Shown in pieces: positions 1-64,000 of a stretch of 64,000 nucleotides of DNA. Source of the DNA: an uncultured Ruficoccus sp. (GTDB lineage Bacteria > Verrucomicrobiota > Verrucomicrobiia > Opitutales > Cerasicoccaceae). The first letter of the stretch is position 1; the number at the start of each line of letters is the position of its first letter. Position numbers and translations under genes: made by a program. Below the pieces are notes generated by a model. That model had not been told where the DNA came from. It saw only the letters and a list, made by a program, of their open reading frames with translations, and searched no databases. The stretch covers positions 3,591 to 67,590 of the forward strand of contig OZ223473.1 in the NCBI GenBank assembly GCA_965140785.1. The letters are read 5' to 3'.

Positions 1-375
1 GTGGTGGCCCAGCAGAATGGTCGCGCAGGCGCTTTGGCGGTAAAAGGCCAGCCGCCGTTCGCGCAAAAAAGCTTCGGAAGCACCGGCGGGTACGTCCGTC
101 AGTTTTTCGCCGACGAAGGCCAATCCGAGTTCCCCGGCCAGTTTCTCCACGAACGCCGCGTCTGCGTCCGCCTCGCCCCCGCGCAGACCGTGGTTGAGGT
201 GCAGCACGCGCAGGTTTTGGCCGAACTTTACCCAGGCCAGCAACAGCAGGCAAACCGAGTCCGCTCCGCCCGAGCACCCCACCCCGACCGGCCCGGTCAT
301 CATTTCCGGCCAGTCGATCCGCTCCGCCGCCAGCGCGGCAGCGACGGCTTCAGATCTTTCGTGGAGGGGCGGCAT
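1..375 (-). CDS. tilS: tRNA(Ile)-lysidine synthetase, N-terminal part (runs off the window edge)
   Basis: Not in the ORF track. Manual minus-strand translation from ATG at 375 gives ...VGCSGGADSVCLLLL...VLHLNHGLRGGEADADAAFVEKL...ILLGHH, containing the PP-loop SGGxDS and HxNHGLR motifs. Confidence 0.9.
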   Translation of the reverse strand, partial: MPPLHERSEAVAAALAAERIDWPEMMTGPVGVGCSGGADSVCLLLLAWVKFGQNLRVLHLNHGLRGGEADADAAFVEKLAGELGLAFVGEKLTDVPAGASEAFLRERRLAFYRQSACATILLGHH

Positions 376-423
376 ACCCTCCCAAGTCTGCTCCCCGCCC
401 CTCCGCTGGCAATGCTGCTTTTT

Positions 424-664
424 AACTGGGCTTATGCAGCCCAGGCCCGCAGCAGGCATAGCCTGCACTTTCGATGCTGCGCATCGCGTCAGTGTTTGTT
501 GAAAAGAGTGGAACTCTTTTCAACAAACACTGAGGAGCATCAAAACTGGGTTGCACCATCGAGCTCAGGCACAGATCACGCGAACGAATGTTTTATTGGC
601 GAAGCCGTGTCAGTGAAGGCTCCAATGTCGGTCTGGCGTTTGGGCGGAGCCCCGCAAACTGTAA
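424..664 (-). repeat. Multi-hairpin intergenic element, copy 1 (homolog of 63761-64000)
   Basis: Perfect 21-bp inverted repeat 489-509/513-533. Block 446-491 is 44/46 identical and block 535-550 is 16/16 identical to the reverse complement of blocks in copy 2. Confidence 0.8.
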
Positions 665-1945
665 CTACTTTCCGGCCGGGGCCAGTGTCTCAAATCCGGT
701 CCAGCGGTGCAGGATCTCGGGGACCTTGACGGTGCCGTCGGCCTGGAGGTTGTTTTCCAGGAGAGCGGCGAGGACGCGCGGGACGGCGAGGCCGGAGCCG
801 TTGAGGGTGTGGACGATCTCGGCCTTGCCGCCGCCCTTGGGACGGAAGCGGATGCCGGCGCGGCGGGCCTGAAAGTCGGTAAAGTTCGAGCAGCTGGAAA
901 CCTCCAGCCAGCGCTGCTGGCCACCGGCCCAAACCTCGAGATCGTACTGCTTGGCGTGCGGGAAGCCGATGTCCCCGGCGCACATGAGCAGGACGCGGTA
1001 CGGCAGGCCGAGCTTTTGCAAAAGGACCTCGGCATTGTCGCGCAGCAGTTCGAGCTCCTCGAAGCTCTTGTCCGGGTGGACCCACTTGACGAGCTCGACT
1101 TTGTCAAACTGATGCAGGCGGTTGAGGCCGCGCACGTGCTTGCCCCAGCTCCCGGCCTCGCGGCGGAAGCACGGGGTGTAGCCGCAGCGGTACACGGGCA
1201 GGTCGCCCTCGTCAAAGGTCTCGTCGCGGAAGAAGTTCGTCACCGGCACCTCGGCGGTCGGGATCATGTAAAAATCCTCGGTCGGCATGTGGTACATCTG
1301 CCCTTCCTTGTCGGGAAGCTGGCCGGTGGCAGTGGCGCTGGCAGCGTTGACCATGAGCGGCGGCAGGACTTCCTGATAGCCGTTGACGCAGGCCTCTTCG
1401 AGGAAATAGCTGATCAGGGCGCGCACGAGGCGGGCCATGTCGCCGACATAGAACGGAAAGCCCGCGCCCGTGGCCTTGACCCCGCGCTCAAAGTCGATCG
1501 CCTGCGCAAACCACGGGATGTCCCAGTGCGGCACGGCGTGAGTGGAGACGTCATTGGGCTCGCCCCAGGTGGCGGCCACGACGTTATCGTCCTCGGTGTG
1601 CCCGTCGGGCACGCTGGCGTCGGGCATATTCGGGATGGCGAGGAAGAGGTCCTTCCACTTGGCTTCAACCTCGTTGGCGGCGGCTTCGAGGGCCTTGACC
1701 TCCTCGGAGAGGGCCTTCATGGAGGCGAGCTTTTCCTGAAACTCGGGGGACTTTTTGTCCTTGAACTGGCCGACCTCTTTGCTGGCGGCTTTCTGCTCAG
1801 CGCGCTTGGTCTCGGCCGTGTTGATGGCGGCGCGTCGCTCCTCGTCGAGCTTGAGGATGGCGTCCCAATCGACCGTGAATTTCTTCCGGGCGATGGCCTT
1901 CTTGAGCCCCTCGGGGTCTTCGCGTAAAAGTTTGATGTCGATCAT
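665..1945 (-). CDS. serS: Serine--tRNA ligase
   Basis: N-terminal coiled coil; motifs PTAEVP, CFRREAGS, GLNRLHQFDKVE, EVSSCSN, TLNGSGLA. Start placed at MIDIK (1945). Confidence 0.97.
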   Translation of the reverse strand: MIDIKLLREDPEGLKKAIARKKFTVDWDAILKLDEERRAAINTAETKRAEQKAASKEVGQFKDKKSPEFQEKLASMKALSEEVKALEAAANEVEAKWKDLFLAIPNMPDASVPDGHTEDDNVVAATWGEPNDVSTHAVPHWDIPWFAQAIDFERGVKATGAGFPFYVGDMARLVRALISYFLEEACVNGYQEVLPPLMVNAASATATGQLPDKEGQMYHMPTEDFYMIPTAEVPVTNFFRDETFDEGDLPVYRCGYTPCFRREAGSWGKHVRGLNRLHQFDKVELVKWVHPDKSFEELELLRDNAEVLLQKLGLPYRVLLMCAGDIGFPHAKQYDLEVWAGGQQRWLEVSSCSNFTDFQARRAGIRFRPKGGGKAEIVHTLNGSGLAVPRVLAALLENNLQADGTVKVPEILHRWTGFETLAPAGK

Positions 1946-2157
1946 GGCAAAAGCAAAAGCGATCACTTTAGAACAGCCGCTCACGCGCTGGCAAACTTTT
2001 GTATCGGCCATTCGTTATTGGTCGGGGATCGCGGCGCTCCACATTGGAGGATGCATGGAGAGCCGCTCCCGGCGTTCGCCCCACTGTCGTATAATGCAAC
2101 ACGCCACGTACAAGCACGGCTTGACGCGGGTTGTTCAGTCGTTATTACTCTGGGGGC

Positions 2158-2746
2158 ATGGTTGCTGTTAATTCCACCATGCTCCCACTGGGCACGCCCG
2201 CCCCGGCCTTTCACCTGCCCGACACCCAGGGCAACACCGTCTCGCTGGAAGCCTTCGACGGAGCCAAGGCCTATGTGGTCATGTTCATCTGCAACCACTG
2301 CCCGTACGTGCGCATGCTGCGCCGCGAGATCGCCCAGCTTGCGGGCGAGTACCGGGATAAGAACGTGGCCTTTGTCGGCATCAACAGCAATGACATCGAG
2401 AACTACCCCGACGACAGCATGGACAACATGGCCCGCGAAGTCGCCGAACAGGGCTACCCTTTCCCCTACTGCCTCGACGAAACGCAGAATGTCGCCAAGG
2501 CCTACCGCGCCAACTGCACCCCGGATTTTTACGTCTTCGACCATGAGCGCATGCTGGTTTACCGGGGGCAGTTCGACGACGCCCGGCCCGGCAACGGTGT
2601 AACCGTAACGGGTTCGGACCTGCGCGCCGCCCTCGATGCCGTCCTCGACGACGAGGAAATCCCCCGACGATGTGCAAAAGCCCTCCATCGGCTGCAATAT
2701 CAAGTGGAAACCCGGCAACGAGCCCGAGTATTTCCGGAAGGCATAG
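2158..2746 (+). CDS. Thioredoxin/AhpC-TSA family protein (apparent +1 frameshift near 2661-2665)
   Basis: FICNHCPYV CxxC and CTPDFYVFD motifs. Removing one C from the C5 run restores the expected tail QKPSIGCNIKWKPGNEPEYF ending at TAG 2744-2746. Confidence 0.85.
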
Positions 2747-2804
2747 CCCTTCATCCGCCGGTGCCATTAAAAGAAATATCCTTACCGCGGACATGCCCGG
2801 GTGG

Positions 2805-2968
2805 CGTAGGGGCTCAGCCTCTGCTGTGAGGCATGTGAAGTTTCTTTGAGTTGGCGACAATCGCCGTGGCCCATGCCGCCGCGTTAGAGGCGGCATCAGT
2901 GATGCGGGAGCATCACAGGTGCAGGACTTTGTCCTGCCCCTCAATGTCGAGTGCGGTCACGCACCTAC
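2805..2968. repeat. REP/BIME-like hairpin cluster between convergent genes
   Basis: 2937-2965 is 28/29 identical to the reverse complement of 63779-63807. Stacked hairpins include GTGATGC/GCATCAC, ATGCCGCC/GGCGGCAT and GCAGGAC/GTCCTGC; CGTAGGGGC at 2805. Confidence 0.7.
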
Positions 2969-5436
2969 TTGGTTTTCATGACATAGACGCCGTCCCAGGT
3001 GTCGGGAGGCGGTGTGGTCTTCATCTCGGCGCAGCGGGCCTGCATGGCGAGGCTGGGATTGAGATGGACCCCCGCGTCGCGCCCGGGCTGGAACTGCTCC
3101 AGTTGCGCCGCTTTTTCAAACATGCCGGTGGCGGCATCCCACTCGCGACGGAAATACCGTTCGAGCGCCTGCTCGTAAATAGCGACGCACTCCAGTACCT
3201 CGGGCGGCAGCTCCGAGCGGAAACCGACCAGTTCGTACATGTGTACCGGCTGCTTGCGGCCCTTGACCTGCCACTTGTCCACGAAGCGGAAAAGCAGGTC
3301 GTCGCGCACAGCCCGGGCCTCGTTGCGGGTCTGCTCGCTGACGAGGGTATAGGCACCGGCGGACTTGGCCCCGCTCTCGCAGCGGGCGGCCAGGTTGACC
3401 GTGTCGCCCATCATGGTGTAGTTGAAGCGCGCTTCCGAGCCCATGTTGCCCACGGTGGCGTGGCCGGTGTTGAGACCGATGCGGGTGCGCATCTGCGGTA
3501 CGATCGGGGGCCACTTGTCGCCCTCGTCCGCCCACTTCTTACACAGGGCGGCCTGGCGCTGCTGGATGCGGGCGGCGGCCCGGCAGGCCTGGTAGGCATG
3601 GTGCTTGATGTGGATCGGGGCGTTGAACATGGCCACCATGGCATCGCCGATGTACTTATCGAGCGTACCGCCCTCCTCCTGCACGATGTCCGTCATGGCC
3701 GTGAGGTACTCATTCATCAGCTCGACCAGTTGGCGGGGCTCCAGGAGTTCGGAGAAACCGGAAAAACTCTGGATGTCGCTGAAAAAGGCGGTGATCGTCT
3801 CGTCCACCCCGCCCAACTGCGGCTCCTCGCCCGACTCGACCATGCGCTCAACCAGGTCCGGCGAGAGATAGGTGCCGAACATGCCCTTGATGCGGCTTTT
3901 CTGACGCTCCTCAACGAGCAGGCGGTAAACGGCGCCTGCCGTGGTGGTGGTGACAGCACAGGCCACCGGCGCGATCAACGGGATGACGAGGTGAAAACGG
4001 CTAAATGCCCAGAATACGGCCCCCACGTAGAGGCCCAGCACAACGAAGCTGGCCGACTTGTAGATCAGGCTGTGACGGCCGGTGGCGGTCCCGAGGTAGG
4101 CAACCACCGCGGTCAAGGCAAACAGGATGGCAATCTCGGCCCACCGGGGCAGCCGCTGAATGTACTGCCCGCTCATGAGCGTCTTGTAGAGGTTGCCATG
4201 GACGCTGACCTTGGGCACGGCGGTGGAGTCGAACGGCGTCGGCGCCAGGTCCTGCATGGCCTTGTCAGTGGGGCCGATCAGCACCACAGCACCCTCGAAC
4301 ATCTTGAAAAAGTCGCGGGCTTTCTGCTTGAGCTGCTCGGCATCGGGGCCGGTGGCACTTTCGAGGTTGTAGGCCTGCTCCATGATCAGTCGCACACTGG
4401 CGGCGGGATTAAGCTCGCGGTTGTCCCAACGCGAGAACCAGTTGGTTTCCACGACTTGGCCATCGATCAACGGGGCCTCGATCACAGTCTCGCCCTCCGC
4501 GTCTGTGACACTCAGCGTGTCCTCGTCGATGGAAATAGCCTCGTGGCTCAGCCCCAGCTCGATCAGGGCCAGTTCGAGCGAGAGAGCGTAAAAGGTCCGT
4601 TCCGTCTCCGCCGGGAGCGCCGCCAACTGGTTAAAATCCTTGTCGAAGACGAAAACCTTTCCATCGAATGTATCGACCAGTTCATGGGCCTCCTGAGGAC
4701 TGATCCCGAGATTGCGGTAAATGCCATCCACGAGATTGAGGGTTTCGTAGGGCCCATGGGCACGCGCGAACAGCGGCACCCAACGCGGAACCGGCCCGGC
4801 ATTGCGGACCTGGTCCATGTCGATCAGCCCGATTCCCTCCTGCCCCGGTCGCTTAATGATGGGATAAGTCGGCATCTCCGGAAACGTATCTCCGATGCCG
4901 GCCTGCGAGTCCTCTCGCAAGTAGGGAAAGAACCGGGTCTTCTCCTCAACCAGTTCGATGCTGCGGTCCTTTTTGCGGTCCTCGATGGTCAGAGGCAACA
5001 GGCTACCGCTGTAAAAAGCGGCAAACACGGTCCCCGGGTACTGTTCGGCCACCTGACCGAGCACCTGATCGTTTTGTACGATGGCTTCGTGCGAAACCAT
5101 GGTCGAGTGTGCCTGGGGCGAAAACACGAAGTCGAACCCCACAGCCTTGGCTTTGCCATACTCGAACAGCACCCGCGCTACTTGCGCGTATTGTTCCCGC
5201 GGAAAGGGACGCTCGCCCCAGTAGTCGGTGGTGGCCGCGTCCACATTCGCGTAAACGACATCGGCCTCGGGCACGGCCATTTCCCCCCGCACCTGGAAAC
5301 GCCAGTCCATGGCGAGGTTTTCCAGCGGCTTGAAAATCGGCTGCAAGGGTTCCCACTCGCTCAACGCCAGCCAGAGGATCACGACCGGTGCCATGATCAG
5401 GGCGAGTGTAAAATTACTGGCGCGGGGGGATGACAT
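2965..5436 (-). CDS. CHASE2-domain class III adenylate/guanylate cyclase
   Basis: N-terminal TM, CHASE2 (VGFDFVF, PRWVPL), three TMs, then cyclase motifs FFSDIQSFS, DKYIGDA, YTMMGDTVNLAARCES. Confidence 0.92.
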   Translation of the reverse strand: MSSPRASNFTLALIMAPVVILWLALSEWEPLQPIFKPLENLAMDWRFQVRGEMAVPEADVVYANVDAATTDYWGERPFPREQYAQVARVLFEYGKAKAVGFDFVFSPQAHSTMVSHEAIVQNDQVLGQVAEQYPGTVFAAFYSGSLLPLTIEDRKKDRSIELVEEKTRFFPYLREDSQAGIGDTFPEMPTYPIIKRPGQEGIGLIDMDQVRNAGPVPRWVPLFARAHGPYETLNLVDGIYRNLGISPQEAHELVDTFDGKVFVFDKDFNQLAALPAETERTFYALSLELALIELGLSHEAISIDEDTLSVTDAEGETVIEAPLIDGQVVETNWFSRWDNRELNPAASVRLIMEQAYNLESATGPDAEQLKQKARDFFKMFEGAVVLIGPTDKAMQDLAPTPFDSTAVPKVSVHGNLYKTLMSGQYIQRLPRWAEIAILFALTAVVAYLGTATGRHSLIYKSASFVVLGLYVGAVFWAFSRFHLVIPLIAPVACAVTTTTAGAVYRLLVEERQKSRIKGMFGTYLSPDLVERMVESGEEPQLGGVDETITAFFSDIQSFSGFSELLEPRQLVELMNEYLTAMTDIVQEEGGTLDKYIGDAMVAMFNAPIHIKHHAYQACRAAARIQQRQAALCKKWADEGDKWPPIVPQMRTRIGLNTGHATVGNMGSEARFNYTMMGDTVNLAARCESGAKSAGAYTLVSEQTRNEARAVRDDLLFRFVDKWQVKGRKQPVHMYELVGFRSELPPEVLECVAIYEQALERYFRREWDAATGMFEKAAQLEQFQPGRDAGVHLNPSLAMQARCAEMKTTPPPDTWDGVYVMKTK

Positions 5437-5466
5437 AGCCGAAATGACCGATCACCAATCGCAAAC

Positions 5467-5796
5467 TTACTTTTTGGCCTCCTGGCCTTCGGGTGTCTTC
5501 ACCAGGTGGAGGACGCGCATGCTGGCGCCTTCCCCTTGATTGGGGGTGACCGCGGGCAAGGCTGCCAGCGGCAGTGGCGGAGGCTGGTAGCGGAATAGAT
5601 TGGCCAGTTTGACATCCGGCCCCATGGCCTTGGAGCGAACGACCTCCGCCTGTTCGTTAGAAGCGGCGGATTCCGGGGACGCAGGAGAAGCTGCTGGCCG
5701 GGCGTCCGGCTTGCTTTCGTCCGCCGCTTGCAACAGGGCCGCGAGAGCGAAGTTCAGGACCAAGACACACAGACAGGTGGAGAAAAAAGATTTCAT
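5467..5796 (-). CDS. Hypothetical secreted protein
   Basis: Signal-peptide-like N-terminus; sits co-directionally between two minus-strand genes; no recognisable domain. Confidence 0.45.
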   Translation of the reverse strand: MKSFFSTCLCVLVLNFALAALLQAADESKPDARPAASPASPESAASNEQAEVVRSKAMGPDVKLANLFRYQPPPLPLAALPAVTPNQGEGASMRVLHLVKTPEGQEAKK

Positions 5797-5802
5797 CGTG
5801 GC

Positions 5803-7781
5803 TCAGGGGATGAGGATTTTCATGCGCAGGCTCTGAGCGGCGGCCTCTTCGGGCTTGAGCTCCAGCGAACGGTCAATGGCCACCAGGGCTTGATCGCGGG
5901 TGGCCGGGTTAATATTGAGATAGGAAGAGAGATAGTACCAGGCGATGGGGTTGTTGGGCGCGACTTCGGTCGCCCGCCGGTAGGCCTCGCCGCTGCCGAC
6001 ATAGTCGCCGCGCATCCACCTGGCCGTCCCCAGGGCGATCCAGGCCTCCATATAGTCCGGGCTGATCGCCAGTGCCTGATCGGCCTCCTTCTCGGCCTCC
6101 GCGCCGTACTCTTCGTGTCGGGAGGGATACTCGAAGCTCTGGCTCAGGATCGCTTTGGCCAGATTCGTCCGCAGGCGCGGGTTGTCCGGGTCGGCCTCAA
6201 CCGCTTCCCGGCAGAAGAACAGCATGTCTTCCAGGGTGTGCTCCTCCTGCGTCTCGCGCTCCCGCAGCGCGGCGGAGGCTTTCTCAAGCTGGCGCTCTCC
6301 TTCGAAGGCGTAGGCCTGCCCCAGCAGGTACTGGCTCGAAACGCTCAGCAGCGCCACCGTGACCACCACGGCAGCTCCGACACAGCCCAACCCCGCGAGT
6401 TTACCCGCCTTCACCGTGTACACGTGAGTCGGCAGGCATTTGACCATGATAGCCAGATAGACCGCCACGATGAACAGCAGGGCCGGCACGCGCAGGTTGA
6501 ACTCGAAAAACAGTTGAAGGCCGAAGGCGAAAAAGGCCATCAGGATGGCCATCAGGAACATGCGCTTGTTCGGGACCACTTTGCGCTTGGCCGGGTGCTC
6601 AAGCAGGACGAATTGCGGCTGGGTGCTCAGCCCGCGGGCGGCCTGGACAACCATCCAGATCACCGGAAGGATAAAGACAACCCCCAGCAGGCCGAAGTCA
6701 CTCAGGAAATTCAGATAGGCGCTATGGGCATAGACCGGGTCGTAGTTGAAGCCCTCGGGGCGGCGCAGTTCAAAGAACCATCCGTAACTGCTCATCCCCT
6801 GCCCCAGAAACGGATGGGCCAGGAAGTTCTTGAACGCGGCCAGCCAGAGCGCCGGACGCGGGTCGCTGAAGTCGCCCTTGAGCAGCGCGTCGATGGTCTG
6901 CTCAAAGCCGGACTTGGAGAAATACAGGTAGGCCATGCCTGTCACCGGAATCAGCAGCGCACACAGGAAGGCATACATTTTCCACTGCGGGCGCGTAGCC
7001 AGCAGAAACGGGCATAATAGCAGTCCGCCCGTCATTGCCAACAGCGCCGGCAGACTCTGCGTCAGGGTCAGTGCGCACATCGCCAACAAGGCCAGAAAAA
7101 AGCAGAAGAAGCGGATCGGCGGGTTGAGGCGGCGGCAGAACGCCCCCACCAACAGCGGGCTCAAGATCAAGAGCATCAGGCCCGCGAAAGCCGACGGCGA
7201 GCCCATCGTGCCGGCGGCACGCCCCAAAAAGGCAGAGGCCAGCTTCAGTTGATACGAGCCACCGTCCAAGGGATTCACCACGGCCGGGGACCAGTTGGAC
7301 TGGCGCATGGTCTGGTTAAAGGCGGACAGAATCGTCAAAGCTGAGTAAAAACAAATAATCGCCAACAGCAGCCACACATGCTGGCGTTTGCGCAGGTTGT
7401 GAACCGCCACCCAGAAAAGAATAAACGCTTCCAGAATCAGGATAAAATCCCTCTGAGCCTCCCACCCGACCGGCGAAAGTACCAGCCACTGCAAAAGGGC
7501 GTACGCCAGGAACGGAACCAGCAGAAGGGCGTTTTTCTGAAACGTATAGACCCCGTTCTGAGGACTGATCGCAAACCAAATCCCGTGGAGCATCAAGAGT
7601 CCGCCACACATCCACGCCGTCACCACCTGTGTCTCGGCGCGAACCCCGCCCATCTGCCAGATATTGAAGCACAGAATAGCCCCCATCGTGAGCGTGATTA
7701 ACCAGTCGAGCAGATTGCTCAGCGTCAGCTCCCAATCAGAAAGACCCGGAACTGTAAGGTTTTTTTCTTATGGCGAGGCAT
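5803..7781 (-). CDS. O-antigen ligase (Wzy_C)-family membrane protein with C-terminal TPRs (probable 1-bp deletion at T7 run 7760-7766)
   Basis: Many TMs, GRAAGTMGSPSAFAG, HPFLGQG, AHSAYLNFLSDFG, TPR tail. Adding one A joins MPRHKK (ATG 7781) to the track ORF that starts at 7686. Confidence 0.8.
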
Positions 7782-7884
7782 GGGCAGGGAGACCGAAAAG
7801 GCTTGAAAAGAGCTTCCACTAACGGGAATTATCAGTAACGGGCAAACATAAACTGCCCACCGAAACCTTAACCCATCCGAGACC

Positions 7885-9293
7885 ATGACTCCGAAGGAAG
7901 TTCTCGCTCTGGCCAAAGCCAAAGACGTCAAGATCGTCGATCTTAAATTTTGCGACATTCACGGAAGCTGGCAGCACTTTGCCGTTCCCGTTACCGAATT
8001 AAACGAAGACCTGTTCGAGGACGGACTCGGTTTCGACGGCTCCTCCATCCGCGGATGGCAGGGTATCGAGGCCTCGGACATGCTCGTCATGCCCGATGCG
8101 GCCACGGCCTTCATCGATCCTTTTGTCGAGGTGCCACGCTTAGTATCGTCTGCGACATCGAGGACCCGATCACCCGTGAGCCTTACAGCCGCTCGCCACG
8201 CGGCGTGGCCAAGAAGGCCGAGGAGTACCTGCAATCCACCGGACTGGCCGACACCGCCTACTTCGGCCCGGAGGCGGAGTTCTTCATCTTCGAGGATGTG
8301 CGCTACAACAGCGGTTCGAACGAGTCCTTCTACGCCGTCGATTCGGTCGAGGGTATCTGGAACACCGGACGGGAGGAGTTCCCCAATCAGGCCTACAAGA
8401 TCCGTCACAAGGAAGGCTACCTGCCGGTCTCCCCGCTGGACAAACACATGGACCTGCGCAACGAAATGGTCCTGACCATGCAGGAGTTGGGCCTCACCGT
8501 GGAGGCGCAGCACCACGAAGTCGCCACCGGCGGCCAGGCCGAGATCGACCTGCGCTTTGACACGCTGCTGAAGATGGCCGACCACATGTGCATCTACAAG
8601 TACGTGGTCAAGAACGTCGCCTACCGCTCCGGCAAGACTGCCACCTTCATGCCGAAACCCCTTTTCGGCGACAACGGCTCGGGCATGCACACCCACCAGT
8701 CGCTGTGGAAGAAGGGTAAGCCCCTCATGGCCGGCGACGGCTACGCCAACCTCTCCCAGATGGGGCTGTGGTACATCGGCGGCCTGCTCAAACACGCCCC
8801 GGCCCTGTGCGCCTTCTGCAACCCGACCAACAACTCCTACAAGCGGCTCGTGCCGGGCTACGAGGCGCCCGTGACCCTCGCCTACTCGGCCCGCAACCGT
8901 TCGGCCATCTGCCGCATCCCCATGTACAGCTCCAGCCCGAAGGCCACCCGCGTCGAGTTCCGCTGCCCGGACCCCTCGGCCAATCCCTATCTGGCCTTTG
9001 CCGCTCTGCTCATGGCCGGACTCGATGGGATTGAGAACAAGATCGACCCGGGCTCGCCGGTGGATAAGAACCTTTACGACTTGCCACCCGAGGAAGCCGC
9101 CAAGCTTTCTTACGTGCCCGACAGCCTGCGCGGTTCACTCGAAGCTCTGCGCGACGACCACGAGTTCCTGCTCAAGGGCGAGGTCTTCACCGAGGATTTT
9201 ATCCAGAACTACATCAAGCTCAAGATGGCCGAGTACGACGAGATCCGCCTGCGCCCCCATCCGCACGAATACTCGCTGTATTTCGACGTGTAG
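7885..9293 (+). CDS. glnA: Glutamine synthetase type I (apparent 1-bp deletion near 8134)
   Basis: [62 protein letters not shown]. The two overlapping ORFs join as EVPTLSIVCD. Confidence 0.97.
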
Positions 9294-9411
9294 GCGGACG
9301 GCCCATACCTCCTCCTCGGTGGGTTGCCGGACATCTTTGAATCAAAAGCATGATTTTTAGTCCCAATCATCATCTTTTTTGATTTCCATACACGTGGACG
9401 CGGGCATTATT

Positions 9412-10251
9412 ATGAACCAGATGAAGTCCGCCGCTCTGCTCATCTTGTGTTTGCCATGCCTGTGCCTCGGGATCAGTGCCCAGCCCGGAGCTGAGGAAAA
9501 AGCAAGCAGTACGATCACGGTTCCGACTGAGGGTATCACAAAGCCCGCGCGCTGTCCCGCGCCCGGAGAAACACTCACCCTCGAGTTCCCGGGCCTGCCA
9601 CCCATGTCCGCAGACGGGCAGCCCAGCATCTGCCAGATCCATATCCCGGCCACCTACACACCCGAAGGAGACTTCCCGCTGCTGGTCTGGTTCAGCGGAG
9701 GCAAGGGATCTTCCAACATCGCAGCGGCACGGGAACTGGTCGATTTTGACCAGTTTGTCGTCGTCACCCTGCCCTACCCGGAGGGTCGCAGCGCCCGCCT
9801 CGCCGTCAAAAACGGCACGATCGGCGAGTTCTGGGATTACCTGGAGCCGATGATGGCTGCCGTCAGAAAAACCGTGCCCAATATCAGCAAACGGCTCCGC
9901 ATCACCGGGGGCAGCAGTAATGGCGCGCACCTGGTCGGCTCCGCGATCTGTCAGCGCTGGGACGGATTTTCGGACTATTTCACCGCCTACATTCTGCATG
10001 AGGGCGGATACGCGCCCGACAAGGACTACTCCGCCGCCCGCGGCAAGCGCATGCTTATTGTCTATGGGGAGAAATCCACCGCCCATGCCTGGCAGTTGAC
10101 TTTTAATAAAGCGATCAAGCCCTCCGAGGCCCGCCTCACGTTTGTCGCCCTGCCGGATGCCGGTCATGGCCTGACCGACGAAGGCCGCCAACGCATCCGC
10201 GAATGGACGGACCGGCTGCTGGCAGATTCGCATGAGACCCGCTCTTTATAA
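9412..10251 (+). CDS. Secreted alpha/beta-hydrolase-fold protein (paralog 1)
   Basis: Signal peptide; G-S-S-N-G nucleophile elbow; C-terminal DAGHGL; clearly similar to the next ORF. Confidence 0.65.
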   Translation: MNQMKSAALLILCLPCLCLGISAQPGAEEKASSTITVPTEGITKPARCPAPGETLTLEFPGLPPMSADGQPSICQIHIPATYTPEGDFPLLVWFSGGKGSSNIAAARELVDFDQFVVVTLPYPEGRSARLAVKNGTIGEFWDYLEPMMAAVRKTVPNISKRLRITGGSSNGAHLVGSAICQRWDGFSDYFTAYILHEGGYAPDKDYSAARGKRMLIVYGEKSTAHAWQLTFNKAIKPSEARLTFVALPDAGHGLTDEGRQRIREWTDRLLADSHETRSL

Positions 10252-10291
10252 CTCCCCCGCTCATTCACCCCGTATCCCGACCATACCCACT

Positions 10292-11140
10292 ATGAAACCC
10301 ATTCGCCAGCTTCTGCTCCTGGGGCCTGCCTTGACCGGCCTTCTTCTCCTGTCCGGCTGTCCTGCCGAGCCGGAATCCTCCACCTCAGACACCCACCCCG
10401 GCTCTTACCTGGACTACCGGATCATATCCCCCAGCCAGGGCGTTGTTCCGCTCGACCAGCTCAAGCTCGTCCCCGGAGAAGTGCTCACGCTCGAGTTTCC
10501 CAACCTGCCCCCCATGCTCAACGACCAAGTCTCCCAATGCGAAGTGAGCATCCCGGAAGACTACAGCCCGGACAAGCCCGTCCCGTTTTTCCTCTGGCTC
10601 AGCAGCCAGCGCGGTTCCAGCCATATCAGCCGGGCCGAGGGGATGGTCGATTTCAGCAAATTTGTCGTGGCCACGCTCCCCTTCCCAGAGGGCAACCGGC
10701 CCCTCTTGGCGGTCAAGGACAAGACCATCGACTCCTTCTGGGACTACCTGCGCCCCATGCTGGAGGCTATTCAGGAGGTGGTCCCCAACATCAGCGACGA
10801 GGTCCGGGTGGCCGCCGGCAGCGCCAACGGCGCCCATGTCATCGGTTCGGGCATCTATCTGGAATGGCCCGGTTTCGTGGACTACTTTACCGCCTACGTG
10901 CTGCACGCGGGCGGCTACGCGCCGGGAGAAACCTACACCGGCGCGCGGGGCAAGCCCATGCTCGTGATTTACGGCGAGCAGTCCGAGGCCCTGGCCTGGC
11001 AGGATAAATTCAATGAGCAAATCGAAAACTCCGGGGCGGAACTGACCTTCATAGCGATGCCCGAGGACGCCCATGCGCTCAGCCCCGCCGGGCGCGAACG
11101 CATCCGCGAGTGGACGGACGCATTGCTTACCGACGATTAA
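10292..11140 (+). CDS. Lipoprotein alpha/beta-hydrolase-fold protein (paralog 2, Ser to Ala at the elbow)
   Basis: Lipobox LSGC; shares PGExLTLEFPxLPPM, FWDYLxPM and YFTAY.LHxGGYAP with paralog 1; elbow reads G-S-A-N-G. Confidence 0.65.
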   Translation: MKPIRQLLLLGPALTGLLLLSGCPAEPESSTSDTHPGSYLDYRIISPSQGVVPLDQLKLVPGEVLTLEFPNLPPMLNDQVSQCEVSIPEDYSPDKPVPFFLWLSSQRGSSHISRAEGMVDFSKFVVATLPFPEGNRPLLAVKDKTIDSFWDYLRPMLEAIQEVVPNISDEVRVAAGSANGAHVIGSGIYLEWPGFVDYFTAYVLHAGGYAPGETYTGARGKPMLVIYGEQSEALAWQDKFNEQIENSGAELTFIAMPEDAHALSPAGRERIREWTDALLTDD

Positions 11141-11369
11141 CCCCGCCAAATTTGAGCCCGGGCAGATCCGTTTGCCTCGGGCGGAAATCGGAGATGGGAT
11201 GGGCGGAAAGGCATTTTCTACGGTTGCGAAAACGCCCGGGAATAATTTATATTCATTGCTTCTCTCACCGGGTTCGGCCTGTTTACGACTGTAAATTTTC
11301 TTTCCAAAAAAGAAACTTTGCGGTCGTTTGTTGGTCTTTTACCCCTATCGGATTCAAGCAATTAAAACC

Positions 11370-12359
11370 ATGACTGCGACACTCCCCGAAATGAACGAAA
11401 AGGTGAAGGCAGCAGCGGCCTGGGTGCCGGCACTTCGCCAGGAAATCAGCAAAGTCATCATCGGTCAGGATTACCTGGTCGAGCGTCTCCTGGTCGGGCT
11501 TTTAGCCAATGGCCACGTCCTGCTCGAAGGCGTTCCCGGCCTGGCCAAGACCCTCTCGGTCCGCACACTGGCCAGCTGCATCGACGCGGAGTTCTCCCGC
11601 CTGCAGTTCACGCCCGACCTGCTCCCGGCGGACATCATCGGGACGTTGATTTACAACCCGCAGACCGCGGAGTTCTACACCCGCAAGGGCCCGGTCTTCG
11701 CCAACCTCGTGCTGGCCGACGAAATCAACCGTGCCCCGGCCAAGGTGCAGTCCGCCCTGCTGGAGGCCATGCAGGAGCGACAGGTCACTCTCGGCGACGA
11801 GACCTACACCCTGCCCTCGCCCTTTCTCGTGCTGGCCACGGAAAACCCGATCGATCAGGAGGGCACCTATCCGCTGCCCGAGGCGCAGGTGGACCGCTTC
11901 ATGCTCAAGCTGAAGATTGGCTACCCCACCCGCGAGGAGGAGCGCGCCATTCTCGAGCGTATGGCCTCGACCACCCCGAAGATGGAGGTCAACGCCGTCA
12001 TCCGCCCCAGCGACATCCTCGCCGCCCGCGAGGTGGTGGACGGCATCTACGTGGACGACAAGGTCAAGGACTACATCGTCGATATCGTTTTCGCCACCCG
12101 CAAGCCCAGCCAGCACGGGCTCCAGATGGACCATTTTGTGCAGTTCGGGGGCAGTCCCCGCGCCACCATTGCCCTGACCCTCGCGGCCAAGGCCTGGGCC
12201 TTCCTGCAAGGACGCGGCTACATCACCCCGCAGGACGTCAAGACCATCGGTATGGATGTGCTGCGCCACCGCGTCATCCCGACCTACGAGGCCGAGGCCG
12301 AGGATATGACCAGCGAGGACATTGTCGCGAAAATCTTCGAGACCGTCCCCGTTCCGTAA
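11370..12359 (+). CDS. moxR: MoxR-family AAA+ ATPase
   Basis: GVPGLAKT, QFTPDLLPADI, LADEINRAPAKVQSALLEAMQE, ATENPIDQEGTYPLPEAQVDRF. Confidence 0.95.
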   Translation: MTATLPEMNEKVKAAAAWVPALRQEISKVIIGQDYLVERLLVGLLANGHVLLEGVPGLAKTLSVRTLASCIDAEFSRLQFTPDLLPADIIGTLIYNPQTAEFYTRKGPVFANLVLADEINRAPAKVQSALLEAMQERQVTLGDETYTLPSPFLVLATENPIDQEGTYPLPEAQVDRFMLKLKIGYPTREEERAILERMASTTPKMEVNAVIRPSDILAAREVVDGIYVDDKVKDYIVDIVFATRKPSQHGLQMDHFVQFGGSPRATIALTLAAKAWAFLQGRGYITPQDVKTIGMDVLRHRVIPTYEAEAEDMTSEDIVAKIFETVPVP

Positions 12360-12434
12360 ACCCATTCCTGGCTTGATCATGAGGCGCTGAACGCAGACCC
12401 GCGGCCCGGCTCCGACACCTATTATTGATCACCC

Positions 12435-13364
12435 ATGCAGTCCTCAGACAGAACCCGCGAAATCCTCAAAAAAGTCCGGCAGGTGGAGATCCGCACCAAC
12501 CGGCTCGTGACCGACGCGCTCGCCGGGGCTTACCACAGTATCTTTAAGGGCCAGGGCATGGACTTCGAGGAGGTCCGCGAGTACACCCCCGGCGATGATG
12601 TCCGCTCCATCGACTGGAACGTCACGGCGAAAATGGACCGCCCTTTCATCAAGAAATTCCGCGAAGAGCGCGAGTTGACCATCATGCTTCTGGTCGATCT
12701 GTCCGCCTCCGGCTCCTTCGGCTCAACCGAAGAGTCCAAGCGCGAACGCGCCGCCGAGATCGCCAGCGTGCTCGCCTTTTCTGCCGTGCGCAACAACGAC
12801 AAGGTCGGGCTCATCCTTTTCACCGACCAGGTCGAGGCCGTTATTTTACCGAAAAAAGGCCGCCAGCACGTCCTGCGTGTCATCCGCGAGATCCTTTACT
12901 TCGAGCCGCAGCATACCGGCACCGACATCGTCAACGCGCTCGATACCATGAACCGCATGCTCAAGCGCCGCGCGGTCGCCTTTCTGGTGACGGACTTCCT
13001 GCAAGGACCCAACGGCAGCCTGCCCGAGCCCGAAAATCGGCACGGCGACGCGGTCTTTCGTACCCTAACCCTGACCAACAAACGCCACGACCTCACCGCC
13101 ATCGTCATAGCCGATCCGCGTGAGGCCGAACTGCCGGATATCGGAATCGTCACCCTGGAGGACGCCGAGACCGGCCAGGTCGTCGAGGTGGACACCTCCA
13201 GCCGCCAGTTGCGCGGGCTGTACAAAAAAGAGAACGAGCGCCGCCTGGACCAGCTCTGGCGCGGGCTACGTCAGTCCGGCGTGGGCGTGATCCCCGTCAG
13301 CACGACCGAGCCGTACATCACCCGGCTGCGCCAGTATTTCTCCAACCGGAGCAAGCGCCGATGA
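12435..13364 (+). CDS. DUF58 domain protein
   Basis: GMDFEEVREYTPGDDVRSIDWNVTA signature; directly follows moxR. Confidence 0.92.
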   Translation: MQSSDRTREILKKVRQVEIRTNRLVTDALAGAYHSIFKGQGMDFEEVREYTPGDDVRSIDWNVTAKMDRPFIKKFREERELTIMLLVDLSASGSFGSTEESKRERAAEIASVLAFSAVRNNDKVGLILFTDQVEAVILPKKGRQHVLRVIREILYFEPQHTGTDIVNALDTMNRMLKRRAVAFLVTDFLQGPNGSLPEPENRHGDAVFRTLTLTNKRHDLTAIVIADPREAELPDIGIVTLEDAETGQVVEVDTSSRQLRGLYKKENERRLDQLWRGLRQSGVGVIPVSTTEPYITRLRQYFSNRSKRR

Positions 13365-14095
13365 GCTTTTCGTTTTCACGTATCCAGTTTTTAATGACAG
13401 GCTCGCTGCTTGCCGCCGCGCCCCTCGCCCTGCATGCACAGGAAGAAGACGACATTATGGACATCCGTGGCCTGGCCGGGGACACCTTCTGGGAGGCGAA
13501 CTGGCCCTGGCTCGTCCCGGCGATTGTCGTTGGCGCGATTGTAGTTATTTTCCTGATACGCCTGATTATTAAGCGTCTCCAGCGCCCGCGCCCGCTGACG
13601 CCGCGCGAGCTCGCCCTCAAACAACTCGACGAGGCCCGCGGCGTCCTCGATGACGGCCAGCCCGAGGCCGACAAGCGCTTCTCTTTCGCCGTCTCGGACG
13701 CCCTGCGCGGCTACCTGGAGCGGGCCCTGAGCCTGCGCGCCCCCGAACAGACCACGGAGGAGTTTCTCGCCACCGCTCGCCACAGCCCGCGCCTCACCCC
13801 CTCGGCGGTGAGCGTATTGGGCGAATTCCTGCAACTGTGCGACCTGGCCAAGTTCGCCCGCCACGCCTTTGGACCGGACGAGCGTGAGCGCTTGCTCGCC
13901 ACCGCTACCGACTTTATCGAAAAAACCGACCTGAGCGAGGAAACCGGCAGCACCGCCGGTCTCGCCGAAGTAGAACGCGACGAGGTCGAGGGCGACATGC
14001 GCAAGCTCATCGCCCCCGCCTCCAAGCCCCAAATAGCCTCGACGGCCCATGCCGCCGCCCCGCCGGAGATCCCGACGACTCCGCCCAAGCGATGA
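13361..14095 (+). CDS. DUF4381-like Bat-operon membrane protein
   Basis: DIMDIRG, a single TM, LRAPEQTTEEFL; position in the operon. Confidence 0.75.
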   Translation: MSFSFSRIQFLMTGSLLAAAPLALHAQEEDDIMDIRGLAGDTFWEANWPWLVPAIVVGAIVVIFLIRLIIKRLQRPRPLTPRELALKQLDEARGVLDDGQPEADKRFSFAVSDALRGYLERALSLRAPEQTTEEFLATARHSPRLTPSAVSVLGEFLQLCDLAKFARHAFGPDERERLLATATDFIEKTDLSEETGSTAGLAEVERDEVEGDMRKLIAPASKPQIASTAHAAAPPEIPTTPPKR

Positions 14096-15126
14096 CCACG
14101 TCCCTCCAGTTTCATAACCCGGAACTGCTCTGGCTGCTGCTCGCGCTGCCGGTGCTGATCCTGTTGCGCGGGCGAGCCGGGCGCAACGCCGCCATGGTCT
14201 TCTCCAGCGTGGCGCTGGCGAAGAAGATCAGCGGGCGCACCCGCACCCGCGCCGGAGCGTGGATGTTCTTTTTGCGCCTGCTGGCGCTGGCCGCCCTGAT
14301 TGTGGCGCTGGCCCGCCCACAGTTGGGCAAGGGCCACTCGGAAATCGAGTCGAGCGGGATCGACATCATTCTGGCGGTGGACGTCTCCGGCTCGATGCGC
14401 GCACTGGACTTCGCCACGAAGGACGACCTGACCAACCGCCTCGACATCGTCAAGCGCACCATCGCACACTTCATCGAGCAGCGCCCGAACGACCGCATCG
14501 GCATGATCGCCTTCGCCAAGGAACCCTTTCTGGTCAGCCCGCTGACCCTGAACCACGACTGGTTGCTCAAGCTGGTGGACAACCTCAAGATCGGGCGTAT
14601 CGACGAATCCGCTACAGCCATCGGCCCCGCTATCGGCATGGCCAGCAACCGCCTGCGCGACCTCCCGGCCAAGAGCCGCGTGGTCATTCTGCTGACCGAC
14701 GGCGAGGACACGGTCAACCAGATCCCGCCCGTTGCCGCCGCCGAAGCCGCCAAGGCCTTCGGTATAAAATTCTACACCATCGCCGCCGGCTCGGTGGGGA
14801 ATGTCCCCATGCCCCGGCTCAATCAGAATGGCGACTATTTGCGCGACCGCAGCGGACGCATCGTTTACGACCTCATGCCCAGCCGCGTGGACGAGGCCAT
14901 GCTCCAGGAGGTGGCCGATGTCACCGGCGGCAAGTTCTACCACGCCACCAACCGCGAGGAACTGGCGAAAATTTACGACGAGATCGACCAACTCGAAAAA
15001 ACCAAGGTCAAGCTCAAGCACTACGCCACCTACGAGGAACTGTTTATCTGGCCGACCTTCCTCGCCCTGGGGCTGATCGGACTTGAGCAACTGCTGGCCA
15101 ACACCCGTTTCAAACGCATCCCGTGA
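14092..15126 (+). CDS. batA: BatA, VWA-domain protein
   Basis: N-terminal FxxPxxLWLL, MIDAS DVSGS, LLTDGE, C-terminal TM. Confidence 0.88.
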   Translation: MTTSLQFHNPELLWLLLALPVLILLRGRAGRNAAMVFSSVALAKKISGRTRTRAGAWMFFLRLLALAALIVALARPQLGKGHSEIESSGIDIILAVDVSGSMRALDFATKDDLTNRLDIVKRTIAHFIEQRPNDRIGMIAFAKEPFLVSPLTLNHDWLLKLVDNLKIGRIDESATAIGPAIGMASNRLRDLPAKSRVVILLTDGEDTVNQIPPVAAAEAAKAFGIKFYTIAAGSVGNVPMPRLNQNGDYLRDRSGRIVYDLMPSRVDEAMLQEVADVTGGKFYHATNREELAKIYDEIDQLEKTKVKLKHYATYEELFIWPTFLALGLIGLEQLLANTRFKRIP

Positions 15127-17945
15127 CCTTCCTCTCTCCAGTCTGGCTTTACGTCATCCCCGCCGCCCTTTTGCTGCTGGGCTTCGTTTTCCATTTGGCC
15201 GCACGCGCCCGCCGAAAGCAGTTGGCCAAGTTCGCCGCCGACCGGTTGCTGGCCGGGCTCCTGCGCTCGTTCAGCCCCGCCCGCCGCCGCTTCAAGAACC
15301 TGCTGATCGCGGTTGGCGTAGGGCTCGTGCTGCTGGCGCTGGCCCGTCCGCAGTTCGGCTACACCTGGCGCGAGACGACCGCCCGCGGCATCGACGTGCT
15401 CTTCGTGCTCGACTCCTCCAAGAGCATGCTTGCCCAGGACATTCGCCCCAACCGACTGGAGCGGGCCAAGCTGGCCATCCTCGACTTTGTGGAAAAAATC
15501 CCCGGCGACCGCGTCGGGTTGGTCGCTTTCGCCGGTAACGCCTTCCTCCAGTGCCCCCTGACACTCGACTACGACGCCTTCGCCATGTCGCTGGAGGCGG
15601 TGGACACCACGGTCATTTCCCACGGGGGCACGGACATCGCCCGCGCCCTGATCGAGGCCGAGCAAGCCTTTAGCGAGACCAACAACCACAAGGTCGTCGT
15701 GCTCATCACCGACGGCGAAGACCTTGAGGAGAGCGGACTGGAGCAGGCGCGCATGCTGGCCCAGCGGGGCATGACGATTTACACCGTCGGCGTCGGCACG
15801 ACCGAGGGCGAGCTCATTCCGGTCGAGTCTGGCCGGGGGCAGGTCGAGTACTTGCGCGACAGCGACGGCCAGCCCGTTACCACCCGCCTCGACGAGGAAA
15901 CTTTGAAGAATATCGCCGAGGCAACGGGCGGATTTTACGTCCCCCTTGGCGTCGCCGGTTATGGGCTGGAGCAGGTTTACGAGGCGGGCCTGAAGTCGAT
16001 CCCCGATCAGGACCTGGGCAGCCAGCGCCAGAAGATCGGACTCGAGCGCTTTCAGTGGCCGCTGGGGCTGGCGATTTTCCTGCTGGCCTGGGAGCCGCTG
16101 GTGGGCACGCGCCGCTTCTTTCTGCGTCGTCGTGCCAAGCAATCAACCGGAACCGGCCAAGCCGCCGCCGCGCTGGGGCTGCTGTTGACGGCGGGGTTGG
16201 TGTTGTTGCCCTCCCCTGTACAGGCGCAGGCAGGTGCACCGGGTGCACAGAGCCCATCCTCGGCCCAACTGGCAGCTCCGGCACAGGGCACCAACGATTC
16301 CGCTTCGGAGTCTGGGCAGGACGAGGCCTCTTCGCCGGAAGTGAACAACCTCCCTCCCCCGCCGGATGCGAATCCGGCCAAGCTGTATCGGTCTGGCAAC
16401 TACGCGGCGGCAGCTCAGGTTTACGCCAAGGCGTTGGAGAACAACCCCGCCGACGCCGAGTCGAGCTATAACCTGGGCAACAGTCTGTATTCACAGGGTG
16501 AATACGCCGCCGCCCGCCAGGCTTACGAGCAGGCTCTCGGGGCGCTCGACCTGGAGCTGCAGGCGGATGCTTTCTATAATATGGGCAACGCCAGCTACCA
16601 GCTCGGCAAGGCCGCGCTGGCCGACTTGCCACCCGCGCAGGAGGTTCAGCAGGGTAATGAGGCCGCCTTTGCCCAGACCCAACAGGCCCTCGACACTGGC
16701 AACAACATCCTCAAACGCGCAGAGAGCAACCGCGTCCCCGCCTCACTGCGCAACGAGCAGACCCGGCAAGAAATGGTCCCGCAGCAGGAAATCCAACAGG
16801 CGATCCAGCAGGCCGAGCAAGCCAAGCAGGCCACTGCGGAGGCCCAGGAACAGAGCGAGGCGAGCGCCACGGCCGGAGACAGCAGCACGACTTTCTGGCA
16901 GCAGGCCCTGGACGAGTATAAAAGCTCGCTTGAGCTTGACCCCGAGAGCACGGACGCCGCGCACAACGAGCAGGTCGCCCAGCGCAAGCTCGCCCAGCAG
17001 CAGAACCGCAACGCAGATTTTTCCGAGGCGGCCCAGCGGCACGCCGAAAATACCGAGGTGCTCGACATGCTGATTGATGAGCTGAAAAAGCTGCTCGAAG
17101 ACCAACAGAACCAGAACGATCAGAACCAGCAGAATCAGGATCAACAAAACCAGGACCAGCAACAGAACGACCAGAACCAGTCGCAGGATCAGCAACAACA
17201 GAATCAGAACCAGCAGCAGCAAAACCAACAGAATAATCAGCAGTCCAACTCCGACTCCAGCCAGCAACAGAATCAGGAGCAGTCGCAGCAGAACCAGCAA
17301 AACAGCGGCCAGCAGGACCAGCAGAATTCCCAGAATCAAAACCAGGACCAACAATCCGGCCAGCAGGATCAACAGTCTGGGCAAGAGCAGCAGCCGAAAG
17401 ACAACTCCGCCGACCAGCAGGAACAATCAGACAAAGGCGAGCAGAAGCAACCTGATGAGCAGGATTCCCAGCAGCAGGACGAAAGCTCATCCGGCGAAGA
17501 CCAGTCCGAGCAAAAGCAGGACCAGGGTCAGGAAGATAAAGGAGAGGAGAACCAGGGCGAGCAGCCGGGTCAGGAACAGCAACAACCTCAACCCAACCAG
17601 TCCGGTCAGCAGGAGCAGTCCACCGAATCCCAACAGGATCAAGGCGGCCCCGGCGACCAGGGTTTAAACGAAGAACAGTTGAAGGAACTATCCGAGCAGA
17701 TGGCCCGCGAACAGGCCACCCAGGCCGAGCAGGCAGGCGACGAAAAAGCTTCCGCAGCCGCAGCAGCAGCGGCGGAAGAAGCCGCCGGCGAGGAAAAAGA
17801 CGTGCGCCGGGTACCCGGCGTGATGACCCGCGAGGAGGCCCGCCGCCTGCTGGACGCTTTGAAAAAGGACGACAAAAAACTCCCCTCTCTCTACGTGCCG
17901 CGCCAATATAACGTGGACGACGAGGGCAAACGCAAGGATTGGTAA
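15123..17945 (+). CDS. BatB-like VWA domain fused to BatC-like TPR and Gln-rich region
   Basis: VWA (LDSSKSM, AFAGNAFLQCPLTLDY, LITDGED), TPR (YNLGNSLY), long Q/N/D/E tract, C-terminal EARRLLDAL...KDW. Confidence 0.85.
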   Translation: MTFLSPVWLYVIPAALLLLGFVFHLAARARRKQLAKFAADRLLAGLLRSFSPARRRFKNLLIAVGVGLVLLALARPQFGYTWRETTARGIDVLFVLDSSKSMLAQDIRPNRLERAKLAILDFVEKIPGDRVGLVAFAGNAFLQCPLTLDYDAFAMSLEAVDTTVISHGGTDIARALIEAEQAFSETNNHKVVVLITDGEDLEESGLEQARMLAQRGMTIYTVGVGTTEGELIPVESGRGQVEYLRDSDGQPVTTRLDEETLKNIAEATGGFYVPLGVAGYGLEQVYEAGLKSIPDQDLGSQRQKIGLERFQWPLGLAIFLLAWEPLVGTRRFFLRRRAKQSTGTGQAAAALGLLLTAGLVLLPSPVQAQAGAPGAQSPSSAQLAAPAQGTNDSASESGQDEASSPEVNNLPPPPDANPAKLYRSGNYAAAAQVYAKALENNPADAESSYNLGNSLYSQGEYAAARQAYEQALGALDLELQADAFYNMGNASYQLGKAALADLPPAQEVQQGNEAAFAQTQQALDTGNNILKRAESNRVPASLRNEQTRQEMVPQQEIQQAIQQAEQAKQATAEAQEQSEASATAGDSSTTFWQQALDEYKSSLELDPESTDAAHNEQVAQRKLAQQQNRNADFSEAAQRHAENTEVLDMLIDELKKLLEDQQNQNDQNQQNQDQQNQDQQQNDQNQSQDQQQQNQNQQQQNQQNNQQSNSDSSQQQNQEQSQQNQQNSGQQDQQNSQNQNQDQQSGQQDQQSGQEQQPKDNSADQQEQSDKGEQKQPDEQDSQQQDESSSGEDQSEQKQDQGQEDKGEENQGEQPGQEQQQPQPNQSGQQEQSTESQQDQGGPGDQGLNEEQLKELSEQMAREQATQAEQAGDEKASAAAAAAAEEAAGEEKDVRRVPGVMTREEARRLLDALKKDDKKLPSLYVPRQYNVDDEGKRKDW

Positions 17946-17954
17946 GAGAAGACC

Positions 17955-19778
17955 ATGCGCACACTGACAGCCATATTTGTTGGAATCCTCTTCGCCGGCA
18001 CCCTGACCGCGCAGGAGGTCCGCGTCGAAAGTTCGTTTCAGCCCTCGATCATGCACGCGGGTGAGACTGGCGTGTATCGCTTTACCGTGAGCAAGCAGGA
18101 AAGTGGGCGCCATGTGATGGCCTTCCGCGGCTTCGATATCGACTTCAGCGCGATCAAGAGCGTGCCGGGCCTGCAGATGTCCTACCTCGGGCCCAGCCAG
18201 AATGTCAGCATCATCAACTCCCAGACCATGGTCAGCGTCTCGCACCAGTTTCGTGTGAGCGCAACCAAAGAGGGCGAGTATACCCTGCCCGCCTTCCCTA
18301 TCACCATCGATGGCAAGAGCTACACCGTGCCCGAAGCCACGCTCAAGGTGCTGGCCGGCTCACCGGCGGCCAATGTCCAGGCCGGGCAGGCCCTTCAGAT
18401 GGAGATGATCCTGCCGCGGGACAAGATCTTTGTCGGAGAATCCCTGCCCGTCCAAATCCGGCTCTATATCCAACGGGACATCCAAGTAGCCCACTTGGGG
18501 AGCGAAGTCCCGATCAAGATCGGCGATGCCTTCGCGGTGAGCGATTTTTCCGATCCGGTGCAGCGTCAGACCGAGCGCAACGGCGAAATCTACCTGGAGG
18601 TCATGTGGCAGGCCGTGGTCACGCCCTACAAGGCCGGGAGCTACCCGCTCGTTTTTCAGGAAGATGCCTACGCCTACGCGCCCGAGCCCTCCCGCCGGAG
18701 CCGTACCGGCGATCCGTTCTTCGACCGTTTCTTCAGCCGCATGGGCCAGAATAACCTGCAAAAGATTTCGCTCTACACCCAGCAGGACGACCTGACGGTG
18801 CTGGACCTGCCGCAGGAGGGCCGACCGGAGAACTTCAGCGGGGCGATCGGCCTTTTCCGCACCGGCGGTCGCCCGGAGGTCGATCCGGCCAAGGCGCAGG
18901 TGGGCGAGCCGATGACGCTGAGCTTCAGCATTGAGGGATCGGGTAACTTTGACCGCTTCGAGGCTCCCGACCCGGAGGATTCCACCGGGTGGCGCACCTA
19001 CACGCCGGAGGAGGATTTCGCTCCGACGGACCGCTACCGCTACCAGGGCCGGATGACCTACAACTACGTCATCATCCCGCGTGACGAATCCGTGACCGAG
19101 ACGCCCCGGATCGCCTTCAACTATTTCAATCCTGACACGGAGAAATACGTCGAGCTCACCGTGCCCGCCCTGCCGGTCACGATCACCGCTCCACCCCCCG
19201 GCCAGCGTCCGAACATCCCGGTGGTCGGCTCGCAGAAACCTTCCTCGCCTGCTCTGGCGCGCCAGCCCGAGCTGCTGCCGATCAAGACCACCGTGACCGC
19301 CTGGGGGCAATCCATGCGCCCGCTGTTGCTCTCGCCGTGGTTCCTGGGGGCGCAGGTCGTGCCGCTGGCCGCGCTGGTCGCGCTCGCCCTCACACGGCGT
19401 CGCCACAACCGCCTGCTGAACGATCCGCGCTATGCCCGGGAGGTCCGTGCCCGCAAGGCCTTAAAACCCCGGCTGGCTGCCGCCCACCGGGCTGCCTCCG
19501 CCGGGGACCACGCGGTCTTTTATGCCGAGGCCCAGCGCGTCATCCAGGGAGCAGTCGGTCGGCTCGTTGACCAGACCTCGGAGGCGCTTTCGGCGGACGA
19601 GATCGACCACGTGCTTGCTTCACGTAACGTCGCCCCGGCCACCCGCGAACAGGCGCAGGGCTTCCTCCATGCCGGTGACGGGCTCAAGTTCGGCGGCCTC
19701 CGACCTGCCGAGATTGATCTGCGCCAGGAGGTGGCCCGCCTGGAATCACTCAGCACCCAACTAATGAAACTCTCATGA
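17955..19778 (+). CDS. batD: BatD-family protein
   Basis: Signal peptide, repeated beta-sandwich segments, FSGAIG, FNYFNPDTEKY, C-terminal TM; operon position. Confidence 0.82.
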   Translation: MRTLTAIFVGILFAGTLTAQEVRVESSFQPSIMHAGETGVYRFTVSKQESGRHVMAFRGFDIDFSAIKSVPGLQMSYLGPSQNVSIINSQTMVSVSHQFRVSATKEGEYTLPAFPITIDGKSYTVPEATLKVLAGSPAANVQAGQALQMEMILPRDKIFVGESLPVQIRLYIQRDIQVAHLGSEVPIKIGDAFAVSDFSDPVQRQTERNGEIYLEVMWQAVVTPYKAGSYPLVFQEDAYAYAPEPSRRSRTGDPFFDRFFSRMGQNNLQKISLYTQQDDLTVLDLPQEGRPENFSGAIGLFRTGGRPEVDPAKAQVGEPMTLSFSIEGSGNFDRFEAPDPEDSTGWRTYTPEEDFAPTDRYRYQGRMTYNYVIIPRDESVTETPRIAFNYFNPDTEKYVELTVPALPVTITAPPPGQRPNIPVVGSQKPSSPALARQPELLPIKTTVTAWGQSMRPLLLSPWFLGAQVVPLAALVALALTRRRHNRLLNDPRYAREVRARKALKPRLAAAHRAASAGDHAVFYAEAQRVIQGAVGRLVDQTSEALSADEIDHVLASRNVAPATREQAQGFLHAGDGLKFGGLRPAEIDLRQEVARLESLSTQLMKLS

Positions 19779-20521
19779 AACGTGTCCTGCTGATCCTTTT
19801 TCTCCTTCTGCCCGCGTTCGGCCTGCGGGCCGCGGATACCGCTTCGCTCGACGAGCGCTTCGCCGCTGCCAACCAGGCCTACACCGACGGCCAGTACGGG
19901 CAGGCCATCACGGGCTACACCGCCCTGCTGGCGGAGAGCCCCTCCTCCTCCGTTTATTACAATCTCGGCAACGCGTATTTCCAAAGCGAGCAATACGGGC
20001 AGGCGATTTTGCAATACTCACGCTGCCTCGTGCTCAATCCCGAGAACGCCGACGCGCGGGCCAACCTCAAGCTCGCTCAGGACGCCGCCCAGGCCGATCC
20101 GCCCGAACGCACCTGGTATGAGAACTACGCCGAGGCCGCCCCGGTCAATGCCTGGACCTGGCTGGCGGTTGTCGGGTTCTGGGGCGCGGCATTTCTCATC
20201 GTGTTGCCACCGCTGTACGGATGGCGAAGCCCCTGGCGGGCGCTGCTGCTGGCGCTGGGCATCTGCGCACTCGGTGCGGGAGGTGTCGGCCTGACCGGCT
20301 ACCACTTTATGAGCAAGGAAGGAATCGTCCTGGCCGACGACGCTCCGCTCCAACTCGCTCCGACCTCGACCAGCCCGGCCAAGAGCTTCCTGCACGCCGG
20401 TCAGGCTGCCGACGTGAAACAGACCCACGGCGACTACGCCTATGTCGAGACGCCGACTGGTGAGCAGGGCTGGATCAGCGGAAAGGTTTTTGCCCCGATC
20501 TGGGATATGCGCCAGCCTTAG
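19775..20521 (+). CDS. batE: BatE-like TPR/SH3 protein
   Basis: FAAANQAY, YYNLGNAYF, ARANLKLA, two TMs, SH3-like GEQGWI. Confidence 0.8.
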   Translation: MKRVLLILFLLLPAFGLRAADTASLDERFAAANQAYTDGQYGQAITGYTALLAESPSSSVYYNLGNAYFQSEQYGQAILQYSRCLVLNPENADARANLKLAQDAAQADPPERTWYENYAEAAPVNAWTWLAVVGFWGAAFLIVLPPLYGWRSPWRALLLALGICALGAGGVGLTGYHFMSKEGIVLADDAPLQLAPTSTSPAKSFLHAGQAADVKQTHGDYAYVETPTGEQGWISGKVFAPIWDMRQP

Positions 20522-20686
20522 CCAAGCTTATTTGATAGATTACTAGGGTGTTTTGTTTAATCGGGCCAGTGACGATAGACTAGGCCTAATAGTAACTTTG
20601 CCTAATATTACATATGAAATTATTTAATTACCCTAAGGTGTACAGCCTTGCTCGTGGGGTAATCGCCGCGTTTTTATAGCGGCGCT

Positions 20687-21791
20687 ATGCATACGAATAA
20701 CGTTTCCACTCTTAAGTTCACGCCTCGCGCGTTCAGCCTGGTTGCGGCCACGGTTCTGGGTGCGGGAGTTTTACTGGCAGGGCCTGCTCTACAGGCGGCA
20801 ATCACCCCCGAAGGCAACACGAACCCGGTTCCGGGCAATGCCTACTGGTCCGGCGGTGGCGATACTTCGACCTCGATCTATATCGGCGACACGGCAGACG
20901 GCTCGCTCTCGATCACGGATGGAAGCACCTTTACCTCCCACTACGCCTCCATCGGGCAGGATAACGGCGGTCAACGGTGAGGTCACCGTTTCCGGCGCTA
21001 CCTGGAACAGCCAGATGATCGTAGTCGGTGCCCATGGGGTGGGCACCCTTAACCTCACCAACGGCGCCAAGGTGACAACTAACAATTATATGATCATTAC
21101 CGGCTATGTGGACGGGGACGGGACCCTCAACATGGGCGTTTCCAGCCATGATACCATGGTTGAGGCCGCTCAGGACTTTAAAAATTATGGTACAGTGCAG
21201 CTTTTCGCCCTGGGGAACATTACCGCCGGTGTTTACGTTCCGGTGACGGCCGGGGATGAGCTCCAGTCCGGCACGACCAAGACCTGGGGCGGCATGGCCG
21301 ATGCCAACCTGAACTTCACGGTGAGCGACTTCACCACCTACACCTCACCGCTGACCGCCGATCTGAGCAACATGCGTGTTTCCGCCGGAGGCGGTGAACT
21401 CGTCGTCGCCTTTGCCGACGACGCCGGCAACGGCACCCTCACACTCGAGCAGGTCATTGTCCCGCCCAGTTCGTACGACTACTACGAAGCTGTCGATGTC
21501 ATCCTGGACGGCATGAGCAATGACGATGTCGTCCTCTCCTTTTACATGGGAGAAGGCTATGACGAGGAAACGATCCAGGCCTGGATACTGGTGGACGAGC
21601 AATGGGAGGAGATCGATATGGACGAAACGCTCTCCACTTACGAAGAGGAGTACCTCAACTTCATGGTGGACGGTAGCGGCACCTACGCGGTGACCGGAAA
21701 CCTCGTGCCGGAGCCGGGTCACTACGCCGCCCTGGCCGGGCTGCTCGCCCTGACCGGCATCGCCATCCGCCGTCGCCGCGCCCGCGACTGA
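20687..21791 (+). CDS. PEP-CTERM protein with T5SS/PEP-CTERM-associated repeats (apparent +1 frameshift near 20968)
   Basis: Signal peptide; GSLSITDG...NGEVTVSG...GVGTLNLTNGAKV repeats; C-terminal VPEPGHYAALAGLLAL...RRRR. Confidence 0.85.
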
Positions 21792-21830
21792 GCGATTTCG
21801 CCACCGGAAACTCCGCGCTGAATTTTTCAC

Positions 21831-21862
21831 CGGCCATTCCCTCGGGAGTGGCCGTTTTTTTT
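21831..21862 (+). terminator. Rho-independent terminator
   Basis: CGGCCATTCC/GGAGTGGCCG stem followed by T8. Confidence 0.8.
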
Positions 21863-21951
21863 GAAAGACCAAAAGGCCGCGGCGGGCAAAGACAGGCGGT
21901 ACCTACGCGTCGAGCCAGACCGTTTTCAAACAGTTTTGATAAGGTAGGGGA

Positions 21952-22028
21952 TTTAACAGGAAGGCCGGAAAGAACGAAAAGAAAGGTTCATAGCCTCTAC
22001 TCCCGCACTTCCCGGCCTTCCTGTTAAA
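21952..22028. repeat. 17-bp inverted repeat between convergent genes
   Basis: TTTAACAGGAAGGCCGG (21952-21968) pairs perfectly with CCGGCCTTCCTGTTAAA (22012-22028). Confidence 0.75.
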
Positions 22029-22079
22029 AATAACCGTTCGAAAATTTTTTGATTTTATCACTTCTGTTTGAAGATGGTC

Positions 22080-23889
22080 TCAGACCTCTTCGCTCTCGTC
22101 TTCCTCGTCGGGCAGTCCGGCCTCCTCGACCAGAGCGTCCGGGACGGGTGCGGCAGCGGCGGGTTCCTCCGGTTCGGGCGGGAGCTTTTTCAAAAACTTC
22201 GGCGTGGCCCGCAAGCGCTCCTCCAGAAGTGCGAGCGTCTCGGAAGAGAGCTTCTCCCGCGCCGCCTCAAAGGGTTTGCTGCCGGGGAAAGCGATCTCGT
22301 CCCCCCTTCGTGGGCGGCGTGTAGTCCTCGCCCTCGTCGAAGCTGTACCCGCTTCCCTCGTCTGCGGAGGCGGCAGAGGCTTCCAGGACCTCCAGCGGCA
22401 CGTCGTCATCAGGCAGGACGATCGGGGGTGATTTGACCGGCTTTTCCGGGGCCGCAGCAGCGGGCGAGGAAGATGTGTCGGGGGCTGATACTGGCGCTTC
22501 GGCCTGTAGGCGTGTGGCGGGAGCCTCGGCGGATTTCGCCGGTGGCACCTCGATGGGCGCTGGTGGCACCTCGATGGGCGCTGGGGCCGACTTGCGGGGA
22601 GCTACAGGCTTAGCCGGAGGTTCCGGGGCCGGGTCCGTGGTTGCACGGGCGGAAGCGGCAGCAGCGGACACGGTGGCTGGCGGGCGCGGGGAAACGGGAT
22701 CGCGCTTGGCCGGTGCCGGTGCCTTGTGCTCAGGCGCGGGCGGTAGGCTTATTTTTTTTTGGCCGGCATCCTCGGGGAGGCCGGCTGCAAGCTGCGAAAG
22801 CTCTTTGATGAGCGAGTCGATCGCTCGGGATCGGCTCTGGTCGATAGCCCGGAGGAGCGCGACCTCGAAGTTGACCCGCTGGGACAGGCCCTGGCGCACG
22901 GTGTGCTCGGCGGCCTGGAGCGCGTCGAGCATCCGGGTCAGCGACTCGGCGGTGAGAGGCGTTCCGAGCATGTCGGTGTGCCCTCCCCCAGTGATCGCCT
23001 CCAGCAGCGCCTGGCGCACGATGCGCTGAATATCCAACAGCAGGCGGTACAGGTCGCGGCCTTCGCTGGCGAGGCGTTCGATGGTGGCGAAAAGCTCCTT
23101 GTGCGCACCGGCGGCCATGGCCTCGGTCAGCGCCTTCAGGTCGTCCTCGGAGGCGAGCCCGTAAACATCGAGCACGTTCTCGTCTGTGATCTTGTCCCCA
23201 CAGAAAGAAATGAGCTGGTCGAGGATGGACTGGGCGTCGCGCATGCCGCCGTCGGCCATGCGGGCGATGGTGGCCAGAGCGGACTCCGTGATGGCGATGG
23301 ATTCGGCTTTGGCGATATCACCGAGCTTGGCGGAAATTTTCGCGTCCGGAATGGGCCGGAATTCGAAGCGCTGGCAGCGCGAGACGACGGTGGGCAGGAC
23401 CTTGTGCGCCTCGGTGGTGGCGAAGATGAACTTCACGTGCGCGGGCGGCTCTTCCAGGGTTTTCAGGAGGGCATTCCAAGCCTGGTTGGAGAGCATGTGC
23501 ACCTCGTCGATGATGTAGATCTTATAGGTGCCCTGGGCCGGGGCATACTGGCACTCCTGGCGCAGGTCGCGGATCTGGTCCACTCCGTTGTTGGAGGCCC
23601 CGTCGATCTCGATCACGTCCATGCAGGAGCCATCCATGATGGCCTGGCTGATCGCAGTGGAGTCGTCCGGGGTGGCGCTGGGACCGCCCTCGGCGTTGAG
23701 GGCCTTGGCGAAGATACGGGCCGTGGTCGTCTTACCTGTGCCGCGGGGTCCGACAAAAAGATACGCATGGGCGATACGATTGGTATCGATGGCGTTCTTG
23801 AGCGTGCGCACGATGTGCTCCTGGCCGACGAGTTCGTCGAACTGCTTGGGGCGCCAACGGCGGGCGATGACCTGGTAGGCTTCTGCCAT
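22080..23889 (-). CDS. dnaX: DNA polymerase III subunit gamma/tau (apparent extra base in C6 run 22301-22306; A9 site at 22752-22760)
   Basis: [50 protein letters not shown]. The acidic tail in ORF 22080-22409 joins as TKGDEIAFP. Confidence 0.93.
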
Positions 23890-24031
23890 GTTTGGACAGC
23901 TTGCGGGGCCGGGGCCGGGGCTTCAACGAAGAAACGCCCGGCGGGGATTTTTTCATGCCTATCCCAAGGGGGAAAGCGGGCGGCGGAGCAGCTTTTTCTC
24001 CCGACAGAGCCCGAAATCCGGGCATAAAAAA

Positions 24032-24128
24032 GGCCAGGCACCCCCACGGCACACGCGAATCCTGACTACCGTTGCTTCCTTCCGGACCTGGCGGGATTCG
24101 CCGGTTCGTCGTTGCATGGGACCCGGCC
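24032..24128 (-). ncRNA. ffs: Signal recognition particle RNA (4.5S type)
   Basis: Reverse complement contains CCAGGTCCGGAAGGAAGCAACGG (SRP conserved helix), has GGCC terminal pairing, and lies upstream of dnaX. Confidence 0.92.
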
Positions 24129-24149
24129 AAGTATCAATATTCGCTCACC

Positions 24150-24329
24150 ATGATCGTCACATCAACACCAAAGTGCCTTTTTCGTCTAAACGCCCTGCTT
24201 TTGCTCGTCGTCGCCGCCCTGCTCACCGGCTGCGAAACCACCAGCGAGACCGTCAGCGACGGGTTTGGGATGAAATTTACGGAAAAAAGCAACGGCTCCA
24301 GCAACGACGGTGTCGATATCGACGACTGA
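24150..24329 (+). CDS. Small lipoprotein
   Basis: Hydrophobic stretch ending in lipobox LTGC; 59 aa. Confidence 0.55.
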   Translation: MIVTSTPKCLFRLNALLLLVVAALLTGCETTSETVSDGFGMKFTEKSNGSSNDGVDIDD

Positions 24330-24350
24330 GGGCTCAAGGACAACGGCGGA

Positions 24351-25364
24351 TCAAGCTTGAGTGGCTTGGCCTGCCTGCTCCCGGTCCACCTTCTCCAGGT
24401 GCTCCCCGGCGGCCTTGAGCAGCAGTTCGCAGACCTCCTCCAGCGGGCGGTGCTGGTTAAAGCCTGCCGCCGGAGCGTGACCGCCACCCCCGAACTGCCT
24501 CGCCAGCCGGTCCAGGCGATATGCCCGGGTTTTGGCGCGGAGGCTGCCTTTGACCTGATTTTCAAACTCCTCGACCAGGATGCCAATGTCCACGCCGTCG
24601 AGGTCGCGTGCGTAGTCCACGAAGCCCTCGGCGTCCTCGTGCTCGGCCCCGGTCTCCTCAAAGTCTTTCTCCCGCAGCATGCCGATACAGATGCGCTCGT
24701 CGTGATAGAGACGTAACGAGCCCAGGAAGCGGCGCAGGAGCTTGAGCTTGGCCAGCGGCTCCTGCTCGAACAACTCGCGGGCGACCGCGCCGGGCGAGGC
24801 CCCGCAGGCACACAGCCGGGAGCACAGCTCGAAAACCTGCCCGGTAGTAGTGGGAAAACGGAACTGCCCGGTGTCGGTCGAGATGCCCACGTAGAGCGCC
24901 TGTGCCGTCACCGGGTCGAGCGGCAGCCCATGATCGAAGAAAAGGCCCGCCAGCACCTCGGCGGTCGCGGCGGTGTGGGGTTCGACGAAGTTGTAGCGGG
25001 CGTATTGAGGATTGGATACGTGGTGGTCGATGTTGGCCAGCGTGGCGGGAAACATCCCCTCCAGCAGCTTGCCTACCCGGATCGGGTCCGCGCAATCGAC
25101 ATTGAGCGTCACGCACTCCCCCGGCGAAAAATCCTTCGCTTGGCACCAGGGCGTGTCCGCGATAAACCCCTGAAGCACCCGCGGCGGATCGTCGCGGTTG
25201 ACGGCGATGGCGTCGATTCCGAGCGCGCAGAGCACCCGCGTCAGTGCTACCTGCGAGCCGATGCAGTCCCCGTCCGGCCGCAAGTGCCCCAGCACCGCGA
25301 CCCGCTGGCCGCGCAGCGTTTCCAGCAGCTCTTTAAAAGATTCGGATTTATCGGGAAAATACAT
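24351..25364 (-). CDS. nrnA: DHH/DHHA1 phosphoesterase (NrnA-like)
   Basis: GHLRPDGDCIGS, NIDHH, STDTGQF, GGGGHAPAAG. Confidence 0.9.
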   Translation of the reverse strand: MYFPDKSESFKELLETLRGQRVAVLGHLRPDGDCIGSQVALTRVLCALGIDAIAVNRDDPPRVLQGFIADTPWCQAKDFSPGECVTLNVDCADPIRVGKLLEGMFPATLANIDHHVSNPQYARYNFVEPHTAATAEVLAGLFFDHGLPLDPVTAQALYVGISTDTGQFRFPTTTGQVFELCSRLCACGASPGAVARELFEQEPLAKLKLLRRFLGSLRLYHDERICIGMLREKDFEETGAEHEDAEGFVDYARDLDGVDIGILVEEFENQVKGSLRAKTRAYRLDRLARQFGGGGHAPAAGFNQHRPLEEVCELLLKAAGEHLEKVDREQAGQATQA

Positions 25365-25532
25365 CGCGCAGTGTCTTAACCGCAAACGCCGCCCAAAGAC
25401 AGGAAAAACTCCGTACACTCCGGCTGGAGCAGCTTCGAAGGGTTAAGTAGCGACATAGACAGAAAAATTCGACCCTGCGTAGAGCGTTCCCCATGCCTTT
25501 GTTTCAGGCAAAGGCATCCAGATGCGAAGCAT

Positions 25533-25892
25533 CTAGGGTGAAGGACTTTGTCCTTCCTCGGCGTCGAGTTCGTCGAGGATCTGGAGAACAGAGGTGCCGC
25601 GGGCGATGGAGTCGTCGTGCTCGAAACGCAGGCGAGGCAGGTATTTTAGGACGATACGCTTGCCCAACTCCTGCCGGATGTCGCGGTGGCGGGCGGCGAA
25701 GAATTTCTCCGCCAGGTAGGCATTACCCTCGTCGCCAAGGATCGAGTAAAACACGCGGGCACCACGCAGGTCCGGCGAGACAACCACCTCGGTAATCGTG
25801 ATGTTGACCGCATCGCTCTGATAGCGCGTGTGCAGGATGTCGCTGACCTCGCGCTTAACGAGCTCGTTGACGCGTGTACCTCGGTTAGACAT
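25533..25892 (-). CDS. rbfA: Ribosome-binding factor A
   Basis: RVNELVKREVS, VSPDLRGARVF, LKYLPRLRF; downstream of infB. Confidence 0.95.
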   Translation of the reverse strand: MSNRGTRVNELVKREVSDILHTRYQSDAVNITITEVVVSPDLRGARVFYSILGDEGNAYLAEKFFAARHRDIRQELGKRIVLKYLPRLRFEHDDSIARGTSVLQILDELDAEEGQSPSP

Positions 25893-26014
25893 GGGTTACT
25901 GGAGTCAATGGTCAGGGGTCGTTGGTTATTGGGGAGATGGAGACGGCAGGCGTTTAGAGACAGCCCCCTCTTTTTCACCAATGACTAAGAACTAATGACT
26001 GATGACAAAAAAGT

Positions 26015-28534
26015 TTACCGCAGGCTCGGGCGGAACTCGTGGATCTCGTAGCACTCGATACGGTCGCCTTCCTTGTAGTCATTGCAACCGCTGATCTGGA
26101 TACCGCACTCGTAGCCGGCGCGCACCTCGGTGGCGTCGTCCTTGAAGCGCTTGAGGGTGCCGATGCGGCCCTCGTGGGTAACCTCGTCCTTGCGCAGCAG
26201 GCGGGCGTGGGCATCGCGCTTGATCATGCCCTCGGTCACCATACAGCCGGCGACCTGGCCCTTGGCCAGCGGGAAGGTGGCGCGGACCTCGGCCATGCCG
26301 AGTTTGACCTCGCGGTACTCCGGATCGAGCAGCTCGGACATGGCTTCTTCGACCGAGGTGATGAGCTCGTAAATGATGTTGTGCTGGATGATGCGCACGC
26401 CGTGGTGTTTGGCCAGGGCGGTAACGCCGTTCTCCTGCTTGACGTTGAAGCCGACGACGCAGGCTTCCGACGAGTCGGCCAGCGTGATGTCGTTCTTGGT
26501 GATGACGCCGACACCGGTCTCGATGACCTCGAGTTTGACCTTGTCGCTGTGAATAGCTTCGAGGCAGTCGGCAAGAGCTTCGACACTGCCGTTGACATCG
26601 CCCTTGATGACCACGCGCAGGACCTTCGAGGACTGCTCGTCGATGGCGGCCAGCAAACTGTCGAGGTCGCTGGCACCACCCGTGGAAGCGGCGGGCGCGG
26701 CAGCTTCTGCCTTGAGCGCCTGCTCGTTCTCCTCGGCCTCGCGCTTGGCGGCCTTTTCGTTTTTGGCCACCGTGCAGACGGCACCGGAAGTCGGTGTGCC
26801 GGACCAGCCCATGATGCGGACCGGGGTCGAGGGCGGCGCGCTTTTGATCGGCTTGCCAAACTCGTCCATCATGGCGCGGACCTTACAGTAGTTCGGACCG
26901 CTCACGAGAGCGTCGCCCACCTTGAGTGTGCCCTTCTGGATGATGACAGTGGCGGTCGGGCCGCGGCCCTGCTCCACCTGAGACTCGACGATAACGCCTT
27001 CGGGAACTGCCTTCGGGTTGGCCTTCAGCTCGCTGACTTCGGACTGCAGGAGAATGAGCTCAAGCAGGTCGGTGATGTTCGTGCCTTCCAGGGCGGAAAC
27101 GGGCGTGCAAAGGGTTTGGCCACCCCAGTCTTCGGGCATGAGGTCGCGCTCCTGCATCTGCTGCTTGACGCGGTCGATGTTAGCGCCCTTGGCGTCCATC
27201 TTATTGATGGCGACGATGATCTCGACGTTAGCGTTACGGGCGAACTTGAGCGCCTCGTCGGTCTGCGGCATGAAGCCGTCGTCCGCGGCCACCACGAGAA
27301 TGGCGATGTCGGTGACGTTGGCCCCGCGCTCGCGAATCTTCGAGAAGGCGGCGTGACCGGGGGTGTCGAGAAAGGTGATCTTCTTGCCGTTGCGCTCGAC
27401 CTGGTAAGCACCCACGTGCTGGGTGATGCCGCCGGCCTCGCCGGAGACGACGTGCGCGTCGCGGATCTTGTCCAGCAGGCTGGTCTTGCCGTGGTCAACG
27501 TGGCCGAGCACGCAAACGACCGGCGGACGCTCTTCCATCAGTGTGGGGTCGTCCTCGTCGAGCTTCTTGGCCTTTTTCTTGGGCGCGGGCTTGTCGTCAC
27601 CGCGGTGGCGAATATCGAGGGAGAAGCCATGGCGCTCGGCAATCTGCTTGGCGTTGGCTTCCTCGATCGCCTGGTTCATCGAGGCGAAGATGCCCATCTC
27701 CATCAGTTCGGAAATGAGCTGGAAAGGTTTCTTACCCAGGAGCACGGCGAAGTCGCGCACCACGATGGGCGGCTTGACCTGGATGATCTTCTCGCCCTCC
27801 TTTTCGATCACCTTACCGGCAGCGGAAGCCTGCTGACCGGGCTGTTGCTGACCGGGATGCTGCGGGGCGCGGGGCACGGACGGCGGAATGACCGGCGAAG
27901 GTGACGGGCGTACCGGGGCGGGAATCTTGACCGGCGGCGGTGTGGCCGAGGGCGAAGAACCGGCGGCGGCAGGAGCGGGAGCGACGCCCGGCGTCGTGCG
28001 GGGCGGCATGGCCGGCGAAGGTGCGGCGCGACCGGGAGCCGTCATGGGCGGCGCGGGCATAGGAGCGCGGCGGGCGCTCGGGGGCGGAGGCGGCGGAGGG
28101 GACTTGCGCTCGGGCATCGCCGGGGTCGCCGGGGCAGCCTTCTGAGCGGAGGAAATCATGGCCTCGCGCTGGGCTTGACGAGCGGCTTCGCGCTCATCCT
28201 CGCGTTGCTGGCGGGCAGCGCCTTCGGCAGCTTCCTTGTCGCGTCTTTCCTGCTCGATCTGAGCCGGAGTCTTTACGATGGCCGAGGGCGGCAGCTTCGG
28301 CGTGACGGGACCGGGCTGAACGACATCGGCAGGAGGAGCGGCGGGCGCGGGGGCCGATTCGGCCTCGGCGCTCTGAGCTTCCCCACTGAATTCTTCGATG
28401 AGCGCCTGCGCGGAGATGTTATCGACCGTGCTCGAGGCGCTTTTCACCTCGTGGCCACGTTCGCGGAGGAGCTGCATGACCTCCTTGTTTTCCATGTTCA
28501 GCTCCTTGGAGAGCTCGTATATGCGGACACTCAT
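26015..28534 (-). CDS. infB: Translation initiation factor IF-2
   Basis: [37 protein letters not shown]; Pro-rich N-terminus. Confidence 0.98.
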
Positions 28535-28568
28535 AAAATAGGTATGCGGGTATCAGTCGGGATGATTC

Positions 28569-29822
28569 CTAGGCCTGGGATTGTAACTGGTTGACTTTTT
28601 CGATGATGCTGGCGGCTTCCTCCGGCGTAAAGTTGCCGGATTCGACAAGGTCGTCGGCGGTGACACCGGCGGCGACCACCTCGACCGAGTTGATGCCCAT
28701 GGCGACGAGCTTCTCGGCCAGGGGTTCGTCAATACCCAGGGACTGGGCGAGGTTGAGCCCGGCGCGCTCGGCACGCTCTTCCAGGGTGGCGGCTTCGCGC
28801 TTTTCCTTGCCGATGTCTAGTCTCCAGCCCATGAGGCGGGAGGTGAGCTTGGCGTTCTGCCCGCGGCGGCCAATGGCCACGGCCAGGTCGTCCTCGCTGA
28901 CTTCGAAGTAGATACGTTTGGCGATGGGATCGATCTGCAGGTTCTTCGGAATGGCGGGTTTGATCGCCTCCTCCAGCATGGCCTGCGGATCGGGATAGTA
29001 ACGGACGATGTCGATCTTTTCGCCGCCGAGTTCGCGCACGATGCTCTTGACGCGGGCGCCACGGGCACCGACGCAAGCGCCGACCGGGTCCACTTTTGCG
29101 TCGCTGCTCTGGACGCAGATCTTCGTCCGGTAGCCGGGCTCGCGGGCCATACCCTCGAGCGTGACGGTGCCGTCGGCGATTTCCGTAACCTCGAGTTCGA
29201 AGAGGCGTCGGACAAATTTGATGCTGGCACGGCTGAGGATGAGCTCGGGGCCGCGAGGGGTGCTTTCGATGGCCAGCAGGAGACAGCGGATGCGCTCGCC
29301 GGGGGCGTAATCCTCACCGGGGACGCGCTCGCGCGGGGGCAGGACGGCTTCGGCCTTGCCCAGATCGACGATGAGGTCGCCACGTTCGCGGCGACGGACC
29401 ACGCCGGTGACGATGTCGCCCACGGAGTCCTTGTAGTCGTCGTAAATGCGTTCTTTTTCGAACTGGCGGACGCGCTGCATGATGGCCTGGCGGGCCGTCT
29501 GCGCGGCGATGCGGCCGAGGAAGGCCGGGTCGATGTCCTTGCGGACGGTGTCGCCGACTTTGGCGTCCTTGTCGTAAATGTGAGCTTTGTCGAGGGGGAT
29601 TTCGGAGGCGGGGTCGCTGAACGAGTCAACGACACGGAGCAGGGTCCACGCCTTGAGAGCACCGGTGCGCGGATCGATTTGCACTTCGAGCTCGGCGCCG
29701 GCGTTCACACCCTTCTGAGCGGCTCCTTTGATGGCAGCCGCGATGGTGGCGATCATGTCCTCTCGGCTGATCCCCTTCTCCTTCTCCATGTATTCGAGAA
29801 CGGACAGGATTTCGTTACTCAT
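28569..29822 (-). CDS. nusA: Transcription termination factor NusA
   Basis: [44 protein letters not shown]. Start placed at MSNEIL. Confidence 0.97.
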
Positions 29823-30062
29823 CGATATGTTATTAGAAAAAAAATAGCGGGTACAGCGACCCACTATCCTGAGGTATAGGATGGTTGGAAAGGAAAAACC
29901 CTGCCAGTGACGGCAGTTCTTGTCAAGCAACGGTTAAAAACCGCGCCTTTTCTTTACACAAGGCACGCGCGAGCGCCCTCAGCGCCATGTCCGGTGATCC
30001 AATAGCGGATCGTCCTTATTGCCACGACAAGTTGACACACTCGCCCGGATCGGCACGGAACT

Positions 30063-30637
30063 TCATTGTGAGTGTGTTAGCGATTCAACCGGTTCGACAA
30101 CATTTGCTTGGGCGCCATGCTTGCGCAGATAATCTCCAAAAAATCTCGCCTTGGAAGGTTCCTTCGCAAACAAAATCTGAGCCTTCGCAGCCAGTTCGAG
30201 TAAGGCCGGAGCTGGGTTTCGTTCCGACCACATGCCACGGTGCTTTTTGTCCGCGGGGAACAAAGCCCATGCAAACTGTTGCTGGCTGATATGGTTGGTA
30301 CCCCGGTTGTCTATGCACTGAGTAACCAGCGTTATGTATTCATTGGGTTCTAAAATCTGGGCCGCCACAAAGAATATGGCCTTTTTCGTGTCATCGGCTG
30401 CCAGATAATCAATCTGTGGTGCGAGCGATTTTGCATGATCCTTGATGAGCGCCTCTGCCTGATTAAAAGACACGATATCACCCAAGCTACGCTGCCCCTC
30501 AATGATGGCGACCGGATCGCGGTTTCCGGCCAGGCGGCTTCGGTGGATGCGATAGCTGAGCGTAAATCATCCACAACCGGATCAACCGCCCACAGGGTAG
30601 AACTTATCCCCAAGCAGAAGAAAAGAAGTGTTTTCAT
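30063..30637 (-). CDS. Hypothetical secreted protein, lower GC (apparent 1-bp deletion near 30533)
   Basis: ORFs 30350-30637 and 30063-30485 join as ...STEAALAGNRDPVAIIEGQRSLGDIV...; signal peptide present. Confidence 0.5.
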
Positions 30638-30694
30638 GACTCAGCAGTCTTTCGTGGGATAAGGCGTAGCACTAGAATTCGCGGGGAAATAATT

Positions 30695-31831
30695 TCAACG
30701 CCCCGCCTTGGCGGGGACGGGCTCGATCGTGCCCTCCTCGCGTTCGGTCTGGAGGCGGAGCTGGCCGCAGGCGGCGTTGATGTCGTGGCCCTTCTCGCGG
30801 CGGACGGTGACAGAGACCCGCGCCTCGCGCAGGATCTGGGCGAAAGCGTCCTGACGGGAGATTTCCGGGCGTACCCAGGGCAGCCCCTCGACCGTGTTGT
30901 ACGGGATGAGGTTGACGTGGGCGTGCAGCTCACGGGCGATTTTGGCCAGTGCCCGGGCCTGGTCGAGCGTGTCGTTGATCTCGCGGATGAGGATAAACTC
31001 CAGCGTGATCATCCGCCCGTGCTTGTCGGCGAAGGCCTTGGCCGCCGGGAGGAGTTTCTCCAGCGGGTACTTGCGGTTGATGGGCATGATCTGCTGGCGC
31101 ACCTCGTTGGTGGCCCCGTGCAGGCTGATGGCCAGGCGCAGCCCGATCGGCTCCTCGGCCAGTTGCAGGACCTGCGGGGCCAGCCCACTGGTCGAGACGG
31201 TGATGCGACGCGCACCGACATTGAGCCCCCACTCGGCGTTGACGATGGTGAGGGCGCGCAGGAGGTTGTCGTAATTGGCCAAGGGCTCGCCCATGCCCAT
31301 GACCACGATATTGTCAAAGGAGGCCAACTCGTCGCTGGCGCGGGGCGTGGTCGGGTCCTCCTGATGGCAAACCTGGATCAACTGGTGCACGATCTCCCCG
31401 GCGGAGAGGTCGCGCTTCCAGCCAGCGAGGCCCGAGGCGCAGAACTTGCACCCGTAGGCGCAGCCCACCTGGGTCGAGATGCAAACGGTCTTGCGGGAGC
31501 GGTCCTGCCCCACCCCTTCCTGCGGGGCGCGGATGATGACTGTCTCGATCAGCGAATGGTCGCGCAGGCGCAGCAGGAACTTGTCCGTCACGTCGGCGGA
31601 GGTCTTCGCCCCCAGCCGGGCGGTCGGGGCAAAGTCAAAAGTCTCCTCCAGCCAGGCGCGCAGGGGCTTGGAGAGATTGGTCATTTCCTGGGGGCCGGCG
31701 GCGCGTTTTTTATACAACCACTCCAGAATCTGGCGTGCGCGGAAGGGCTTCTCGCCCCGTTCGGCCAGTGCCGCCGTGAGCGAGTCGAGCGTTTCCCCGT
31801 GTATCGGCGGCTTGCCCACAAATCCCTGCAT
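30695..31831 (-). CDS. rlmN: 23S rRNA/tRNA m2A methyltransferase (radical SAM)
   Basis: CISTQVGCAYGCKFCASG, VMGMGEPLAN, ISLHG, INAACGQL. Confidence 0.96.
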   Translation of the reverse strand: MQGFVGKPPIHGETLDSLTAALAERGEKPFRARQILEWLYKKRAAGPQEMTNLSKPLRAWLEETFDFAPTARLGAKTSADVTDKFLLRLRDHSLIETVIIRAPQEGVGQDRSRKTVCISTQVGCAYGCKFCASGLAGWKRDLSAGEIVHQLIQVCHQEDPTTPRASDELASFDNIVVMGMGEPLANYDNLLRALTIVNAEWGLNVGARRITVSTSGLAPQVLQLAEEPIGLRLAISLHGATNEVRQQIMPINRKYPLEKLLPAAKAFADKHGRMITLEFILIREINDTLDQARALAKIARELHAHVNLIPYNTVEGLPWVRPEISRQDAFAQILREARVSVTVRREKGHDINAACGQLRLQTEREEGTIEPVPAKAGR

Positions 31832-31960
31832 CCGCCTATCAAGAACGGATCGCCCGCCCCGGCGCAATCCCGAATCGGACTACCCCGCGGCAAAAGCTCG
31901 GCTTAAGCCCGCCGTGCGTCGCCCTAATAGCGCATCACGATAGGGATTGCGCCGCATCCG

Positions 31961-31976
31961 TGGCACCTTTCCTGCT
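31961..31976 (+). promoter_or_regulatory. Sigma-54 (-24/-12)-type promoter
   Basis: TGGCACCTTTCCTGCT matches TGGCAC-N5-TTGCW with correct GG/GC spacing and one mismatch; 55 bp upstream of the Nif11-like ATG. Confidence 0.65.
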
Positions 31977-32031
31977 ATTTGGCGGACAATCCGGGCCCGT
32001 GGGTCCCGGGCCATTTGAACGCTAAGAAACC

Positions 32032-32253
32032 ATGTCTAAAGAAAACGTTGAAAAACTCCTGATGGACGGTTGGACCGACAAAAAGTTGCGCGCCAAGTAC
32101 AACGTCATCGAAACCAAAGAAGACTTCGTCGCCTCGGCCAATGCCGATGGCTACGCCTTTACCCAGGAGGAGCTCGACGCGGTGCTCAAAGAGGAGGAGC
32201 TGGACTTCGAGTCCTCGGGCAACCCCCGCTCCCGCGCCATCTGGCTGCACTAG
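32032..32253 (+). CDS. Nif11-like leader peptide family protein
   Basis: MSKENVEKLL...LRAKY...TKEDFVASANADGYAFTQEEL follows the Nif11 pattern. Confidence 0.8.
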   Translation: MSKENVEKLLMDGWTDKKLRAKYNVIETKEDFVASANADGYAFTQEELDAVLKEEELDFESSGNPRSRAIWLH

Positions 32254-32293
32254 GCGGATTACATCCGCAGGCATTGAGGGGCAAGCCCCTACG
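32250..32293. repeat. REP-like doublet overlapping a stop codon
   Basis: CTAG-GCGGAT-TAC-ATCCGC, spacer CATTGA, then GGGGC-AA-GCCCC-TAC (inverted GTAG-REP). Flanks are shared with 63798-63823. Confidence 0.7.
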
Positions 32294-32328
32294 GCTACCC
32301 TTTCATTCGTCAACGGGTGTGACCCGCA

Positions 32329-32655
32329 TCACTCCAGTAGTCGGCGCAGGAGTTGCTTTTCCTCCGGGCTGCGGTGACGGATGAGTTCGCCCATCTGGGC
32401 CAGGAACTCGTCCGGCTCGTAATTGGCGGTGCGCAACAGGTACAGGAGCACGCCGTCGCGGTGGATGAGGTAGCGGTGGCGCTTTTCGTGGCGCAGCCCG
32501 GCTCGGCCGTTGGCAGTGTGGCCGAGGATTTTCTGGTTCAGGAAGCAGTCGCGCACGAACTGGTCGGTCTTACCGATGACGGCGGCAACCTCCTTCGGGC
32601 TGAACCAGGTCTGGTCCGGCGGCAGCAGCCGCTCAAAGTGGGAGTTCAGTTTCAC
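32329..32655 (-). CDS. Excisionase-like helix-turn-helix DNA-binding protein
   Basis: WFSPKEVAAVIGKTDQFVRD resembles HTH_17/Xis; 108 aa. Confidence 0.6.
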   Translation of the reverse strand: MKLNSHFERLLPPDQTWFSPKEVAAVIGKTDQFVRDCFLNQKILGHTANGRAGLRHEKRHRYLIHRDGVLLYLLRTANYEPDEFLAQMGELIRHRSPEEKQLLRRLLE

Positions 32656-32670
32656 GGTCGGTGCTTCCGG

Positions 32671-33006
32671 TCAGAGGCTGCGCGAGAATTTGTTCAGGGG
32701 CCGGCGCTTGCGGCGGGCATCGCGGTAGCCACGCTGGTAGGCGTCACGCCGGGCCTGCTCAACAGCATCGCCAATGCGTTCGCGGATACGCTCGGCCATC
32801 ATCTCGGCGTGGAAGACATCGCAGCAAAAGACTTTGGCGTAGGCCTGCCAGGTCTTGCCGCTGCGCAGGGGCAGCCCGGTGTCGATAACGATCTCGGCGG
32901 CGCGCCCGTCGGGCTGCACGCGCAGGAGGAACTTCTGCTCCTCGGGCGACCCGGCAAGGTTGGCAGGAGTGGTGGAAACACGTGGAAAATAATGCGTGGT
33001 GGTCAT
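32671..33006 (-). CDS. Hypothetical protein, phage-like
   Basis: Co-oriented in a tight operon; helical C-terminus ARRDAYQRGYRDARRK; no function recognised. Confidence 0.55.
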   Translation of the reverse strand: MTTTHYFPRVSTTPANLAGSPEEQKFLLRVQPDGRAAEIVIDTGLPLRSGKTWQAYAKVFCCDVFHAEMMAERIRERIGDAVEQARRDAYQRGYRDARRKRRPLNKFSRSL

Positions 33007-33055
33007 GATAAGAATCGGTATGTGGTGGATGGATGGCGGGAGGCGGAACGGGTTT

Positions 33056-33253
33056 TCAGCGGTTGGCAGCGGGTGCCGTGTCCGGCGTTGAGGCGTCGAG
33101 GTAGCCCTCGCTGTGCAGGTGTTTTTTCAGGGCGCAGGCGACGAGACTGGAGACCGAACGGTTGTCGTCGAAGGCCGCCTGCCGGGCGACCTCACGTAAC
33201 TGCGGCGGCAGGCTGACTGAGACATTGACAGTGGTGGTGTTTTTCATTTTCAT
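33056..33253 (-). CDS. Ribbon-helix-helix (Arc/CopG-like) regulator
   Basis: VNVSVSLPPQLREVARQAA-FDD-NRSVSSLVACALKKHL: alternating beta strand followed by two helices. Confidence 0.75.
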   Translation of the reverse strand: MKMKNTTTVNVSVSLPPQLREVARQAAFDDNRSVSSLVACALKKHLHSEGYLDASTPDTAPAANR

Positions 33254-33369
33254 AGTGAACACATGATCACCTCAAAACCTGTCCGTCACAAGATATTTTT
33301 CTAGAATTTATTATTTTACTATTATTTACTATTCCCTTCCTTCCATCAACCACTTACCCTCCTTCCACC

Positions 33370-33996
33370 ATGTCAGACGATCAAAGACACAAAACCGTGG
33401 GCGTGAGCTTTCCGCCAGAACTGCGCCAACGTGCCGCTGAGCGGGCCCGCGGCCTGGGCCTGTCCTTCTCCAAGTATGTCACGCTCTGCGTTGAGGCCGA
33501 GGTGGGCGGCAAGCCGCCGCAACTGGTGATGGAAAACCTGCTCCCGACTGGGACCGCCCCACTGAACCTGGAAGCGGCAGTGGAAGAAGGCTCCGACTAC
33601 GGCGCGATGAAGGCCGCCTCGATCGGCTTCGAGGACGACGTGGAGGAGATCCTCAATCAGGAGGATATCTGCTACAACCGTTTCGCTCAGGTCGCACACC
33701 TGCGAACGGATTTTCTCATCCAGCACGTGGACCCCTCCTCCGGAAAAACCCTCCGCATCGCGCTGGAGTGTAAGTATAACGTACGCAACCGCGCCACTGT
33801 CACCCTCGGCCAGTGCATTATCCTCAAAAGCCTGCCCGGCGTGGATGCGGTCATGCTCTGTGTCCCCTACCTCAAGCACTTCGACCCGCATCTGCGCGAG
33901 ACCTTCGCCCAGCAGGACATTCCGGTGGTGACGCCGGACACCCTCAGTCCCGGCCTGGAGGCGCTTTTGGCCGAGCGGGCGGAGGCCGAAGCCTGA
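33370..33996 (+). CDS. RHH domain fused to a PD-(D/E)XK nuclease-like domain
   Basis: KTVGVSFPPELRQRAAERARGLGLSFSKYV (RHH), then FEDDVEEIL, RTDFLI, IALECKY, TLGQC (motifs I-IV). Confidence 0.7.
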   Translation: MSDDQRHKTVGVSFPPELRQRAAERARGLGLSFSKYVTLCVEAEVGGKPPQLVMENLLPTGTAPLNLEAAVEEGSDYGAMKAASIGFEDDVEEILNQEDICYNRFAQVAHLRTDFLIQHVDPSSGKTLRIALECKYNVRNRATVTLGQCIILKSLPGVDAVMLCVPYLKHFDPHLRETFAQQDIPVVTPDTLSPGLEALLAERAEAEA

Positions 33997-34046
33997 CGGT
34001 CATGCCACGCGCTGGAGCCACTTTCGAATGAAAGCGGAAAGCCCCT

Positions 34047-34484
34047 TTACTGACCACCGCTGGTCGTGCCCTGCGCATAAAAGAGGAAGAACAACGGGAT
34101 GGCGATAATCAACACGAGCACCAGGCTGAACGCGGTAACGATGAGGTTGACCAGCAGGCCCTTGACAAAGCCGATGGGCTCATGGCGGCGGGTGAACCAG
34201 ATGCCGAACAGGTACGAGTTCAACAGCAGCCACAGGAGAATGCCGGTCGGGGTGGTTGCATAGACCAGAACCGGTTTCAGTTGGACCAACTGACCGAGCA
34301 GAATGTTGATCGCGAACCCGATCAGCGTGACCTTGAATACGATTCCATAGGCCTTGCCATAGCCGGTCATATGCCGGGTCACGATTTTCATCGCCCATTG
34401 GGCAAAAACAGCCGTGATCAAGCACAGGAACGCGCACATCCCGACTCCGATCAACAGAGCAAAAATTAATCCTATAGCTTCCAT
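34047..34484 (-). CDS. Hypothetical 4-TM membrane protein
   Basis: Four hydrophobic segments; lower GC; no family recognised. Confidence 0.6.
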   Translation of the reverse strand: MEAIGLIFALLIGVGMCAFLCLITAVFAQWAMKIVTRHMTGYGKAYGIVFKVTLIGFAINILLGQLVQLKPVLVYATTPTGILLWLLLNSYLFGIWFTRRHEPIGFVKGLLVNLIVTAFSLVLVLIIAIPLFFLFYAQGTTSGGQ

Positions 34485-34710
34485 AAATTAGACGGCTCTA
34501 TAGCAACAACAGGTGAATTCCTTATTATCAAGTCATTTATAGCACCAGTTTTTTTCGGTCTCGTTACTTTTCAGAGACGGGCGTCGTTACAAACAAACGG
34601 CCAACCGGGACTGGTCTGCTTGAGGACTGCTCGCTACGCCTTCGGAAAAGCCTACCGGTTAAAATAAAAATTGCACCCCGCGGGCTCATCGTTGTTCCTT
34701 GTCGGCACGT

Positions 34711-36154
34711 ATGCCGGTCAAGATCCACGACACACTCAGTAAGACCAAGCAGCCGTTGGCCCCCGCCGACGGCGAGACCTTCCGCTTCTACTGCTGCGGG
34801 CCCACCGTTTACGGGCCCGCCCACATCGGCAACTTCCGCACCTTCCTCGTGCAGGACGTGCTGCGCCGCACTCTGGAGGTGGACGGCCTGACACTGCGCC
34901 ACGTGCGCAACATCACCGACGTGGACGACAAGACCATCCGTCAGAGCCAGGCCGAAGACCGCACGCTGGCCGAGTTCACCGCGCACTGGACGGACAAGTT
35001 TCACGCCGACTGCGCCGCGCTCAACCTCCTGCCCCCGCACGAGGAGCCCCGCGCCACCGCCCACATCGCCGAGCAGGTATCGATGATCGAAAAACTCATC
35101 GCCGGCGGCCATGCCTACGCCGCCGCGGACGGCTCGGTTTATTTCAAAGTCGCCTCCTGCGAGCACTACGGCGAGCTTTCCGGGCTCGACCGCAACGCCC
35201 TGCGCACGCAGAACGTCAACAGCGCGGGCGAAGCCAATGACGCCGACGAATACGACCGCGAGAGCGTGACCGACTTCGCCCTGTGGAAGGCCCGCAAGCC
35301 CGACGACGGCGAAAACTTCTGGAAAAGCCCCTGGGGCGAAGGCCGCCCCGGCTGGCACATCGAGTGCTCGGCCATGAGCGTCAAATACCTCGGTGAGGGC
35401 TTCGACCTGCACGGCGGCGGCATAGACCTGTGCTTCCCGCACCATGAGAACGAGATCGCCCAGAGCGAGTGCGCAACCGGCTCGCGGCCCTTTGCCCGGC
35501 TGTGGTTCCACAGCGCCCACCTCATGGTCGAGGGCAGCAAGATGTCCAAAAGTTTAGGCAACCTCTACACCCTGGAGGACCTGCTGCAAAAGGGCTTCCG
35601 CCCCATGGACATCCGCTACGCCCTCATCAGCGGCCACTACCGCCAACAGCTCAACTTCACCCTCAACGGCCTGAAAGCCGCCCGCTCCGCCCTGGAAAAG
35701 ATGGAGAAAACCCTCCGCCCAATCCTCCAGCGCCTGGGACTCTCCGAGGAAGACTTCCGCCACTGGATCAAGCCCTGCCCGCTGGTCACCACGGGCATGT
35801 TCGCCCCGCGCTTGGGAAAAGCTCTCCGACGACCTAAACGTACCCGCCGCCCTCGGGGAAATTTTCTCCGTGCTGGGCGACCTGGCCAACCCGACGCTTC
35901 ATGACTCCGCCGTGGCTGGCCAGGTGGAGGCCTTCGGCGCCCTGCTCTACGCGCTCGGGCTCGATCTGTTCACCGCGCAGGATCAGTCGGCAGCCGCGGA
36001 CATCCCCGAGGCCATCCGCGCCCTGGCCGAGGAACGTTGGTCCGCCAAGCAGGCCCGCGACTGGGCCAATGCCGACCGCCTCCGCGACGAACTCCTCGGA
36101 CAAGGCTGGAAAATCCTCGACCACAAAGACGGCTACGACCTGGAAAAAGCGTGA
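34711..36154 (+). CDS. cysS: Cysteine--tRNA ligase (apparent +1 frameshift near 35803-35807)
   Basis: [39 protein letters not shown]. The tail joins as [15 protein letters not shown]...ADRLRDEL. Confidence 0.96.
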
Positions 36155-36237
36155 GGCAGCACAGCCTTTTCACGGCGATCCAGCACAAGCGCCCGTCTGG
36201 ATTGACAAGATCATATTAGTATTTTAACTCGTGTTGT

Positions 36238-36798
36238 GTGAAAAAACTGATACTAGCCGCGCTACTCACGCTTTCATTCACCGGGACCAGCCATGCGCTG
36301 CTCCAGATCACCCTCTCTACCGCCGATCAAACCCTGACCGTCACGGGGGCCGATGACGGCGGGGCCAACTTCAACATCGACCAACTGAAGTTTGTCGCCA
36401 GTTGGGCCTATTCGGACGGCTCGGCCCACACCAGCTACGGGTCCGTCGCAATGGCCAACTACTTTCCCTTGAACGGTGGCTCCGGCACCACAGCCAGCGG
36501 CTATCTGCGCGTTTACAATGACGGCCTGGTCTTCGACATTGAAAGCGGGAATAGCTTTGGGTTCATCGAGGGCGGCTTTAGCTCGATCAGCTATGCCGGT
36601 TTGAGCGAGCTTGGTCGGTCCAAACTCGAAAGCTTCGTCGGCGTCACCCTGACCCTCGCCGAAGGCAGCGACTATAATCCCGTCAGTGTTACCGCTGTCC
36701 CCGAGCCTGCCATCTACGCTGCCGTGACGGGCCTGACAGTACTGTGTCTCATCTTCCTGCGCGCCGTCGCAAGTAGGCCATCGCATACATTCGCCTGA
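36238..36798 (+). CDS. PEP-CTERM protein (paralog of 38641-39204)
   Basis: Signal peptide; VPEPAIYAAVTGLTVL anchor. Confidence 0.85.
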   Translation: MKKLILAALLTLSFTGTSHALLQITLSTADQTLTVTGADDGGANFNIDQLKFVASWAYSDGSAHTSYGSVAMANYFPLNGGSGTTASGYLRVYNDGLVFDIESGNSFGFIEGGFSSISYAGLSELGRSKLESFVGVTLTLAEGSDYNPVSVTAVPEPAIYAAVTGLTVLCLIFLRAVASRPSHTFA

Positions 36799-36807
36799 GT
36801 ATTCCCC

Positions 36808-36835
36808 AAACGGCACTCTGCGGTGCCGTTTTTTT
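36808..36835 (+). terminator. Rho-independent terminator
   Basis: AAACGGCAC/GTGCCGTTT stem followed by a T tract. Confidence 0.8.
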
Positions 36836-36937
36836 GTGTCCCGAGTCCACAAGCTTGCTGGCGGCTGCGCCGGGCCGCCTGAGGCACTTGTGGATCGGAG
36901 AAGTTCCGCTTGCTTTTTTGGTAATTTGAGAGATGAT

Positions 36938-37092
36938 TATCCGCAGCCGAATCAGGGGGCCAGACCCTCTGAACGGGGGACCCACACTGTCCGGGCAACC
37001 GGACCGGGGCTAATTCATTCAGCGCGAGCTGAGTGGAGGGCGACTCTTCCTGCCCAGCCCGTCAGCTAACCTCGGAGGCTTGGGAGAGAGAA
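36938..37092 (+). promoter_or_regulatory. c-di-AMP riboswitch (ydaO/yuaA class)
   Basis: Consensus blocks in the expected order: GCCGAATC, ACGGGGGACCCA, GGGGCTAAT, AGGGCGACTCTT, CCCGTCAGCTAACCTCGGAGGC, GGGAGAGAG. GNRA-capped inserted stems; directly upstream of a K+ transporter gene. Confidence 0.88.
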
Positions 37093-37168
37093 TCGGTCGG
37101 CATGATCGAGACTCTCGTCATGCATCATACACGCGGACTCCGCTCCGCGACCTAACCTAACGACCGAT

Positions 37169-38515
37169 ATGCGTTTAATCACCGCTTTGCGCGAGCTGGC
37201 GCAGTTTGCCCTGTTTCGGGTGCGCAGCCTGGAGTCAGGCCGTATGCTGATTCTAGGCTACTCCAGCTACATCCTGATCGGGATGCTCATCCTGGCCCTG
37301 CCGCTGTGCCGGGTTCATCAGGCCGGCAACTGGCTCGACTGGCTTTTTGTCTCCGCCTCCGCCGTCTCCACCACCGGGCTCTCCACCCTGAGTACCGGCG
37401 GGGACTTTACCATCTGGGGGCAGTTCACGATCCTGGTCATGATCCAACTCGGGGGCCTCGGCTACATGACGACGGGGAGCTTCGTCCTGCTCTCGGTCTC
37501 CGGCAAGATCGACCCCAGCCGAGAAAGGACCCAGCGCCTGGTCCTGAATCTGCCGGAGAAGATAAACCTCAGCTCGATCGTCCGGCTGATCATGATCTAC
37601 ACCTTTATGGTGGAGGCGGCGGGCGCCCTGCTGCTGTGGCATTTTTTCCAGGAGGCGGGCGTACCGAACCCGCTGTGGAGCGCGATTTTCCACAGCATCT
37701 CCGCCTTTTGCACAGCGGGGTTCAGTCTGTACGACGACAGCCTGTCCGCCTTCGCGGGCAACCTCCCTGTCAACGCGATCATCTGCCTGCTGAGCCTGCT
37801 GGGCGCGATGGGCTTCCTCATCGTCCACGACGTCTGGAAATCCCTCACCTCCCTAAAAGTCCATGTCACCCTGACCACCCGGGTCATCCTGGCCAGCACC
37901 TTTGTGCTGATCTGTGCCAGCTGTCTGCTCGTGCGGATCGAGGAGCCGCTGTTCTTCAACGGCGAGGGCTGGTTGACCGCCTTTTTCCAGGTGACCTCGG
38001 CCAGCACGACAGTCGGCTTCAACACCGTGCCGATCAGCCAGCTCTCGAACGCGTCCCTGCTCGTCCTCGTCATTCTCATGCTCGTCGGCGCCTCCCCCGC
38101 CGGAACCGGCGGCGGCATCAAGACCACGACCGTGACCGCCCTGTGGGCCGTCATGGCCTCCGTGCTCCGGCGCTCGCACACCCCCACCTTCGCCGGCAGG
38201 CTCATTCCGGAGGCGCGCCGCCGGATCGCGGTCGCCACCGCGTTCTTTTACATCCTCATGCTCTGCGCCGGACTTTACCTGCTGTGCGTGTTTCAGACCG
38301 GCTCTTTCACGGACATCCTGTTCGAGTGCGTGTCCGCCCTGGGCACAGTCGGGCTCAGTACTGGCCTGACCGGAGAGCTGAACGGGATGGGCAAGCTCAT
38401 TGTCACCGCGCTCATGTTCATGGGGCGCGTCGGCCCGCTCTTGCTGGCCTCGTCGCTTTTCTTCACCCCGGCCTCCACCCCGACCTCGCTGAAGGAGGAA
38501 GACGTGGTCGTGTGA
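37169..38515 (+). CDS. KtrB/TrkH-family potassium uptake membrane protein
   Basis: Four pore motifs: SAVSTTGL, SAFCTAGF, STTVGF, SALGTVGLSTG; also GASPAGTGGGIKTTT and MFMGRVGPL. Confidence 0.93.
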   Translation: MRLITALRELAQFALFRVRSLESGRMLILGYSSYILIGMLILALPLCRVHQAGNWLDWLFVSASAVSTTGLSTLSTGGDFTIWGQFTILVMIQLGGLGYMTTGSFVLLSVSGKIDPSRERTQRLVLNLPEKINLSSIVRLIMIYTFMVEAAGALLLWHFFQEAGVPNPLWSAIFHSISAFCTAGFSLYDDSLSAFAGNLPVNAIICLLSLLGAMGFLIVHDVWKSLTSLKVHVTLTTRVILASTFVLICASCLLVRIEEPLFFNGEGWLTAFFQVTSASTTVGFNTVPISQLSNASLLVLVILMLVGASPAGTGGGIKTTTVTALWAVMASVLRRSHTPTFAGRLIPEARRRIAVATAFFYILMLCAGLYLLCVFQTGSFTDILFECVSALGTVGLSTGLTGELNGMGKLIVTALMFMGRVGPLLLASSLFFTPASTPTSLKEEDVVV

Positions 38516-38640
38516 AGCCGGGGCAAAAGCCCTTTCACCGGCTTACGCTGGTCCTTCGTCCATGAATGCAGCAGAGCTGGGGCAAGTTGACCGCACGGCG
38601 CCTTACCCATGCCGGGCGAGCCGCCCGTGGGCCGCTCCAC

Positions 38641-39204
38641 TCACAGCTTCGGGCGGCGGGACCTGCGTACGCAGAGGTAACCCAACACCCCCGCCCCCGC
38701 AAGCACGGCATAGACCGAGGGTTCGGGAACCAAAGCGCTTACCACCGCCACATTACTGTATCCGGTGCCCGCATCCAGCTCCAGTGAATCACCAACAAGG
38801 CTTTCCAGGTATTGCAGCGAAACCTCATCGAGACCGGCATAACTGGTGCCTGCGGTTTCGACACTATCAATGTCCGAGTAACTGTCTGCATCCGCCACCC
38901 CCAGATACAAGACCCGGCTTTGCGGGTCGGAATCATCCGAGTAAAAGTACAGAATGGCCTCGTGAGGCGTGCTGTCTAAGGACACGGTGTCGGCTATCGA
39001 CAAGGTTGCTTCGAGTGTTGGGCTCGGGGGAACCTCTGCCGAGGCCCAGTAAACAAGATAGAAACTGTCGTGGTAGGGCGTGCCGGTGTCGTCGCCCTCC
39101 AACCAGAGCAACTGGCTGCCTTCATCGATAACCAAGGTGAGCGCTGCTTGGCAGACCGGAGCCAAGATTAACGACAAGAGCGAGCAGTAGAATGATGCCC
39201 TCAT
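38641..39204 (-). CDS. PEP-CTERM protein (paralog of 36238-36798)
   Basis: Signal peptide; VPEPSVYAVLAGAGVL...RRSRR anchor. Confidence 0.85.
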   Translation of the reverse strand: MRASFYCSLLSLILAPVCQAALTLVIDEGSQLLWLEGDDTGTPYHDSFYLVYWASAEVPPSPTLEATLSIADTVSLDSTPHEAILYFYSDDSDPQSRVLYLGVADADSYSDIDSVETAGTSYAGLDEVSLQYLESLVGDSLELDAGTGYSNVAVVSALVPEPSVYAVLAGAGVLGYLCVRRSRRPKL

Positions 39205-39482
39205 AGAGGCATAATATTAAAACCAATAGTTTAACCGTCAAATAAACATGACGTAACCGAAATGATATAAGATGATTATATATTGTGATTTTATTTGATA
39301 ACAGACACTATCCATCCGCTTATTGGCAAAGATTGGCGTCGTCCCCTCACCTATCGCAGCCAAGCATAGACAAACCCACTCACGCTCCACCGCATGTTTC
39401 CTTTGACACTTTCGGGAAAAACGGCACGATGGGCGGTTTTTCGGGGTCGGCATTTCCGCCACCCGAAGCCCCTCCTTTTCCC

Positions 39483-41312
<1,830 letters not shown>

Positions 41313-41359
41313 ACAATTGGTTTCATAGCTTTTGCAACTCTGACTGAGTTGCAAACATC

Positions 41360-41392
41360 AGCCCCGGGTCGTTAAGCGCCCCGGGGCTTTTT
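41360..41392 (+). terminator. Rho-independent terminator
   Basis: AGCCCCGGG/CCCGGGGCT stem followed by a T tract, after thrS. Confidence 0.75.
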
Positions 41393-41419
41393 CGATCAAC
41401 ATTTCTGATACATTCGCTT

Positions 41420-42580
41420 TTAAGCGTTTCGCTTCCGCCGGATTACAATCACCCCCAGCACAAGCAGCCCACCCCATAGCGCCACTTCGCCCGGCTCGGG
41501 GACGGGAGTGGGCTCGATGACGCGCATAGCGTGGCTGAAGTTTTTATAAAACCAGTTGTCCTCGGTGAAAGGCAGGATTTCGACGCCGGGGGGCGGTAAG
41601 TCGCCGTCGAGGTCGAAGATAGCAGTGGAGTTGTCGTGGCTGCTGATGACGAGCGGAACGTCCGAGGCGGTGCCGTCCTCAAGGGTGCCGTAGGCGCCGA
41701 GCCAGATAACGACATGGGCGATATCGGTCGGATCATTGGCCGACCCGGTGATATAGAGCAGGTCGCCGGGCTGAAACTGCGCGATAATCTTCTCCAGCGA
41801 GCCGGGGGTGTTGGTGGCGCCACTGGCGTAGTTGGGACCGTTGAGAAAGCCCGGCGTGATGTATTCGCCGTCAGGGGCAATGATGGGATTGGCCGTGAGC
41901 GAGCCCACCACCTCCTGCCCCTGAATGCTGGTCGCGCTGTGCATTTGAATCCCCAGGCCCACATTGTAGATGTAGGCAGCCAGGTTCGAGCAGTCGATGC
42001 CTGCGGTCCCCATGCCGTATGTGTTTTTCCACGGATTGGTGATCACGTCTCCGGCGCTCGTCTTGAGCGTGTTCTGGTTACTGACCTCAGTCCAATCCCA
42101 GTAATTAGGGGCGTTCGAGTCGGAGGAAAAGCCGTTGGCGTAGGGGTTCCAGTCGGGATTGTGATGATGCTGGTAGGGCGTGCCGATCAGGCCTTTGGCC
42201 ACACTGAGCACGCGCTGCCACCGATAGACGGTCGCATTGACGCCCGGCGGTGGCGCAGGGATGGCCCCGCCGTTAACCACTTGGCGTGTCGAAACACCCA
42301 GGGTATGCGCCGGGGAGTCCGTGTTGTAGAGCTGCGGCACCGTCACTCCCCAGGCGTGGCCGATCCCGCTGGTCCAGGCCGGGTCTGAGTAGTTGTACCA
42401 GTCTGCCAAAGCAGGCGTGGAGTACTCGTTGACCGTATCGATGCGGCCCGGAATATCCGCCGTCCAGGCGGAGATACTGGGATCGAGCGTGATGGTGTAC
42501 GGTGACTCGTAGCTCTGACCGCGAACCACAGCCGGGCTGAAAGCGGAGAGAAACAAAAGGATAACCGTAACACAACGCAT
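41420..42580 (-). CDS. NlpC/P60-family peptidase with PEP-CTERM anchor
   Basis: GTPYQ, GIDCSNL, QPGDLLY, HVVIWLG; C-terminal VPEPGEVALWGGLLVL...RRKR. Confidence 0.85.
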   Translation of the reverse strand: MRCVTVILLFLSAFSPAVVRGQSYESPYTITLDPSISAWTADIPGRIDTVNEYSTPALADWYNYSDPAWTSGIGHAWGVTVPQLYNTDSPAHTLGVSTRQVVNGGAIPAPPPGVNATVYRWQRVLSVAKGLIGTPYQHHHNPDWNPYANGFSSDSNAPNYWDWTEVSNQNTLKTSAGDVITNPWKNTYGMGTAGIDCSNLAAYIYNVGLGIQMHSATSIQGQEVVGSLTANPIIAPDGEYITPGFLNGPNYASGATNTPGSLEKIIAQFQPGDLLYITGSANDPTDIAHVVIWLGAYGTLEDGTASDVPLVISSHDNSTAIFDLDGDLPPPGVEILPFTEDNWFYKNFSHAMRVIEPTPVPEPGEVALWGGLLVLGVIVIRRKRNA

Positions 42581-42671
42581 GTTTGATAAATAAGTAATGT
42601 TTAATTACTCGTCAAGCTGCGCTTAGCGGGTGGGCTTGACACCGGTCCGGTTTCGCCTTCCCTAGCGAGGC

Positions 42672-42989
42672 ATGTGTCCGGTTAAAGCCATTCATCGCCT
42701 GCGAGTTATCGGGCTGATCGAGGGAGTTTCCTTCCTCGTGCTCCTGGGGATCGCCATGCCCCTGAAATATTTCGGTGGGATGCCCGAGGCGGTCAAGGTC
42801 GTGGGCTGGGCGCACGGGCTGCTTTTTATCGGGTTCGTCGCGCTGCTGCTGGTGGCGATGAATCTGGCCGACTGGAGCCTGCGGCGAGGGGCGATGTTCT
42901 TTATCGCCGCGCTGGTTCCCTGCGGGCCGTTTCTGGTGGACAAGCACCTGCGCCGCTATGCGCGGGAAGCCGGAACTGCTACTGAGTGA
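42672..42989 (+). CDS. DUF3817 membrane protein
   Basis: LRVIGLIEGVSFLVLLGIAMPLKY, GWAHG, AALVPCGPF. Confidence 0.85.
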   Translation: MCPVKAIHRLRVIGLIEGVSFLVLLGIAMPLKYFGGMPEAVKVVGWAHGLLFIGFVALLLVAMNLADWSLRRGAMFFIAALVPCGPFLVDKHLRRYAREAGTATE

Positions 42990-43225
42990 TCGCGGTTATA
43001 AATGCCGGTGTCATCCTGAGTAAGTCCGCGCAGCGGCGCAGCGAAGGTTCTCCATGTCCGGCCATCTCCATGCGTTCGCTCATATCGTACGCGGAAATCT
43101 TTCGATTCGCTTTGCCCGCTCAGGATGACAACCACTGAAGTTGCTGCCCGATCTTGCAAACACGCTCGAGCCGCCCCCCTTGTTTGGGCTTTCCACCGTT
43201 AGGGGAAAGTGTATAGCTGTGGGAT

Positions 43226-43813
43226 ATGCCCGAAAAAGAATCTCCCCAACCCACTGTTCTCAAATTCCTCGGACTGGACCCTGAAAAGTCGAAAAAATAC
43301 GCCGGCTGGATTAAATTCGAAGCCATCCTCTTTATCGTGCTGGGTGTGCTGGCTATTCTGCTGCCGGGTGTTTTCTCGCTCGGACTGAGCATCTTTCTGG
43401 GCTGGCTGTTTCTGTTCGGCGGCATCTTCGCCACCGTCAACGCCGTACAGGCCATGAAGTCCCAAGGCGCGTGGCTGCGGCTGGCCTCGGGTGTACTGAC
43501 CGCCCTCGCCGGTATCCTCATCATTGGCAAGCCGCTGGAGGGTGTGGTTGTGCTGACCATCATCGTGGCCACCTACTTCCTCATCGACGGGATTTTTAAA
43601 ATCATTTACGGCCTGCAGGCCAGCGGCTCCCCCGGCGCGGGCCTGGCCGTGGTCAACGGCATTTTCGGCCTGATCATCGCGGGCATCGTCTATGCGCAGT
43701 GGCCGACCTCGGCCGAGTGGTTCCTCGGACTGATCATCGGAATCAACCTGCTCATGGCGGGCATGTTCCTCCTGAGCTTCTCCGGCGGCATCCACAAACA
43801 CGCCTCCAAGTAG
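43226..43813 (+). CDS. HdeD/DUF308 family membrane protein
   Basis: Six TMs; GVLAILLP, WPTSAEWFLGLIIGINLL. Confidence 0.85.
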   Translation: MPEKESPQPTVLKFLGLDPEKSKKYAGWIKFEAILFIVLGVLAILLPGVFSLGLSIFLGWLFLFGGIFATVNAVQAMKSQGAWLRLASGVLTALAGILIIGKPLEGVVVLTIIVATYFLIDGIFKIIYGLQASGSPGAGLAVVNGIFGLIIAGIVYAQWPTSAEWFLGLIIGINLLMAGMFLLSFSGGIHKHASK

Positions 43814-43853
43814 GCGGGTTGCACCCGCTGGCACTCATGGGGCTCTGCCCCAT
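43810..43853 (+). repeat. GTAG-REP-like element overlapping a stop codon
   Basis: GTAG-GCGGG-TTGCA-CCCGC followed by ATGGGGC-TCT-GCCCCAT. Confidence 0.6.
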
Positions 43854-44160
43854 CGGAGCCAAAAGGCCCCTGCCCCAACCCTCTGCCATCTCCTTTCCCG
43901 ATCAAGTTTTGGGCAAATCGGGGTGGCATGCAGGGCTGAGTGCGACGAACATCAGCGGATGCGCGAGCGTACACGGCTATAACCTAATTTAATAGCTTCA
44001 GCCTGGCCTAGGTAGGCAATGCGCACAAAACCCTTAATCTTCAATGCCTTGCACGCTTCATGCGCCCATTTTACACGTTAAAGCTCCTGATATTCCGGGG
44101 GCTCACGAGGCCTTTTCCCGGCGTTGACGTCGGGGCTTCGAGCCCTCACGCTGGGTGGGA

Positions 44161-44649
44161 ATGAATTTTCTGCATTCGTACTGGCGCATGCCCTACATTG
44201 AAGTCCCCAAGTCGGAAAACGGGGGCCTTAATCCTTTTGTGTCGATCCCGCTGGAAGAGGATGACCGCAAGGTGCTGGTCGTCCTGCGTTCCGAATACGC
44301 CTATCTGGTGCTGAACAAATTCCCCTACAATGCGGGGCACCTGCTGGTGGTTCCCTACCGCGAAGTGAGCCGTCTGGATGAATTGACAGCGGAGGAAAAA
44401 GTGGATTTCTTCGACTGCATTATCAAGGGCCAGCAGATATTGGAACAGGCTATCCATCCCGATGGCTTCAACGTAGGCTTCAACCTCGGCAGCGCCGCTG
44501 GCGCCGGTATTCCCACGCATATCCATTGCCACATCGTTCCGCGCTGGAACGGCGACACCAATTTCATGCCCGTGCTGGGCGAAACCAAGGTTCTTCCCGA
44601 ATCGCTGGACGCCATGTGGCAGCGTCTGCGGCAATTCGTCACTGCATAA
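44161..44649 (+). CDS. HIT-family hydrolase
   Basis: LNKFPYNAGHLLVVP, HIHCHIVPRW. Confidence 0.92.
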   Translation: MNFLHSYWRMPYIEVPKSENGGLNPFVSIPLEEDDRKVLVVLRSEYAYLVLNKFPYNAGHLLVVPYREVSRLDELTAEEKVDFFDCIIKGQQILEQAIHPDGFNVGFNLGSAAGAGIPTHIHCHIVPRWNGDTNFMPVLGETKVLPESLDAMWQRLRQFVTA

Positions 44650-44723
44650 CGCGCGCCGTTCGTAGCGGCACCTCTACTGCTTCATTAATCCGAGAGAGAC
44701 TCACGCGCGCACGCTCTTCGTGT

Positions 44724-45695
44724 ATGGCCACTGAAACCCTCACCTTCCCGAGCCCCCGCCATCTGGCCCAGCTCTACTGCTCCAACGACGACAACCTCGT
44801 CAAGGCCGAACAGGCCCTGGACGTCACCCTCGTCTCCCGCGACGACTGGCTCAAGATCGAGGGCGACGAGTCCTCCGTGGCCGCCGCCACCGAGCTGTTT
44901 CAGTTGCTGGACAAGCTCCGCACCCAGGGCATCCAGATCGGGCGTTCGGACTTCGACAATATGCTCGCGGCCATCGCCCGGGGCGAAGCCGACGAGATGC
45001 GCGAGGTCTTCAATAATCCGCTGGTCATTCAACTGCGCAAAAAGAGCATCGTCCCCAAGACGATCAACCAAAAACGCTACCTGCAGTTCATCGGCAAGAA
45101 CGACATCGTCTTCGGGATCGGCCCGGCCGGGACCGGCAAGACCTACCTGGCCATGGCCGCCGCCCTCCAGGCCCTGCAGGAGAAAAAAGTCCAGAAGCTG
45201 ATCATCACCCGCCCCGCCGTCGAGGCCGGTGAGGCACTGGGCTTCCTGCCCGGCGACCTCAAGGAAAAGCTCCTGCCCTACCTGCGCCCGATCTACGACG
45301 CACTCAACGAGATGGTCGGCCCGGAGGAAACCGAGCGCATGGCCGAAAAGGGGCTCATCGAGATCGCCCCGCTGGCCTACATGCGCGGACGCACCCTTTC
45401 CAATGCCTATATCATCCTCGACGAGGCCCAGAATACCTCGCCCGAGCAGATGATGATGTTCCTTACGCGCCTGGGCGACAGCAGCCGGATGATTGTCACC
45501 GGCGACATCACCCAGGTGGACCTGCCGCGGGCCCAGCAGTCCGGGCTCAAGCAGGCCGTCGAGATCCTCGCTTCGATCGAGGGGATCAAACTCTTCTACT
45601 TCGACCATGCCGACGTGGTGCGCCACCCGTTGGTCAGCCGGATCATCCACGCCTACGAAAATCATCTGACTGACCGGTCGAAGAAGTCCAAGTAA
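44724..45695 (+). CDS. phoH: PhoH-family ATPase
   Basis: GPAGTGKTYLA, LGFLPGDL, LAYMRGRTL, ILDEAQN, DVVRHPLV. Confidence 0.95.
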   Translation: MATETLTFPSPRHLAQLYCSNDDNLVKAEQALDVTLVSRDDWLKIEGDESSVAAATELFQLLDKLRTQGIQIGRSDFDNMLAAIARGEADEMREVFNNPLVIQLRKKSIVPKTINQKRYLQFIGKNDIVFGIGPAGTGKTYLAMAAALQALQEKKVQKLIITRPAVEAGEALGFLPGDLKEKLLPYLRPIYDALNEMVGPEETERMAEKGLIEIAPLAYMRGRTLSNAYIILDEAQNTSPEQMMMFLTRLGDSSRMIVTGDITQVDLPRAQQSGLKQAVEILASIEGIKLFYFDHADVVRHPLVSRIIHAYENHLTDRSKKSK

Positions 45696-45740
45696 GAGGC
45701 CCGTTTCGCCGCTTGCCGGCACTCGCGCCTTAGCCGTGTT

Positions 45741-48161
45741 ATGGTATTTAAGAAAAAAACCAAGAAGGAACAGACTGTTGAAGCCCGGCGTCGCCGCCGC
45801 GATGAGGCCCGTCCGGCCAACGTCCGCGAAGCGATCGACACCAACCAATGGGTCGCCACCGGCCTCATGCTGGGCCTCACCCTTGCCATTGTGCTGATCT
45901 GTTTCATCGGGCGCTCGCCCGCCGGTCCCCGCGTCCTACCCGGCCAGACAGCCCGTATCCGCGTCACGGCGGAGATCCCGTTCTCCTATCAAAGCCAGCT
46001 CCAGACCAATCGGCTGATCGAGCAGCGCAAGCGCCAGATCGGCCCCTACTACCGGATCAACCCCGGCGTTTACGACAATTTCAGCAACAAGATCGACTTG
46101 CTCGAAACCGAGCTCAAGACCGATCTACTGCCCGAGCTTCAGGAACTTCCCGCCGACGACCGCAAGATCGCCATCGACGCCTTTAACCAGCAGTTCAACC
46201 AGCAGAACAGCCTCGGGATCAACACCGAGGACCTCGCCCTGCTGATCGAGCGCTGCACGCCCGAGCAGATCACCCGCTACCTCAACGAGGGCAAGCTCAT
46301 CCTCCGCGACATCCTGCGCGAGGGGATTTTTCAGGCCAACCAGTTGGAGCCGCCCACGGTGGACGGTGAGACCGTCTCCTCCTACGAGGTCTTCGGGCGC
46401 GCCCAGGGCACGCGCCTTCAGTCCGAGGAAGACGCCGTGCGCCTGCTGCGCATTAACCTGGCCGGTCTGGACGCTGACACGGGGCTCTCCCGCGCGCTCT
46501 TCCGCATTTTCCGCAAGGGCATCAAACCCAACCTCGAGTATGACGCCACCCGCACCGAGGAGCGCATCCAGGCCGCCGTGGCCAAGGTCAAGCCGGTTCA
46601 GGTCACCATCGAGACCGGTGACGTGCTGACCGAGCCGGGCACCCGCCTGACCCCCGAGCAGGTCGAGGCCCTGAGCGCCTACCGCCAGGCCCTGAGTAAG
46701 AGCGAGCGTATGATCTGGGGCTTCAACGCTACCCTGGCCCAGCAGACCGTCCTGACCTTTATCCTCATCCTGGCCGCCATGATCTATATCCAGGTGGCCA
46801 TGCCGGAGTTTCGCCGCTCCAACCGGCGCATTCTGCTGACTGCGCTGGTGCTGCTGATCAACTTGATCCTGATCCGCGTGGTCAACATGATCGGCGACCT
46901 CGACTTCCTCAGCCGCAGCCCGACGCTTCAGGCCACGGTCACCTTCCTGGCGCCGGTGGCTTTCGGCGGTATCGTGGTCTCCATGCTGATCGGGGCGCGC
47001 GCCGCCGTCATGATTTCGCTCCTGATCGCCACCCTCTACGGGATGATGGAGGGCAACTCGATGGAGGCGTTCCTGATCGCTCTGGTCTCCTCACTGACAG
47101 GCATCCACTACTGCCGGGACATCCGCCTGCGCGCCAAGGTCGTGAAGGCCGGGGCCATGGCCGGTGTCACAGTAGCGGTCAGCGCCCTGTTCTTCGGGCT
47201 ACTGGACGACTTGGGCACACGCACGCTGATTCAGCAGACAGTGACCTCATGCCTGGTCGGCGTCCTCACCGGCATGCTCGCCATCGGTGTATTGCCGCTG
47301 CTGGAGAATATTTTCAAGTTCACCACGGACATTACGCTGCTGGAGATGACGGACTTCAACCACCCGCTCCTGCGCCGGCTCCAGATCGAGGCCCCCGGCA
47401 CCTACCACCACAGCCTGATGGTGGCCAACCTCTCCGAGCGCGCCGCCCTGGAGATCGGGGCTAACCCGCTCCTGTGTCGGGCCACCTGCCTCTTTCACGA
47501 CATCGGCAAGATGGCCAAGCCCGAGTACTTCGTGGAGAACCAGCGCGAGGGCTACAACCCGCACGACGAGCGCAACCCCACCATGTCCGCGCTCATCATC
47601 AAGAACCACGTCAAGGAGGGCGTCGATATGGCCCGTGAGGCCAAACTCCCGTCCGTCTTCCTCGACATCATCCGTCAGCACCACGGCACGACGCTGATCA
47701 AGTTCTTTTATAACAAGGCACTCAATCAGAAGCAACAGCCCTCGCTGCCTCTCGGCGGGGGTAACACCACCCCCTCTACACCCGATCCGGGCGAAATCGA
47801 CGAGAGCAGCTTCCGCTATGACGGGCCGCGCCCGCGCACGAGGGAGTCGGCCATTGTCTTCTTCGCCGACGCGATCGAGGCAGCCTCGCGCAGCCTGAAA
47901 AAAGTCACGCCGCAGAATGTCGAGGACCTGGTGGACGCCATTATCTCCGAGCGCATCGAGGACGGCCAACTCGACGAGTCCCCCCTCACCATGCAGGAGA
48001 TCCGCCTCATCCGGGACAGCTTTGTCTTCACGATTCTGAATATGCTCCACAGCCGGGTCGAGTACCCGAAGATGGGCAAAAAGGACGGCTCCCGCCACCC
48101 CCAACCACCCATCCCTCCGCGCGATGCCAAGACTGATCCAGCTAAGTCAGCCTTCGTCTGA
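45741..48161 (+). CDS. 7TM-HD phosphohydrolase (PgpH-like)
   Basis: Extracytoplasmic domain, 7 TMs, APGTYHHSLMVANL, HDIGK, HHGTT, ADAIEAASRSL. Confidence 0.9.
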   Translation: MVFKKKTKKEQTVEARRRRRDEARPANVREAIDTNQWVATGLMLGLTLAIVLICFIGRSPAGPRVLPGQTARIRVTAEIPFSYQSQLQTNRLIEQRKRQIGPYYRINPGVYDNFSNKIDLLETELKTDLLPELQELPADDRKIAIDAFNQQFNQQNSLGINTEDLALLIERCTPEQITRYLNEGKLILRDILREGIFQANQLEPPTVDGETVSSYEVFGRAQGTRLQSEEDAVRLLRINLAGLDADTGLSRALFRIFRKGIKPNLEYDATRTEERIQAAVAKVKPVQVTIETGDVLTEPGTRLTPEQVEALSAYRQALSKSERMIWGFNATLAQQTVLTFILILAAMIYIQVAMPEFRRSNRRILLTALVLLINLILIRVVNMIGDLDFLSRSPTLQATVTFLAPVAFGGIVVSMLIGARAAVMISLLIATLYGMMEGNSMEAFLIALVSSLTGIHYCRDIRLRAKVVKAGAMAGVTVAVSALFFGLLDDLGTRTLIQQTVTSCLVGVLTGMLAIGVLPLLENIFKFTTDITLLEMTDFNHPLLRRLQIEAPGTYHHSLMVANLSERAALEIGANPLLCRATCLFHDIGKMAKPEYFVENQREGYNPHDERNPTMSALIIKNHVKEGVDMAREAKLPSVFLDIIRQHHGTTLIKFFYNKALNQKQQPSLPLGGGNTTPSTPDPGEIDESSFRYDGPRPRTRESAIVFFADAIEAASRSLKKVTPQNVEDLVDAIISERIEDGQLDESPLTMQEIRLIRDSFVFTILNMLHSRVEYPKMGKKDGSRHPQPPIPPRDAKTDPAKSAFV

Positions 48162-48588
48162 ACTGCTTGCCTACGACGAGGCGGCCGTGGCCGATCTCTT
48201 TCACCGCCTGGACCAGTGGCTGGACTACCGGCTCCCCGACGGTGAGGTATCGGTCGCCTTCCTCGAACACGCCGCCATGGCCGATGTCCATGGACGCTTC
48301 CTCGAAGATGACACCCCGACCGACGTGATCACCTTCCCGGGCGACCCGGAAATGGACTTCGCGGGCGAAATCTGCGTCGGAGCCGAGCAGGCCATGGAAA
48401 CCGCCCCCGGCCAGGGCAACACACTTTCGCAGGAAGTTACCCTCTATCTGGTACACGGCTGGCTACACCTGGCCGGTCTCGATGACCGCAGCGAACCCGA
48501 CCGGGCGCAAATGCGGCTTGCGGAAACGCAGGCGCTGGCTTACTTGGAAACTACCGGGGGGCTGCCGCAGTTCTCCCCGCTAGCTTGA
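48124..48588 (+). CDS. ybeY: rRNA maturation endonuclease YbeY
   Basis: PTDVITF, GEICV, HGWLHLAGLDD. Confidence 0.92.
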   Translation: MPRLIQLSQPSSELLAYDEAAVADLFHRLDQWLDYRLPDGEVSVAFLEHAAMADVHGRFLEDDTPTDVITFPGDPEMDFAGEICVGAEQAMETAPGQGNTLSQEVTLYLVHGWLHLAGLDDRSEPDRAQMRLAETQALAYLETTGGLPQFSPLA

Positions 48589-48596
48589 AACAACAC

Positions 48597-49307
48597 ATGT
48601 ACCGTCGTTTACGTAACGCTTTTATAGCCGGCCTGGTCCTGCTCGCTCCCCTCGGGGTCACTTACTTCGTGCTGGATTTCCTGCGCTCGAAGATCGGCTC
48701 CCGCGTCACTGCGATGATCCCCCAGAGCGCGCTCCCGCCGGATATCCGCCAACTGCCGATCGTGGACTTCACCCTGGATATGGCGGCGGTGATCATCGTG
48801 GTGCTGGCCATCACCCTGCTCGGCTTTTTCTCGAATTACTTTTTGGGCAAGGTGATGATCAAGGGCACCGAGCGGGTCATCGACCGGGTGCCGTTCATCA
48901 ACGCTGTGTACCGCACGGTCAAACAGATCGTGGAGACCTTCAGCAAGCAGCAGAAAGCGGTCTTCCAAAAGGTCGTGCTGACCGAATACCCGCGCAAGGG
49001 CGTGTATGTGCTGGGCTTTCTCACCAGCGAGGCCCGGGGCGAAGTGCAGGAAAAAACCGGCGCCGAAGTCGTTAATATTTTCGTTCCCACTACGCCGAAT
49101 CCGACCAGCGGCTTTCTGCTCATGGTCCCCAAGGACGAAGTCATCGAAATGCAGATGAGCATCTCCGACGGCATGAAGCTCATCGTCTCGGGTGGCGCGG
49201 TCAGCCCGCCCTATCCGGCAGCTCTGCCACCGGAGGGTAAAGAGGCAATCGCCCGCAGCCGCCGGGCCCGGCAGCAGGTCCCCCCCGCCCCAGAAAATGC
49301 CGGCTGA
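48597..49307 (+). CDS. DUF502 membrane protein
   Basis: FIAGLVLLAP, EYPRKG, FVPTTPNPTSGFL. Confidence 0.9.
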   Translation: MYRRLRNAFIAGLVLLAPLGVTYFVLDFLRSKIGSRVTAMIPQSALPPDIRQLPIVDFTLDMAAVIIVVLAITLLGFFSNYFLGKVMIKGTERVIDRVPFINAVYRTVKQIVETFSKQQKAVFQKVVLTEYPRKGVYVLGFLTSEARGEVQEKTGAEVVNIFVPTTPNPTSGFLLMVPKDEVIEMQMSISDGMKLIVSGGAVSPPYPAALPPEGKEAIARSRRARQQVPPAPENAG

Positions 49308-49908
49308 GGCGGTCCAACTGGAGGCGCTCGTCCTCGGACGCGAGCAAACCGGCGAGAACCACCTGCGCCTCTCCCTGCTGGAGCCCGAAATCGGCCGCCG
49401 GGAAGCCTTTTACCGGCAGACCCAGTCCGGCAAGGGCACGCCACCCGACCTTTTCGACCACGGGGAGTTTCATCTCGAAGCCGCCCGCAGCGGGCGGGCG
49501 TGGTTCGTGCGGGAGTTCCGCCTGAGGCGCCGCCTCAGCGGCATCAGCCGCCGCTACGCCAACCTCCAGGCCGCCGCCGAGTGGGCGCTGTTCCTGCGCC
49601 GCAACGCCGAGCATTGCCACGACCCCGAAAAGGTCTTCGACATCGCCCAAAAAACCTTCGCCGCCCTCGAGTCCTCGCCGCAGACCGAGGCCGTCCTGCT
49701 CAAGGGCTTCTTTCTGTTCTCCCGGCAGGAGGGCTGGCCCGTGCGCGAAGAGTGGCTGCGCAACCTGCCCGCCGCCGAACGCGACAGCGCCGTCCATATC
49801 CTGAACACCCCCCTGGAGGCGCTCGAATCCGAGCCCGAAGCGGCCCGCCAGCTGACCCGTGCGCTCAAGAATTGGCTCGCCGCTCGCGACGAGGTTCAGC
49901 TAGGGTAA
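49297..49908 (+). CDS. recO: RecO-like DNA repair protein
   Basis: EALVLGREQTGENHLRLSLL resembles the RecO N-terminal OB fold; phoH-ybeY neighbourhood; truncated relative to canonical RecO. Confidence 0.65.
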   Translation: MPAEAVQLEALVLGREQTGENHLRLSLLEPEIGRREAFYRQTQSGKGTPPDLFDHGEFHLEAARSGRAWFVREFRLRRRLSGISRRYANLQAAAEWALFLRRNAEHCHDPEKVFDIAQKTFAALESSPQTEAVLLKGFFLFSRQEGWPVREEWLRNLPAAERDSAVHILNTPLEALESEPEAARQLTRALKNWLAARDEVQLG

Positions 49909-49913
49909 AGGGC

Positions 49914-50774
49914 ATGCTGCTGCCGCCGTTGCGACTGTTTAATCCGGGCCTGAAAGTCCTTTTTCTGGCCGCTTTCGGATTAATCGTCCTGCTCCCGTTT
50001 GCTCTCCAGGCGCAGGACGACACCGGCGGAGACTCCCTCTCCTCGAAGCTGATCGAGCCCATCCCCGCCCAGACCGACGCCGGCTCGCTCAAGATCATCG
50101 AGTACCACCTCAAGGCCCTAGGCGGCTTGGAGGCGCTGGAGGCCATCCACGCCGTCCGCTACACCTGCCATGTGCGCAGGGCGCAGGTGGAGGAGGATCT
50201 CGTCCTGACTGAGATGGGCAACCCCTTCCGCTTTCACGTCAAAACGACCCGCAAAATCAAAGGCAAGGCCTTCGACACCTTCAAGGGCTACAATGGCGAG
50301 ATCCTTTGGAGCTACGATCCGAACGAAAAGCACGCCTTTCCCGAAACCCACGGCGGCCAGGAGCTTAAAGATGTTCAAAATGAGATTTTCCTCGACCCGT
50401 GCCTGAACTGGGAGGCCAACGGCTACACGTTCGAATACCTTGGGGAGGTTAAATCCAAGGGCAAAAAGCACTACCTCCTGAAAATGTACTTTCCCAGCGG
50501 GCGCACCGCATTTTTGTACTTCGAGGCCAAGACGCTCATGCTGACCCGTACCGGGATGGAGGTCGTTTTCGGCGGCACGATCGTCAGCCAGGACGTTTAC
50601 AACACCAGTTTCGAAAAAATACGCGGCGTGTGGTTTCCCATCGAACAGGAATACTACATCGACAAACAGAAACTCGGGGGCACCCAAATCAGCCTGATCG
50701 AGATAACCCCGGAGATCGAGCCCGGTCTCTTTGATATGCCCAAGGTCCGGGAGCACTGGCTGCGCCAGCAATGA
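49914..50774 (+). CDS. Secreted protein, LolA-like/outer-membrane lipoprotein-sorting fold (tentative)
   Basis: Signal peptide, HLKALGGLEAL motif, beta-rich body. Confidence 0.5.
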   Translation: MLLPPLRLFNPGLKVLFLAAFGLIVLLPFALQAQDDTGGDSLSSKLIEPIPAQTDAGSLKIIEYHLKALGGLEALEAIHAVRYTCHVRRAQVEEDLVLTEMGNPFRFHVKTTRKIKGKAFDTFKGYNGEILWSYDPNEKHAFPETHGGQELKDVQNEIFLDPCLNWEANGYTFEYLGEVKSKGKKHYLLKMYFPSGRTAFLYFEAKTLMLTRTGMEVVFGGTIVSQDVYNTSFEKIRGVWFPIEQEYYIDKQKLGGTQISLIEITPEIEPGLFDMPKVREHWLRQQ

Positions 50775-50802
50775 CGCACCCGGTAGAGAGTTTTCCACGG
50801 TC

Positions 50803-53154
50803 ATGATGGTGCATGAGGAAGACCGGCGCGCCAGCCTCGGCGTGTCCGAATTCGCCCAGTTCAGCCTCGGCCCCCGGGGCGGACGCTCCGGCGCGGGTGG
50901 CCTGTGGAGGATGCGCACCGGCCTGGCCTGGCACCAAAATATCCAGCAGGCGGACGAGGCGGCACGGCCCGGTGTCAGCTCCGAGATTCCCATCTCCGGT
51001 CTTTGGCAACAAGACGGCTGGACCCTGCACCTGCACGGCCGTATCGACCAAGTGGAGGAAACGTTGGAGGGCTGGACCCTCCGCGAGATCAAAACCCTCG
51101 AGCACCGCCTGCCCCAGCCCGCCGCCGACCTGCGCGCGCGCTACCCGGCCTACTTCTGCCAACTGGCCGCCTACATCCGGCTGGCCCGCGTACTGCCGGA
51201 GTTTCGCGGCCTGCCCGTCAAGGGCGAGCTGGTCTTCGTCGAAATCAGCGAGGGCCTGCGCCAAGTCATCCCGTTGACGGAGACTGACGAGACGGGCTTC
51301 GACCGGCAAGTGGACACCGTGTGCGCCTTTCTCAACGAGCGCCGCGATTCGGCCCAGCGTCGCCACTGCCTGTCCTTCATCCCGGCCTTCGAGACATTTC
51401 GGCCCGAGCAGATCCGCGCTCTGGACGAACTGAGCGAAAAAGCCGCCCGTGCCCGTACCATCCTGCTAGAGGCCCCGACCGGCTTCGGTAAGACCGGGCT
51501 CGTCCTCCAGCACGCGCTGGGACAGCTGCGCGACGGGCTCTTTGACAAGGTCATCTACTGCACCGGCAAATCCACCGGCCAGCTTCAGGTGGACCGGCAA
51601 CTACGCCGCATGGCCGGGAGCCCCGAGGAACTGCGCACGCTCGTCTTTCGCAACCGCTCCGAACACGCCATTGCCACCGCCCTGCACACCTGCGACGCCA
51701 CCGGCGGCTCCTGCAACGAAAACATCGAGGAGCTTTGGGCCCGCAGCGGCATCGTCCCCTGGCGCCTCTGGGAGGAGGGTCAGCCCGATCTGGAACGCGT
51801 CCGTCTGCTCGGGGCCGCCACCGGTGTGTGCCCGTACGAGATTTCTAAAAGCCTGCTGCCCCACGCCGACGTCTGGGTCGGCGACTACAACTACGTCTTC
51901 TCGCCCTGGCACCAGCAGGTATTTCTGGAGAGCACGGGGTTCGACCCGGCCCGCACCCTGCTCATCGTGGACGAGGCGCACAATCTCGCCTCCCGTGTCG
52001 CGGCGCTCTTTTCCTTCGGCGAAACGGCCGCCGGGGCTCAACACCTGCTTGGCACCCTGCGCTACCTGGACTGCTCGCCGCGCTTTCTTTCCCTGTGCGA
52101 ACAATGGGCCGACCTGCTCGAAAGCCTCCGCCCCCGCGACGCGCTCGATATGAGCACCGAGTACGAGATTGCCGACCTGTTGGAGCAGCTGGCCAAGGGG
52201 GTTTATAGCGAGCGCATGCCCTGGGACGACTTTCAGCCCGGCACCACCGAGACCCTTCACCGTCTGCCCCGCCTGCACGCCATCATGAGCAGCGAGGGGC
52301 TGGACCGGCTCGCCTGGTCGCCCAACCGGGGCGAGCTGCGCGTCTCCTGCCTGGATGCTGCCGGAGAAATCGCCGAGCGGCTGGAGAGCTTCGGCCAGAG
52401 CCTGCTCATGTCCGCCACACTCAGCCCGCTGGAAGATTTTTGTACCGAGACCGGTCTCGATGCCGACGCCGTCACGACCATCCGCGCCGGGGCTCCCTGG
52501 CGTGACGAAGCCTACCGCGTCGCCGTCGATGCCCGCGTCGATACCCGTCTCAACGCCCGCAGCCGCCACGCCGCCACCACCGCCTCGACCATCGATGCCT
52601 TCTGCGCCGCCGACGCGCGGCCTACCGCAGTCTTTTTCCCCAGCTACCAGTACGCCGAGACGATCCGCACCTACCTCTCGCAGCTCAACCCGCAGCTCGT
52701 CGTCGCCATGCAGCCGCGCGGGATCGACCTCAACGGGCAGCTCCACTTCATCGAGGAGAGCCTGCTGTGTGCGCATGCGGTTTTCTTCGTGCTCGGCAGC
52801 GGCTTCAGCGAGGGGATTGACGAACTGGGTGGGCGCATCGGCCAGGCCATGGTCGTCGGCCCTGCCCTCCCCGAAGTCAACGCCGAGCAAAAGGCCCGGC
52901 TGGCGCGCTTCGAACACCTGGGCCGCCCGGAGGCTTTCCGCCGCGTGTACCAGCTTCCAGCCATGCGCAAGATCAACCAGGCCCTGGGTCGCCTCGTGCG
53001 CGGCCCCGGCCAAAGCGCCCGCGTGCTGCTGCACTGCCGTCGCTTCGCCGACGCCTCCTACCAGCGCCTGCTCGACCCGGTCTTCCTACCCGAGGCCACC
53101 CTCTCCACCGACGCACAGTTGACCGACTGGCTCAGCGCCACCCCGGCGCGGTAG
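50803..53154 (+). CDS. Rad3/DinG-family Fe-S helicase with N-terminal PD-(D/E)XK (Cas4-like) nuclease domain
   Basis: GRIDQV...REIKT...QLAAY; APTGFGKT; Cys residues in HTC/GSC/VCPY; DEAHN; MSATL; FFPSY; NQALGRLVR. Confidence 0.85.
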   Translation: MMVHEEDRRASLGVSEFAQFSLGPRGGRSGAGGLWRMRTGLAWHQNIQQADEAARPGVSSEIPISGLWQQDGWTLHLHGRIDQVEETLEGWTLREIKTLEHRLPQPAADLRARYPAYFCQLAAYIRLARVLPEFRGLPVKGELVFVEISEGLRQVIPLTETDETGFDRQVDTVCAFLNERRDSAQRRHCLSFIPAFETFRPEQIRALDELSEKAARARTILLEAPTGFGKTGLVLQHALGQLRDGLFDKVIYCTGKSTGQLQVDRQLRRMAGSPEELRTLVFRNRSEHAIATALHTCDATGGSCNENIEELWARSGIVPWRLWEEGQPDLERVRLLGAATGVCPYEISKSLLPHADVWVGDYNYVFSPWHQQVFLESTGFDPARTLLIVDEAHNLASRVAALFSFGETAAGAQHLLGTLRYLDCSPRFLSLCEQWADLLESLRPRDALDMSTEYEIADLLEQLAKGVYSERMPWDDFQPGTTETLHRLPRLHAIMSSEGLDRLAWSPNRGELRVSCLDAAGEIAERLESFGQSLLMSATLSPLEDFCTETGLDADAVTTIRAGAPWRDEAYRVAVDARVDTRLNARSRHAATTASTIDAFCAADARPTAVFFPSYQYAETIRTYLSQLNPQLVVAMQPRGIDLNGQLHFIEESLLCAHAVFFVLGSGFSEGIDELGGRIGQAMVVGPALPEVNAEQKARLARFEHLGRPEAFRRVYQLPAMRKINQALGRLVRGPGQSARVLLHCRRFADASYQRLLDPVFLPEATLSTDAQLTDWLSATPAR

Positions 53155-53182
53155 TAGAGTTGAGCAATTAAAAGAAAAATGC

Positions 53183-53269
53183 GGTCACGACGCACGCGAA
53201 GAAAGCACAAAGGACACGAAGTTTACGTTGGCATGGTTCGACCCTGCCCTCTTCGTGCTCTTCGTGACC
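53183..53269. repeat. Imperfect inverted repeat of CACGAAG/CTTCGTG units between convergent genes
   Basis: GGTCACGA...CACGAAG versus CTTCGTGCTCTTCGTGACC. Confidence 0.6.
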
Positions 53270-53285
53270 AGAGCGTCTTAAAAAC

Positions 53286-54488
<1,203 letters not shown>

Positions 54489-54704
54489 GGGATCGATCGT
54501 GTTCAAGTGGGGGTAAGTCGCCGGACGGATACCAATCGTCCGCCCTTGGCTCAAAGCGATTTTTTCTAAGGTTTGGCACCCGAAAAATCAATGCCGTTCG
54601 AGTATTTTCGCCTGTAAATTTGAACTGATAGGCAAGCTGATGTATGCTTGGCCGTCCCGCTCCCCTCCGCTCTTTCGGAACATCGCGTCGCCCTTATCTA
54701 TGTA

Positions 54705-55175
54705 ATGAGAAAAAGTTATACTTATCTTGCTTTCATCGCCCTGTCGCTGGCCGGCGGATTGCTCATCGGCTATATTTTTCGCGCTGGAAGCTGGTACGCG
54801 GCCTTGGAGAAACCGGTCTTTAATCCGCCGGGCTGGGTTTTCGCGCCGGTATGGACCGTGCTCTATATCCTGATCGGTATCGCGGGCGCACGCGTTTTTC
54901 TCAACCGCAGCATGCCCCTTCCAAGAGCGGCGGCCATTCGCGGCCTGTGGATCGGGCTGCTGGCTCTGAATTTCATGTGGACGCCGCTGTTCTTCGGGCT
55001 GCAATGGCCGGCAGTCGCGCTCGGCGTTGTGGCACTGCTCTTCGCGGGGATCGTAGCCTTCATTATCGCCTGTTGGTCACGGGACCGCACCGCCGCCTGG
55101 CTTTTCGTCCCCTACGCGGCCTGGATCGGATTCGCCACCGTGCTTAACGCCGCCATCGTCGTCCTCAACCGCTGA
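54705..55175 (+). CDS. tspO: TspO/MBR-family membrane protein
   Basis: WYAALEKPVFNPPGWVFAPVWTVLY, LNFMWTPLFF, PYAAW. Confidence 0.93.
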   Translation: MRKSYTYLAFIALSLAGGLLIGYIFRAGSWYAALEKPVFNPPGWVFAPVWTVLYILIGIAGARVFLNRSMPLPRAAAIRGLWIGLLALNFMWTPLFFGLQWPAVALGVVALLFAGIVAFIIACWSRDRTAAWLFVPYAAWIGFATVLNAAIVVLNR

Positions 55176-55319
55176 GGCCTCACCGCTGATCGGTCGGCAC
55201 AATTAATGCCAACTTTTCGGGCAACTCGCGCCCCGACGTCTGCTTGCCGCGCCGCTGCCCACAAACGCACAAAAAACCCGCACGGCTAGTAACCATACGG
55301 GTTTTTCAGGGAAAAGTCA

Positions 55320-55395
55320 TGGAGCCATCCATCGGATTCGAACCGACGACCTGCTCATTACGAGTGAGCTGCTCTACCAACTGAGCTAGGATGGC
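55320..55395 (-). tRNA. tRNA-Thr(CGT)
   Basis: 76-nt cloverleaf GCCATCC...GCTCA-CT-CGT-AA-TGAGC...GGTTCGAATCC...CCA. Confidence 0.97.
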
Positions 55396-55576
55396 CCGCT
55401 GAAAAACGGGTAATCAAACGTCCCTGCCGGGCCCGTGCAAGCCTATTTCTGACTTTTGCGGTTCTGCGGGACAGGCGTCTTTCCGGCTCAGATGGGGCGA
55501 AAGCTCCGTTACTTCATATCAGCCCTGCATCGTGAGAATCATAGATGCCCTCCCGGTACAGCGGCCTTTCTGCCCG

Positions 55577-55600
55577 CGTAGGGGCAAAGGCCCTCATTCG
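55577..55600 (+). repeat. GTAG-REP-like element
   Basis: CGTAG-GGGC-AAAG-GCCC-TCATTCG, related to the inverted copy at 32272-32293. Confidence 0.55.
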
Positions 55601-55695
55601 GATCAAACGCCGAGCGTTTGCCTGTGCCTGCAAATGACGCCGGTCGCACAAAGGCGAACCGGCGTCACTAATCGGGGTAAAGTATCGAAAAAGCC

Positions 55696-56457
<762 letters not shown>

Positions 56458-56488
56458 AGCTTAAAAACTTTGCTGATGATTAATGGCC

Positions 56489-58460
<1,972 letters not shown>

Positions 58461-58462
58461 GC

Positions 58463-59290
58463 TTAGCGTCCTTCGTTCAAAGTTACGAACTGCGTGGTGG
58501 CGTCCTGCCCGTCATGGACGGAGACTTCAGCGGTCGGGGCGTTGGCCCATTCGGCCTGCTTTTCGGCGAGGTAGGCTTTGCCGTGGCCGAAGAACAGCAC
58601 GGAGGCCGGGATCGAGGCGAAGCCGAGGAAGATGAACAGCCCGTAGGCCGAGGCGAGGCACTTGAGGCGGCCGCGCCAGACTTCGTTACGCACGCCCAGG
58701 GACTGGAACATGCTCGTGACCCCGTGGGTCAGGTGCAGGCAGAGCAGCCCCACCGCGATGATATAGAAGATCGAAACGATCGGGCTGGAGAAGCCCTGAA
58801 CCATCATCGCAAACACGTCGAAGTACTCCAGGTGCACGTGGGCGACCTCCACCGGGGCCTGCCCGATGGTCTGGTTGTAGTGCTCCGGCACGACACGCGC
58901 GGTGTACTGCAGGATGTGGAAGATGATGAAGGCGAGGATAATCACCCCGCTCATCGGCATCGTCCGCGCGGCGTAGTCGCTTTCGCGGAAGCCCTGCTTG
59001 GCATAGTTTTGGGGGCGGGCTTCACGGTTTTCCTTCACCAGCAGAATGGCCATAGCGATATGGACGACCACACAGGCCAGCAGAAACGCGCGGATAATCC
59101 ACAGCGTGACCGGGTGACCGGGCAGGTGATGCAGGTGGTAGGCATAGGCGTTGATCATCTCTGGGGGCCCGAAAAATTGCAGGTTGCCCAGCATGTGTCC
59201 GAGGACGAACAACACCAATATGATGCCTGATCCAGCCATCAGGTATTTTTTGACCAGTGAAGGGAGAATTACTTTCTTGGCAGCGCTCAT
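58463..59290 (-). CDS. sdhC: Succinate dehydrogenase cytochrome b subunit
   Basis: KKYLMAGSG, HMLGNL, ARTMPMSG, LHLTHG; upstream of sdhA. Confidence 0.92.
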   Translation of the reverse strand: MSAAKKVILPSLVKKYLMAGSGIILVLFVLGHMLGNLQFFGPPEMINAYAYHLHHLPGHPVTLWIIRAFLLACVVVHIAMAILLVKENREARPQNYAKQGFRESDYAARTMPMSGVIILAFIIFHILQYTARVVPEHYNQTIGQAPVEVAHVHLEYFDVFAMMVQGFSSPIVSIFYIIAVGLLCLHLTHGVTSMFQSLGVRNEVWRGRLKCLASAYGLFIFLGFASIPASVLFFGHGKAYLAEKQAEWANAPTAEVSVHDGQDATTQFVTLNEGR

Positions 59291-59821
59291 GGTTCATGCG
59301 ACGGCCATGGGCAAATCCCATAACCTTTGCTTATGCTGCAACTTGAACGACACACTCAGCAGATGCAACTGTACTAAAGCAAGAAAGCTTAATATAAGTG
59401 CCCTCCTTACGCAGAATTAGATTAGTTAATCAAATCCCAGCATTAGAAACGCGAATGGGTCTCAATTCTATCTTGAACCGTTGGCAGCGAGGCAAATTCC
59501 GGTGCGGGCTTGAACGCGGTAGCCCCGTGTCCAAATGGGATTCCAAGGACTCAATGGCCCCTCCCTGCCCTGCCCGCTTGCCGTACCAACCCACATTGCC
59601 GACGATTCCGGCGGGAGGGAGCCGCTTGAAAAAAACTAATATTGCGCGACAATCACTGGGATAAGGCATTACCCTGCCCTTTGGGGTGCCAACACACCAC
59701 TGGGACCGCTCTGGCCAAGTTTTCCGGACAGGCAAATACATAGCTGCCACAAGCCTCCGGTGGTCACCGGAGCAAGGGTCCTTTTTGCGTATTGAGCGCA
59801 CTCCGGACAGCTCCTTGCTGC

Positions 59822-60292
59822 CTAGCGCCGTTTCAGGACCTCGGTGGTCTCCGCCGACAGTGTCGAGGAGTCTTGGAAGCTGGCAACTTTCCAGGCCGAA
59901 TTCTGTTTGACCAATGTAACCATATGACGGTCCCGGCGATCCTTTGCCCCCCAGTAGGTGTCCTCACCTTCCGGGTCAACCCGAATGTGGCACAAGACAA
60001 CGAGCTGGACCGTTTTGCCATCGGTCGAGTCGCTACGACTCAAAAACTCGTACCAGGTCAACCGGGGCTCACCACCCAGGCGCTTCATGCGCTCGCTGTT
60101 GACCGCGAAAGCCTGGATGGGTTGATCGGTCGCGATGATATTCTTAACCCGTGCACTGTCTCCCTCCAGCAGAGCTGAGACGTAGCTCTTGTAAACCAGA
60201 GCCGGCTGGCTGAAATGGGTCGTGGCATACCCGTAAAAGGCATAGCCCACTCCAGCGAGCAGCAGGAGCAAGATCAGGGTCTTCAGTTTCAT
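59822..60292 (-). CDS. Hypothetical membrane-anchored protein
   Basis: N-terminal hydrophobic anchor; WKVASF tail reminiscent of NTF2-like folds. Confidence 0.55.
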   Translation of the reverse strand: MKLKTLILLLLLAGVGYAFYGYATTHFSQPALVYKSYVSALLEGDSARVKNIIATDQPIQAFAVNSERMKRLGGEPRLTWYEFLSRSDSTDGKTVQLVVLCHIRVDPEGEDTYWGAKDRRDRHMVTLVKQNSAWKVASFQDSSTLSAETTEVLKRR

Positions 60293-60514
60293 GGGCCGAT
60301 GGGGGGGGCAACTCGTCACGGTCTAAAATACCACAGCATGGGCAAATTGCCTATCAGGGGTTTTAGCGAATAAAGACGGTTGATTTTGCTAAGGTTGGGG
60401 CGACATATAGACCTATTTAAAGTAGGCTAAAGTCCTCATACTCAAAAAAAGAGCAAATCGCAAAGCAAAAACTTACGCCCGGATGTTTATTCTCAACGGG
60501 AATCATCTGCATGA

Positions 60515-61828
60515 CTACTCGGCCATGCGGGCCACAGCTTCATCCAGTGAAACCAGGCTCTCATCTCCGTTGGTCAGATTGCGCAGCTTGAGCTTATCCG
60601 CCCCGACTTCTTCCTCACCAAAGATAAGCGCGAAACGCGCGCCGGAGGCCCCGGCGGTCTTGAACTGCTTGCCGAAGCCCTGCTGTTTGAGCGGGTGGTC
60701 GATCTTGAAACCCTGGGCCCGCAGCGTGGCCACCCCGTGCAGCGCGGCGCGGCGCTCGGCCTCGCCGTTGCCGACGACCACGTAGCCGTCGAGCTGGGGT
60801 TTCGGGTCGGGCAGCAGCTTGCAGTCCTCCAGCAGATCACGCAGGGTCACGTCACCCATGCCAAAGCCCACCGCCGGCATCGGCTGGCCGCCGAGCTTTT
60901 CCACCAAATGGTCGTAGCGTCCGCCCCCGGCCAGCGCCCGGCCCCTACCCACCGTCTGGAAGGCCTCGAAAACGAACCCGGTATAATAAGCCAATCCGCG
61001 AACGATCCCCAAATCCACGCGGATAAAGCCGGCCAGGCCCATGGCATCGAGGTGGGCCAGCAGCTCACGCCACTGGTCCAGCCGCTTGAGCACGCGAGCA
61101 CTGCTCTCGATCCCTTTGCCCCGGTCGGCGAAAAACGCTTCCACCGCCTCCAGCGACTCGCACTCGACCAGCCTGGCCGCGTCGGCCAGCACGGCCTCGG
61201 CGCTGGGCACGCCCTTGTCCTGCATCATCTTGAGCAGAGACTCGGGCGACTCGCGCTCCATCTTGTCGATGACGTTGAGCGCGGCGGTGGCGGGATCGCC
61301 GGTTAGGCCGTGCTGTTCAAGCAGCAGCAACCACAAGTCGCGGTCGCTCAGGCGCAGGACGAATTCCTTCTCGCTCAAGCCGAAGGCGCACAGGGTGGAA
61401 ATCAGCAGCGCGATAGCCTCGGCGTCCGCCGCGGGCGAGGATTCACCCAAAATGTCGGCGTTGAACTGGTAGTGCGAGCGCAGGCGGCCCTTCTGCGGTT
61501 TTTCGTAGCGGAAATTCTCGGCAATGCCGAACCACTTGACCGGGCGCTTAATGCTCCCGGCCTTGGCGCCAACCAGCCGGGCCAGCGTCGGGGTCAGCTC
61601 CGGACGCAGGGTGACGGCGCGCCCGCCTTTATCCTCGAAGTTGAAGAGCTGGCTGACAATCTCGTCGCCGCTCTTGGCCGTGATCAGCTCCAGCGGCTCC
61701 AGCAGCGGGCCGTCGAACTCCTGGAAGGCGAAGCGCAGGGCCGACTGCCGCCACACGCCGAAGAGGTAATTGCGGATGGCGCAGTCCTCCGGATAAAATT
61801 CACGAAAACCAGGCAGAGTCTGAAACAT
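60515..61828 (-). CDS. hisS: Histidine--tRNA ligase
   Basis: LPGFREFYP, LRPELTP, FRYEKPQKGRLR, RGLAYYTG, GGGRYD, GFGMGD. Confidence 0.97.
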   Translation of the reverse strand: MFQTLPGFREFYPEDCAIRNYLFGVWRQSALRFAFQEFDGPLLEPLELITAKSGDEIVSQLFNFEDKGGRAVTLRPELTPTLARLVGAKAGSIKRPVKWFGIAENFRYEKPQKGRLRSHYQFNADILGESSPAADAEAIALLISTLCAFGLSEKEFVLRLSDRDLWLLLLEQHGLTGDPATAALNVIDKMERESPESLLKMMQDKGVPSAEAVLADAARLVECESLEAVEAFFADRGKGIESSARVLKRLDQWRELLAHLDAMGLAGFIRVDLGIVRGLAYYTGFVFEAFQTVGRGRALAGGGRYDHLVEKLGGQPMPAVGFGMGDVTLRDLLEDCKLLPDPKPQLDGYVVVGNGEAERRAALHGVATLRAQGFKIDHPLKQQGFGKQFKTAGASGARFALIFGEEEVGADKLKLRNLTNGDESLVSLDEAVARMAE

Positions 61829-61943
61829 AGCGCTCAAAAGCATGCCGCCGACGCCCGTTTGGCAACGGTAAAAAACGCCGGGCACTAGCTCAACCCGTCC
61901 TGGCGAGCAGCGCCCTCTGTTGCCCTGATCAAGCCGTCCGCTC

Positions 61944-62879
61944 TCAGACGCGGGTGTGGCGACGACGCAGGAAAACACACCCCAAAGCAAGTATCCCGAG
62001 GATCAGTGCGACCAGCGAAGGCTCGGGGACCATGGGCAGCGAGAAAACATCCATCTGCCCAACGAGCCACCCCTCAAAATTCTGAGGGTCGGAGTTGTGG
62101 GTCTCGCCGAGCATCCAGCCATTATACGTGCTATCCCATGACACATCGACCAGGTAGTTACTGGCCACTCCGGAATCCGAATCGGTGATCCAAAGCCCCG
62201 TCAGCATATCATCCACCATCTCATAACCCCAGAGAGCAAGCGCATGCGCATGGTTGTTTGCGTGATTAAAGATCACCAGCGAAGACAGGCTGTCCGCCTG
62301 AATGGTGTTGGCCAGCAAGCCCGTGAACAGCGACGGGGCGACGGGCGTCTCTTCATTATAAATATTGGTCAAGGTGTAGATCGTGTCCTTGTTCAGCCCA
62401 AGTTCGGTCCAATAGCCGCCACTGGCCGCGTCCGGCTTCAGTTGCGAGGCACCAGCCAGGTAGGTGAAGACCCCGCAGTACCACCACTGCATGGCGATGT
62501 AGGGCTCGCCGCCCAGATTCGTCCAGCTATCGACAAAGGTCGCGAACACATCCGTCGAGTACGCGGTCTGGGTGACCTGTCCGTTGGGGGTGCCTGCCGG
62601 GATGGTACCGCCGTTTTGCACCCATTGGTCCTGCCAGTTCTGGATCAGATTACTCGCCGCCGCCGCCCAACACAGCTCATTATCTTGGCCGTTGAAAAGC
62701 TTCTGCACCGCATAGCGGGTATCACCGGCATAGGTGCTGCTGACCATATAGGTTTCCGCCCGCAACGCGGATAGCGCCAAAACCATGGCGATCGTCAGGA
62801 GGACAATACGCCCACTCACGTCCGTCCCCTTAGGAACCGCCCACCTCATGTCCAGAGGCTCCGATATTTCTGCGTTCAA
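61944..62879 (-). CDS. IdeS/Mac (C66)-like cysteine peptidase with PEP-CTERM anchor (start uncertain)
   Basis: DNELCWAAAASN, HALALWG, LWITDSDS; VPEPSLVALILG...RRRH anchor. Confidence 0.75.
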   Translation of the reverse strand: MNAEISEPLDMRWAVPKGTDVSGRIVLLTIAMVLALSALRAETYMVSSTYAGDTRYAVQKLFNGQDNELCWAAAASNLIQNWQDQWVQNGGTIPAGTPNGQVTQTAYSTDVFATFVDSWTNLGGEPYIAMQWWYCGVFTYLAGASQLKPDAASGGYWTELGLNKDTIYTLTNIYNEETPVAPSLFTGLLANTIQADSLSSLVIFNHANNHAHALALWGYEMVDDMLTGLWITDSDSGVASNYLVDVSWDSTYNGWMLGETHNSDPQNFEGWLVGQMDVFSLPMVPEPSLVALILGILALGCVFLRRRHTRV

Positions 62880-63043
62880 AGCAATTGCTATCTTATCTTT
62901 CCCGCAGCCGAATGCACGTGCACGGCGACGTGTCTGGCCAGATCAGCCGGCACGTTTGAAACTCAATCTCAATCAACAGCTTAATCTCTTCGCGCTGAGA
63001 TCAAAGCCTTGCATTTATCTGGCTGGCGATAACAATATCTCGC

Positions 63044-63475
63044 ATGAAAAAAGCCCTTCGTATTTTGCTCTCCATCATCATCCTCGGTTTCATCGCCATC
63101 CAGTTTATCCCCGTCGCACGGACCAACCCGCCCGTGCAAGTTGAGCCAAAATGGAACTCACCCCGCACGAAGGAGCTTTTCGCCCGCGCCTGCGCCGACT
63201 GCCACAGCAACCAAACCGTCTGGCCCTGGTACGCGAAGGTGTACCCTGTCTCGGCTTGGGTCGCCGGCCACGTCAACGAGGGACGCGAGCACTTCAACAT
63301 CAATGAAAAGGGCTATGGCCACGCTGACGAGGCCGCCGAAGCCGTCGAGGAGGGCTGGATGCCGCTGGAGAGCTACCTGCCCATGCACCCCGAGGCCAAG
63401 CTCACTCCCGAGGAAAAGAAAGAACTGGCCGCCGGGCTCAAGGCCACGTTCGGGAGCGAAGAGGAGCACGACTGA
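63044..63475 (+). CDS. Haem-binding domain protein (c-type cytochrome)
   Basis: Signal/TM, ARACADCHSNQTVWPWY, GWMPLESYL. Confidence 0.88.
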   Translation: MKKALRILLSIIILGFIAIQFIPVARTNPPVQVEPKWNSPRTKELFARACADCHSNQTVWPWYAKVYPVSAWVAGHVNEGREHFNINEKGYGHADEAAEAVEEGWMPLESYLPMHPEAKLTPEEKKELAAGLKATFGSEEEHD

Positions 63476-63478
63476 TCC

Positions 63479-63760
63479 GTGCCCCCTTCCGAGCCACCCT
63501 CACGCCTCGCGGTCAAGGTCGTACCCTCTTCCTCCCGCAACGCTCCGGCGGGCTGGCTCGGCGAGGCTTTTAAAATCAAAGTCCAGGCCCCGCCCGAACG
63601 CGGCAAGGCCAACAAGGCAGTGACGAAGCTTCTCGCCGAATGGCTCGACGTATCCGAAAACTCGATACACCTGCTCTCCGGCGACACCTCCCCGAGCAAG
63701 GTCTTCGAGATCGAAGGGCTCACTGCGGCCGAGGTGCGCCAACGGCTCGATAAGGTGTGA
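63479..63760 (+). CDS. DUF167/YggU family protein
   Basis: VKVVPSSS, KVQAPPERGKANKAV, SGDTSPSK. Confidence 0.9.
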   Translation: MPPSEPPSRLAVKVVPSSSRNAPAGWLGEAFKIKVQAPPERGKANKAVTKLLAEWLDVSENSIHLLSGDTSPSKVFEIEGLTAAEVRQRLDKV

Positions 63761-64000
63761 TTTTTTGCGGGGCTACGCGGTGCGTGACCGCACTGGACAT
63801 TGAGGGGGACAAGTCCCCCTACGCTCCTTGCAGTTGCTACCCCAGCAACGCACCACGTGCAAAATGGTAGCACCCAGTTTTGATGCTCTGCTCAGCGATT
63901 ACGTGAAACAGCTTTGTTGTTTCACGTAATCGCTGACACGATGCGCAGCATCGAAAGTGCAGGCTCTGCCTGCTGCGGGTGTGGGGCGCACAGCCCCACA
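63761..64000 (+). repeat. Multi-hairpin intergenic element, copy 2 (may run past the window edge)
   Basis: Perfect 19-bp inverted repeat 63892-63910/63918-63936 flanked by blocks shared with 424-664; also shares 63779-63807 with 2937-2965. Confidence 0.8.

Follow-up and report, generated by a model that had tools for sequence, protein, structure and literature searches.

A high-copy intergenic hairpin repeat in one Verrucomicrobiota genus, probably of the REPIN/MITE/BIME kind

Two intergenic loci and the unit that they share

The window (the whole stretch of 64,000 nucleotides that was analysed) contains two intergenic loci that the initial annotation described as collinear copies of a structured element of ~240 bp, each starting directly after a stop codon. 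This placement is correct: the first copy abuts the stop of serS (open reading frame at 665-2011, minus strand) and reads on the minus strand, and the second one lies on the plus strand, immediately after the stop (63759-63761) of an upstream gene which, following that annotation, we take to be DUF167. Reading the sequence also recovered all the reported anchors and hairpins in their places. Nevertheless, the two copies are mutually inverted on the plus strand of the window, and what the loci share is a single unit of only ~150 nt, named F1; TTTGCGGGGCTMCGC and GACATTG, the 5' anchors of the supposed 240-bp scaffold, come from different neighbouring modules. The F1 unit consists, in order, of AAGGTGGCGACCCAG and the near-invariant motif TTTTGATGCT, a long hairpin (P2), two short hairpins (P3 and P4), YGCGGG, a GC-rich terminal hairpin and a run of A. 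The features of the window are the following:

416-563, minus strand: F1 copy 1, full length (148 nt; covariance model R1, 154 bits, E 9e-44)
535-550, minus strand: near-invariant 5' motif of copy 1, GAGCATCAAAACTGGG (CCCAGTTTTGATGCTC in the description of the unit), read from the sequence
489-533: P2 of copy 1, a perfect palindrome with 21-bp arms and a 3-nt loop, read from the sequence; its mid-stem is hypervariable among copies
472-486: P3 of copy 1, CGATGC-NNN-GCATCG, a short hairpin or 15-bp palindrome, essentially invariant
452-466: P4 of copy 1, short hairpin GCAGGC-NNN-GCCTGC followed by YGCGGG, read from the sequence
426-444: GC-rich terminal hairpin of copy 1, CTGGGC-TTATG-CAGCCCAG, with a T/A run outside
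604-659, plus strand: shortened F3-type unit, head-to-head with copy 1, matching the 5' part of full F3 units (GTGTCAG..CTTCAAAGTCGGTCC-hairpin)
2873-2965, plus strand: distant superfamily member (weak R1 match and sequence reading) with a long hairpin, a GATGC..GCATC hairpin, AGGTG and a CAGGAC..GTCCTG hairpin in this order
25495-25560, plus strand: another distant superfamily member (R1 24 bits and sequence reading), with hairpins in the same order
63762-63859, minus strand: repeat modules beside copy 2, read from the sequence: a terminal-hairpin remnant (TTTTTTGCGGGGCTACGC), then a cluster of GTAG and hairpin
63860-64009, plus strand: F1 copy 2, which runs 9 nt beyond the window end (whole unit G000:C2:67450-67599); R1 scores 141.6 bits for the part inside the window (63860-64000) and 151.7 bits at full length (L015)
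63873-63888, plus strand: 5' motif of copy 2, CCCAGTTTTGATGCTC, read from the sequence
63892-63936: P2 of copy 2, with 19-20-bp arms of the GCGATTACGTGAAACA type (sequence and fold)
63939-63953: P3 of copy 2 (sequence and fold)
63959-63973: P4 of copy 2 (sequence and fold)
63980-64000: terminal hairpin of copy 2, of the TGTGGGGC-GCACA-GCCCCACA type (sequence and fold)

Within the 5' motif, alignment A2 shows no variation at T19-T21 and G23-G26, and conservation of at least 90% at most of the positions around them. The TTTTGATGCT of this motif is an inverted repeat of AGCATCGAAA, located in P3 on the other side of the long hairpin, and the predicted minimum-energy fold pairs both sequences so that they enclose P2. 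The six pairs of P3 are unchanged in 61-63 of 63 copies; among 42 further copies, four of them never vary and the other two deviate through unpaired cells only, in one or two copies. P4 has variants in the source genome (GCAGAC/GTCTGC, GCAGCC/GGCTGC and GCAAGC/GCTTGC), and its fifth pair covaries in the related genome G013 (G:C in 23 copies, C:G in 16 and A:U in one). The terminal hairpins fall into at least five recurrent types; the two loci show two of these, rather than the covarying pair that they had been taken for, and no covariation of the 5' CCCAG with the terminal hairpin was seen by eye. With DNA as well as RNA parameters, the folding z-scores of both strands lie between -7 and -9, and 200 shuffles gave no fold of this quality; neither strand folds better than the other. 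The GCGATTACGTGAAACA-type stem of copy 2 recurs with changes in other copies (e.g. C18:104.8k and C48:141.9k).

The previously described 240-bp element is in fact a mosaic, made up of F1 and a shortened related unit at copy 1, and of F1 and a cluster of GTAG-type REPs at copy 2. The shortened F3 unit bears on its opposite strand the anchors GACATTG and TTTGCGGGGCTCCGC of the initial annotation; the serS loci of the relatives G013 and G015 have full F3 partners. The minus strand of the cluster that neighbours copy 2 carries GTAG with hairpins (GTAGGGGGACTTGTCCCCC, GTAGCCCCGC), that is, GTAG-type REPs, plus GTGCGTGACCGCAC, and this neighbouring module recurs upstream of many other F1 units. Approximately one quarter of the F1 units have a head-to-head F3 partner, and others adjoin GTAG-REPs or other hairpin modules. 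F1 can be found solitary, head-to-head with a related unit (with terminal inverted repeats of ~60 bp), within 35-bp terminal inverted repeats that end in CTAG, or beside GTAG-type REPs. As in BIME-type repeats, several types of palindromic modules occur in intergenic DNA in variable order and orientation. The terminal hairpins were also considered as an abundant REP family, or target, independent of F1, but their numbers are about those of the units and 62 out of 118 stand in the GCGGG context of the unit, and this idea was discarded.

Copy number, distribution and turnover

A motif search found 42-43 copies of the core motif in the source genome (G000), where the R1 covariance model has 89 matches, and copy 1 was aligned with 21 further copies from the same genome. 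The element is multi-copy and non-coding, as initially proposed, and the pairing of just two copies does not hold. The R1 matches in the other four species of the genus amount to 61 (G012), 130 (G013, the most complete relative, 98% complete and in two contigs), 27 (G014) and 118 (the remaining one), whereas eleven genomes from five other genera of the family contain 0-3. As to the exact core motif, GTDB has just two further genomes with it, both of them MAGs of Verrucomicrobiota, and one metagenomic contig contains it as well. The motif is absent from viral contigs, and the F1 unit has no match among phage or plasmid records. Rfam 15 has zero matches in the window at gathering thresholds and, around copy 1, chance-level matches only with E up to 10.

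The initial annotation had pointed out that the element might turn out to be a lone pair of copies devoid of covariation, a known Rfam family or an assembly artefact. What was found instead is many copies, strong covariation, no Rfam match and hairpins in five independent assemblies. Fold-back assembly artefacts are a negligible explanation of the perfect hairpins: no point in their support was found, the architecture recurs hundreds of times in these five assemblies, one of which is in two contigs, and the copies have unique flanking sequences and their own specific stems.

Matching sites in close relatives, the comparison of which had been recommended, were found in both filled and empty states. 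Between the source genome and the MAG JB024, three matching loci have a unit in only one of the two genomes, five have the unit in the same orientation and two have it inverted in place. The serS site has no copy in G014 and an inverted one in G013 and G015; in G012, the flanks of the serS locus are on different contigs. The site of copy 2 is devoid of F1 in G015, in a paralogous contig and in G012, the latter with other repeat modules in this place; G013 has a whole F1 unit there, inverted and decayed, which begins with the same TTTTGCGGGGCTACGC. Recombination inside the terminal inverted repeats was contemplated as the route of inversion and rejected, because the terminal hairpins travel with the unit at both inverted loci. 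A clean target-site duplication is not readable for the main F1 form, as the flanking genes are ~85-92% identical and the intergenic DNA has diverged or holds other modules.

The long hairpin: DNA palindrome or RNA helix

P2 has 102 different sequences in 105 units, yet 2101 of its 2140 pairs (98.2%) are Watson-Crick; the rest are 12 G.U (0.6%), 5 A.C and 22 other mismatches. Among the 42 copies of G013, 17 of the 21 pairs of P2 are altered on both sides and 99.4% of its cells are paired, which bears out, for the long hairpin, the earlier view that structure is maintained over sequence. The same 42 copies have 97.1% of cells paired, vs 84.1% after shuffling and 29-46% with slid partners, and 196 double-sided changes, vs 48 in the shuffles; the observed values were reached by none of 500 shuffles. 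The hairpin interiors of the two loci, which had been deemed unrelated, are aligned and diverged versions of one stem, TCAG-YG-WTT...AAA..AG. The pair swaps in P2 are often transversions (A:T to T:A, C:G to G:C). When two copies share identical distal stems, the loop is reverse-complemented in 7 cases and the same in 12, and one young subfamily has A:T, T:A, A.A and T.T at a single stem position. Orthologous copies are 92% identical in the core and the 5' motif and 61-67% in the P2 arms (three in-register comparisons); as a reference, identity is 76% overall at called third codon positions and 63-81% in correctly framed genes. The P2 arms thus differ at 33-39% of positions in matching loci, vs ~24-28% at weakly constrained codon positions, that is, near or somewhat above the latter. 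The conservation of the core at 92% could stem from gene conversion or recent re-insertion instead of selection on each copy.

Several scenarios may explain a stem that varies without losing its pairing. One of them, derived from the variable cassette rewritten by some mechanism of the initial annotation, is that the P2 interior is actively replaced through reverse-transcriptase diversification, spacer-like acquisition or cassette exchange. The uniqueness of nearly every stem and the concentration of the variability in a mid-stem window of ~5 bp would agree with such a process. Nevertheless, it appears extremely unlikely: all four bases vary and adenine bias is absent, the stems are homologous and differ by single pairs, half-converted intermediates exist, the divergence at matching loci is close to that of weakly constrained codon positions, and no diversifying enzyme was found near any of the copies examined. 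Since the divergence of P2 is close to, or somewhat above, that of weakly constrained codon positions, and since intermediates with mismatches occur along with flipped loops, symmetrisation of the palindrome after ordinary mutation suffices. Quasipalindromes are known to become more perfect through template switching (PMC7202029). In the Ripley model, studied with thyA and lacZ reporters in E. coli, this happens at the level of replication, which perfects imperfect inverted repeats (PMC7202029), and the model predicts Watson-Crick-only stems, transversion-type swaps from single mutations and flipped loops, a pattern similar to that of P2. For F1, template switching is suggested by comparative patterns across more than 100 natural copies. 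Altogether, the distinctness of 102 of the 105 stems, their Watson-Crick pairing, the scarcity of G.U and the reverse-complemented loops point to P2 being a DNA palindrome, held symmetric by intrastrand templating and/or selection, and not an RNA helix or an exchanged cassette.

Alternatively, F1 could be mainly a structured RNA, either cis-acting or stand-alone (a 3'-UTR stabiliser, an RNase III target or a small RNA), transcribed from the strand that reads 5'-CCCAGTTTTGATGCT... and with its hairpins acting as RNA helices. The gene context of 114 units is convergent in 61 cases, tandem in 36 and divergent in 17. The 5' end of 33 of the 43 units of the source genome adjoins the 3' end of a co-oriented gene, and the units in tandem contexts are co-oriented in 24 cases and anti-oriented in 12. 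A putative closing stem P1 (ACCC/GGGU) has 22 U.G vs 2 A.C pairs, and the outer pairing TTTTGAUGCU/AGCAUCGAAA retains a fixed U.G; the multi-helix architecture is conserved and its fold z-scores are strong. Given the G.U excess of P1, the fixed T.G of the outer pairing and the co-orientation in tandem contexts, F1 might also act at the RNA level; a role in 3' UTRs is possible. Yet, in P2, the one helix with free variation, non-wobble mismatches outnumber G.U pairs and transversion swaps are common; the element stands in either orientation at matching sites, the divergent units lie in promoter regions, and the 12 anti-oriented units are antisense. Moreover, copy 1 has no promoter-like site and its sole terminator-like match is on the opposite strand, within chance expectation. 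The terminal hairpin is followed in the orientation of the unit by an A-run and not by a U-run, with a T-run preceding it on the other strand, and the terminator scan gave nothing above chance, unlike what an intrinsic terminator would require. The lack of an Rfam match even at E up to 10 and the equally good folding of both strands also speak against this interpretation, which we regard as unlikely. Of the two candidates put forward initially, the DNA-folding, non-autonomous (REPIN-like) element fits better and the structured RNA less well, since G.U pairs are no commoner than other mismatches and both orientations occur at the same site.

Known repeat families and the search for a partner enzyme

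The BIMEs of E. coli lie between genes, with a concentration near their 3' ends, and combine several kinds of short palindromic modules whose orientation alternates. F1 resembles BIMEs in its mosaic modules, its intergenic location and its proximity to gene 3' ends, but the module sequences are unrelated and F1 greatly exceeds a REP in length. The Correia elements of Neisseria, the enterobacterial ERIC and the IS630-derived MITEs are shorter than 300 bp and have no ORF; their terminal inverted repeats go with a TA/CTAG target, their transcripts fold into long hairpins, and their presence varies between relatives. F1 is similarly small, free of ORFs and different in its presence between relatives; nevertheless, TA/CTAG repeats exist in its repeat-flanked subfamilies only, most copies have no terminal inverted repeats, and a cognate insertion sequence was not found in the searched loci. 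To our knowledge, a hypervariable yet perfect internal stem is not a described feature of Correia, ERIC or IS630-derived MITEs.

The repeat-flanked subfamilies raise the question of whether F1 is a MITE of the ordinary cut-and-paste type. An IS630/Tc1-like DDE transposase with TA within CTAG as its target would then mobilize it in trans, and the hairpins would be incidental cargo. These subfamilies, one of 208 bp and its relatives, are small, have no ORF and carry 35-bp terminal inverted repeats (CTAGTGTCSCGAGT..) with CTAG at both ends; they include ~12 near-identical copies in the source genome and a 128-bp internal-deletion derivative, and a similar form exists in 5_bin.45. None of the empty sites was clean enough to demonstrate a duplication of the TA target. 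In addition, JB024 contains an IS630-type element with CTAG ends (L135 1019-2023). Yet most F1 units are devoid of terminal inverted repeats, those of the JB024 element differ from those of F1, no insertion sequence with matching repeats was found, and PF13358 (IS630-type DDE) is absent from G000, G013 and G014. Incidental cargo would not hold P3, P4 and the 5' motif at 92% while P2 varies and still pairs. It is thus conceivable, but rather improbable, that F1 as a whole is an element of this type.

F1 also resembles REPINs, the RAYT-replicated, hairpin-forming REP doublets of Pseudomonas and enterobacteria. In a REPIN, the spacer between the two invariant inverted ends varies, forms a hairpin and commonly shows compensatory changes (PMC3116915); in F1, the TTTTGATGCT/AGCATCGAAA pair that encloses P2 and the double-sided changes of the latter correspond to this layout. 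Both are also high-copy, extragenic, non-coding, vertically inherited within a lineage and organized in singlets and higher-order clusters (PMC3116915). A REPIN population of the classical type, with a RAYT (a Y1 HUH transposase) as its replicator, would further agree with the GTAG-tagged REPs that adjoin many units, with the richness in GTAG REPs of Opitutus terrae, a related member of the order (PMC3733652), and with the presence in the source genome of genes for two Y1-like proteins of 308 aa, which contain HUH and Y motifs. Nevertheless, F1 is larger than REPINs, adds a terminal hairpin and two short hairpins of invariant sequence to their layout, and includes some subfamilies with CTAG-ending terminal inverted repeats. 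Its consensus bears no GTAG or CGTC tag, as only the neighbouring modules are GTAG-tagged, and PF01797 (Y1/RAYT) is missing from three of the five carrier genomes (G012, G013 and G014) in spite of their R1 matches. Replication by a RAYT is therefore very unlikely, and the HUH/RAYT partner suggested by the initial annotation finds no support, given its absence from these three genomes, the near-complete G013 among them.

The search for other enzymes gave similar results. Each of PF01797, PF07282 (TnpB), PF13358 and PF01548 (IS110) is missing in three or more of the five carriers, and G013, with its 130 copies, has none of the four. Searches of the source genome and all fetched loci for an autonomous element with matching terminal inverted repeats found small elements only. 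The sole close pair of outward-facing units in the genome (C14:37.8k and 39.8k), which could have bounded an autonomous element, flanks the housekeeping gene metG. The source genome has an IS3-type insertion sequence (at least 10 copies) and a second one (3 copies), and the ends of both are unrelated to F1.

The interpretation that we favor, without regarding it as settled, is that F1 is a non-coding DNA repeat specific to one Verrucomicrobiota genus, high in copy number and of the kind represented by REPINs, MITEs and BIMEs; it would probably be a new family of a familiar kind rather than a new RNA or a rewritten cassette. As to how this repeat might work, we infer the following steps. F1 would act as folded DNA and be recognised by a putative protein at the double hairpin of P3 and P4 and at its inverted, invariant end motifs, whereas pairing would be the sole requirement on P2. 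The sequence of P2 would drift at an approximately neutral rate, and intrastrand template switching (quasipalindrome correction) would remove a change from the arm in which it arose or transfer it to the opposite arm, perhaps with the help of selection for hairpin extrusion; each copy would therefore have its own perfect hairpin. The copies would spread, turn over and flip at gene 3' ends, where read-through transcription would place the long hairpin in 3' UTRs; this would be a secondary function or else a side effect.

This reading has several consequences. A single repeat superfamily accounts for ~90 intergenic loci per genome (27-130 model matches in five species), and F1 loci should not be labelled one by one as small RNAs, terminators or riboswitches in annotations. 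The copies flag sites of presence/absence change and of in-place inversion. More than 100 natural copies with unique near-perfect stems, half-converted intermediates and flipped loops constitute a comparative data set on the upkeep of long palindromes in a bacterial chromosome. Finally, a REPIN-like population without RAYT, in a phylum where such elements have hardly been described, raises the question of its replication or maintenance. A speculative answer, to which we give limited credence, is that F1 is the DNA half of a REPIN-like, vertically inherited replicator, whose genus-specific enzyme would be neither a RAYT nor any of the other tested transposase types, would act on folded DNA through recognition of its inverted end motifs and of the invariant double hairpin P3/P4, and would move units or invert them at their site, with purifying selection acting on each copy. 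If true, the REPIN lifestyle would have arisen twice, the second time independently in Verrucomicrobiota.

The two loci and the repeat unit

When copy 1 is reverse-complemented and aligned to copy 2, all the anchors and hairpins listed in the initial annotation can be read directly at both loci:

416-563, minus strand: copy 1 of the ~150-nt repeat unit F1, at the locus next to the serS stop
63860-64009, plus strand: copy 2 of F1, at the locus next to the stop of the upstream gene (presumably DUF167, as first identified) and extending 9 nt past the window end

The ~150-nt cores of both copies have fold z-scores of -7 to -9 on both strands with DNA or RNA parameters, and 0 of 200 shuffles did as well as either core. 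The upstream neighbours are of different kinds. Copy 1 is preceded, on the opposite strand, by a shortened unit of a related repeat type, F3; copy 2 by a remnant terminal hairpin and a cluster whose opposite strand reads GTAG plus a hairpin, and which by this signature consists of GTAG-type REPs, repeats reported to be abundant in Opitutus terrae (PMC3733652). Since these modules differ, the 5' anchors belong to non-homologous neighbours that have short GC-rich hairpins in common, and what had been described as a single ~240-bp element is a mosaic. The F1 unit itself is made up of seven parts:

Parts of F1, 5' to 3'
1: AAGGTGGCGACCCAG and the near-invariant TTTTGATGCT
2: P2, palindrome with 21-bp arms
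3: P3, CGATGC-NNN-GCATCG, essentially invariant
4: AAAGT
5: P4, GCAGGC-NNN-GCCTGC
6: YGCGGG
7: GC-rich terminal hairpin of at least five types, often followed by an A-run

TTTTGATGCT and AGCATCGAAA form an inverted repeat with one fixed T.G position, so F1 as a whole is also a large, imperfect palindrome in which the outer arms are invariant and the inner stem varies, and minimum-energy folds employ this pairing. The layout is that of the REPINs described by Bertels and Rainey (PMC3116915).

Rather than a two-copy element, the loci are members of a large repeat family: in this genome, 41 sites match a 70-nt probe, motif searches give 42-43, and a covariance model (R1) built from 22 full-length copies, all of this genome, 89. 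The same model has 61, 130, 27 and 118 matches in the four other species of the genus (G012-G015) and 0-3 in eleven genomes that represent five further genera of this family. Among the other GTDB representative genomes, just two have the exact core motif ("Verrucomicrobiota bacterium JB024" and "Verrucomicrobiia bacterium 5_bin.45"), as does one metagenome contig. The motif was not found in viral contigs, and the F1 unit had no match among phage and plasmid records.

F1 is frequently part of larger assemblages. Full F3 units stand head-to-head with F1 at the copy-1 locus in G013 and G015 and in about a quarter of all F1 copies, and these composites have terminal inverted repeats of roughly 60 bp. 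In other F1 subfamilies the flanks are terminal inverted repeats of 35 bp that terminate in CTAG; this genome has ~12 near-identical copies of one such subfamily, along with a deletion derivative of 128 bp. The hairpin order (long hairpin, GATGC..GCATC, (A/G)GGTG, CAGGNC..GNCCTG) also persists in more distant modules, two of them in the window:

~2873-2965: distant module, hairpin order as in F1
~25495-25560: distant module, hairpin order as in F1

Several other repeats were encountered. Window 32255-32300 (GCGGAT-TAC-ATCCGC, AGGCATTGA, GGGGC-AA-GCCCC, TACGG) reads GTAG plus a hairpin on the opposite strand and is thus a GTAG-type REP doublet; it closes a gene that we take to be Nif11-like, and its family also adjoins many F1 units. 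The GC-rich hairpin module on the 5' side of copy 2 recurs as a tandem array of about six copies, period 44 bp, outside the window (G000:C47:87878-88125, this genome; BLAST). At window 400-420, CTGGCAAT(G) lies just upstream of a minus-strand gene starting near 375 and is conserved in 5/5 species; it is also part of a repeat module, GCGGAG-TGC-CTCCGC-TGGCAATGA-GGGGC.., found upstream of many units.

Variation and symmetry of P2

The P2 sequences of 105 full units, drawn from four genomes, include 102 distinct ones, and 2101 of the 2140 P2 pairs (98.2%) are Watson-Crick, the rest being 12 G.U, 5 A.C and 22 other mismatches. In the 42 copies of G013, 17 of the 21 pairs show double-sided change and 99.4% of cells are paired, G.U accounting for two cells only; the controls for this pairing all lie far under the observed values. 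Variation is highest in a ~5-bp mid-stem window. The outer 9 bp and an AAA..AG segment are semi-conserved among copies, so the hairpin interiors, initially called unrelated, are homologous.

One possibility is that a structured RNA maintains this pairing. An RNA helix under selection is expected to tolerate G.U far more than other mismatches. The lack of such tolerance in P2, together with frequent swaps of A:T to T:A and C:G to G:C, argues that the constraint acts on a DNA palindrome, and Rfam contains nothing comparable to F1. Copy 1 has no promoter-like site and a single terminator-like match, within chance expectation. In our rough ORF and GC3 gene calls, the 114 units with callable neighbours are convergent in 61 cases, tandem and co-oriented in 24, tandem and antisense in 12 and divergent in 17; REP- and MITE-type repeats typically show such enrichment at gene 3' ends. 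The 24:12 tandem bias, the U.G-rich putative closing stem and the fixed T.G leave room for a strand-specific effect when F1 is co-transcribed. The RNAs that Rfam and ARAGORN place in the window are ordinary features unrelated to F1:

24029-24128, minus strand: SRP RNA
36935-37095, plus strand: c-di-AMP riboswitch
55320-55395, minus strand: tRNA-Thr(CGU)

Copy pairs with identical distal stems have reverse-complement loops in 7 cases and the same loop in 12, when by our own estimate for 3-nt loops chance would give ~1.4 reverse-complement pairs. In a young 5_bin.45 subfamily, A:T, T:A, A.A and T.T are all seen at one stem position, as a single point mutation with subsequent arm-to-arm copying would produce. 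Both the loop flips and this four-state position point to intrastrand templating of P2. Template switching is known from E. coli as a mutational process that perfects quasipalindromes (PMC7202029); it may likewise keep P2 perfect, possibly along with selection for hairpin extrusion.

Alternatively, P2 could be a cassette that is exchanged or rewritten. At seven loci common to JB024 and this genome, identity is 92% in the core (P3 to YGCGGG) and 92% in the 5' motif. Called third codon positions of the flanking genes are 76% identical overall and 63-81% in correctly framed genes, some frames being miscalled. The P2 arms are 61-67% identical in three in-register comparisons of same-orientation pairs, two further comparisons being out of register. 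P2 thus changes about as fast as weakly constrained sites, or somewhat faster, and at such a rate no rewriting mechanism is needed; this and the homologous interiors speak against cassette rewriting. The higher conservation of the core relative to such sites implies that individual copies are under purifying selection, that copies undergo gene conversion with one another, or that re-insertion was recent.

Turnover and candidate partners

In G014 the intergenic site next to serS is empty, with ~15 bp between serS and CTGGCAAT, the conserved motif that precedes the next gene; the site is occupied in this genome, and in G013 and G015 it contains the whole composite, oppositely oriented. Its two flanks are on different contigs in G012. 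Among the loci common to JB024 and this genome, 3 have a unit in only one of the two, 5 have the same orientation and 2 are inverted in place, their terminal hairpins inverted along with the unit. The two F3+F1 composites inverted in place between this genome and MAG JB024, with both flanks orthologous, are:

G000:C4:25410-25709 versus locus L057
window 416-659 versus G015 (L053/L080)

The two inverted pairs are unusually similar, differing at 1 and 3 of the first 18 P2-arm positions, and one pair has a rare terminal-hairpin variant in common. These in-place inversions could reflect flipping of the whole element or recurrent insertion into a hot spot. At the copy-2 site, no F1 was found in G015, in G012, which has other repeat modules there, or in a paralogous contig of this assembly; G013 has an inverted, decayed unit whose start is TTTTGCGGGGCTACGC, as at the copy-2 site here. 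These differences indicate insertion, loss and flipping of F1 since the species split; intergenic DNA at the compared loci is too diverged to read the mechanism or any target duplication. The repeat that fills the intergenic region downstream of the DUF167 ortholog in L139 (G015:C155) and L140 (G012:C20) is different, short and CACGAAG/CTTCGTG-rich. Outside the window, G000:C16:258-1361 holds a second DUF167 gene region and downstream gene, 79-86% identical and without F1, either a paralogous duplication or a related strain's DNA binned into the assembly.

Candidate enzymes in the five carrier genomes
Y1/RAYT (PF01797): this genome and G015 only
TnpB (PF07282): none
IS630-type DDE (PF13358): G012 and G015 only
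IS110 (PF01548): G014 only

None of these four families was found in G013, a 98% complete genome with the highest copy number. The ends of insertion sequences in this genome are unrelated to F1, and the IS630-type element of JB024 has CTAG ends but terminal inverted repeats that differ from those of the F1 subfamilies. In outline F1 works like a classical REPIN/RAYT system and like a simple MITE, although either reading breaks down on a defining test.

Other mobile elements lie outside the window. Two near-identical 308-aa ORFs (G000:C10:480129-481055 and C43:224708-225634) have an N-terminal domain resembling a Y1/HUH transposase (HYH motif, GRYKA), followed by a long C-terminal extension; similar ORFs are present in G015 and absent from G012-G014. 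A 1.32-kb insertion sequence, presumably IS3-type since its 326-aa ORF resembles an IS3-family DDE integrase, has at least 10 near-identical copies (G000:C10:556524-557847 and at least nine other places), and a second one of ~1.37 kb has 3 (C25, C49).

The pattern first noted is real and was described well. F1 represents a genus-specific intergenic DNA repeat of REPIN/MITE/BIME-like type, a new family within a known kind. Of the two candidates first proposed, the DNA-folding REPIN-like element is a better fit than a structured RNA, and the rewriting of its cassette is not supported. Near-neutral drift of a continually symmetrised DNA palindrome best accounts for each copy having its own perfect hairpin; a structured RNA or cassette exchange accounts for it less well.

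Follow-up and report, generated by a model that had tools for sequence, protein, structure and literature searches.

A probable Thermus-type transcriptional slippage site at the gamma/tau boundary of dnaX in an uncultured Ruficoccus (Verrucomicrobiota)

The dnaX gene of the window (the whole stretch of 64,000 nucleotides that was analysed) carries a run of nine adenines on its sense strand, at the point where the sequence shared by the gamma and tau subunits gives way to the tau-specific linker, and both alternative reading frames are closed shortly after the run. This A9 site is likely to be a programmed transcriptional slippage site of the type found in Thermus rather than a ribosomal frameshifting site of the type found in E. 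coli. The gene dnaX is essential for replication, and the synthesis of two clamp-loader subunits from this single gene is a classic case of recoding. The role of gamma is still under debate (bioRxiv 10.1101/2022.11.10.516041; PMC4756838).

The dnaX gene and its predicted products

The gene is encoded by the minus strand and has the following organization in the assembly.

22267..23889, minus strand: dnaX ORF as assembled, 540 aa, tau in frame 0 (ORF list, Pfam and TIGR02397)
22762..23889, minus strand: residues 1-376 with clamp-loader domains I-III, common to gamma and tau (last Pfam domain ending at residue 352)
22307..22751, minus strand: tau-only Pro/Ala-rich linker, read in frame 0 (from translation)

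Pfam searches with the 540-aa ORF identified DNA_pol3_delta2 (1e-42), DNAX_ATPase_lid and DNA_pol3_gamma3, the latter at residues 234-352, and the NCBIfam model TIGR02397 (dnaX_nterm) scored 422 bits. A look-up of the exact window DnaX protein matched no other contig. The part formed by residues 1-376 is 75-94% identical across the family, while the tau linker is poorly conserved among relatives and the sequence flanking the A-run diverges freely. Termination in either of the alternative frames would give gamma forms of 379-386 aa with a predicted mass of 41.4-42.1 kDa, in line with the size of about 41 kDa put forward in the initial annotation of this DNA. Such forms would retain clamp-loader domains I-III but neither the linker nor the C-terminal parts of tau.

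Anatomy of the A9 site

Three elements define the site.

22752..22760, minus strand: A9 slippery run, codons CAA AAA AAA A(TA), template T9 (from the minus-strand sequence)
22749..22751, minus strand: TAA stop reached when the mRNA run is A8 or A11, giving gamma ending in QKK or QKKK (from shifted-frame translation)
22730..22732, minus strand: TGA stop reached from an A10 mRNA run or by a -1 ribosomal shift (from shifted-frame translation)

The minus strand reads GGC CAA AAA AAA ATA AGC, with 376 codons before the CAA, which is codon 377. The run is found directly after domain III, at the gamma/tau boundary. Loss of one A leads to ...DAGQKK followed by TAA, and gain of two to ...QKKK followed by the same TAA. 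The addition of one A, or a -1 ribosomal shift, yields a gamma whose last ten residues end in NKPTARA, followed by TGA. The initial annotation had given exactly this sequence, about 376 codons into the gene, had placed it after the clamp-loader core and before a Pro/Ala-rich linker, and had derived the immediate stop on loss of one A and the NKPTARA ending on gain of one or on a -1 shift; all of this holds at the positions listed above.

The two stops are found 0 and 7 codons past the run, with frame 0 remaining open for 160 codons more. Within this gene the median distance to an off-frame stop is 42 codons, and both alternative frames are closed as fast as here at only 0.4% of its codon positions. 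The TAA at 22749-22751 is made out of the frame-0 Ile codon ATA, a rare one, and a TAA or TAG occupies this position in every family member that has tau in frame 0. The TGA at 22730-22732, whose position is kept in 5/5 genomes of the genus, is built from a CCT Pro codon plus GA; these dnaX genes use CCT for only a minority of their prolines. Genome-wide, AAA accounts for 40% of Lys codons (AAG for 60%), CAA for 23% of Gln codons and ATA for 9% of Ile codons. The anatomy of the A9 site is more than chance, and the recruitment of rare ATA and CCT codons to form the shifted-frame stops points, on the grounds of codon choice, to selection for these stops.

Long homopolymers of this kind are scarce in the genome (4.36 Mb, 59% GC), in which sense A/T runs of at least nine occur only 7 times in about 2800 long ORFs. 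Three of the seven fall in the first 10% of a stop-to-stop ORF, where they probably precede the real start codon; a fourth (C36) belongs to an arginine-rich ORF that is apparently spurious. The remaining three are in real genes, namely dnaX, an IS3 transposase gene and a kinase-like gene. The run of the IS3 transposase coincides with the OrfA/OrfB junction, which is another classic recoding context.

Conservation of the run and change of the tau frame

A first sample of the order comprised 40 other species genomes, 39 of which had dnaX, making 40 dnaX genes with that of the window. Of these 40 dnaX-bearing genomes, 34 have an A9-A11 run at the homologous position, as do all seven further Opitutales genomes drawn from a phylum-wide sample, giving 41/47 for Opitutales. 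It was also found in 79/80 metagenome relatives. Among the 143 run-bearing loci the run length varies between 9 and 13, with no run of only A7 or A8, and no run is interrupted by an AAG codon. The conservation of run and stop in related dnaX genes, which the initial annotation had proposed as a check, is thereby borne out, and its counter-case of orthologs without the run or with mixed AAA/AAG codons is not what is seen, since AAG is missing from all run-bearing loci. Four of the six run-less Opitutales genomes are reduced (0.8-1.3 Mb) and two are not of this group; their lack of the run shows that the site is dispensable in some lineages.

Outside Opitutales the poly-A trait is patchy. The run was not found in any of the six sampled families of the same class outside the order, and elsewhere in the phylum about 9 of 27 families had it, a figure that takes in two sites lying away from the boundary. 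In a random sample of other bacteria it was seen in Planctomycetes, Fibrobacteria, Leptospira, Bacteroidota, Ignavibacteriota and Desulfobacteraceae.

The frame that encodes tau after the run is not constant among the 143 run-bearing loci. The +1A frame holds tau at 72 loci, frame 0 at 37 and the -1A frame at 6, and the remaining two frames are short. Relatives with tau in the -1A frame are L010-L014, L019, L026, L113, L114 and L156. Many relatives, for example L010-L014, L016, L022 and L029, close frame 0 with a stop immediately past the run and continue tau in another frame. Even members of a single genus (g6) differ in this respect, some having A9 and a frame-0 tau, others A10 and tau in the -1A frame. 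Such variation among lineages in an essential gene is tolerable only if recoding occurs at the run, and the swaps of the tau frame imply that the message pool must always hold all three phases. A pool of this kind is the outcome of RNA polymerase slippage on nine or more A/T in T. thermophilus dnaX (PMC1088944, PMC5009743).

These observations bear on the simplest reading of the locus, according to which there is no recoding, the run merely encodes Gln-Lys-Lys-Ile at the start of a lysine-rich linker and tau is the only product. The window tau is indeed a single ORF through the run, and six Opitutales genomes manage without one. Against this stand the conservation of the run at synonymous sites, with zero AAG in spite of its 60% share of Lys codons genome-wide, the frame-0 stop found just past the run of an essential gene in many relatives, and the assembly of shifted-frame stops from rare codons. 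This reading is very improbable. Programmed production of gamma in this lineage, which the initial annotation had proposed, is supported by the conserved run and stops and by the variable tau frame.

A frame break in the distal part of the gene

The tau frame of the assembled gene is interrupted at a second homopolymer, located outside the slip site.

22301..22306, minus strand: G6 run that breaks the tau frame in the assembly, sequence AAG GGG GGA CGA
22080..22300, minus strand: conserved tau C-terminal segment, out of frame, in which stretches of 13 and 15 residues match the tau C-termini of L002-L005

Past the G6 run a conserved continuation, recognized by a stretch of 12 residues, sits in another frame. 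The segment is of about 70 aa, is contained in ORF 22080..22409 of the minus strand and has no Pfam family. Tau is uninterrupted at the G6 position in all four congeners L002-L005. A second recoding site at G6 was considered and rejected because the break is absent from all congeners; the simplest account of it is an error of assembly or a lesion carried by the sampled population. The break shows that the homopolymer calls of this assembly are not flawless and merit a read check.

An effect at the DNA level could in principle account for the A9 run as well, either through an assembly or sequencing error in the homopolymer or through a hypermutable, phase-variable tract. The apparent 1-nt frame error at G6 in the same gene and assembly is compatible with this, as is the difference of one A in run length between the congeners of genus g6. 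The sequence GCCGGCC-A9-TA(A/G) is, however, shared without change by the five independently assembled genomes of the window's genus, and mis-assembly of the run length, a caveat raised in the initial annotation, is unlikely given that A9 with TAA/TAG recurs in the four other genomes of the genus. Whatever the true run length, two of the three frames stop at once and the anatomy of the site is unaffected, while on/off phase variation is implausible for an essential replication gene. An explanation at the DNA level is extremely improbable.

Transcriptional slippage and ribosomal frameshifting

The following course of events is proposed for the A9 site. During transcription of the T9 template, the all-rA:dT hybrid held by RNA polymerase would realign, so that the dnaX mRNA pool would contain A9 messages plus length variants, those with extra A's predominating. 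Messages with A9 or A12 would be translated to full-length tau. Those with A10 would give the gamma form ending in NKPTARA, and those with A8 or A11 would give gamma ending in QKK or QKKK. The occurrence of slippage, its efficiency and the production of gamma are what we infer here from the sequence.

Transcriptional slippage is favoured by the conservation of the run, the interchange of the tau frame, run lengths of at least 9, the stops in the shifted frames, the lack of conserved stimulators of programmed ribosomal frameshifting and the precedent of Thermus. Nine A/T is the length at which efficient slippage of bacterial RNA polymerase has been reported (PMC5009743, PMC1088944), and Antonov et al. 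(2013) used frame changes in both directions as a criterion for transcriptional realignment (PMC3711429).

The main alternative is that gamma, in its NKPTARA form, is made mostly by -1 programmed ribosomal frameshifting on A_AAA_AAA. This is the mechanism that operates in E. coli dnaX (PMC3711429, PMC5009743). The window dnaX has an A_AAA_AAA heptamer in phase, and a Shine-Dalgarno-like GAGG occurs 9-10 nt upstream (GAGG/AGGA 12-13 nt before the run) throughout the genus, with its five genomes, as well as in part of the relatives. The last position of the heptamer is not the G required for A_AAA_AAG, and in E. coli A_AAA_AAA is reported to shift far less readily than A_AAA_AAG (PMC5009743). 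As for possible stimulators, downstream folds differ in every relative, with no common stem, and the Shine-Dalgarno-like element is unevenly kept, being missing from L006, L007 and L010 (family members, genus g6), L019 and L111. A ribosomal heptamer needs just 7 nt, yet the run always has at least 9 and never 7 or 8. In relatives with tau in the -1A frame no tau could be obtained by a -1 shift, and the immediate TAA in the other frame, which would have no role under pure -1 frameshifting, is nevertheless conserved. Ribosomal frameshifting is thus unlikely to be the main source of gamma. The in-phase A_AAA_AAA together with the GAGG upstream in the genus makes a ribosomal share in the NKPTARA form conceivable, and a -1 shift is possible as a minor contributor to it.

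The initial annotation had named two precedents, transcriptional slippage on an A9 run in Thermus thermophilus and -1 frameshifting in E. coli, in agreement with the literature (PMC3711429, PMC5009743, PMC1088944), and it had left both mechanisms as candidates. The evidence assembled here favours transcriptional slippage, the ribosomal shift being the less favoured of the two.

A predicted hairpin preceding the run

The sequence immediately upstream of the run can fold in the nascent RNA.

22762..22785, minus strand: predicted nascent-RNA hairpin GCCGGC-C-UCC-CCGA-GGA-U-GCCGGC (RNAfold)

The 5' arm (22780-22785) and the 3' arm (22762-22767) belong to a stem of 9 bp, separated from the run by a 1-nt spacer (C22761). 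RNAfold gives -15.7 kcal/mol for the hairpin and z = -2.0 for the whole 49-nt segment, and the hairpin ranks in the top 0.3% of 34-nt windows of the gene.

Conservation of the hairpin was assessed at synonymous sites in the Opitutaceae-type clade (16 genomes from four families, 127 conserved four-fold-degenerate codon columns). Third bases are at least 93% identical in 7 of the 127 columns, five of which are stem codons, and the loop codons vary; the hypergeometric p for synonymous conservation of the four arm codons is 3e-6. The stem is rebuilt in genus g2, whose two members (L013/L014) differ within it by a GC to AU exchange. A hairpin adjacent to the run is the local energy minimum in 15 of 71 sequence clusters, against 6.8% expected (p 7e-5).

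Other measures speak against the hairpin. Shuffling of synonymous codons in the hairpin region was mostly non-significant, because GCC (Ala) and GGC (Gly) codons can pair with each other and the peptide AAGLPxDAG alone predicts a hairpin. RNAalifold on the family alignment, for which all 16 species genomes of the family were in use, found covariation of about zero. GC-matched dnaX genes that have no run are just as rich in strong hairpins around the boundary (Mann-Whitney p 0.56). The idea that poly-A dnaX sites in general include a hairpin was rejected, the largest cluster (27 loci, GGCUC-A9 type) and the AT-rich sites of Bacteroidota and Ignavibacteriota being without one.

Conservation of the hairpin as an element of this clade is probable. 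It is a tentative proposal, on the doubtful side, that in Opitutaceae and allied families the hairpin and the run, which is as long as a complete RNA:DNA hybrid, form a terminator-like module. In it the hairpin would act on the upstream end of the rA:dT hybrid by melting or destabilising it, set the frequency of realignment and thereby fix the tau:gamma ratio at transcription. As A9 alone is prone to slippage, the hairpin would modulate slippage and not enable it. This clade-specific hairpin may be the only potentially new element of the site. Were its role as proposed, productive slippage tuned by a hairpin would for the first time be known from a cellular (non-IS) gene, and hairpin-stimulated slippage of RNA polymerase would extend from an insertion sequence to a core replication gene.

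Comparison with known systems

The closest counterpart is dnaX of T. thermophilus, whose A9 run has stops in both other frames and for which transcriptional slippage is experimentally established (Larsen et al. 2000, PNAS 97:1683, as described in PMC1088944 and PMC5009743). The two genes share a sense-strand A9 at the gamma/tau boundary, a tau encoded as a single ORF in frame 0, close stops in both other frames and the resulting rule that a run length other than 9+3n would lead to gamma. They differ in that the window comes from another phylum (Verrucomicrobiota, Opitutaceae) and its slippage is a prediction. A conserved hairpin abuts the run in the window clade, whereas a review of the subject (PMC5009743) describes none for Thermus. 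The locus is a well-supported example of the Thermus type in Verrucomicrobiota.

A second group of related sites was described by Antonov et al. (2013; NAR 41:6514, PMC3711429), who reported 17 dnaX genes that depend on recoding for tau. Among the entries of their Fig. S3 are Coraliomargarita akajimensis, which belongs to Opitutales and has an A10 run, Chlorobi and Bacteroidetes (PMC3711429). Gene, position, kind of poly-A motif and, in Coraliomargarita, the order are the same as in the window, and the two-ORF layout is found exactly in many relatives of the window genome. The window itself differs from it, as frame 0 encodes tau and recoding would yield the short product instead of the long one. 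The frame changes of Antonov and colleagues were in one direction only (-1 at the DNA level), whereas both directions occur here within one order. The review of Atkins et al. (2016; PMC5009743) noted that a change of one nucleotide can exchange the product that depends on recoding. In Opitutales the poly-A site has repeatedly swapped its 'standard' product (tau in frame 0, +1A or -1A), a pattern to be expected only from a permanently mixed pool of transcripts. A practical outcome is that gene callers will annotate such dnaX genes inconsistently, as proteins of 380 aa or of 540-670 aa or as pseudogenes, and annotation pipelines should therefore treat the site as recoding.

The dnaX cassette of E. 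coli combines A_AAA_AAG with an upstream Shine-Dalgarno-like element and a downstream stem-loop. It has in common with the window the gene, a lysine-codon slippery sequence at the same boundary and a gamma that, as predicted for the window, is tau truncated after domain III. The window departs from it in having no AAG, no conserved stem-loop and a Shine-Dalgarno-like element that several close relatives lack, in a run longer than a heptamer, and in a frame logic that varies among relatives.

For the putative hairpin the relevant precedent is the Roseiflexus IS630, where transcriptional slippage is stimulated by a stem-loop (Penno et al. 2015, PNAS 112:E1984, as described in PMC5009743). Both have a GC-rich hairpin directly 5' of a motif of about 9-10 nt, with a terminator-like geometry. 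Unlike the A9 of the window, the Roseiflexus motif is heteropolymeric (U5C5), depends on its hairpin and undergoes only 1-nt deletion; the role of the window hairpin is putative, and most poly-A dnaX sites are without an adjacent hairpin. The kind of site described here is already known, and the window adds to it a Thermus-type layout in Opitutaceae.

The tau reading frame of the window dnaX

The long product of dnaX, tau, carries a linker and a carboxyl-terminal extension beyond the point where the predicted gamma ends. Its coding frame is interrupted in the window, and the distal part is found in another frame:

22301-22306, minus strand: G6 run at which the tau frame is broken
22080-22409, minus strand: ORF with the conserved tau C-terminal segment, in a frame differing from that of the rest of tau

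The out-of-frame conserved segment spans ~70 amino acids. Unlike the window copy, dnaX is unbroken in four other genomes of the genus. The probable cause of the break is an error of assembly or a genuine lesion, not recoding.

Other poly-A runs in the genome

Long A/T runs of this organism's genome, which reach T21, are mostly concentrated in two regions that look like AT-rich islands and were possibly acquired horizontally. Two A9 runs lie within coding sequences on other contigs:

C20, about 58-93 kb: region rich in long A/T runs
C39, about 276-304 kb: region rich in long A/T runs
C48:101033-101666, plus strand: IS3-family transposase (Pfam HTH_Tnp_1, HTH_21 and the start of rve)
C48:101203-101211, plus strand: A9 run at its OrfA/OrfB junction
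C4:211443-211451, plus strand: A9 run, in the peptide context REKKSAQ, within a ROK/BadF-like sugar-kinase-type ORF

The OrfA and OrfB parts of the transposase copy are joined in frame 0, and removal of one A from its run leads to ...ALEKKW-stop. This A9 is likely a second slippage site in the genome. In the kinase-type ORF both shifted frames meet stops within 20-33 codons.

Distribution of the dnaX run

The poly-A run is missing from dnaX of four Opitutales with reduced genomes of 0.8-1.3 Mb (loci L116, L117, L118 and L119 of genomes G023, G022, G018 and G033, respectively). Three of these genomes have a DnaX frame that closes soon after domain III, which suggests that their tau extension was lost or strongly shortened. 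Outside Opitutales, none of the six families sampled from this class has the run. Runs of A9-A11 do occur at the gamma/tau boundary of dnaX in a number of other phyla and classes, and there both frames that do not encode tau stop promptly; mention of these lineages was not found in the literature examined. The loci concerned are:

L108: Gemmata
L103: Aporhodopirellula
L088: Leptospira MAG
L095: Fibrobacteria
L062: Desulfobacteraceae
L131, L135, L139, L140, L146, L150, L151, L157: other Verrucomicrobiota

Follow-up and report, generated by a model that had tools for sequence, protein, structure and literature searches.

A possible repressor arm of an orphan immunity-type switch in Opitutales: an RHH-like domain fused to a PD-(D/E)XK nuclease fold

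The window analysed here is a 64,000-nucleotide stretch of DNA from an uncultured Ruficoccus sp., and at 33370..33996 on its plus strand lies a gene whose 208-aa product joins an RHH-like DNA-binding domain to a PD-(D/E)XK nuclease fold. We put at about one half the probability that this fusion protein serves as the long repressor, Mnt/CI-like in kind, in a compact bidirectional switch of the immunity type that has no integrase. An original prediction had described the same open reading frame and offered three functions for it, namely a nuclease toxin or defence effector, a repressor whose nuclease fold senses nucleic acid, and a site-targeted nickase. The repressor with a nuclease fold is now favoured by a conserved gene cassette, by overlapping predicted promoters with an operator-like repeat, and by XRE-fused relatives in prophages, whereas the toxin/defence and nickase options gained no support. 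The chromosomal RHH form has the look of an orphan module of the immunity type, long resident and kept by selection in some Opitutales lineages.

A constrained gene with two predicted domains

Orthologs of the fusion protein (n=32) are 49-92% identical to it, and dN/dS is 0.08-0.11 for the whole gene and 0.04-0.09 for each domain (0.05-0.09 in the nuclease domain, as low as in the RHH domain), which at the level of sequence comparison indicates strong purifying selection on both. Because of this homolog conservation and the low dN/dS in both domains, we regard the ORF as a genuine constrained gene and not a chance ORF; the AlphaFold2 model of its product has a mean pLDDT of 88. We did not find a curated family for the protein in Pfam, NCBIfam, PHROGs or PADLOC, nor any description in the literature of a repressor, RHH or HTH, that carries a restriction-endonuclease-like domain in fusion, in agreement with the earlier statement that the fusion is not a named family. 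A sequence search of the PDB with the protein as a single query returned chance matches only.

The C-terminal domain (aa 67-188; 33568..33933, plus strand) was assigned from its topology, Foldseek matches and residue conservation. In the AlphaFold2 model, which reaches pLDDT 92-98 in this part, a helix (67-97) is followed by three strands (102-108, 111-120 and 127-134), a second helix (142-154) and a further strand (160-164), and as modelled this is a canonical alpha-beta-beta-beta-alpha-beta PD-(D/E)XK core. All four motifs that had been quoted are present, namely FEDDVEE (aa 87-93), RTDFLI (112-117), LECKY (132-136) and TLGQC (145-149), and a CVPY motif lies at 164-167. In the model, the first helix carries the candidate catalytic residue E88 and the second strand carries D114, and E133 and K135 come at the end of the third strand. 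Foldseek matches in the PDB (XisH 2inb, NucS 2vld, Ecl18kI, Can2, PaqCI and BamHI; E 1e-3 to 1e-1, probability 0.9-1.0) have borderline E-values, yet nearly all of the best ones (E < 0.08) are PD-(D/E)XK-fold nucleases, and matches in BFVD to endonuclease I, restriction endonucleases, DUF559 and Mrr go down to E 3.5e-5. Both the modelled topology and these searches bear out the REase-like fold that had been proposed. At the sequence level, relatives of the protein have weak Pfam matches to REase_MTES_1575 (E 2.5e-4) and, in one relative, to Mrr_cat (E 0.048), none of them at the curated threshold, and the family profile matches PspGI at E 0.12. The combination expected of an Mrr-type enzyme, Mrr_cat at the gathering score together with a winged-helix Mrr_N, had no match in the fusion protein, the N-terminus of which is RHH-like. 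The protein shares its fold, its motif order (E in helix 1, D in strand 2, ExK in strand 3) and the succession of a DNA-binding domain and a nuclease with Mrr-like type IV, REase_MTES_1575 and Ecl18kI/PspGI-type enzymes, but differs from them in targeting via RHH, in having no methyltransferase or restriction context, and in the location of its gene inside a putative transcriptional switch.

All 33 core-subfamily orthologs share E88, D90, R112, D114, E133, C134, G147 and Q148; K135 is a lysine in 30 of the 33 (R, A and S replace it once each), and D..ExK is also conserved in the XRE subfamily of prophages. Because the acidic triad and the lysine are invariant or nearly so in both the core and the prophage subfamilies, the domain is probably still a Mg2+-dependent nuclease and not a mere scaffold, as far as residue conservation can indicate. 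One or more of E88, D114, E133 and K135 are missing from several of the distant members, so catalysis is not universal across the family; outside the core group the ExK lysine varies (R, Q, T, H, C, A or S), and the columns that are best conserved family-wide are structural (F87, F115, G147, V161, V165, P166 and Y167). These features of the wider family would suit a protein that acts as a transcription factor only and whose nuclease fold is catalytically dead, serving for oligomerisation or ligand binding, with a metal or effector held by the conserved acidic residues. A precedent by analogy is MrpR of SPbeta, a phage master repressor on a recombinase-like enzyme fold (PMC10516654) that is different from the present one and not homologous to it. 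PutA and NikR, in which repression is modulated by a catalytic or ligand-binding domain attached to the RHH, are likewise analogies only, with differing folds and no homology. We nevertheless consider a dead fold quite unlikely, as the candidate catalytic residues are invariant or nearly so in the core subfamily, the D, E and K are retained among the prophage relatives, and the nuclease domain is as strongly constrained as the RHH domain.

The RHH assignment of the N-terminus, also part of the original prediction, has weaker but consistent evidence compared with the nuclease fold, and comes from a sub-threshold profile match, the model and conservation. The domain spans aa 9-46 (33394..33507, plus strand), with a putative strand KTVGVSF followed by predicted helices at 16-28 and 33-46. 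NCBIfam YlcI_YnfO_N matches aa 9-45 with an E-value of 0.003 and 17.5 bits, below its curated cut-off of 30; Pfam gives no RHH match for the fusion protein itself, and its relatives have weak matches to NikA-like, CopG_antitoxin and CcdA families. Among PDB sequences, the N-terminal profile has RHH proteins as its best matches, namely MazE6, a CopG-family protein and ORF56 (E 0.15-1.4). Both helices are predicted at pLDDT 86-88 after the conserved KTVGVSF, a segment to which the monomer model assigns no strand, and H7, K8, T9, G11, V12 and S13 are near-invariant in the ortholog alignment. The domain can also be aligned jointly with the small RHH protein encoded next to it, with 43% identity over 28 aa.

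A divergent cassette around a shared control region

The fusion gene belongs to a cassette in which an HTH_17/Xis-like gene, an optional gene that we call orf111 and a small Arc-like RHH gene are all divergent from it. The cassette is conserved, with three to four genes, in all of the 30-odd loci examined, including those of relatives at 34-40% identity. Among the divergent genes, the HTH_17-like one, and not the small RHH, is the fusion gene's constant partner; neither this partner nor the conserved unit as a whole had been noticed earlier. The small RHH gene (33056..33253, minus strand; ~65 aa), by contrast with that constant partner, is found in most cassette loci. Its start was set at MK by N-terminal alignment, which corresponds to the ATG at 33253, while the mechanical ORF begins with a GTG at 33262. 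The divergent small RHH gene of the original prediction is a real one, as its product matches Pfam RHH_5 (E 2.8e-4) and phrog_582, an "Arc-like repressor" (E 2.5e-4). Present in about two-thirds of loci, orf111 (32671..33006, minus strand) has 27 invariant columns, and a homolog search gave 8 close relatives only. It was modelled by AlphaFold2 as three strands and a long helix at a moderate pLDDT of 68, and a fold search with this model returned nothing significant (best E 0.37-0.5, one match being Pur-alpha-like). The HTH_17/excisionase-like gene (32329..32655, minus strand; Pfam HTH_17 E 0.14, also weak in the L003 ortholog) occurs in every cassette locus where the contig permits and is a paralog of a core gene widespread in the order. 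We found no antirepressor matches in PHROGs or Pfam for orf111 or the HTH_17-like protein, and apart from these two genes there is no obvious cargo beyond the switch itself.

Between the divergent genes lies a 107-bp control region (33263..33369) whose architecture is kept in orthologous loci. Across 2.4 kb there are just two sigma-70-like sites, and both fall within this region. The promoters described here are consensus predictions with cross-species conservation, and the operator is proposed from conservation. The rightward promoter-like site, toward the fusion gene, occupies 33285..33314 on the plus strand (-35 GTCACA at 33285-33290, -10 TATTAT at 33309-33314); its -35 position reads TTGACAAG in five orthologous loci, with related variants in others. 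Facing it, the leftward site occupies 33321..33349 on the minus strand (-35 TTGATG at 33349-33344, -10 AATAAT at 33326-33321), and its -35 falls within a conserved box, CATCAACCACTTA (33344-33356), that is present in most orthologous loci. A tandem A/T-rich direct repeat, TATTTTAC TATTATTTAC TATT (33312..33333), spans both -10 regions and carries TTTAC boxes 10 bp apart, which makes it a candidate RHH operator; it is kept in loci down to 34% protein identity. With up to 3 mismatches allowed, this 22-nt candidate has no second copy in the 4.36-Mb genome. Two 15-mer near-matches, one of them on the AT-rich contig C41, lie inside coding sequence and were dismissed as chance rather than taken as a wider regulon. 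A replication origin or terminus at the AT-rich spacer was also considered and rejected: local cumulative GC skew peaks there, but skew across the whole window tracks the coding strand. The core XRE/HTH_17-like gene pair does not have the cassette's operator, suggesting that the two systems are probably not cross-regulated via that site.

The surroundings of the cassette and its distribution bear on two other explanations. It is flanked by rlmN, cysS, tmk, holB and thrS, which do not form a defence island. We did not find an integrase on the 86-kb contig or within the 1.5-5 kb flanks of each RHH-type locus, and around the cassette there was no prophage, recombinase, relaxase partner, conjugation gene, repeat boundary or tRNA. 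The family comprises 35 representative clusters among 1.8 billion proteins and occurs in 16 of 185,579 species genomes, every one of them Opitutales (Verrucomicrobiota). Within this order the full-length gene is patchy (15 of 151 genomes); it is single copy, occurs in every genome sampled from two genera, and shows synteny at genus level. Searches with tblastn gave no match to the fusion protein among PLSDB plasmids and none to the family member P0065 among isolated phage genomes, and scans of IMG/VR with the RHH-type (A1) and XRE-type (A5) alignments did not find relatives. The family is very rare and lineage-restricted, and its general impact is limited accordingly.

One of these explanations is an autoregulated nuclease toxin or an anti-phage effector of the abortive-infection or restriction-like kind, in which the RHH domain would only autoregulate and one of the divergent small proteins (the small RHH, orf111 or the HTH_17-like protein) would be an antidote or a trigger sensor. 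The intact and strongly conserved candidate catalytic residues would fit such an effector, as would a small self-contained cassette with a patchy distribution, and the structural neighbours of the nuclease domain include the defence nucleases Can2, Cap4, HamA and MspJI. PD-(D/E)XK and RHH are also among the commonest domains of newly validated defence systems (PMC13092281). However, PADLOC-DB 2.0 gave zero matches for the four cassette proteins, and its matches to the XRE relatives are only via their HTH. No toxin-antitoxin family, Pfam or PADLOC match marked orf111, the HTH_17-like protein or the nuclease domain as a toxin module. There is no canonical co-directional antitoxin-toxin pair either, as the RHH and the nuclease form one polypeptide and the partners are divergent. 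The single-copy and syntenic state of the locus in two genera, its flanks, its absence from the plasmid and phage collections searched and a rarity that is extreme for a toxin-antitoxin or defence family also argue against this explanation, which we consider unlikely.

The other explanation is a site-specific nickase or recombination accessory factor, in which RHH would tether the nuclease to a particular site. Nicking or cutting there, in concert with the Xis-like HTH_17 protein, would initiate the excision, transfer or replication of a DNA element, and XisH-type excision factors and PD-(D/E)XK (MOBC-type) relaxases would be analogues. The best structural match of the nuclease domain is indeed XisH (PF08814; PDB 2inb and 2okf; TM 0.55 on the target, probability 1.0), annotated as "fdxN element excision controlling factor" and tied in the literature to control of element excision. 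The constant partner is excisionase-like, and relatives match, though weakly, the NikA-like RHH family of relaxosomes. Nevertheless, identity to XisH is 15-16%, the fusion protein has no Pfam XisH match at E-values up to 1, neither XisH nor XisI was matched among the scanned neighbours, and XisH has no fused DNA-binding domain. The operator-like sequence occurs in the genome only at the promoter of the cassette itself, the flanks lack the recombination and transfer features listed above, and the locus is stable in genus-level synteny and not mobile-looking. We consider a nickase very unlikely.

The predicted switch and its relatives in prophages

The repressor reading draws on homologs in which an XRE HTH replaces the RHH domain. 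In three independent elements these homologs occupy the position of a CI repressor, with a divergent early operon on one side and, on the other, an integrase (phrog_1 E 1.1e-10; E 3.7e-8 with our own tyrosine-recombinase HMM). The first gene of this operon encodes an HTH_17 protein (28.5 bits, above the Pfam cut-off), and the operon also has RecT, ExoVIII-like, replication-initiator and DnaC-like genes. The XRE relatives combine HTH_3/HTH_31 with the same nuclease fold, at 23-33% identity to the fusion protein in the nuclease domain, and have no Peptidase_S24 match. An unrooted tree of the nuclease domain shows a single RHH/XRE swap (support 87/97). The argument from the CI position is one by analogy with these XRE relatives, and position is not function.

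As the repressor arm of such a switch, the fusion protein would bind the TTTAC-type repeats, spaced 10 bp apart, through RHH dimers, and the nuclease-fold domain would pair these dimers into a higher-order complex in the manner of the Mnt C-terminal domain. This complex may shut the leftward promoter and autoregulate the rightward one, while the small RHH, with its related DNA-reading strand, would act as an Arc/Cro-like counter-repressor. Plain repression does not call for catalytic residues that are invariant, so this scheme would account for only part of the function. If the domain does cut DNA, candidate substrates are incoming DNA of related phages, damaged DNA as an induction signal, or its own operator. 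In one version of this idea, which would apply to prophages as well as to an orphan cassette in a chromosome, the DNA-binding domain recognises the operator repeats of related incoming temperate phages and the PD-(D/E)XK domain cuts them, the resident operator copy being spared, for instance by occupancy geometry or by the cassette partners. We regard such operator-guided restriction as a long shot; if true, immunity to superinfection would come from destruction of the incoming phage and not simply from its silencing. In a sister reading, the nuclease fold may sense DNA ends or ssDNA, providing an induction signal that is independent of RecA.

Comparison with known immunity systems

In the immI region of P22, the RHH repressors Mnt and Arc are transcribed oppositely from overlapping promoters, with Mnt carrying a C-terminal tetramerisation domain and Ant encoded downstream. 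The cassette also has two divergent RHH genes with overlapping predicted promoters, one of them minimal and Arc-like and the other with an extra C-terminal domain, and its small RHH gene is likewise the first of an operon with one or more downstream genes. In contrast to P22, the extra domain is a complete PD-(D/E)XK fold with catalytic residues, and neither of the downstream genes, orf111 and the HTH_17-like one, has any relation to Ant. The cassette is also chromosomal, integrase-less and outside a phage, and its similarity to Arc and Mnt is sub-threshold. The CI/Cro system of lambda offers a second comparison. The XRE-fused members take CI's place between the integrase and a divergent early operon with Xis-like HTH_17, RecT/ExoVIII and replication genes, and the RHH version retains the divergent layout. 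Unlike CI, the family has a nuclease fold at its C-terminus and not an S24 peptidase or a CI oligomerisation domain, and the fusion protein of the window uses RHH instead of HTH, in a cassette without a surrounding prophage.

The cassette is a small and self-contained unit, a putative switch with two predicted promoters and a defined operator candidate of 22 bp, and cultured hosts for experiments include Cerasicoccus arenae KCTC 12870, C. maritimus, C. frondis, Ruficoccus amylovorans and Rubellicoccus peritrichatus. Its chromosomal RHH version, which is under strong purifying selection in a phylum that has received little study, would represent a module that persists in the absence of its phage. 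The repressors of temperate phages normally combine DNA binding with a domain for oligomerisation or self-cleavage. A protein in the repressor position with a conserved and, judging from its residues, apparently active restriction-type nuclease would join immunity by repression with immunity by cleavage, which are as a rule separate functions, and the family could also reveal a new route by which induction signals are sensed.

Domain architecture of the fusion protein

The fusion gene (33370-33996, forward strand) starts with ATG and encodes a protein of 208 aa that contains all four motifs quoted in the original prediction (FEDDVEE, RTDFLI, LECKY, and TLGQC). A large opposite-strand ORF that overlaps it (33373-33891) was rejected as a high-GC shadow frame, with homologs found for the plus frame only. 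Searches with the protein gave zero matches in Pfam, PHROGs, and PADLOC, and its sole NCBIfam match was to the RHH-type YlcI_YnfO_N (aa 9-45, E 0.003, sub-threshold). In an AlphaFold2 model made from the ortholog alignment (pLDDT 88 overall and 92-98 in the C-terminal domain), a conserved KTVGVSF is followed by N-terminal helices at 16-28 and 33-46, the linker between the two domains is poorly ordered, and the C-terminal elements run in the order of a PD-(D/E)XK core, namely helix 67-97, three strands, helix 142-154, and strand 160-164. The E, D, and ExK residues are placed by this model at the positions expected for the superfamily. Foldseek returned mostly PD-(D/E)XK nucleases, in line with a predicted REase-like fold: PDB matches were XisH, NucS/EndoMS, Ecl18kI, Cdn1, MspJI, PaqCI, Can2, HamA, and BamHI, while BFVD matches included endonuclease I, restriction endonucleases, DUF2726, DUF559, Mrr, and, in a full-length alignment, a phage "HTH_XRE domain containing protein". 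At the sequence level, relatives matched REase_MTES_1575 (E 2.5e-4) and Mrr_cat, and the family profile matched PspGI, all below threshold. The top PDB matches of the N-terminal profile were the RHH proteins MazE6, a CopG-family protein, and ORF56, all weak.

Across 33 aligned orthologs (49-92% identity), E88, D90, R104, R112, D114, E133, C134, G147, and Q148 are invariant and K135 is kept in 30, so that the proposed D and ExK residues are conserved almost throughout. Against three orthologs (dS 0.6-1.0), dN/dS was estimated at 0.04-0.06 for the RHH part and 0.05-0.09 for the nuclease domain. We accept the RHH plus PD-(D/E)XK architecture: the predicted nuclease fold has good support, and for an RHH at the N-terminus several lines of evidence, each of them weak, point the same way. 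The suggestion that this is not a named family also stood, as neither a curated family in Pfam, NCBIfam, PHROGs, or PADLOC nor a description in our literature search was found for a PD-(D/E)XK domain joined to an RHH or XRE protein at a repressor position.

A chromosomal cassette of the Opitutales

Upstream of the fusion gene lie a 107-bp AT-rich spacer (33263-33369) and then a small divergent ORF, the Arc-like RHH gene (33056-33253, minus strand), which is directly upstream at most loci. An HTH_17/excisionase-like gene (32329-32655, minus strand) is divergent from the fusion gene at every locus inspected, and in about two thirds of loci orf111 (32671-33006, minus strand) is found between these two partners. 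The same layout is seen in relatives at 40% and 34% identity (loci L026 and L027). The orf111 family, found only within this cassette, has 27 invariant columns (QPDGRxAE..DTG..LR.GK.W.A.AKV.C) and a predicted structure of a three-stranded sheet and long helix with no significant structural neighbour.

The family is small. Among 1.84 billion representative proteins, searched exhaustively with phmmer, only 35 scored E <= 1e-3, and when 185,579 species were scanned with one genome each, 16 fusion-gene loci were identified, all within the order Opitutales, in Cerasicoccus species and MAGs labelled Opitutales or Puniceicoccaceae; the homolog search added Ruficoccus amylovorans and Rubellicoccus peritrichatus as named hosts. 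Of 151 genomes of the order, 15 have a full-length copy, never more than one each; the window's genus and its sister genus carry it in every genome sampled. Flanking genes vary by genus: they are rlmN and cysS in the genus of the window and different housekeeping genes in other genera. A tyrosine recombinase is absent from the 86-kb contig that includes the window and from the 1.5-5 kb of flanking sequence covered at each RHH-type locus, no tRNA lies near the cassette (the window's single tRNA is at 55320), and the GC content of the cassette genes agrees with that of the genome. These features mark the cassette as an integrase-less module long resident in the chromosome.

The fusion family was also absent from the plasmid and phage sequence sets searched, and this absence, together with the lack of any sign of mobility, counts against two other, less probable readings, neither of which gained positive support. 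If the cassette were a toxin-antitoxin or defence system, the further points against it are that PADLOC matches none of it and that it lies outside any defence island; if the fusion protein were a nickase or recombination protein, it would act without XisI, without a recombinase, and without a second target site in the genome.

Other genes adjoin the cassette. A Nif11-family leader peptide gene (32032-32253, plus strand; Pfam Nif11 E 2.3e-13, TIGR03798 E 3e-9) is convergent with it and kept beside it within the genus (90% identity in loci L001 and L008), with no maturase seen nearby. On the other side, a 145-aa multi-pass membrane protein without a family match (34047-34484, minus strand; 58-65% identity in L001 and L035, 49% in L008) adjoins the fusion gene only in the window's genus; its gene is at the cassette's other side in L009 and L036, and elsewhere is no part of the cassette. 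Separately, the 20-kb contig C41 of the same assembly is AT-rich, carries genes that by eye resemble efflux pumps (around 1665-8667), differs in composition from the remainder of this 61% GC assembly, and may be bin contamination.

The HTH_17-like partner belongs to a family found in 66 of the 151 genomes, including streamlined genomes of 0.8-1.0 Mb. The window's genome holds a second copy at 57% identity (contig C4, 78620-78922; 5082-5423 of locus L028). Opposite this core copy (L028-L031) there is always a divergent gene for an XRE-HTH protein (150-180 aa) without a nuclease domain, and a small helical ORF of ~85 aa lies upstream; the couple appears to be an uncharacterised regulatory pair that is conserved in Opitutales. 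The cassette thus reuses a lineage-typical layout of a repressor facing an HTH_17 gene, and its operator is not shared by the core pair.

The control region

A consensus scan over 2.4 kb identified exactly two sigma-70-like promoters, both inside the spacer: a rightward site on the plus strand (-35 GTCACA at 33285, -10 TATTAT ending at 33314) and a leftward site on the minus strand (-35 TTGATG at 33349, -10 AATAAT ending at 33321). The predicted promoters point towards each other and their -10 boxes are neighbours, so two RNA polymerases should be mutually exclusive there. Both -10 boxes fall in a tandem repeat, TATTTTAC-TATTATTTAC-TATT (33312-33333), with TTTAC boxes 10 bp apart. Among spacers from 19 loci the repeat is kept as far as the most distant RHH-type relatives. 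Conservation also extends to a TTGACAAG-type box, which is the rightward -35, and to a CATCAAYNACTTA box, within which the leftward -35 lies. With up to three mismatches allowed, the 4.36-Mb assembly has no second copy of the 22-nt repeat, so any putative binder would work locally. In their strand-helix parts the small RHH protein and the fusion protein are 43% identical over 28 aa, with xVSxxPxLR in both, a likeness that fits two putative repressors acting on common operators.

Directly upstream of the small RHH start codon is an imperfect palindrome, GTGAAC-ACAT-GATCAC (33255-33270), whose GTGAAC half is conserved at nearly all orthologous loci, including L018, where the small RHH is missing. 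The palindrome might serve as a second operator, perhaps for the HTH_17-like protein, or as a translation signal. In two families the fusion-gene leader is longer by ~250-300 nt of C/T-rich CATCC/CAGCATCC-type repeats, located between the control region and the gene start (~1100-1500 in L013, ~2160-2550 in L015), and the window is without them. A GC-skew signal considered as an origin or terminus was rejected: across the whole window the skew goes with the coding strand, the sense strand having C > G, and not with replication direction, and local switches at divergent gene pairs therefore mimic such a signal.

Prophage relatives and a proposed immunity switch

In distant members (23-33% identity in the nuclease domain), an XRE/Cro-C1 HTH replaces the RHH (Pfam HTH_3 up to E 5.6e-15). 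The XRE forms all fall on one side of a single branch (87/97) of the nuclease-domain tree, meaning that the difference reflects one domain swap. Three independent XRE-type loci share a layout of host genes, an integrase (phrog_1 E 1.1e-10; purpose-built recombinase HMM E 3.7e-8; only a C-terminal fragment in L025), one small gene, the XRE-nuclease, and a long divergent operon. The first gene of this operon is of the HTH_17 type (28.5 bits, which exceeds the Pfam cut-off), followed by a RecT (E 6.8e-58) or ExoVIII-like gene (E 7.4e-52), and also encodes a replication initiator, DnaC-like loader, sigma factor, and N6/N4 methyltransferase. It is a temperate-phage early region, with the XRE-nuclease at the CI position. 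In another genome of the order (L023, 1228-3299), an XRE-nuclease paralog overlaps by 4 nt the gene after it, whose 468-aa product by eye looks AlbA_2/Schlafen-like with a C-terminal wHTH, a context unlike the prophage loci.

In the immI region of phage P22, Mnt is an RHH protein with a C-terminal oligomerisation domain, Arc is a minimal RHH protein encoded by the first gene of the ant operon, and the two are transcribed oppositely from overlapping promoters. By analogy, the cassette anatomy matches an immunity-type genetic switch, with P22 immI as the apparent closest known analogue. We infer the function of the fusion protein from context only: it would be the long repressor of the switch, the small RHH would be its Arc/Cro-like counterpart, and the nuclease-fold domain would, at minimum, unite two RHH dimers on the tandem repeat. 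The motif residues D, E, and K are also conserved in the XRE-type subfamily, and because the catalytic set is invariant in two subfamilies, the sequences argue that the domain probably still cleaves nucleic acid too. Against over-reading catalysis, loss of catalytic residues is seen in several distant members, and across the whole family it is structural positions that are conserved best (F87, F115, G147, V161, V165, P166, and Y167).

Both ingredients are familiar, namely immunity switches and nucleases with appended DNA-binding domains. Their combination here is a surprising and easily tested architecture, in a family that is very rare and lineage-restricted.
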